18,128 nucleotides of DNA, taken from IMG/VR virus record IMGVR_UViG_2814123389_000006, positions 64,001 to 82,128 of that record; one strand, given 5' to 3'. How positions within the stretch are numbered: position 1 is the stretch's first letter; each line of letters begins with the position of its first letter. The notes under the pieces were generated by a model. The model saw only the letters and a program-made list of their open reading frames with translations. It did no database searches and was not told where the DNA came from. Shown here piece after piece: positions 1 to 18,128 of this stretch. Both the position numbers and the translations under genes were made by a program. The stretch comes from a virus (lineage: Duplodnaviria; Heunggongvirae; Uroviricota; Caudoviricetes).

Positions 1-1
1 G

Positions 2-646
2 GCCAAAGCGGAGAAACGGGAGAAGGCCGAGAAAAAGCTAGCCAAGGCCGAACGGGAGCACCAGGACGCTATCGACGACCTGGCGGCCAAGCAGGAGGAA
101 ATCAACGCATCCGGCGCTTATGACACAAAGGGGTCGGGACCCGACGGCAAGAACTTCGGGCAGCAGATGTTGACCGGCGCACTCGAGGCGCTCGGTTTCG
201 ACGGCGAGATCTTCTCCGACCCGACCCAGTGGGGAATCTTCAAGACCGGTACCGGGATCGCGAACTATCTCGGCGGCATCGCGAAGAACTGGAACTGGAG
301 CGCGCTCCCCGGACAGAACCCGAACCGCCGGCAGCACGGTCTCGGCGGCAGCCCGGGCCCGGGGAACTACGGCGACGGCGGCCTCAGCATGAACTTCGCC
401 GATCCAGGTTCCCCGATCGGCGACACCATCTCGTCGCTGCTCCCGCAGGTCGGCGATTTCCTGCCGAACAGCCAGACCGGCGGGATGCCCGGGAACGGCA
501 GCAACTACACGACCCACGAGTCGGGATCGCACAACACGTCCACCACGGGAGCGGTGTTCAACGGGCCGATCACGGTCAACCAGCAGCCCGGCCAGCCTCA
601 GCGCGGCAACACCTACTCCCTGACGGTTCCTGGGGCCGGTAGGTGA
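2..646 (+). CDS. Tape measure protein, C-terminal part (5' truncated by the window)
   Basis: Frame is open from base 2 (AKAEKREKAEKKLAKAEREHQDAIDDLAAKQEEIN...) through the 167..646 ORF. Helical charged stretch, then a Gly/Asn-rich end with GAVFNGPITVN. Sits directly before the minor tail genes. Confidence 0.75.
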   Translation, partial: AKAEKREKAEKKLAKAEREHQDAIDDLAAKQEEINASGAYDTKGSGPDGKNFGQQMLTGALEALGFDGEIFSDPTQWGIFKTGTGIANYLGGIAKNWNWSALPGQNPNRRQHGLGGSPGPGNYGDGGLSMNFADPGSPIGDTISSLLPQVGDFLPNSQTGGMPGNGSNYTTHESGSHNTSTTGAVFNGPITVNQQPGQPQRGNTYSLTVPGAGR

Positions 647-680
647 TCGCCGTGCTGGTGAGTGAGCGGAGGTCACCAGC

Positions 681-1763
681 GTGAGGTTCATCCGCGAGGC
701 GGAGAAGGCTGCCTACGACCAGTGGGACAAGCTGTCGAAGGCGTTGCAGGGCATGGAGACACGCGTCCTGTACCTCACCCCCGACGGCGGGCGTTATGAC
801 CTGTACGGCGGGCCCAATGAGGGACGCCAGGGGGTGTGGCTCGCAGAGGAGTTCGGCGGCGAGCACCACTGGCCGTTCGAGCTACTCAAGTCTGAGGGCG
901 CCTACGAGATGGGCACCACCATCGAACGCGTCAACATCCTTGAGCGCACCATCAGCCTCAACGTGATCGTCGGCGGTCACAAGCGCGGCCCGATGAACAA
1001 GTTCCAGTATCGGATGGCCGAAAGCCGTTGGTGGGATGGCCAGGACGAGAACCGCGACGGCTGGCTCGGCATCTACACCCGCTATTCCGGGTGGCGCTGG
1101 GTACGCGTCCGGCCGGCGAAAACGGTGGAGGGCGACCAGAAGCGCGACCCGGTCGCGATGGACAACAACACCGCCACCTGGCCTGTCCAGTGGATCGCCC
1201 AGAAGCCCTACTACGCAAAGCCTTCGGTGTTCGAGACCTGGAAGAACAACTCGGAGATCCACGGCGCTCTCGGCGACATTCTGGGGTTCGTCGAGACCGT
1301 CGGCATCCAGCTCGGCGTGTCGGCGAAGAAGCTCTACACCGTTGGCGAGGGCGTCATCACGCTGCCCAACCGCGGCGACCTCGAGAGCTTTCCCCAGTTC
1401 ATCGTCTCGGCCCCCGGCAAGGCGTGGGTGGAGGACGGCAACAGCGGGCGCATGGTTGAGCTGCCGTACCTCACGGCGGCCGACGGCTACACCCTCGTCG
1501 ATACCGATCCGACGCAGCGAACCCTCACGGCGTCAAACGATCCCGTCGACAACATCTTCTACAAGATCGCCAGGCAGTCGAAGATCCTCGACTTCCTGCT
1601 GTGGGAACTGGACGAGACCGGACTGCCGGTCTGGAAGCGATTCGACAAGCGGTTCATGGCCTCGGTGCCGCCGCGCACGATGGCGCAGATTCGGGTCCGG
1701 CACTCCAACCCAAACGGCTCCATCACGGCCATCATGCCGCAGCGATACAAGAGGAGCCGCTAG
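681..1763 (+). CDS. Minor tail protein, distal-tail (Dit)-like position, 360 aa
   Basis: GTG start with GGAGG about 8 nt upstream. First gene after tape measure. GRQGVWL, W/Y-rich motifs and the YxxxR terminus resemble mycobacteriophage minor tail proteins. Confidence 0.8.
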   Translation: MRFIREAEKAAYDQWDKLSKALQGMETRVLYLTPDGGRYDLYGGPNEGRQGVWLAEEFGGEHHWPFELLKSEGAYEMGTTIERVNILERTISLNVIVGGHKRGPMNKFQYRMAESRWWDGQDENRDGWLGIYTRYSGWRWVRVRPAKTVEGDQKRDPVAMDNNTATWPVQWIAQKPYYAKPSVFETWKNNSEIHGALGDILGFVETVGIQLGVSAKKLYTVGEGVITLPNRGDLESFPQFIVSAPGKAWVEDGNSGRMVELPYLTAADGYTLVDTDPTQRTLTASNDPVDNIFYKIARQSKILDFLLWELDETGLPVWKRFDKRFMASVPPRTMAQIRVRHSNPNGSITAIMPQRYKRSR

Positions 1764-1766
1764 CCG

Positions 1767-3602
1767 GTGAGCGACGTACTGGACTGGGTCGAGGACAGCA
1801 CAACCGGCCTAGTCCGGCCGCCGCTTGAGTTCACCCAGTGGCTCAACGGCGCGTTCCGTGACCGGCTGATCGGTGAAAAGGGAAAGCCCGACCCCGTAAC
1901 GGATCCCATGTCGGCGTACAGGTATCTGCGGGGCCGGCGGGACGTCATCGAGGCCGCTGCCAACCAGCGGCCGATGCTGCGCCTGTTCGACAAGAACATG
2001 GAGCCGGTCGCTCAGATCGCTGGCGAGCGGCTGGCTTCGGTGGAGGAGATGGCCACCGACTCCGGCCAGGCCAATGTGGTTCTGCGCTACGAGAACTGGC
2101 TGACCGACTTCATCCTCCATCAGACGAAGGTCCATGAGGACCTGCACCTGGTGGTCGACCCGAACCCGTCGGCGCCGACGTGGCGTACCCGCTGGGGCGG
2201 CAAGGTCACGGGCATCATCGCTAAGCGCGATTCGAGTGGAATTCACACCCTCGAATTAGAAGCGATTTCGAATAGGCAGCACGCGAAGAATTTGCTTTTC
2301 GCTGCAAATCCGATCTTCCCGCCGGAAATTCAGCTACCCAAAATGTGGGTGCTGCCGGGCAATACGCGAACCATCCTCGCGATGTCGATGTTTATTAACC
2401 TCGCCCGCCTATTTTTCCCAGCTCTGTCCATTCCGACCAACATTATGAATCCGGCCGGATGGATAAATGGCGGATTGACTGGGTTCGACCCATTGTCGTG
2501 GCCCCTGCAAGTCCAGTTTGTGAACCCCATTCTGGACCAGTCGCGGCTGTCGGTGATCGGTGCCGCCTGGACCGACTGGCACTCGGCGATGGACGACATG
2601 CTCAAGGACGCCGGCTGCACGTTCCGCGCTTACACATGGCTGACCGAGGACGAGGAGTCTCCGCACACGGAACTGGTGGACCTCGTGCGCGGGACGGTCG
2701 CCGAGGACGTCGTCAACGATGTGACACGGCCGCACCGGAATTGCGTTGTCTTCGCAGTCGAGGACAAGTCCGGCGTGACGGGCCCGACGGGCACTGCCGC
2801 CGACGGGGTGGTCAACCTCATCGGCGCCACGTTGGACGACATGATCACCGAGACGCTGTTCCCGCTCGATAGGGACGGCGACGGCGAGACAGACCCAATC
2901 TTCCGGGAGCTCTTGGGGGTTGCGCCCGAGAAGCCCAAGACCATCTGGTACGACGGCCAGTTCACCGGGATCATCGAGTCCGAGATTCGCCATCACAAGG
3001 GCGCGGTCAAAACGGTCATGACTGGGTCGCGCAGCCCGGCGATTGTCAACCAGGCCCAGACATTCGCGATCCGCTATGCGCTGTCTCAATTGGCTCAGAC
3101 CATTGCGTTTTACGGGCAGATCGAAGGCACCGAAGGCCTCGACAACCTGTACCAGGGCCAGCTCGACAACACCCTGCTGGCCTGGATGCGGTTCACAGAT
3201 CCGGTGCGTGCCTTGTGGTCTGGCGACTTCGCGTGGCAGGAGCACTTTGAGCGTGGGTCAGGAACGGCTTACACGCTCTCTGGCGTAGTGACTTTGAGGC
3301 TCGGCAACTACAAGACCCGCACCTGGCAGGGCTTCACCGTCAAGGTGATCAACGGCCGACCGCACGCTATCGACATCGACGTGGGCCTCGGGGACCGCGC
3401 CGGGTTCGAGCAGGGCGGGATTATCTTCGTCGACCAGATCACGGCCATCAAGCGGACCTGGTCCCGCACAGAGCCTGTGACAGTTCACCTTTCAATCGGT
3501 GACGACAACGACAAGGGAGACCCGTTCGCCCGCGGTCTTCGAGCGCTGCAGGCCGTCTGGACGACCCTGTCCCACTTTCTCGGCGAAGGGACGATCTTCT
3601 GA
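1767..3602 (+). CDS. Minor tail protein (baseplate hub/Tal position), 611 aa
   Basis: GAGGAG RBS at 1751-1756. Motifs RPMLRLFDKNM, RWGGKV, NPIFPPEIQLPK and LGDRAGF are typical of the large conserved mycobacteriophage minor tail protein. TGATG overlap with the next gene. Confidence 0.85.
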   Translation: MSDVLDWVEDSTTGLVRPPLEFTQWLNGAFRDRLIGEKGKPDPVTDPMSAYRYLRGRRDVIEAAANQRPMLRLFDKNMEPVAQIAGERLASVEEMATDSGQANVVLRYENWLTDFILHQTKVHEDLHLVVDPNPSAPTWRTRWGGKVTGIIAKRDSSGIHTLELEAISNRQHAKNLLFAANPIFPPEIQLPKMWVLPGNTRTILAMSMFINLARLFFPALSIPTNIMNPAGWINGGLTGFDPLSWPLQVQFVNPILDQSRLSVIGAAWTDWHSAMDDMLKDAGCTFRAYTWLTEDEESPHTELVDLVRGTVAEDVVNDVTRPHRNCVVFAVEDKSGVTGPTGTAADGVVNLIGATLDDMITETLFPLDRDGDGETDPIFRELLGVAPEKPKTIWYDGQFTGIIESEIRHHKGAVKTVMTGSRSPAIVNQAQTFAIRYALSQLAQTIAFYGQIEGTEGLDNLYQGQLDNTLLAWMRFTDPVRALWSGDFAWQEHFERGSGTAYTLSGVVTLRLGNYKTRTWQGFTVKVINGRPHAIDIDVGLGDRAGFEQGGIIFVDQITAIKRTWSRTEPVTVHLSIGDDNDKGDPFARGLRALQAVWTTLSHFLGEGTIF

Positions 3603-4171
3603 TGTCCGCAGTTGGGCTGTGCGACCGCGATATTGCGGTGTGTGACGCGATCGACGAGGCGGAGGACGCCGACCTGCGGGACATGCTGCGCGAGCAGTTG
3701 AAGTCCGACTACGCGGTGGCATCCAACGCTGGCCTCGACGATGAGAAGGCACTGAAGGTGGCGCAGATGCGCGACATTCAGCGCGCCTACCTCGAGATGC
3801 TCGAGGTGATGGAGTACCCGGTTGACCAGAACGGCCGGGTGCACGACCTGAACGCGATGAGCGCGGCGACGCTCGGAATCGCTTGGACCGCTGTGCTGTA
3901 CGGGTTCCGCCGTTCAGCCGAACCGCTCATCAAGAAGCGACGCATTGTTGCAGCCGGTGTGTACGACAACGCCTGCACCTGGGTCGACGTCAGGGCGCCC
4001 GATCTTGCTGAACGTGACTTGCGGCCCGGCGACTACAGCAGCGATCGGCTACTGCCGCCCGATGTGCGCGGCATGGCCGCCGCCCGCGAAGGAGAAGGCC
4101 CAACCGTAACGGCCGAGTGGCACACCAAACCAAAGGTGCGCTACGTCGATGAACCACGACCGGAGGACTGA
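3602..4171 (+). CDS. Tail-region protein, probably DUF2744-like, 189 aa
   Basis: Coupled by TGATG at both ends. YPVDQNGRV...GFRR..EPLIKKR..GVY..A..WV pattern and position match the small gene that follows the large minor tail protein in mycobacteriophages (family from memory). Confidence 0.65.
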   Translation: MSAVGLCDRDIAVCDAIDEAEDADLRDMLREQLKSDYAVASNAGLDDEKALKVAQMRDIQRAYLEMLEVMEYPVDQNGRVHDLNAMSAATLGIAWTAVLYGFRRSAEPLIKKRRIVAAGVYDNACTWVDVRAPDLAERDLRPGDYSSDRLLPPDVRGMAAAREGEGPTVTAEWHTKPKVRYVDEPRPED

Positions 4172-5529
4172 TGAGCGCACCGATCGGCGAGATGGTCTAC
4201 CTGAAGTCGATACTGACCAACGTCCACATCTACGGGTCGGTCACCGACGGGGCGACGCCGGACCAGTTCTGCGCAACGCTGGAGATCGCGGGCGAAAACG
4301 CCACCATGAGCCTCGCCGCGCTCGTCGGGCCGCAGGGCCCGCAGGGGCAGCACGCGTTCGCGCTGCGCCTGCAGAAGTCGACGATCGACGATCCAGAGGA
4401 CCTGCCGCAGAACCTCACTGACGATCCAGAGGACCTCGGCAAGTACTGGATCATGAACCACTACGAGACCATCAACGAGGTTCAGGTGGTCACGCTCGAC
4501 GGCAGCGGCACGCCGTTCACGCTGACGTATAGCGGTCAGACCACCTCCGCGATCTCGACGACGGCCACAGCCTCCCAGGTGGCGGATGCGCTCGACGCGC
4601 TGCCCAACCTGGCGCACAGCCAGATCGCGCTCGACGGCCTGGCCGGCGGGCCGTACACGGTGACGTTCCAGGGCACCAAGGCTGGCATCAACCAGCCGGT
4701 GATGACGGCTACCCACGCGACCGTCGAGACCACCCAAGAGGGCGAGATCAACCTGGTCGGCGCCCGGGCCTACATCTGGATGGGCGACCACTACCGCATC
4801 CTCATGATGGGCTCAGAAGGCCCCGTCGGCCCCGTCCCGCGGATCGCCTGGGGTGTGCAACTGCTCGACCCGGACGGGGACGAGGAGACCAACGTCGTGC
4901 AGACCGGCACGGCCTACAACCCGTCGGTGCTTCTCAAGCTGAAGGTGCCCCGCGGCCCGCAGGGCGAGGCCGGGCTGATCCGAGACGCCTCCGACTACGA
5001 CGATTCCGAAGCGCCGCAGACCGGCCAGGTGTTGATGTGGAACGGCACCAAGTTCGCGCCGGCCTGGGTTGGCTCCATCATCCCCAAGCCGTTCATCGTG
5101 CCCGAGGCGGCGTTCAACAACTACGAGGGTCTGTCGACCCGGGCTCCGATCGGTACGTTCCCCGTTCCGGCACTGGACTTCCCGTGGAAGCCGTTTGTGT
5201 GGGGCAAGATCAAGGCCACCGGCCTGGAGCTCGACGAAGATCCGCTGATCATCGGTTGCGAGGTCCGGCTCGGCCACCCCACCACGGGGACCCTGGTGGC
5301 CCGCGGGTTCGGCAACTCGACCGGCTGGACCACCCTCACACCGCACACCTCCACGCCGTCGTCACCGTCGGTGGCCATGACGCCGGACAACGCCACAGGG
5401 TTGGTACCGGCCAACCACACCGGCAACGACGGCACGCTGTACATCAACCTCTACAACGACGGCCTGGCCGGCGTGTACCTGTTCAACAAGGCCAACGCCC
5501 AGCTCGCCGTGCTGGCGGTGCCGGTCTAA
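4171..5529 (+). CDS. Minor tail protein with short collagen-like G-X-Y stretches, 452 aa
   Basis: GGAGG RBS at 4162-4166. Contains GPQGPQGQ, GSEGPVGP and GPQGEAG triplets, plus C-terminal GCEVRLGHPTTG.LVARGFG and LYINLYNDG motifs seen in mycobacteriophage minor tail proteins. Confidence 0.8.
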   Translation: MSAPIGEMVYLKSILTNVHIYGSVTDGATPDQFCATLEIAGENATMSLAALVGPQGPQGQHAFALRLQKSTIDDPEDLPQNLTDDPEDLGKYWIMNHYETINEVQVVTLDGSGTPFTLTYSGQTTSAISTTATASQVADALDALPNLAHSQIALDGLAGGPYTVTFQGTKAGINQPVMTATHATVETTQEGEINLVGARAYIWMGDHYRILMMGSEGPVGPVPRIAWGVQLLDPDGDEETNVVQTGTAYNPSVLLKLKVPRGPQGEAGLIRDASDYDDSEAPQTGQVLMWNGTKFAPAWVGSIIPKPFIVPEAAFNNYEGLSTRAPIGTFPVPALDFPWKPFVWGKIKATGLELDEDPLIIGCEVRLGHPTTGTLVARGFGNSTGWTTLTPHTSTPSSPSVAMTPDNATGLVPANHTGNDGTLYINLYNDGLAGVYLFNKANAQLAVLAVPV

Positions 5530-8310
5530 ATGCCCCGCCAGGTAGATACCAACACCGCGCGGTTCGGCCTCAGTCACGACCCGACTTCGCAGCTCACCCC
5601 TGACGTCGGTCTGCAGAAGCAGGTCAACGCTCTCGCGGAGATTTTCAAGGGCCTCGACGAGAAGGTGCGGGCTGAGATCCTGCGAGTGATTGAGACGCTG
5701 CTCGGGATCGCCGCCAATCCTATTCCTGCACTGCAGGACTGGGTCGAAGGACTGCCGGCTCAGGCCGCGGCAGCCGTCCAAGCGCTGAAAGACCAGCTCA
5801 CCAAGATCGTCAATGCCACCGATACGGACATCGACAACTGGCTGCTCGGCCTGCTGACCGGAGAGTCACCGCTCGACGCGGCAAAGCTGTTTGGCCAGTT
5901 CCGCACTGCGCTGCTGGGGCCGTTGCCGATCGGGCTGTTCACCGACGAACAGCTGACCATGCTGTTCGAGGGCGGATTCGACGACCCGGTCACCATCATC
6001 GCGGGCCCAGGCATCGAGCACGACGCCACCGACGGCGCCCCGGGTACGGCGCCGCTGGGATGCGCCAAGGTGGCGTGCGACGGCACCGGCAAGCAGCGCG
6101 CTACGCCGGTGATGAAAGTCAGCCCGGGGTGGGTGCTCAAGTTGGGCGGCCGGATCAAGTACCAGGGCCTGACAGCCGGTGCGAATGCCATTCGGCTGAA
6201 CCTGATCCCGTATTCGAACGAGTCAACACCGATCGTCGGCGGCACGGTCATGGTGGCAACACCGGGCAACGTGTCGGGCACCTCGGGCGGCACCGGCGGA
6301 TGGGGCACAGGACCGTTCGAGGGGTCCTGGACCGTCCCGGCAACGGGCGTCACGCATGTCGCGGTCGAGTGGGAGGTCACCAACTCTGCGACGGCTGGTG
6401 TCGTCAAGTTCGACGAGCTGTATCTACAGGCGACTCAGAAGATTCCGCAGGCGTTCACCAAGGATCTGCCCGAGGACCTGCAGGCGCTGGTCAATGAGGC
6501 GCTGTCGTTGTGGCAGGGACTGGGTGAGCGGCTGCACGTCGACGAGTGGGACGACTGGCTCGCCGATACCTGGACGAATGCGCAGGCCGAAGCCAACCAG
6601 ATCCGCGACATTCTCGCCGGTCTCGTTGTGACGCCGATCAACTCGGCCGTCCAGGCAATCAAGGACTGGTGGGCTGGCGTGGTCGGCAAGACGCAGCACC
6701 TGACCAGTGGCGGCACGCTGCCGCCGACCGCGGTAGACAGCGCCGCCGGTGGGACCAGCCTCGGCCAGGATCTGCTCGACACGTGGAACAAGATCGTCGG
6801 CGGCTACCGCCGTACCGCGGCCACGGGGCAAACCAGCGCCGACGTCGAGGAAGTGATGATGTCGGTCGGCCAGGAGATCCTGGTTGCCCAGGAGTCGACC
6901 ATCACGCTCGCCAACCAGGCCAACGCGCCGAGAAACGTGCCGTTCTGGGTGTCGCCCAACCGGTTTGAAGAGGTCTCGTTCCCGCGCGCACTTCTGCAGC
7001 CGGTGCCCTCTATCGGCTCCGGTGGGAGCGGCACGACGGGCACCGGCTCGGGCCTCACCGTGCTCGATGCGAACTGGAACGCCGAGGAACGTGACGCGGT
7101 CCGCAATCACACCCACAGCACTCCGAGCCACAGCCACGCGCTGTCCTACGTCAAGCCGACGTTCACGATCCCAGACGGCACGTTGGCGCTGACCGCGATC
7201 ACGATGACCCAGGACCGGCTGATCAACGTGGCCCGGTTCCTCGCCGGCGGCGGCACCCCGCCGAGCACCGCGCTGTATGTCGGTCTCTACGCGATCGACC
7301 CGGTCACCGGCACCCAGACTCTGGTCTACGACTACGGCGATCAGAAAGGCAACATCAACACCGGCGCCGACCTCTACGAGACGGCACTGAATCTGCCCGC
7401 CGACATGCTGGCCGACGCCGGAGCAATGTTTGCCGTCGGGATCTTGCCGGTCGGCGGCTCGTTCGCAGTCGCCGGGGTACGTCGCCAGCCTATCGTCACT
7501 GCCGCGGTGATCTACCCGGTGGCAGCCACCGAGCTGGTCTCTGGGCAGAGCAGCCTGCCGGCCACTGTCGACAACAGCTCAATGAATCACAGTGCGACAC
7601 ACCGTATCTGGGTCAGCCTCGGCCAGGCCGTCGAGTCGATCCCCGAGGACACCAGCCCAGTCACGCTGACGATGACGTTCAACGTGGCCGACACGTCGGC
7701 CTGGTCCTCGCCCTCATTCCAGCAATACGGCAACGCCGACAGCAACTTCACCGTCAAGAGCGGAAGTATCTACGGGGGCGGGCCGACCGTCTTGTTTGGT
7801 GACGTGACGTACTGGCGATCGGGGTTGTGCCTCACTCCGGTGCACACCAACGACCACATGGCCGAGATCACGCTGGGCACCGGCTTTGACAACGATGCCT
7901 ACGGCTACGCCACCGATCGGGCCTACGTGCGCTGCAACTCCTCGGGCACCTCGGGAGTCTGCTTGCACGTAGACGCCACCGGCGGCGCGGTGCGGGTGCG
8001 CATCGCCACTATCACCAACCTCACCTCGATCGGCACCGTGCGCGTGACCGCGACCGGTATCCCGTACGCGGTGGGCGATCGGTTCAGCATCCGCGCGGTC
8101 GGCAACGTCTACACCGCATACCGCAACGACGCACCGATACTGGACGGCAACGGTGACCCCGTGGCATGGACCGACAGCGGCAACATTGTGCCGATCGGAA
8201 AGGCATGGCGGCGCACCGCCTTCGGATCGGGCTCGCGCGCCACCAACGGTTTCAATCACTACGAGCCCGCACACATCGACGCCTTCAAGGCAGCGGACCT
8301 GGCGGGCTGA
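5530..8310 (+). CDS. Large minor tail protein / putative receptor-binding fibre, 926 aa
   Basis: Starts right after the previous TAA. Helical N-terminus (LLTGESPLDAAKLFG), a jelly-roll carbohydrate-binding-like segment (GGFDD...VKFDELYL), HxH motifs, and beta-rich C-terminal domains. Confidence 0.75.
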   Translation: MPRQVDTNTARFGLSHDPTSQLTPDVGLQKQVNALAEIFKGLDEKVRAEILRVIETLLGIAANPIPALQDWVEGLPAQAAAAVQALKDQLTKIVNATDTDIDNWLLGLLTGESPLDAAKLFGQFRTALLGPLPIGLFTDEQLTMLFEGGFDDPVTIIAGPGIEHDATDGAPGTAPLGCAKVACDGTGKQRATPVMKVSPGWVLKLGGRIKYQGLTAGANAIRLNLIPYSNESTPIVGGTVMVATPGNVSGTSGGTGGWGTGPFEGSWTVPATGVTHVAVEWEVTNSATAGVVKFDELYLQATQKIPQAFTKDLPEDLQALVNEALSLWQGLGERLHVDEWDDWLADTWTNAQAEANQIRDILAGLVVTPINSAVQAIKDWWAGVVGKTQHLTSGGTLPPTAVDSAAGGTSLGQDLLDTWNKIVGGYRRTAATGQTSADVEEVMMSVGQEILVAQESTITLANQANAPRNVPFWVSPNRFEEVSFPRALLQPVPSIGSGGSGTTGTGSGLTVLDANWNAEERDAVRNHTHSTPSHSHALSYVKPTFTIPDGTLALTAITMTQDRLINVARFLAGGGTPPSTALYVGLYAIDPVTGTQTLVYDYGDQKGNINTGADLYETALNLPADMLADAGAMFAVGILPVGGSFAVAGVRRQPIVTAAVIYPVAATELVSGQSSLPATVDNSSMNHSATHRIWVSLGQAVESIPEDTSPVTLTMTFNVADTSAWSSPSFQQYGNADSNFTVKSGSIYGGGPTVLFGDVTYWRSGLCLTPVHTNDHMAEITLGTGFDNDAYGYATDRAYVRCNSSGTSGVCLHVDATGGAVRVRIATITNLTSIGTVRVTATGIPYAVGDRFSIRAVGNVYTAYRNDAPILDGNGDPVAWTDSGNIVPIGKAWRRTAFGSGSRATNGFNHYEPAHIDAFKAADLAG

Positions 8311-8315
8311 TCAGC

Positions 8316-9509
8316 GTGGCTTACTGGGCGCCAACGCCGATCAGCCCGGAGCGCGTACACCGGGCTGAGTGGTTCCCCTCCCCGCCGGCGGGACCACCAC
8401 GCGTGCACCGGACTGAGTGGTGGCCGCGTCACATCGGTGACCTTCTCGCGGCCATGCAACCAGCAACCGCGGCACTCATCGGCGGCCAGCAGCAGGACGG
8501 ACATCTCGCGGTGGCGCTGCGGAACATTCTGTTCTCCGGCGTTGGTGAGCAACGCTATGACGGCCAGCTCGCCGCGATGCTGGAGTCGGCGACCATGCTC
8601 GGCACCAACATCGTCATGGGCGATCTCGCCGCCGGCCTGCAGCCCGCGCAGGGTGTCCTCATTGGTGAGCACTCGATGGTCGGCTCGATGGGCGTCACGA
8701 TACGTCCGGCGACTGCCACGTTCGCAGGGAGCCAGACCTACAACGGGGCCTTAGCGGCCGAAATCCGCGCGGCCGTCGCAGCACTCACGGGCAGCCAGGT
8801 ACACGCCGGCACGATCGGTGCGGCGCTCAAGGCAGCCCTGTTCAACGGCGCAGGTGGACAGTCCCAGTCCGGTGTGATCGCAGCAGTGCTACGCCAAGCG
8901 CTGTTTTCCGGTGTGGGTGTGCACGGCCAGTCTGGAACCTTGGCCGCTGCAATCAGCAGAGCCGTCGCGGCGATGTCCGGCACCCACGTGCTCGCACCCA
9001 TCCTCACGCCCTACAGCACCAGCACGACCGTCAACGTCACCGCATTCCGGAGCGCGGGCTACACCCACCTCGTACTCACGGGTATCGGTGGCGGAGAAGC
9101 GGGAACAAACGGGAGCTTCATCACGGGTACTGGCGGCAAGGCGGGCTCATGGAACTCGACGCTCATCGCCCTTGCCAGCTACCCAGCGCTCACCACTCTC
9201 ACGATCACTGTCGGGAACGCCGGCGCCTCCAACGGCGCCGACGGTGCTTCCACAACCATCAGCGGTGACGGCGGAATGCCCACTCTCAACTGTGCAGGTG
9301 GCTCAGGCGGCACCGGAGCCTGGAACGGCGCCGACGCAGGCAACTTCAGCTCAGACGGCGATCCATTCACCGGTGGCAGCGGCGGGTCTGGATTCAGCGG
9401 AAGCCCCGGCGGTGAACCTGGCGGAGGCGGTGCCGGTGGCCCGGTGTTCTCGGCGGGCGCGGCAGGCGGAAAGGGTCGCGCCTGGGTCAAAGCCAAACAA
9501 GTCATCTAG
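8316..9509 (+). CDS. Gly/Ala-rich minor tail protein with 21-aa repeats, about 397 aa
   Basis: In-frame GTG 5 nt after the previous stop; the 8166 start would overlap the previous gene by 145 nt. Gly-rich C-terminal domain (GIGGGEAG...GAGGPVFSAGAAGGKG.AWV) typical of actinophage tail genes. Confidence 0.7.
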   Translation: MAYWAPTPISPERVHRAEWFPSPPAGPPRVHRTEWWPRHIGDLLAAMQPATAALIGGQQQDGHLAVALRNILFSGVGEQRYDGQLAAMLESATMLGTNIVMGDLAAGLQPAQGVLIGEHSMVGSMGVTIRPATATFAGSQTYNGALAAEIRAAVAALTGSQVHAGTIGAALKAALFNGAGGQSQSGVIAAVLRQALFSGVGVHGQSGTLAAAISRAVAAMSGTHVLAPILTPYSTSTTVNVTAFRSAGYTHLVLTGIGGGEAGTNGSFITGTGGKAGSWNSTLIALASYPALTTLTITVGNAGASNGADGASTTISGDGGMPTLNCAGGSGGTGAWNGADAGNFSSDGDPFTGGSGGSGFSGSPGGEPGGGGAGGPVFSAGAAGGKGRAWVKAKQVI

Positions 9510-9529
9510 AGCAGGAGGTAACCCGCGAA

Positions 9530-9688
9530 GTGACACCAGCCGAACGACTCGAAGCGGCCATCGACGCATTCGAATCGATGAACATTCCCAGCTCCGATCC
9601 CAACTACGTCTGCCTCAACACGCTGATCGCGATCGGCCAGTTGCTGCTGAACATCGATACCCGTCAAACCCAAGGAGCCACAACGTGA
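9530..9688 (+). CDS. Small hypothetical protein, 52 aa (MTPAERLEAAIDAFESMNIPSSDPNYVCLNTLIAIGQLLLNIDTRQTQGATT)
   Basis: Not in the ORF track. CAGGAGG RBS at 9512-9518, GTG start, and a GTGA overlap with the next gene. Fills the gap exactly. Confidence 0.65.
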   Translation: MTPAERLEAAIDAFESMNIPSSDPNYVCLNTLIAIGQLLLNIDTRQTQGATT

Positions 9689-9972
9689 CACCAGAACTGG
9701 AAGCCATCCGCGATGCGATGGATAAAGCCAGCGGCGATGGTCGCGACCAGACCGAGGCAGTCGCTCTCGCCGACGCGTACGTGGCCGCCCACCCCGACGA
9801 GTTTGCCTACCTGGCAACCATGTCCATCGAATCGTGCGTGGCGTTCATCGACGTGTTCCGCGCCCAGGGTGACGAGGACAGCCAGTGGCGCGTCGAGGCC
9901 TGGCTGCTGCACCACTTCGAGCCGCAAACCATCGGCGGGACCGTCGAGGCGAAAGTGAGGGTCCAGCAGTGA
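9685..9972 (+). CDS. Hypothetical protein, 95 aa (MTPELEAIRDAM...FEPQTIGGTVEAKVRVQQ)
   Basis: AAGGAG RBS at 9672-9677 and GTGA overlaps at both ends. It is the 3' part of the 8911..9972 ORF. Confidence 0.7.
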   Translation: MTPELEAIRDAMDKASGDGRDQTEAVALADAYVAAHPDEFAYLATMSIESCVAFIDVFRAQGDEDSQWRVEAWLLHHFEPQTIGGTVEAKVRVQQ

Positions 9973-10412
9973 GTCTCTACCTGCACACAAACGTGGTCAC
10001 TGGAATGCTCGGTGGCGGGGCCGCTCAAACCCTCGCCGCAGCAATTGACGCGGGCACCGCGGCGGTCATCGAGATCTACAACGGCCCCGTTCCGGCCAAT
10101 GCCGATGCGGCGGAAAGCAACACGCTGCTGGCATCGCTCGTCTGCTCGCCGACTGCGTTCTCTGGGTACAGCGACACCGGCACCGCGGCGCGGGCGACGT
10201 TTGGCCCCATCACGTCGGACACGTCGGCTGACGCCACGGGCACCGCAACGCATTTCCGCATCAAGACGCAGACCGGTGGCGCTGTGATCGCGCAGGGCGA
10301 GGTCGGCATCGCGGGATCCGGCAAGGAGCTGATCATGCAGACCGTTGCGTTCACTGCTGGGTCTACGGTGTCGATCTCCACTGCGTGGATCGACCTGCCC
10401 AAGGGCCCATAG
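9969..10412 (+). CDS. Putative virion/tail-associated beta-rich protein, 147 aa
   Basis: GTGA-coupled start. IEIYNGPVPANAD...TLLASL...ATGTATHFRI...QG.VG pattern resembles small structural genes at the end of phage tail clusters. Confidence 0.65.
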   Translation: MSLYLHTNVVTGMLGGGAAQTLAAAIDAGTAAVIEIYNGPVPANADAAESNTLLASLVCSPTAFSGYSDTGTAARATFGPITSDTSADATGTATHFRIKTQTGGAVIAQGEVGIAGSGKELIMQTVAFTAGSTVSISTAWIDLPKGP

Positions 10413-10552
10413 TGACTAGGCCGATCCTGGGGGCTGTCGTGCTGGGCTACATTGCCGGACTCGTTCTGGTGGGCGTGCTCGGTGCCGCGGTGATGTACGG
10501 CTGGCCGATCGTCGATTCGATCGTCGACCGGGACACACTTCACCACTTCTAG
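10412..10552 (+). CDS. Small single-pass membrane protein, 46 aa (MTRPILGAVVLGYIAGLVLVGVLGAAVMYGWPIVDSIVDRDTLHHF)
   Basis: Not in the ORF track. GTG shares a base with the previous TAG; about 25-aa hydrophobic segment; TAG at 10550-10552. Confidence 0.6.
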   Translation: MTRPILGAVVLGYIAGLVLVGVLGAAVMYGWPIVDSIVDRDTLHHF

Positions 10553-10623
10553 TCCAGTTGTAAGGGCGGGTTGCCCAGGTATAAGTGCGGCCGACCCGCA
10601 AACCCCTGAAACCAATTTTCTCC

Positions 10624-10653
10624 ACCCCGGCACCACTCGGTGACCGGGGTTTT
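10624..10653 (+). terminator. Terminator-like hairpin just before Lysin A
   Basis: ACCCCGG-CACC-actc-GGTG-a-CCGGGGT followed by TTT (11-bp stem with one bulge). Confidence 0.55.
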
Positions 10654-10675
10654 CGCTGTGCCCGAAAGGACCGAA

Positions 10676-12037
10676 ATGGCACTTCGCTACTGGCCGCTCG
10701 GAGCTGGCCGCATCATCACCAGCCCGTTCGGGCCGCGCGCCGGCAGCGTCCACACCGGTGTCGACTTCGGCCGCGTTGGCGGCTCCGGCGGCATGCCGGT
10801 CTACGCCGTGCAGTCCGGCACCGTCATCTACGCCGGAGCCGCCCAAGGCTACGGCGGCCCAGATCCCGCCGGGTGGCTGGTCATCGACTCGACCGATACC
10901 GAGGGCGGCGGCTGCCTCGAATACGGCCACATCATCCGCGAGGTCGGTCTGGGGCAGCGCGTCACCGCGGGGCAGCGGATCGGCCACATCAACCCGAGCT
11001 CGGCGACGAACGGCGGCGTGGCCCCGCATCTGCACCTGTCCGACATGCCGCTCGCGTACAACCCCGCGGCCAAACAGGACCCCATGCGTCGGCTCGCCGG
11101 CGCACTCGAGCCCGGGACGGCGCCGCCGAAACCCGAAACCCAAACGCCCCCCGCGAGTTCGACAGGAGCACCGGCTATGCCCATCGCAAGACCCGTCACC
11201 AGAAGCATGATTTCGCCGTCGCACTACGCCGGACGAGGCGGTGCGACCCCACGCTGGATCGCCGTCCACACCCAGGAGGGCGGCCGGACCGCGGAAGGGC
11301 TCGCCCAGTTCCTGGGGGTCAAGGCCAACCAGGTCAGCTACAACGTCGTCAACGACGACCGCGAGATCATCCAGGTCGTCAACGACAACGACGCGCCGTG
11401 GGCCGCGTCGGGCGCCAATAACTACGCCCTGCACATCTGCTTGGCTGGCAGCTATGCCGCATGGTCGCGCGGTAAGTGGCTTGAGACCGATGACCGGGAC
11501 GGCAAGAACGAGGACGCCGAACTGACGTTGGCGGCCAAGCAGATTGCGTACTGGTGCTCCGAGCGCAACATTCCGGCCGAGTACATCGGTGGACGCGGTA
11601 TTCCGTGGGGTTACGACGGCATCTGCGGACACATGGACTTCGGGTCCTGGGGCGGCGGCCACCACGACCCGGGCGTGAACTTCCCGTGGGACGAGCTGAT
11701 CCGCCGGGTGAAGGCGTTCCTCGCGGGTGCTGCCCCGGCCCCGCTGCCCCCGGTGGTCCCGGTGGGGCCCGGCGGCGGTGCGCCGGTGAACCCGTCCACC
11801 AGTGGGTACTTCGGCGGGCTGCTGTACATGGGCAGCAAGGGCCCGCAGGTGGCCGAGCTGCAGCGCCGACTCAAGGCGGCCTACGCCTCCTATGCCGGGC
11901 ACCTGCCGGTCGACGGGGACTTCGGCCCGCTCACCGACGCCGCAGTTCGGATCTTCCAGTCCCGCTCCGGCCTGGTGGCCGACGGCATTGTCGGTCCGCA
12001 GACGGCGGCGGCACTGAAGCTGAAGGCGGTTGCCTGA
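10676..12037 (+). CDS. lysA: Lysin A endolysin: M23 peptidase + amidase_2 + peptidoglycan-binding domain, about 453 aa
   Basis: GAAAGGA RBS at 10664-10670 before ATG 10676. M23 motifs HTGVDF and HLHL, Pro/Thr linker, amidase motifs VHTQEG and GHMDF...HHDPG.NFPW, and PGBD motif DGDFGPLTDAAVRIFQ...DGIVGPQT. Confidence 0.92.
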   Translation: MALRYWPLGAGRIITSPFGPRAGSVHTGVDFGRVGGSGGMPVYAVQSGTVIYAGAAQGYGGPDPAGWLVIDSTDTEGGGCLEYGHIIREVGLGQRVTAGQRIGHINPSSATNGGVAPHLHLSDMPLAYNPAAKQDPMRRLAGALEPGTAPPKPETQTPPASSTGAPAMPIARPVTRSMISPSHYAGRGGATPRWIAVHTQEGGRTAEGLAQFLGVKANQVSYNVVNDDREIIQVVNDNDAPWAASGANNYALHICLAGSYAAWSRGKWLETDDRDGKNEDAELTLAAKQIAYWCSERNIPAEYIGGRGIPWGYDGICGHMDFGSWGGGHHDPGVNFPWDELIRRVKAFLAGAAPAPLPPVVPVGPGGGAPVNPSTSGYFGGLLYMGSKGPQVAELQRRLKAAYASYAGHLPVDGDFGPLTDAAVRIFQSRSGLVADGIVGPQTAAALKLKAVA

Positions 12038-12038
12038 A

Positions 12039-13256
12039 ATGGCTTGGGCAGCACCGTCGCAGGTCGGCGATCGCGCGGCAGACATTCCCGCCGGGAAGGC
12101 GAAGCTCCGCAAGTACGAGTACGGCCGGGAGAACCTCACCGGCGACGACAGCGACGTGTACACGAAGGGCTTCGGCATCGCGCTGCGCCGATTCCAGTCG
12201 ATCGTGCACGGCGAGGTCCTCACCGGTAAGCGCCAGACGCCGGACGTGAACACCGACGGTGTCTACGACTGGGCCACCAAGGTGCAGCTCGAGGTGATCG
12301 CCCGGCAGACAGCACCGAAGCCTGAGCCGAAGCTGCGGCATCCCGCGTTCGTGTTCCGTGGCACCGGCGGCATCATCGGCCTCGACTACGTGAGCCGCGT
12401 CTGCCAAGGCGTCGCCGATCTGGTCGAGGAGATCAACCCCGATTGGCCGGCCACCATGGGCGGCATCCCGGTCGGCACCGCTGGCGGTATCGGCGACCCG
12501 TCGATGTGGCGTGGTGTGCAGATCGCGCTGACCGACGCGCAGAAGCGGTTCCTGGCGATCCTGGCCGTCCGGCCCAAGGTCAAGATCATCGTCGGCGGAT
12601 ACTCGGCCGGAGCCGTCGCCGCGGCCCTGTTCCGTCAGTGGATCCTCGAGCGGTTCCCCGAGAACTACTTGTGCAGCTTCAGTTTGGGGGACCCGACGCG
12701 GCCTGCTGGCGGCGGCTACTACCCGGGCGTCGCCACCGACGGACAGGGCATCAGTTCGTGGCGCTACGGCGATGTTCGCGACTGGCGGCATTGCTGGCTG
12801 GCTCAACCGGGCGACATGTACACCGCGGTTCCGTTCGGCAAGACCGGCGAGATCATGCAGGACGCGTTCGACATGGTGACCCAGATCGAGCTGTCGAATC
12901 TCGTCGATACGGCGAAGGCGATCGTGCCGGTCATCCCGGAGATCCTGTCCGACGCCGGCATTGAACTGCCGGAGGTGTTCAAGGCGCTGCAGGGCGGTGC
13001 CCCGGCCCTGATCGGTTTCTGGGGGCCGATGCTGTTCGGCGCTCTCACCGGACTGCTCGGCGGTAACCCGAACACCGTCACCGGCACCGCCGCCGCGGCG
13101 CAGGCCGCGCTCATCGCGCTCAAGTTCGCGACCGACAGTCCGCCGACGCGGCCGCACATCACCTACGAGTTCGGCGAGGTGTGGCCCGGCCAGACGTATC
13201 TCGGGCTGGCAATTCAGCACGTCCGGGAGTACGCGAGCGCCATCGCTCCTGCCTGA
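12039..13256 (+). CDS. lysB: Lysin B, cutinase-like mycolylarabinogalactan esterase, about 405 aa
   Basis: ATG 1 nt after the lysA stop. Nucleophile motif GGYSAGA, LGDPTR and GDMY motifs, and an N-terminal degenerate PG-binding region (FQ...DGVYD). Confidence 0.88.
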   Translation: MAWAAPSQVGDRAADIPAGKAKLRKYEYGRENLTGDDSDVYTKGFGIALRRFQSIVHGEVLTGKRQTPDVNTDGVYDWATKVQLEVIARQTAPKPEPKLRHPAFVFRGTGGIIGLDYVSRVCQGVADLVEEINPDWPATMGGIPVGTAGGIGDPSMWRGVQIALTDAQKRFLAILAVRPKVKIIVGGYSAGAVAAALFRQWILERFPENYLCSFSLGDPTRPAGGGYYPGVATDGQGISSWRYGDVRDWRHCWLAQPGDMYTAVPFGKTGEIMQDAFDMVTQIELSNLVDTAKAIVPVIPEILSDAGIELPEVFKALQGGAPALIGFWGPMLFGALTGLLGGNPNTVTGTAAAAQAALIALKFATDSPPTRPHITYEFGEVWPGQTYLGLAIQHVREYASAIAPA

Positions 13257-13334
13257 CCTCATTCCTGTGCTCGAAACCGGAATACCCGCAGGTCATGTCC
13301 GGCTTGCGGTTTCACCCTGAAAGGAAACCCCGCC

Positions 13335-13673
13335 ATGTCCACACCAGACACCAGCGTGTTCAGCATCCGATCGTGGGAGCAGTTCCGCGCATTCCTGTAC
13401 GTCCTGGCCCCGCTGGTCATTGCCGCCACCGTGACAACCCACACCGCCGAGTGGGTGGGCCTGGCGGCGGCCGTGCTCGCCCCGTCACTGGCGTCCTGGA
13501 AATCGGTCACCGGGTTCCGCACGGGATTCCAGGGCGTACTCGCCGCGCTTCAGGTCCTGCTGGTGGCACTGCATCTCGTGACCGACGCGCAGTTCACCAC
13601 CTGGGCACAGATCGCGCTGGCCGTCGTCGGCGGAGGTGTCGCGGCAGCCAACGTGTACGCACCGAAGGCGTGA
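13335..13673 (+). CDS. Putative holin, 112 aa
   Basis: AAAGGA RBS, several hydrophobic helices, position directly after lysA-lysB. Confidence 0.75.
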   Translation: MSTPDTSVFSIRSWEQFRAFLYVLAPLVIAATVTTHTAEWVGLAAAVLAPSLASWKSVTGFRTGFQGVLAALQVLLVALHLVTDAQFTTWAQIALAVVGGGVAAANVYAPKA

Positions 13674-14128
13674 CGGCGCCGGGACCGGTCGTCAACATCG
13701 ACGACTGGTACGACCTCGCGGCGGTTGGGTTCCTGACGGTCGGTGGTTGGGTGACTACCCTCATCACGGTGTGGTGGGGGCAGCGTCGCCATAACGACAA
13801 CGTCACCGACGTGAAAAAGGACGTGACCGAGGTCAAGGGTGACCTGGGTGCAATTCGCACCCAGGTGGAGAACAGCCACCAGACCAACCTCCGCGACGAC
13901 ATCGACAGGCTCGCCCGGTTGATCGAAAGCAACACCCAGACAACCGAGTTGGTGTCTCGCCAACTCGGCGAGGTCAAGCAGCACGTCATCACTCACGGCA
14001 AAGACATCGGCGGTCTGCGCGATGAAGTGGGCGACGTCCGTGGTGAGATGAGGCAGGAGCGGCGCAACCGGGAGAAGGACAACGAGGAGTTGCGGCGCAA
14101 GATCGACGGTCTCGCGCAGCAGCAGTAG
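13670..14128 (+). CDS. Lysis-cassette membrane protein, DUF2746-like (one TM + coiled coil), 152 aa
   Basis: GTGA overlap with the holin. N-terminal TM helix, NSHQTNLRDDID motif, heptad-rich C-terminus. Confidence 0.75.
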   Translation: MTAPGPVVNIDDWYDLAAVGFLTVGGWVTTLITVWWGQRRHNDNVTDVKKDVTEVKGDLGAIRTQVENSHQTNLRDDIDRLARLIESNTQTTELVSRQLGEVKQHVITHGKDIGGLRDEVGDVRGEMRQERRNREKDNEELRRKIDGLAQQQ

Positions 14129-14142
14129 TTCAGAGCGAAACG

Positions 14143-14177
14143 AATCGCCCCCTGGCCTTCGGGCCGGGGGGCGATTT
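14143..14177 (+). terminator. Intrinsic terminator closing the late/lysis operon
   Basis: 15-bp stem AATCGCCCCCTGGCC / GGCCGGGGGGCGATT with a C(UUCG)G tetraloop, 14 nt after the stop codon. Confidence 0.85.
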
Positions 14178-14267
14178 CCCATTGGTGGCGAACACTCGAA
14201 AGGTCTGCATGTCGGCATATTTTGGTGAAGATGTGACGAAATCGGCAGGGGCGCAACGTTATTCGAG

Positions 14268-14276
14268 TGTTAGGAT
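14268..14276 (+). promoter_or_regulatory. Candidate extended -10 promoter (TGT-TAGGAT) for the 14328-15516 operon
   Basis: Fits TGN-TANNNT in an AT-enriched intergenic gap after the terminator. No clear -35. Overlapped by one arm of a perfect 10-bp inverted repeat. Confidence 0.5.
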
Positions 14277-14327
14277 GCGAGGAACGGGGCAGGCAAGGGC
14301 CAGCCCAATCCCGAAGGGGGCAACCCG

Positions 14328-14717
14328 ATGGTGTTGTGCATGGCGAGCAAGTATCCGTGGGGTGGCGTCCCACGCTGCACGCTCCCCGAAGGTCATGCCG
14401 GCGACGAGCATGTGGCGGAGGGACTCGTCGACTACCGGACGGGCAAAGCACCAGTGGTCGCCACCTGGTCGGTGTCCGCAGCGCCCGTAGCCGATGCCGG
14501 CGACGCCGCGCCGAGGATCAAATGGAAGCGGACCCGTCCAGGCCACTACATCGGAGCGATCGACCGCAAGGTTCGCTACGCGATGGCGAAAGTCAACGGC
14601 CGATGGATCGTAAGCACCCAACCAGGCGGTGTCGTGGTCGGCTCGGCGGCCCGAACCGAAGAGGCCAAAAGCGTTGCTGAAATCCACGTCAGCGAACCAA
14701 AAGGGGTGCTGTCATGA
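14328..14717 (+). CDS. Hypothetical protein with N-terminal C-x12-C-x5-H-x4-H motif, 129 aa
   Basis: GAAGGGGG RBS 7 nt upstream and an ATGA overlap with the next gene. Confidence 0.7.
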   Translation: MVLCMASKYPWGGVPRCTLPEGHAGDEHVAEGLVDYRTGKAPVVATWSVSAAPVADAGDAAPRIKWKRTRPGHYIGAIDRKVRYAMAKVNGRWIVSTQPGGVVVGSAARTEEAKSVAEIHVSEPKGVLS

Positions 14718-15094
14718 GTGGCATGGACGGCGCGAAGGCCGGAGCCCGGCGTGCCGCTTACCAGAAGATCCGGCACGACTGCGCCTGCGGTCGGGTGTTG
14801 CGCGGCAACCTCGCCACGTCGCATCTGCGGGCGTGCGAGACCAACCTGCGGGAGAGCGGCTGGCCACTCGACGCGGGGATGAAAGAGGTTCTACTGAAGG
14901 AGTGCGGCGGCCGCCGACAGGCGCCGACCTACGCCCACATCGTGCGTGCGGTCGAGCGTGGCCTGGGGAAGATTTACCTGGAACGCCGGCAGCGGGGAGA
15001 CAAGACTCCGTTGCCCTGGATCGAGTACCGCGACGAGGTCTGGCGGCTCGCCGACGCCGCGGTGGTCAACCCCGCGGCCGGCGCCAGCTCGTGA
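14714..15094 (+). CDS. Basic hypothetical protein with C-x-C-x11-H-x3-C motif, 126 aa
   Basis: AAAGGGG RBS; coupled by ATGA upstream and a possible GTGA downstream. Confidence 0.7.
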   Translation: MSGMDGAKAGARRAAYQKIRHDCACGRVLRGNLATSHLRACETNLRESGWPLDAGMKEVLLKECGGRRQAPTYAHIVRAVERGLGKIYLERRQRGDKTPLPWIEYRDEVWRLADAAVVNPAAGASS

Positions 15095-15147
15095 ACAGGC
15101 ACATGTGCGAGGATGGCTCGCTGCCGGAGCAAGATGGAGAGCTATTC

Positions 15148-15516
15148 GTGACGCCTGCCGAGTTGCGCTGCCTGCGCGAGTTCCTGGGCCTGACAACCGC
15201 GTGGCTGGCCGATCGCCTTGGGATCCGGGAGCGGCGCCTCCAGCGGATGGAGGCCGGCGCAGAGCCCATCCCAGATGGCGTCGCCGCCGAGATCGACGAC
15301 CTCGCCGCGACAACCGCCGAGTACGTCGAGCAGCTGCTCAACGAGTTCGATGACACCGACGAAGCTGCAACGCTGATCACCTACCGGACCGACGCCGCGT
15401 TCAAGGCGTCAGGTGGATTGGGCAAGACGTTCCCCGCCTCATGGCACCGCGCCGTCGCGGCCCGGGTGGCCGAGCAGATCGACACACTAACGCTGGAGTA
15501 CTCGGCCGAGGGTTAG
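15148..15516 (+). CDS. XRE-HTH regulator, Aca2/YdiL (DUF1870)-like, 122 aa (alternative start GTG 15091, 141 aa)
   Basis: MTPAELRCLREFLGLTTAWLADRLGIRERRLQRMEAGAEPIPDGV HTH, followed by LITYRTD and FPASWHRAVAARVA, which I recognise as the actinobacterial DUF1870-type C-terminus. GGAGAG RBS at 15136-15141. Confidence 0.75.
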   Translation: MTPAELRCLREFLGLTTAWLADRLGIRERRLQRMEAGAEPIPDGVAAEIDDLAATTAEYVEQLLNEFDDTDEAATLITYRTDAAFKASGGLGKTFPASWHRAVAARVAEQIDTLTLEYSAEG

Positions 15517-15983
15517 CCGAAGCTCAGGAGCTGGACCGAGATGCCGGTGAGATAGAACGCCGCATCGCCGCGATCCAGTGTGATGGTCGTCTGGTGACTT
15601 GCGAGCGACCCGTCCTGATCGATCGTCGAGGACGTCGCCTCCCCGGATCGGCTGTCGATACCTACCACCCCGGAGGCGATCACGTTGTCGTGGCCGTCCG
15701 GGCCGCAGGGGACGCTGCTGCACCGAGCCCAGAGCCCACTGGTGGCGTTCGGCTGGAGGGTGACCCTGTACGTGCCCGCAGGGATCGGCTGCAGGCCGTG
15801 CGCCGGTTCGTCGCCCACTGCGAACGTGCCAGGTCCTCCGTACCGATCGCCGACGGCGACCTTGGCCGGCGCCTGGGTGGTTGCCGACGACACTGCCTCA
15901 GTGGTCGAACCGCTGCATCCGACTGTCGTCAGGAACGCGACGGCAGCACCAGCAGCGAGCATCGAGCGGACCGCGGTAGTCAT
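15513..15983 (-). CDS. Predicted lipoprotein, 156 aa
   Basis: Signal peptide with lipobox TVG-C, Ser/Thr/Ala linker, then GPGTFAVG...PAGTYRV and a Cys pair. Stop codon overlaps that of the convergent HTH gene. Confidence 0.75.
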   Translation of the reverse strand: MTTAVRSMLAAGAAVAFLTTVGCSGSTTEAVSSATTQAPAKVAVGDRYGGPGTFAVGDEPAHGLQPIPAGTYRVTLQPNATSGLWARCSSVPCGPDGHDNVIASGVVGIDSRSGEATSSTIDQDGSLASHQTTITLDRGDAAFYLTGISVQLLSFG

Positions 15984-16037
15984 GCGCGCACCGTACCGTG
16001 ACCGTCGCCGTGCCGTGATGCCAACGGGCGGAACGGC

Positions 16038-16313
16038 TTACCCGCCGCTGGCTGGGTGGGCGTCGGAGGGCCCGGTGGTGTCGCCGCGGTGGTCCTCGGC
16101 GATTCGGGTGGCGAGGTTCTCGATGGCTTCGTCGGTGAGGTAGTGGCGCGCGGCACGCCGACTGATCCCCATCAGTTCGGCCAAGGTGTCAAGATGTTCG
16201 GACACCATGTCAGTGGCGACTTGCTCTGTAACGGTCAGTCCGTGGCAGGCCAGGTTGGCAAGCAGTACGGATGAGCGCTGTGCAAGCCACTGGGATCTGC
16301 GACGAAGAGACAT
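16038..16313 (-). CDS. Hypothetical protein, 91 aa, homologous to the gene at 17895-18128
   Basis: Visible alignment with the 17895-18128 protein (RSQW/RSPW, HGL, H, R..AR, TD, A..IA). GAGGAAGG upstream. Confidence 0.7.
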   Translation of the reverse strand: MSLRRRSQWLAQRSSVLLANLACHGLTVTEQVATDMVSEHLDTLAELMGISRRAARHYLTDEAIENLATRIAEDHRGDTTGPSDAHPASGG

Positions 16314-16372
16314 TCGCTAATTGTGACCTTCCTCGGTAGTTTTTACTACTAGAGGGGTGTTTATTAGGACCT

Positions 16373-17470
16373 TTAGATATTTGCTACATTGCCGTCTGCG
16401 TTGACTAGTTCCACCGTAACGCCGTGCATGGGCGGCGTCGCATGTTGGCGAGAATCGTCCGAAGAACTGCCTGCCCCGAACACGGAGGTAAGCACCGTGG
16501 CCGTGATAGCCGCCGCGACCGACGCCACCACCCCGCCTCCGCGCCGCGGTGGCGTCGGGGCTGCCGCGGCCAGCATGGCGGCGCGCATCTCCTCGTCGTC
16601 GACCGCGGTGTAGATCTGCGTGGTGGCGATGCTGGAGTGGCCCAGCAGTTCCTGGACAGCCCGAATGTTGCGCGTGCCGCGGTACGCGCGGGTGGCGAAT
16701 CGGTGCCGCAGCGTATGCATCGTCCAGTGCTCCGGCAGCGCCTCGGAGATCAGCGTTCCGACCCAACGCGGCGAAAGGTGCCCGTTGTCATCGCCTGGGA
16801 ACAGCCAGCCCTCGACCCCGTAAGCGGCGAGCTCGGGCGTGTGGCCCGGGGCGCCTGCAGCGATGAGGTCTGCGAGCTCGCAACTGATCGGGACGACGCG
16901 TTCCCGGCAGCCCTTGCCGTGGACGAGAAGCTGCGGCCCGTCGAAACCCTCGATGAGATCTCGGGTGTGGACCTTGGCGACCTCGGATCGCCGGAGGCCG
17001 GCCTCCGCCGCCAGGCGCAGCATGAGCGCAGTTCGAGGCTCTGCGGCGAGGATCGCCTCGGCCCAGACGCGATCGGGGGCTGGTCGCGGCGTGGGACGGT
17101 CCGCCTTGATGAGAGGCAAGCTGGCGGCGGGGTTCGTCTCGAGGTGTCCCTCGGTGTGCGCCCAACTGAAGAAGCTGGACGCGCTGTTGCGATAACCGCG
17201 GCGTGTCTCTCGTGCCCAGTGTTTCTGCGTGGCGAACCAGTTCTTGAGCGTGTCACCCGACACGTCGGCCGGGTCGGTTCGTAGCGCTCGAGCGATTCGC
17301 GATATGTGCGAGACGCGCGTGCTGATGGTGGTTTCTGGGCGGTCGACGGCCTGCTCGGCCGTGATGTAGCAGTCGATCAACGACTGCCAGGCGGGGGGCG
17401 CCGGCCACTTGTCTGGACCGGAACGCCGCTTGAACTGGATCACAATGGCGGAATCTAACGGACGAGTCAT
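16373..17470 (-). CDS. int: Tyrosine integrase (core-binding + catalytic domains, no evident arm-binding domain) with a C-terminal extension, 365 aa
   Basis: Catalytic set R (GLRRSEV), K (HGKG), HxxR (HTLRHR), H (LLGH) and Y (TQIYT). Only about 25 aa precede the core-binding domain, as in BPs/Brujita-type arm-less integrases. Adjacent to the att core. Confidence 0.95.
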   Translation of the reverse strand: MTRPLDSAIVIQFKRRSGPDKWPAPPAWQSLIDCYITAEQAVDRPETTISTRVSHISRIARALRTDPADVSGDTLKNWFATQKHWARETRRGYRNSASSFFSWAHTEGHLETNPAASLPLIKADRPTPRPAPDRVWAEAILAAEPRTALMLRLAAEAGLRRSEVAKVHTRDLIEGFDGPQLLVHGKGCRERVVPISCELADLIAAGAPGHTPELAAYGVEGWLFPGDDNGHLSPRWVGTLISEALPEHWTMHTLRHRFATRAYRGTRNIRAVQELLGHSSIATTQIYTAVDDEEMRAAMLAAAAPTPPRRGGGVVASVAAAITATVLTSVFGAGSSSDDSRQHATPPMHGVTVELVNADGNVANI

Positions 17471-17527
17471 TTATCTGCACCCACCAGTCTCTTTGCTGTT
17501 ACCGACTTGTTACTCGCTGCAGCTAAG

Positions 17528-17553
17528 CGGCCCTGGACATGTGCCCAGGGCCG
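17528..17553 (-). terminator. GC-rich hairpin between the repressor-tail stop and int
   Basis: CGGCCCTGG-N8-CCAGGGCCG, a perfect 9-bp inverted repeat (11 bp with G:U in minus-strand RNA). No U-tract. Confidence 0.4.
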
Positions 17554-17566
17554 TCGCGGTCGTTGG

Positions 17567-17737
17567 CTAAGCGGCTTCACGTTGCGGGTCCGGGGATTCC
17601 GGAGCGTGCGGAAGGGGTGCCAGCGGGGCTGTCGGCAGGGGAATGACCTTGGCCGGCGTAGCGTCGGAATCGACGCAGGTCAAGTGGCGTGAGCCGACTG
17701 ACCAGAAGGTTAGGGGTTCGAATCCCTTCGGGCGCAC
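17567..17737 (-). pseudogene. Orphaned 3' end of the immunity repressor gene (56 codons, ends EAA-stop, ssrA-like degron), separated from its 5' part by integration
   Basis: Translates as VRPKGFEPLTFWSVGSRHLTCVDSDATPAKVIPLPTAPLAPLPHAPESPDPQREAA-stop. Starts exactly in the att core and is closed upstream by TAG at 17759-17761. Confidence 0.75.
17703..17737 (+). other. attR common core = 3' half of tRNA-Arg(ACG), not an intact tRNA
   Basis: CAGAAGGTTAGGGGTTCGAATCCCTTCGGGCGCAC contains a T-arm (AGGGG-TTCGAAT-CCCTT) and the acceptor 3' strand CGGGCGC, matching the actinobacterial tRNA-Arg(ACG) 3' end as I recall it. The 5' half (GCGCCCGTAGCTCA...) is absent. Confidence 0.85.
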
Positions 17738-17742
17738 TCCGG

Positions 17743-17779
17743 AAAAAAGAGGCGCGGTCTACGGACCGCGCCTCTTTTT
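17743..17779. terminator. Bidirectional intrinsic terminator (probably the host tRNA terminator)
   Basis: AAAAAAGAGGCGCGGTC-TACG-GACCGCGCCTCTTTTT: perfect stem, C(UACG)G loop, and T-tracts on both strands. Confidence 0.9.
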
Positions 17780-17894
17780 CGTCGAGATCGAGTTCTGGCG
17801 AAATCGAGATCGACGTCAGGGCTGTGATTCTTGCGACGCCACGACCGTGGTGTCGATCTCGGCGGGTGACGGCGGGGTCGAGGCCCGACGGGGA

Positions 17895-18128
17895 CTAGTC
17901 GGACGCGACGGCAGTGGCGATGTCCACGGCCATCTCGCGCAGGACATCGTCGGTGACGAACTGGCGCGCGCTCTGCCGGTTCAATCGGAGCACCGACACC
18001 AGGAGTTCGATGTGGCCGGCCACCTGAACCCGAGCCAGCTCGGGCGGCAGGTGCAGGCCGTGCAACTCGGCCAGGAACCGGCGCAGCACGGTGACGCGAT
18101 CGTTCATCCACGGCGACCGGCCGGCCAT
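17895..18128 (-). CDS. Hypothetical protein (77 aa or more), presumed host side; homologue of 16038-16313
   Basis: Open frame with GC-rich third positions and alignment to the 91-aa gene. The ATG is the last codon of the window, so the true start may lie further out. Confidence 0.7.
   Translation of the reverse strand: MAGRSPWMNDRVTVLRRFLAELHGLHLPPELARVQVAGHIELLVSVLRLNRQSARQFVTDDVLREMAVDIATAVASD

Follow-up and report, generated by a model that had tools for sequence, protein, structure and literature searches.

A three-gene operon in a mycobacterial prophage encodes two small proteins, orfA and orfB, followed by an Aca2-family HTH regulator as its last gene, and its 5' leader is a conserved bulged hairpin with covariation, which is new here. 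The leader is conserved, covarying and strand-specific, and it co-occurs with Aca2-like genes. It is fairly probable that the unit, carried by a Mycolicibacterium prophage, is an accessory operon that works autonomously under the control of its own last gene. Counter-defense is our leading single guess for the function of the cargo, and we put it forward as a tentative one.

The cassette is an insulated operon between the lysis genes and the integrase

The window, the whole stretch of 18,128 nucleotides that was analyzed, carries lysin genes, a holin gene, a tyrosine integrase gene and a 36-bp att repeat, and its carrier is likely a prophage of a fast-growing mycobacterium with Mycolicibacterium as the host genus. 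The source record is an 82-kb provirus. The cassette, made up of orfA, orfB and the regulator gene, follows the lysis genes and precedes the integrase. On its 5' side, an intrinsic-terminator-like hairpin (14143-14176, + strand) has a G+C stem of 15-16 bp followed by TTTCC and a folding energy of -34.6 kcal/mol (z = -4.5 against shuffles). The stem is kept in the related prophage L004, where paired single-base deletions occur, one per arm. With this hairpin the lysis/late operon ends and the cassette is insulated, and the strong insulating terminator claimed in the sequence-only reading of this DNA is thus confirmed. On the 3' side, a convergent gene on the - strand (15513-15983) closes the unit.

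The last gene encodes an Aca2/YdiL-family protein

The regulator gene (15103-15516, + strand) encodes 137 aa from ATG 15103, or 122 aa if translation starts at GTG 15148. Its product matched Pfam PF08965 Aca2_YdiL (DUF1870) with 29.5 bits against a cut-off of 23.8, covering profile positions 5-115 of 118, and it also matched HTH_31. When the PDB was searched with phmmer, regulator residues 2-113 aligned with residues 2-114 of Aca2 (7ezy, E = 2.9e-5), and three further Aca2 chains matched over the HTH half. PF08965 was likewise present in most of the 291 homologs of the regulator. Judged by these profile and full-length matches, the last gene is a true Aca2/YdiL-family protein, as its earlier description as an HTH gene with a DUF1870-like part had implied.

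Two start codons were considered. GTG 15148 has a GGAGAG Shine-Dalgarno sequence, and the 53-nt spacer before it shows unusual conservation when the window is compared with L004. The N-terminal extension read from ATG 15103 (MCEDGSLP..) is conserved as protein in L004 and in three other relatives, L007, L009 and L063, and its conservation in the latter three favors ATG 15103 with a translated extension rather than GTG 15148 preceded by a regulatory spacer.

The two cargo proteins and their possible function

orfA (famA; 14328-14717, + strand, 129 aa) and orfB (famB; 14714-15094, + strand, 126 aa) overlap by ATGA, and both show a coding GC3 pattern and purifying selection (dN/dS against L004 of 0.13 and 0.17, respectively), in agreement with the proposal that they are two small coupled genes. 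The N-terminus of orfA contains invariant residues C4, C17, H23 and H28 and the motifs YPWGG, AEG and TG, and its AF2 model (pLDDT 67 overall, 80-90 at residues 61-122) predicts a C-terminal five-strand beta-meander and a helix. orfB is an otherwise helical protein with an invariant zinc-knuckle-like motif, C23-x-C25...H37-x3-C41 (AF2 pLDDT 67).

Relatives of orfA were found in mycobacterial prophage contigs only. An exhaustive HMMER search with the orfA profile yielded two real small relatives; two further matches, one a cadherin-like protein of 3701 aa and the other a low-complexity protein of 769 aa, were judged to be spurious repeat-protein matches. orfB occurs in five clusters among 5.8 billion proteins and was also found where neither an Aca2-like gene nor a leader adjoins. 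No related loci were obtained in the orfA family search of GTDB genomes and IMG/VR, and tblastn with both proteins gave no match in 50,697 phage records. Pfam and PHROG searches found no family for either protein, PADLOC and NCBIfam returned no toxin or defense match, and Foldseek searches of the PDB with both AF2 models gave no match at E <= 0.001. Against the AFDB clusters, orfA matched only unnamed small proteins. The ESM Atlas gave no usable feature match for orfA, sub-threshold matches only for orfB (0.80-0.81), and weak structural neighbors of low-confidence models. With no family or fold match to an Acr, anti-defense, defense or toxin protein, the claim of the sequence-only reading that orfA and orfB serve counter-defense went unsupported.

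It is possible, if doubtful, that orfA, orfB or both counteract a non-CRISPR mycobacterial defense system, being produced in an early burst that the Aca2-like protein then ends. In favor of this, the Aca2 family together with the leader is a published marker of anti-defense operons (PMC13551039), and both cargo proteins are small, orphan and confined to prophage contigs. Furthermore, a leader-led operon beside the Aca2-like gene in L007 and L063 encodes a ParB_N protein and a TET-associated glycosyltransferase-like protein, a counter-defense of the DNA-modification type. However, neither cargo protein resembles a known anti-defense protein by homology or fold, and a known acr gene lies alongside only 3% of Aca2-like genes (PMC9410906). 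The leader-led operons of the Streptomyces type hold mostly further regulators (HTH_17, an Aca2-like paralog, multi-HTH or Ros/MucR proteins), and in the phage Bipper the leader also stands in front of a gene with a ribonuclease-toxin annotation. The locus shows where guilt by association reaches its limit: in actinobacteria this switch is placed before regulators, DNA-modification genes, a gene with a toxin annotation and many genes without an assigned function, and the switch alone does not identify an anti-CRISPR. It appears unlikely that orfA and orfB are the founders of two new mycobacteriophage counter-defense families directed against non-CRISPR immunity, with the leader and the Aca2-like protein marking a whole regulon.

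The neighborhoods of the homologs bear on this question as well. Variable small genes upstream of the regulator would be expected of counter-defense cargo, and the survey that the sequence-only reading had suggested found them in part: one to five unrelated genes, which vary, separate the orfA-like from the Aca2-like gene in relatives, but each of the four contexts of sufficient length had an orfA-like gene on the upstream side of the Aca2-like gene. orfA is a conserved companion in these contexts rather than fast-turnover cargo. This argues against counter-defense and would better suit a lysogen-expressed moron, acting either in prophage-mediated defense or exclusion or in a toxin-antitoxin-like manner, in which the HTH protein is an autoregulator or antitoxin and orfA its fixed partner. 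We regard such a moron as improbable overall, although several observations speak for it. The corresponding position, downstream of the lysin A, lysin B and holin genes and ahead of the integrase, is taken by defense genes 30/31 in Sbash and by HicAB in IdentityCrisis, and the holin gene of the window shares 81-83% DNA identity with those of these two phages. Sbash gp30/gp31 are a central moron that provides lysogenically expressed prophage-mediated defense (PMC6426596). They share with the cassette the lysis-to-integrase position and an own rightward promoter, whereas there is no sequence similarity and the Sbash region has neither an Aca2-like gene nor the leader. The cassette likewise has a promoter of its own, and its terminator sets it apart from the late operon.

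The regulator itself also shares features with antitoxins. Aca2 is structurally similar to MqsA (PMC9410906), and the window regulator has in common with MqsA/HigA-type antitoxins an XRE-type HTH plus an extra domain; its HTH gave weak matches to MqsA- and HipB-type antitoxin models, far below the cut-offs. Its Bipper homolog gp48 is annotated 'Antitoxin' and bears an MqsA-like N-terminal CxxC..CxxC zinc ribbon. Unlike those antitoxins, however, the window regulator has no recognizable toxin partner, given that PADLOC, Pfam and NCBIfam assigned orfA and orfB to no defense or toxin family. The intervening genes between the orfA-like and Aca2-like genes would be unusual for a toxin-antitoxin pair, and none of the 41 IMG/VR loci examined for the wider Aca2-like family had an orfA-like gene at a distance of up to 5 kb. 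Other Aca2-like clades have other neighbors, often further regulators.

Promoter and candidate operator sites

The promoter candidate that had been assigned to the cassette holds as an extended -10 (TGtTAGGAT, 14268-14276, + strand), which is conserved in L004 as TGcTAGTAT. A generic sigma-70 scan predicted no promoter. The extended -10 stands 10 nt 5' of the leader hairpin, and the same spacing was found in at least 20 related promoters.

A promoter-proximal site, TTCGAGTG, forms with the extended -10 a block (14262-14276, + strand) that is kept in L004, and a layout of TC(T/G)AGTG followed by TAnnnT is common to the Bipper, Typha, L007, L009 and L063 promoters. This site is the right arm of a perfect 10-bp inverted repeat with arms 61 nt apart, the left arm being AACACTCGAA (14191-14200, + strand). 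The repeat had been noticed in the sequence-only reading and does exist, but its left arm is not conserved in L004, which keeps the right arm only, and the repeat was rejected as a conserved operator for this reason. The left arm may possibly act as a distal operator half-site, though this is uncertain; its core CACTCGA resembles the half-site CACTAGAC of the L007 and L009 promoters. Comparison of the window with L004 revealed no conserved palindromic DNA operator, and clear palindromes lie between the -35 and -10 in the promoters of relatives.

The leader hairpin is conserved and co-occurs with Aca2-like genes

Leader hairpin 1 (14287-14306, + strand) has the form GGGC-A-GGC / loop AAGG / GCC-A-GCCC, with an A.A mismatch in its stem. 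Thirty-three distinct copies were collected, all on the sense strand relative to the following gene, and they precede accessory genes in mycobacterial prophages and in the phages Bipper and Typha. All 33 retain the A.A mismatch. RNAalifold predicted the same seven pairs, none of them broken and two covarying perfectly (one changes from G-C to U-A in 6/33, the other from C-G to U-A in 8/33), although the search pattern had fixed five of the seven pairs and the free evidence consists of the two covarying pairs only. Thirteen alignment columns show no change of sequence among the copies from Mycobacterium, Nocardia and further IMG/VR records. Covariance model R1 scored hairpin 1 of the window at 48 bits, this copy being a member of the R1 training set. 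Leader hairpin 2 (CCC-GAA-GGG, 14310-14320, + strand) overlaps the Shine-Dalgarno sequence GAAGGGGG, 7 nt before ATG 14328. A hairpin of this type, with a C-run, a purine loop and a G-run, was predicted in nearly all 33 leaders with a mean z of -1.4, which is modest support; the whole window leader had a z-score of only -1.1, and Rfam 15 gave no match over 13900-15600 at E up to 10.

In about 40 loci of Streptomyces and Nocardia, all selected on the protein only, R1 matched the + strand at a distance of 300-1250 nt on the 5' side of the Aca2-like gene. The matched loci have the order -35, perfect palindrome CTTCCTAAATTAGGAAG, -10, hairpin 1, Shine-Dalgarno-bearing hairpin 2 and ATG, and their leader is a diverged form of the same hairpin design. 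No R1 match was found in control loci without Aca2-like genes (Sbash, IdentityCrisis, loci with famB only and the rest of the window's own genome). There are 10 copies of the leader in Bipper, where they form two clusters, and 13 in Typha, and either phage encodes a single Aca2-like protein. Corndog and Gilgamesh, both with Aca2-like genes, had no R1 match.

The leader might instead be a general mRNA element of actinobacterial mobile elements that is read by a host factor and not by the Aca2-like protein, for instance as a 5'-end stabilizer or processing site with a second hairpin that tunes translation; its co-occurrence with Aca2-like genes would then reflect shared ancestry of accessory regions. 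The start of the hairpin a few nucleotides after the predicted 5' end of the transcript is compatible with this, as are several copies that sit between genes without a promoter and the presence in L007 of two stem variants alongside a single Aca2-like gene. Moreover, a recognizable Aca2-like protein was found in only 2 of 5 IMG/VR records that were picked by the motif alone and had strong R1 scores, and one of the three records without such a gene is estimated to be 100% complete. On the other hand, the leader is invariant in sequence and not just in pairing at the 13 columns, and its diverged design recurs in Streptomyces-type loci, which together point to a specific reader. Co-occurrence consistent in strand and position in the loci selected by protein, with none in the controls, also argues against a general element, and characterized Aca2 binds exactly such paired 5'-UTR hairpins (PMC13551039). 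We consider a host-read general element an unlikely explanation.

A proposed mode of autoregulation

Under control by the last gene, transcription would start about 7-10 nt after the extended -10, so that the mRNA would begin with the bulged hairpin at 14287-14306, followed by the small hairpin that holds the ribosome-binding site. By analogy with characterized Aca2, a dimer of the regulator, once accumulated, would bind the leader and probably also the TCGAGTG site at the promoter. orfA and orfB would consequently be made in a burst and then shut off, this timing and the repression being likewise modeled on Aca2. Such a regulatory role is supported by the conservation of the leader and by its match to the published description of the Aca2 actino-motif. 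A second copy of hairpin 1 with an identical loop precedes a 74-aa ORF 22 kb upstream in the same prophage, suggesting that the regulator probably controls at least two units. The proposed regulon would comprise 2 units in this prophage, 10 in Bipper and 13 in Typha.

Relation to known Aca2 systems

The Aca2 'actino-motif' consists of a promoter DNA repeat and two 5'-UTR hairpins (Feussner et al. 2026, PMC13551039). Actino-motif operons and the set of operons surveyed here have in common actinobacterial Aca2-like genes, 5'-UTR hairpins and a promoter DNA repeat, the last of these as a clear palindrome in relatives of the window. In both, one element can hold several operons marked by the leader, and the motif also occurs between the genes of an operon. 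The window leader was likened to the actino-motif by the verbal description of that motif, and the mycobacterial stem, GGGCAGGC..GCCAGCCC, is distinct from that of the Streptomyces type, GGTCAGGGG..CCCCAGACC. Aca2 actino-motif operons are reportedly also a subject of Birkholz et al. 2024 (Nature 631:670). The sequence-only reading knew of no characterized Aca2-marked operon in mycobacteriophages. Our literature search found none either, but Aca2 leader operons of actinobacteria had already been published (PMC13551039).

The acrIF8-aca2 operon of Pectobacterium phage ZF40 and the Aca2 family (structures 7ezy, 7b5j, 7vjo) share with the cassette the Pfam family, with a match over full-length Aca2, the placement of the regulator at the end of a short operon, after small genes, and a two-hairpin leader directly after the transcription start with the second hairpin at the ribosome-binding site. 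In contrast, the window regulator is only ~25-30% identical, its cargo is unrelated to any Acr, no conserved palindromic operator overlapping the promoter was seen in the comparison with L004, and CRISPR-Cas is rare in the likely host genus. An anti-CRISPR function of orfA and orfB is very improbable: the architecture mimics acrIF8-aca2 in its small genes, terminal Aca2 and autoregulatory features, but only two Mycolicibacterium species had CRISPR-Cas among 141 Mycobacteriaceae genomes (PMC7820667), and Pfam, PHROG and PDB fold searches revealed no Acr homology.

Aca2-type regulators and their leaders serve as flags for unknown anti-defense genes, and this flag, RNA leader included, is present in mycobacterial prophages and in the cultivable Mycobacterium smegmatis phages Bipper and Typha. 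If the flag is true here, the leader and the Aca2-like protein together would be a sequence tag for anti-defense genes in actinobacteriophages. In Bipper (cluster Y), genes 46-47-48 repeat the plan of the cassette, as also in Typha, with an Aca2-like gene after two small coupled genes of unknown function. No relationship exists between gp46 or gp47 and the two cargo proteins of the window, and gp48 differs from the window regulator by the extra N-terminal zinc ribbon. gp48 is 47% identical to the window regulator, and its unit lies just upstream of the integrase and carries the same leader hairpin.

A coupled gene pair and a regulator gene near the prophage end

The provirus record is 82,128 bp long, and the window, its final 18 kb, carries a tyrosine integrase gene (16373-17470, minus strand) adjoining a 36-bp exact direct repeat, which resembles a tRNA 3' end (GGTTCGAATCC T-arm) and bounds the 82-kb provirus (contig 2-37 and window 17703-17738); no whole tRNA was found within the window. 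The cassette lies 3' of genes for tail proteins and lysins and of a holin/DUF2746-type gene that ends at 14128, and is preceded by a G+C hairpin of 16 bp followed by TTTCC (14143-14176; -34.6 kcal/mol, z -4.5). The related prophage context L004 has retained this hairpin, its stem preserved by paired deletions, one per arm, in agreement with the sequence-only reading of a unit insulated by a strong terminator. A conserved extended -10 (TGtTAGGAT, 14268-14276) precedes orfA (14328-14717), which overlaps orfB (14714-15094) by ATGA, and the HTH gene then runs to 15516 from a start at ATG 15103 or GTG 15148. Both small genes show a coding GC3 pattern, and their differences from L004 fall mainly at third codon positions (dN/dS 0.13 for orfA and 0.17 for orfB). 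By these sequence measures orfA and orfB are real genes, and the translationally coupled pair proposed earlier stands.

A convergent lipoprotein-like gene (15513-15983, minus strand) closes the cassette; its 156-aa product has a signal peptide and lipobox (..LTTVGCSG..), and the L004 homologue matches Pfam Rv1352. It is followed by a gene for a 91-aa protein of unassigned family (16038-16313, minus strand), and both are kept in L004 between cassette and integrase.

The HTH gene encodes an Aca2-type regulator

The regulator scored 29.5 bits against Pfam Aca2_YdiL (curated cut-off 23.8) over nearly the whole profile, and plain phmmer matched residues 2-113 to the solved Aca2 structure 7ezy (E 2.9e-5), so the likeness to Aca2 proposed earlier was borne out. 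A word-indexed search found 291 relatives, the majority with PF08965, from named sources that include Streptomyces, Lentzea, Nocardia, Streptosporangium, Micromonospora, Cellulomonas and Rhodococcus; phage homologues were found in Bipper and Typha (47%), Gilgamesh (40%) and the Corndog group (34%). GTG 15148 is preceded by a GGAGAG Shine-Dalgarno. The 15-residue N-terminal extension MCEDGSLP.. is conserved at the protein level with synonymous changes in L004 and three further related contexts (L007, L009 and L063), which favours ATG 15103 as the likely start. In Bipper, gene 48 (L001:3357-3878), annotated 'Antitoxin' in the record, encodes a protein whose Aca2 domain carries a CxxC..CxxC zinc ribbon fused at its N-terminus, an architecture resembling MqsA.

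A leader hairpin recurs upstream of many genes

Hairpin 1 (14287-14306, 20 nt) starts 10 nt 3' of the extended -10. An A.A mismatch divides its stem into a lower part of 4 bp and an upper part of 3 bp, which is capped by a loop of 4 nt. Copies were found by comparing intergenic gaps in relatives and then by a pattern search of DNA from the loci gathered for comparison, which gave 33 distinct copies: six in Bipper (before genes 42, 43, 44, 45, 46 and 49), four in Typha, seven in L007, five in L009, and others in the window, elsewhere in the same prophage (below), and in L004, L063 and several Nocardia-type and uncultured records. All 33 lie on the sense strand of the following gene, at a median of 21 nt from the start codon; the majority are 7-10 nt after a -10 box, and some are intergenic without a promoter. 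RNAalifold predicted the identical seven pairs, two of which covary (G-C to U-A in six sequences and C-G to U-A in eight) with no broken pair. Because the search pattern had fixed the other five pairs and left these two free, the covariation is genuine evidence. The A.A mismatch, present in every copy, breaks palindromic symmetry, and, taken with the constant strand and the location of some copies within operons, it points to an element acting as RNA rather than as a double-stranded DNA operator.

A second copy in the same prophage (contig 41863-41882; L020:1863-1882), 22 kb before the window, is identical in stem and loop, has another promoter (TTGCAC..TATGCT) and precedes a 74-aa ORF of unassigned function (L020:1904-2128), which suggests a possible two-unit regulon. 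In Bipper, ten leader copies lie at record positions 33,020-36,975 and 66,919-71,370, and in Typha 13 lie at 33,245-38,037 and 63,195-69,063, forming in each phage one cluster in the centre (lysis to integrase) and one at the right end; the promoters of most copies in the centre are nearly the same (GTCTAGTGAGCTATAAC).

A second hairpin (C-run, purine loop, G-run) over the Shine-Dalgarno was predicted in nearly all 33 leaders; its statistical support is modest, the mean z being -1.4 there and -1.7 for the Streptomyces-type set. At the DNA level, the 10-bp perfect repeat noted in the sequence-only reading (14191-14200 and 14262-14271) exists, but 61 nt separate its arms and L004 keeps only the right one. 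Half-sites similar to its core (CACTCGA / TCGAGTG), reading CACTAGAC / GTCTAGTG, flank the -10 or lie directly against it in L007, L009, L063 and Bipper, and the repeat is a possible operator.

The leader accompanies Aca2-like genes

R1, a covariance model of the hairpin-1 leaders, was run on loci chosen by protein similarity alone. Matches lay on the plus strand 300-1250 nt 5' of the Aca2-like gene in about 40 Streptomyces, Nocardia, Amycolatopsis and Cellulomonas loci, and the controls (phages Sbash and IdentityCrisis, loci with the orfB family only, and the remaining 64 kb of the provirus record) gave none except the second own copy. The common layout is a -35 CTTGCG, the perfect palindrome CTTCCTAAATTAGGAAG, a -10 box, two hairpins and ATG; the first hairpin (GGTC-A-GGGG / CCCC-A-GACC) has the design of hairpin 1, and the second (CCGG-AAGGAn-CCGG) holds the Shine-Dalgarno in its loop. 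Compared by description, this agrees with the published Aca2 scheme, in which a promoter DNA motif lies 10-15 nt upstream of the transcription start, two 5'-UTR hairpins block the ribosome-binding site, and elements carry several marked operons, motifs between genes and an 'actino-motif' (Feussner et al. 2026, PMC13551039). By this analogy we infer that the leader probably is that actino-motif. With the Pfam, 7ezy and co-occurrence results, the regulatory half of the sequence-only reading is well supported, and the cassette is probably an accessory operon under an Aca2-type regulator, switched through its leader.

The module from -35 to two-hairpin leader is very uniform in L025, L029, L031 and about 30 more Streptomyces-type loci, often followed by genes for an HTH_17 protein, an Aca2-like paralogue, the Aca2-like protein and a translationally coupled multi-HTH or Ros/MucR protein (250-480 aa).

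Cargo genes and alternative readings

In all four sufficiently long contexts an orfA-like gene lies 5' of the Aca2-like gene: the order is A-B-Aca2 in the window and L004, 144-A-73-102-Aca2-56-110-ParB_N-TAGT-like glycosyltransferase-integrase in L007, 169-A-B-168-73-73-102-Aca2 in L009, and 102-A-112-Aca2-93-ParB_N-TAGT-like in L063. Between the two, one to five intervening genes vary, and the orfA-like gene is constant in these contexts. Some orfB-like genes have no Aca2-like gene or leader nearby, and in none of 41 IMG/VR loci did a relative of orfA or orfB lie within 5 kb of the Aca2-like gene; a paralogous HTH gene lay directly 5' of it in 17 of 37, and many had a coupled multi-HTH or Ros/MucR gene downstream. 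By the Aca2-like gene in L007 (6699-8741) and L063 (3435-4929), a leader-led operon encodes ParB_N and a TET-associated glycosyltransferase-like protein (PF20691, E 1.7e-14), candidates for DNA hypermodification.

orfA had one close relative in a 5.8-billion-protein search, two further small ones by exhaustive HMMER, and BLAST copies in L007 (60%), L009 (59%), L063 (44%) and L064, another related context (40%). C4, C17, H23 and H28 are invariant, as are YPWGG, AEG and TG; its AF2 model has a five-strand meander plus helix at residues 61-122 (pLDDT 80-90), and it matched nothing in PDB and, among AFDB clusters, only unnamed ones. orfB gave five clusters in the same search, an invariant C-x-C..H-x3-C motif and a helical model (pLDDT 67) with no fold match. 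Neither protein matched Pfam, PHROGs, NCBIfam or PADLOC, or 50,697 phage records by tblastn.

That the cargo counters non-CRISPR defence systems is a tentative possibility, in keeping with the Aca2-type marker, the small orphan proteins and the DNA-modification genes behind the same leader in relatives. However, known acr genes sit with only 35 of 1223 Aca2-like genes (PMC9410906), orfA is a conserved companion, and the genes behind the leader are mixed: many are regulators and one is annotated as a toxin. Also counting against it, the same slot holds lysogen-expressed defence genes 30/31 in Sbash (PMC6426596) and HicAB in IdentityCrisis. That the cassette is itself a lysogen-expressed defence or TA-like moron is a slightly less likely possibility. 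These likelihoods do not sum to one, since the cargo readings are nested in or overlap the regulated-operon reading.

It is unlikely that the leader is unrelated to the regulator, given the co-occurrence, but their link is not absolute. Among five IMG/VR records picked by motif alone and strong with R1, two had an Aca2-like protein, and Corndog and Gilgamesh gave no R1 match. L139 (IMG/VR record G002, 65,401 bp, direct terminal repeats, estimated 100% complete) has a 45-bit leader and no detectable Aca2-like gene, a counter-example that makes another reader of the hairpin conceivable.

An anti-CRISPR cargo is very improbable, since a survey of 141 Mycobacteriaceae genomes found CRISPR-Cas in just two species of Mycolicibacterium (PMC7820667), and the anti-CRISPR discovery implied earlier was not borne out as such. 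Aca2 operons with an actinobacterial leader are already published; new here are the stem variant of mycobacteria, the use of that variant in many copies by cultivable phages of cluster Y, and two families of orphan Cys/His proteins, in a cassette directly testable in M. smegmatis.

Follow-up and report, generated by a model that had tools for sequence, protein, structure and literature searches.

Integration-dependent immunity was reportedly described for bacteriophage BPs by Broussard et al. in 2013. In such systems the integration event itself decides which form of the immunity repressor is made, and the mechanism has been treated in a series of publications (PMC4557955, PMC3694055, PMC9262239, PMC9934374, PMC8092301), including the description of a stop codon created by a single base in BPs (PMC9262239) and of prophages in which the active repressor is found at attL and a 3' remnant with an -AA tag at attR (PMC9934374). 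Phages of the BPs/Brujita/Charlie type share a layout in which the repressor gene (rep) lies upstream of and co-oriented with the integrase gene (int) and diverges from a cro-like gene, while the attP core is located inside the repressor ORF. A C-terminal tag on Int is typical of this type, yet not universal, and several accepted integration-dependent systems also lack -AA on Int (PMC8092301). In the prophage analysed here both the gene layout and the position of the core inside the repressor ORF are found, whereas a C-terminal tag on Int is not. The sequence-only reading of this DNA had already pointed to a switch as established in mycobacteriophages, and the mechanism, the single-base stop and the attL/attR naming are indeed all published. 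The prophage adds no new mechanism.

The prophage and its right-hand boundary

The window (the whole stretch of 18,128 nucleotides analysed here) comprises bases 64001-82128, that is, the right 18 kb, of an 82,128-bp IMG/VR provirus record which is rated 100% complete and has a GC content of 66%. Window positions 1-8310 are occupied by tail genes (PHROG minor tail proteins) showing 72-74% nucleotide identity to Cluster Y phages and to prophiGD43A-5 and prophiT37-1, the genomes of which are all 75-78 kb in size, and the prophage is, judging by its sequence, related to Cluster Y. Between the tail genes and the integrase gene, two long overlapping ORFs (725 and 443 aa; 10076-13262, minus strand) have no Pfam or PHROG match, and an ORF on the opposite strand (12030-13256) gives a weak, sub-threshold match to Lipase_3. 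A 295-aa protein encoded at 14629-15516 (plus strand) carries a C-terminal Aca2/YdiL-like HTH domain (PF08965, 26.2 bits against a cutoff of 23.8).

The features of the right end are listed below in window positions, with the strand given where a feature has one.

16373-17470, minus strand: tyrosine integrase of 365 aa (Pfam PF00589, 84.6 bits)
17567-17737, minus strand: putative orphaned 3' remnant of the immunity repressor gene, its frame continuous with the attL repressor
17702: switch base, C on the phage arm giving TGG (Trp) on the minus strand, host T at attL giving TGA
17703-17738: attR copy of the 36-bp att common core, identical to record bases 2-37 (attL copy)
17703-17736, plus strand: fragment comprising the 3' 34 nt of tRNA-Arg(ACG), the same 34 nt that end a known 74-nt tRNA
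17743-17779: bidirectional terminator hairpin of the host just past the tRNA end, flanked by an A-run on its left and a T-run on its right
17895-18128, minus strand: host chromosomal gene of 77 aa, 90-95% identical at the protein level to the gene adjoining unoccupied tRNA-Arg attB

The two copies of the 36-bp core are 100% identical, the core is found nowhere else in the record, and the prophage measures ~81.7 kb between them. The tRNA fragment, which covers the 3' strand of the anticodon stem, the variable loop, the T arm, the 3' strand of the acceptor stem and the discriminator A, ends at 17736, so that the core extends two bases further; ARAGORN detected no tRNA anywhere in the window. The identical 34 nt terminate the 74-nt tRNA-Arg(acg) of M. 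peregrinum, M. porcinum and M. septicum. The tRNA-Arg sequence given in the sequence-only reading (GGATCAGAAGG) proved to be exactly that of the host, the core being the 3' part of tRNA-Arg(ACG). A scan of genome contigs revealed T followed by the same 36 bases in at least 120 actinobacterial genomes, and in 102 of the 120 loci fetched this sequence makes up the 3' part of a 74-nt tRNA-Arg with the anticodon ACG. In mycolicibacteria (L097 2295-2497, L044, L066, L073) tRNA-Ser(gct) and the target tRNA-Arg(acg) form a gene pair in this order, with ~37 bp between them. Seven loci of Knoellia, Pedococcus, Kineosporia and Janibacter (L011, L019, L031, L043, L057, L074, L077) contain 3' fragments of tRNA-Arg(ACG) in which the identity to the tRNA reaches further 5' (through CTACGGA) and is preceded by non-tRNA DNA. 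Their sequence suggests junctions of other integrative elements targeting this tRNA through a longer core, which would include the TGA.

To the right of the core, the region containing the terminator hairpin and the 77-aa gene shares 91% nucleotide identity with M. peregrinum. The 77-aa gene stands directly beside the empty tRNA-Arg attB in M. peregrinum (L097), M. porcinum (L044, L089), M. septicum (L066) and [M.] fortunisiensis (L026), and hairpins comparable to that at 17743-17779 follow the tRNA-Arg gene in M. porcinum, M. septicum and [M.] fortunisiensis. The hairpin was missed by a consensus terminator scan and clearly revealed by folding (-32.8 kcal/mol, z = -5.5). As both the hairpin and the 77-aa gene adjoin unoccupied tRNA-Arg in four species, the DNA to the right of 17738 is bacterial and that to the left of 17703 belongs to the phage. 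The flank matches the Mycolicibacterium peregrinum/septicum/porcinum group, which places the host among the M. fortuitum-group mycolicibacteria; an exact search of genome contigs for the tRNA end joined to the host terminator gave 0 matches. On the phage side, a 91-aa ORF beside int (16038-16313, minus strand) is 34% identical over 68 residues to the host-side 77-aa gene (pairwise E = 1e-12). This similarity is real, but the view that the DNA to the right of the core is left over from an older element was rejected for its present state: the conservation of the 77-aa gene next to unoccupied attB in four species makes it chromosomal today.

The explanation that the record consists of tandem prophages, 82 kb being too big for one phage, was considered and rejected, because just two copies of the core are present in the record. 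In addition, the related phages of 75-78 kb make a single prophage of 81.7 kb plausible, and the combination of attL with attR, a reconstruction used as a test in PMC9934374, restores a full repressor.

The repressor at attL and the open frame at attR

The record opens with a T, which is followed by the core. On the minus strand of this end an ORF starts with the ATG at record position 306, proceeds to ...GDDGEEVRPKGFEPLTF and is terminated by TGA at positions 3-1, its product being a protein of 101 aa that ends in ...GFEPLTF. The protein harbours a Cro/C1-type HTH domain (Pfam HTH_26, 31.4 bits, cutoff 22), and hence the repressor ending in ...GFEPLTF-stop that the sequence-only reading had anticipated at the other end of the prophage is found there. 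A second HTH_26 gene (record 403-684, plus strand), also scoring above the Pfam cutoff, is divergent from the attL repressor gene and is followed by an antirepressor-like ORF. The third base of the TGA is complementary to the T at record base 1, outside the core, and T is the base that the intact tRNA has at this position; the host codon is thus TGA instead of TGG, as had been predicted. Because the switch base lies just outside the common core, the outcome is independent of the position of strand exchange. The first base of the provirus record coincides with the end of the repressor's stop codon and precedes the core by one base. This placing of the boundary is probably the reason why the 5' half of tRNA-Arg was trimmed away, the 5' 38 nt at attL lying outside the record, and attL would be expected to carry an intact tRNA-Arg gene.

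At the opposite junction, the minus-strand translation of window positions 17800-17564 reads ...P-stop-TAPLFSG-VRPKGFEPLTF-W-SVGS...PDPQREAA-stop. The remnant ORF (17737 to 17567) has a GTG start and 56 codons, of which 11 (VRPKGFEPLTF) are contributed by the core and represent the antisense of the T arm and acceptor stem of the tRNA. The remaining 45 codons (17704-17570) form a tail which begins with Trp (TGG at 17704-17702), continues as a Pro/Ala-rich stretch and ends in ...QREAA before the stop codon TAG (17569-17567). A stop 8 codons ahead of the core Val closes the frame, and the remnant is probably silent in the lysogen. Translation therefore bears out what the sequence-only reading had seen on this strand, namely the core peptide, the TGG codon, the Pro-rich linker, QREAA-stop and the closure of the frame beyond the core. 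Its statement that no ORF caller reports the element agrees with the absence of the 56-aa product from ~15 billion predicted proteins, among which the 101-aa repressor is present, but an equivalent remnant is annotated as a misc_feature in the curated GenBank record of prophiGD43A-5. The proximal part of the tail resembles that annotated remnant (E = 8e-5) for ~15 residues past the core; beyond these residues the sequence of the tail is conserved with no relative compared.

When attP was rebuilt in silico by joining the window up to and including 17702, the core and the record from base 38 onward, a single uninterrupted ORF of 146 aa was obtained, which reaches 17570 and in which the core supplies codons 91-101. 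The continuous HTH repressor ORF through the core, as envisaged in the earlier reading, is thus recovered, and this form consists of the HTH domain, 11 core-encoded residues and the 45-residue tail ending in -AA. The phage form would accordingly be 146 aa long, as opposed to the 101 aa of the prophage form. Five homologues end exactly at ...GFEPLTF: P0001 (the attL repressor itself), P0006, P0007 (M. conceptionense), P0010 (M. abscessus) and P0012. P0008, a P0007-type protein encoded on a short ENA contig, has an odd N-terminal insertion and continues past ...GFEPLTF with Cys and a 34-aa tail, a sequence that is suggestive of a natural extended form. A related-locus search of viral contigs with the repressor returned only 32HC and no natural attP-form relative.

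The annotated immunity repressors BPs gp33, Bipper gp51 and UmaThurman gp36 and the split repressor of prophiGD43A-5 contain this core peptide too, in an identical frame and with a TGN codon after it, the codon being TGT in BPs and Bipper and TGG in UmaThurman and prophiGD43A-5. In each of these relatives the host T after the core converts TGN to TGA. As a control, the antisense frame was followed in the 102 genomes with an intact tRNA-Arg, where it usually closes after the 11 codons. An antisense ORF of at least 80 aa is found at 13 of these 102 loci, and only two loci (L073 and L118) align with known repressors past the core; L073 (M. kyogaense) shows 39% identity over 100 aa to Bipper gp51.

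The integrase gene is located downstream of the repressor remnant in the same orientation, separated from it by a gap of 96 bp. Residues 4-294 of the integrase share 62-70% identity with the integrases of Cluster Y and prophiGD43A-5 and ~58% with gene 32 of Cluster G, and the protein is orthologous to the integrases of Clusters Y and G, which use the same tRNA-Arg core. As the protein ends in ...GNVANI and not in -AA, it shows no sign of the second proteolytic input that belongs to the canonical switch. Residues 295-365 (window 16373-16588) constitute a C-terminal extension of 71 residues with no counterpart in the integrases of Cluster Y, Cluster G or prophiGD43A-5, all alignments stopping at residue 294.

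Probable integration-dependent immunity and alternative readings

The evidence presented above is best accounted for if the remnant is the 3' end of the prophage's own repressor gene, divided in an integration-dependent immunity switch as in BPs-type systems, and we assign this reading a probability of about 0.8. [quoted passage not shown] The first bacterial base after the core turns the phage TGG into TGA, so that the product at attL has 101 aa. The long form is predicted to be unstable owing to the recognition of its C-terminus by Clp-type proteases of the host, whereas the short form would be stable and would repress the divergent early promoter. Immunity would consequently depend on integration, and excision would rebuild the unstable form.

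The candidate degradation tag in this scheme is the -AA at the end of the tail. The tmRNA tag of M. peregrinum is ADSNQRDYALAA, the tag of the host group ends in ...YALAA, and the likeness of the tail to the ssrA tag is confined to the last two residues, -AA. The end of the tail, -QREAA, agrees with the operational tag definition 'XXXAA' (PMC8092301), which is a criterion of sequence only. It may be argued that the repressor is truncated by integration and that the tail is nevertheless not a proteolysis tag, but alters the long form in some other way (oligomerisation, promoter activation) or contains a signal other than ssrA, a possibility put forward for BPs and for some prophages of M. abscessus. 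The C-termini of BPs gp33 (-KAS), UmaThurman gp36 (-PA) and P0008 (-VA) are consistent with such a role, as are the poor conservation of the tail sequence, the existence of several systems without -AA that presumably use other signals (PMC8092301) and the possible activating role of the C-terminal extension raised in PMC4557955. However, the tail examined here does end in -AA, its nearest relatives (prophiGD43A-5, Bipper and 32HC) end in -DAA, and -AA is both the criterion adopted in the literature and rare by chance, Ala-Ala preceding 1.6% of stops (40/2565, all six frames). A tail acting otherwise than as an ssrA-like tag is therefore regarded as rather improbable.

It seems far less probable still that the prophage is a fossil which no longer excises and in which the remnant is a relic without a current role. 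The unusual C-terminal extension of the integrase, which lacks homology to its relatives, would fit such a state, and a search of 301 sampled genomes from the M. peregrinum genus group did not turn up the repressor, so that there is no population sign of mobility. On the other hand, the core copies are identical over all 36 bp, the rebuilt ORF contains neither a frameshift nor a stop, the integrase ORF is intact with a full match to the catalytic domain, the record is rated 100% complete, and its size fits the 75-78 kb relatives. Least credible of all is a mere accident of high-GC DNA behind the core, unrelated to the repressor, since, even though an open run of at least 45 codons from a random codon has a probability of 0.52 in this record and the codon-position GC of the tail is flat and not gene-like (with no coding-type GC3 signal), the frame at attR pairs through the core with the truncated repressor at the other junction, four phage groups share both the frame and the TGN-to-TGA conversion, and the tail ends in -AA and resembles the prophiGD43A-5 remnant in its proximal part.

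The divided repressor gene also provides a clean worked example for annotation. The prophage caller cut the record at the stop codon of the repressor and lost half of the tRNA, and the 56-codon remnant was never called as a gene. Pairing of attL with attR recovers the true phage form of the repressor and shows that the 81.7 kb between the cores are a single prophage. As PMC8092301 points out, the cloning of such a repressor as an immunity marker calls for the prophage form, here of 101 aa, instead of the 146-aa form.

Comparison with known systems

BPs (Cluster G) resembles this prophage in having a cro-like gene divergent from rep, followed by int, and in the location of attP inside rep. Both use tRNA-Arg as the target with a core of 35-36 bp read in the same antisense frame (...GFEP-TF), in both the first bacterial base converts TGN to TGA, and the repressors are alike in size, being shortened from 136 to 103 aa in BPs and from 146 to 101 aa here. 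However, the N-terminal DNA-binding domain of gp33 is unrelated to that of this repressor, the tail of 45 aa ending in -AA contrasts with one of 33 aa ending in -KAS, rep and int are 96 bp apart instead of overlapping, and the phage is ~82 kb long compared to the 42 kb of BPs.

The closest relatives at the level of the whole phage are those of Cluster Y (Bipper gp51/gp50, Cracklewink, Typha, Hilltopfarm) and the M. abscessus prophages prophiGD43A-5 and prophiT37-1. In this group the tRNA-Arg core is placed identically in the repressor and the tails end in -DAA, and in the prophiGD43A-5 record both halves of the split repressor are given as misc_features, the accompanying note placing attP inside the immunity repressor. 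The repressor HTH domain of these phages is, however, BPs-like, whereas that of the present repressor is 32HC-like. Gordonia phage UmaThurman, for which integration-dependent immunity has been predicted (PMC4929511), likewise shares the core peptide, with Trp (TGG) after it, in gp36 and the same rep-int order, but differs in its unrelated HTH domain, its shorter tail ending in -PA and its Gordonia host.

The N-terminal 76 residues of the repressor are 72-75% identical to those of the Cluster Z phages 32HC (gp48, L005 2501-2878), Rem711 and NM241, and the rep-cro intergenic region of Cluster Z is partly alignable (76% mean column identity). The 32HC repressor ends in -DAA and its gene is directly upstream of int. 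Nevertheless, the homology ends ~10 residues before the core, and these phages have a different tRNA-antisense core, which gives 32HC a different attB. The repressor (record 4-306) is a mosaic: its HTH domain is Cluster Z-like, but the att core and proximal tail, as well as the integrase, resemble those of Cluster Y/G. At least two different tRNA cores occur with this HTH family (P0001 versus 32HC or P0011 of M. aquaticum), and at least three unrelated HTH domains occur with this tRNA-Arg core (those of BPs/Bipper, of UmaThurman and of the present repressor). These combinations allow the tentative suggestion, which we consider possible and no stronger than that, that the repressor gene is a chimera jointed at the att core, that the core is a natural module boundary and that, together with the odd end of the integrase, the system is a variant with a different control of the integrase. 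If this is true, a core inside the ORF would let immunity specificity and integration specificity reassort within one frame, and the unique 71-residue extension of Int in place of -AA could mark a different control of the integrase arm.

Whatever the origin of its parts, none of the peculiarities of this prophage, namely the Z-type HTH domain, the longer Pro-rich tail, the non-overlapping rep and int genes and an Int without -AA, breaks its membership in the switch class, the last of them being found in systems accepted as integration-dependent in PMC8092301.
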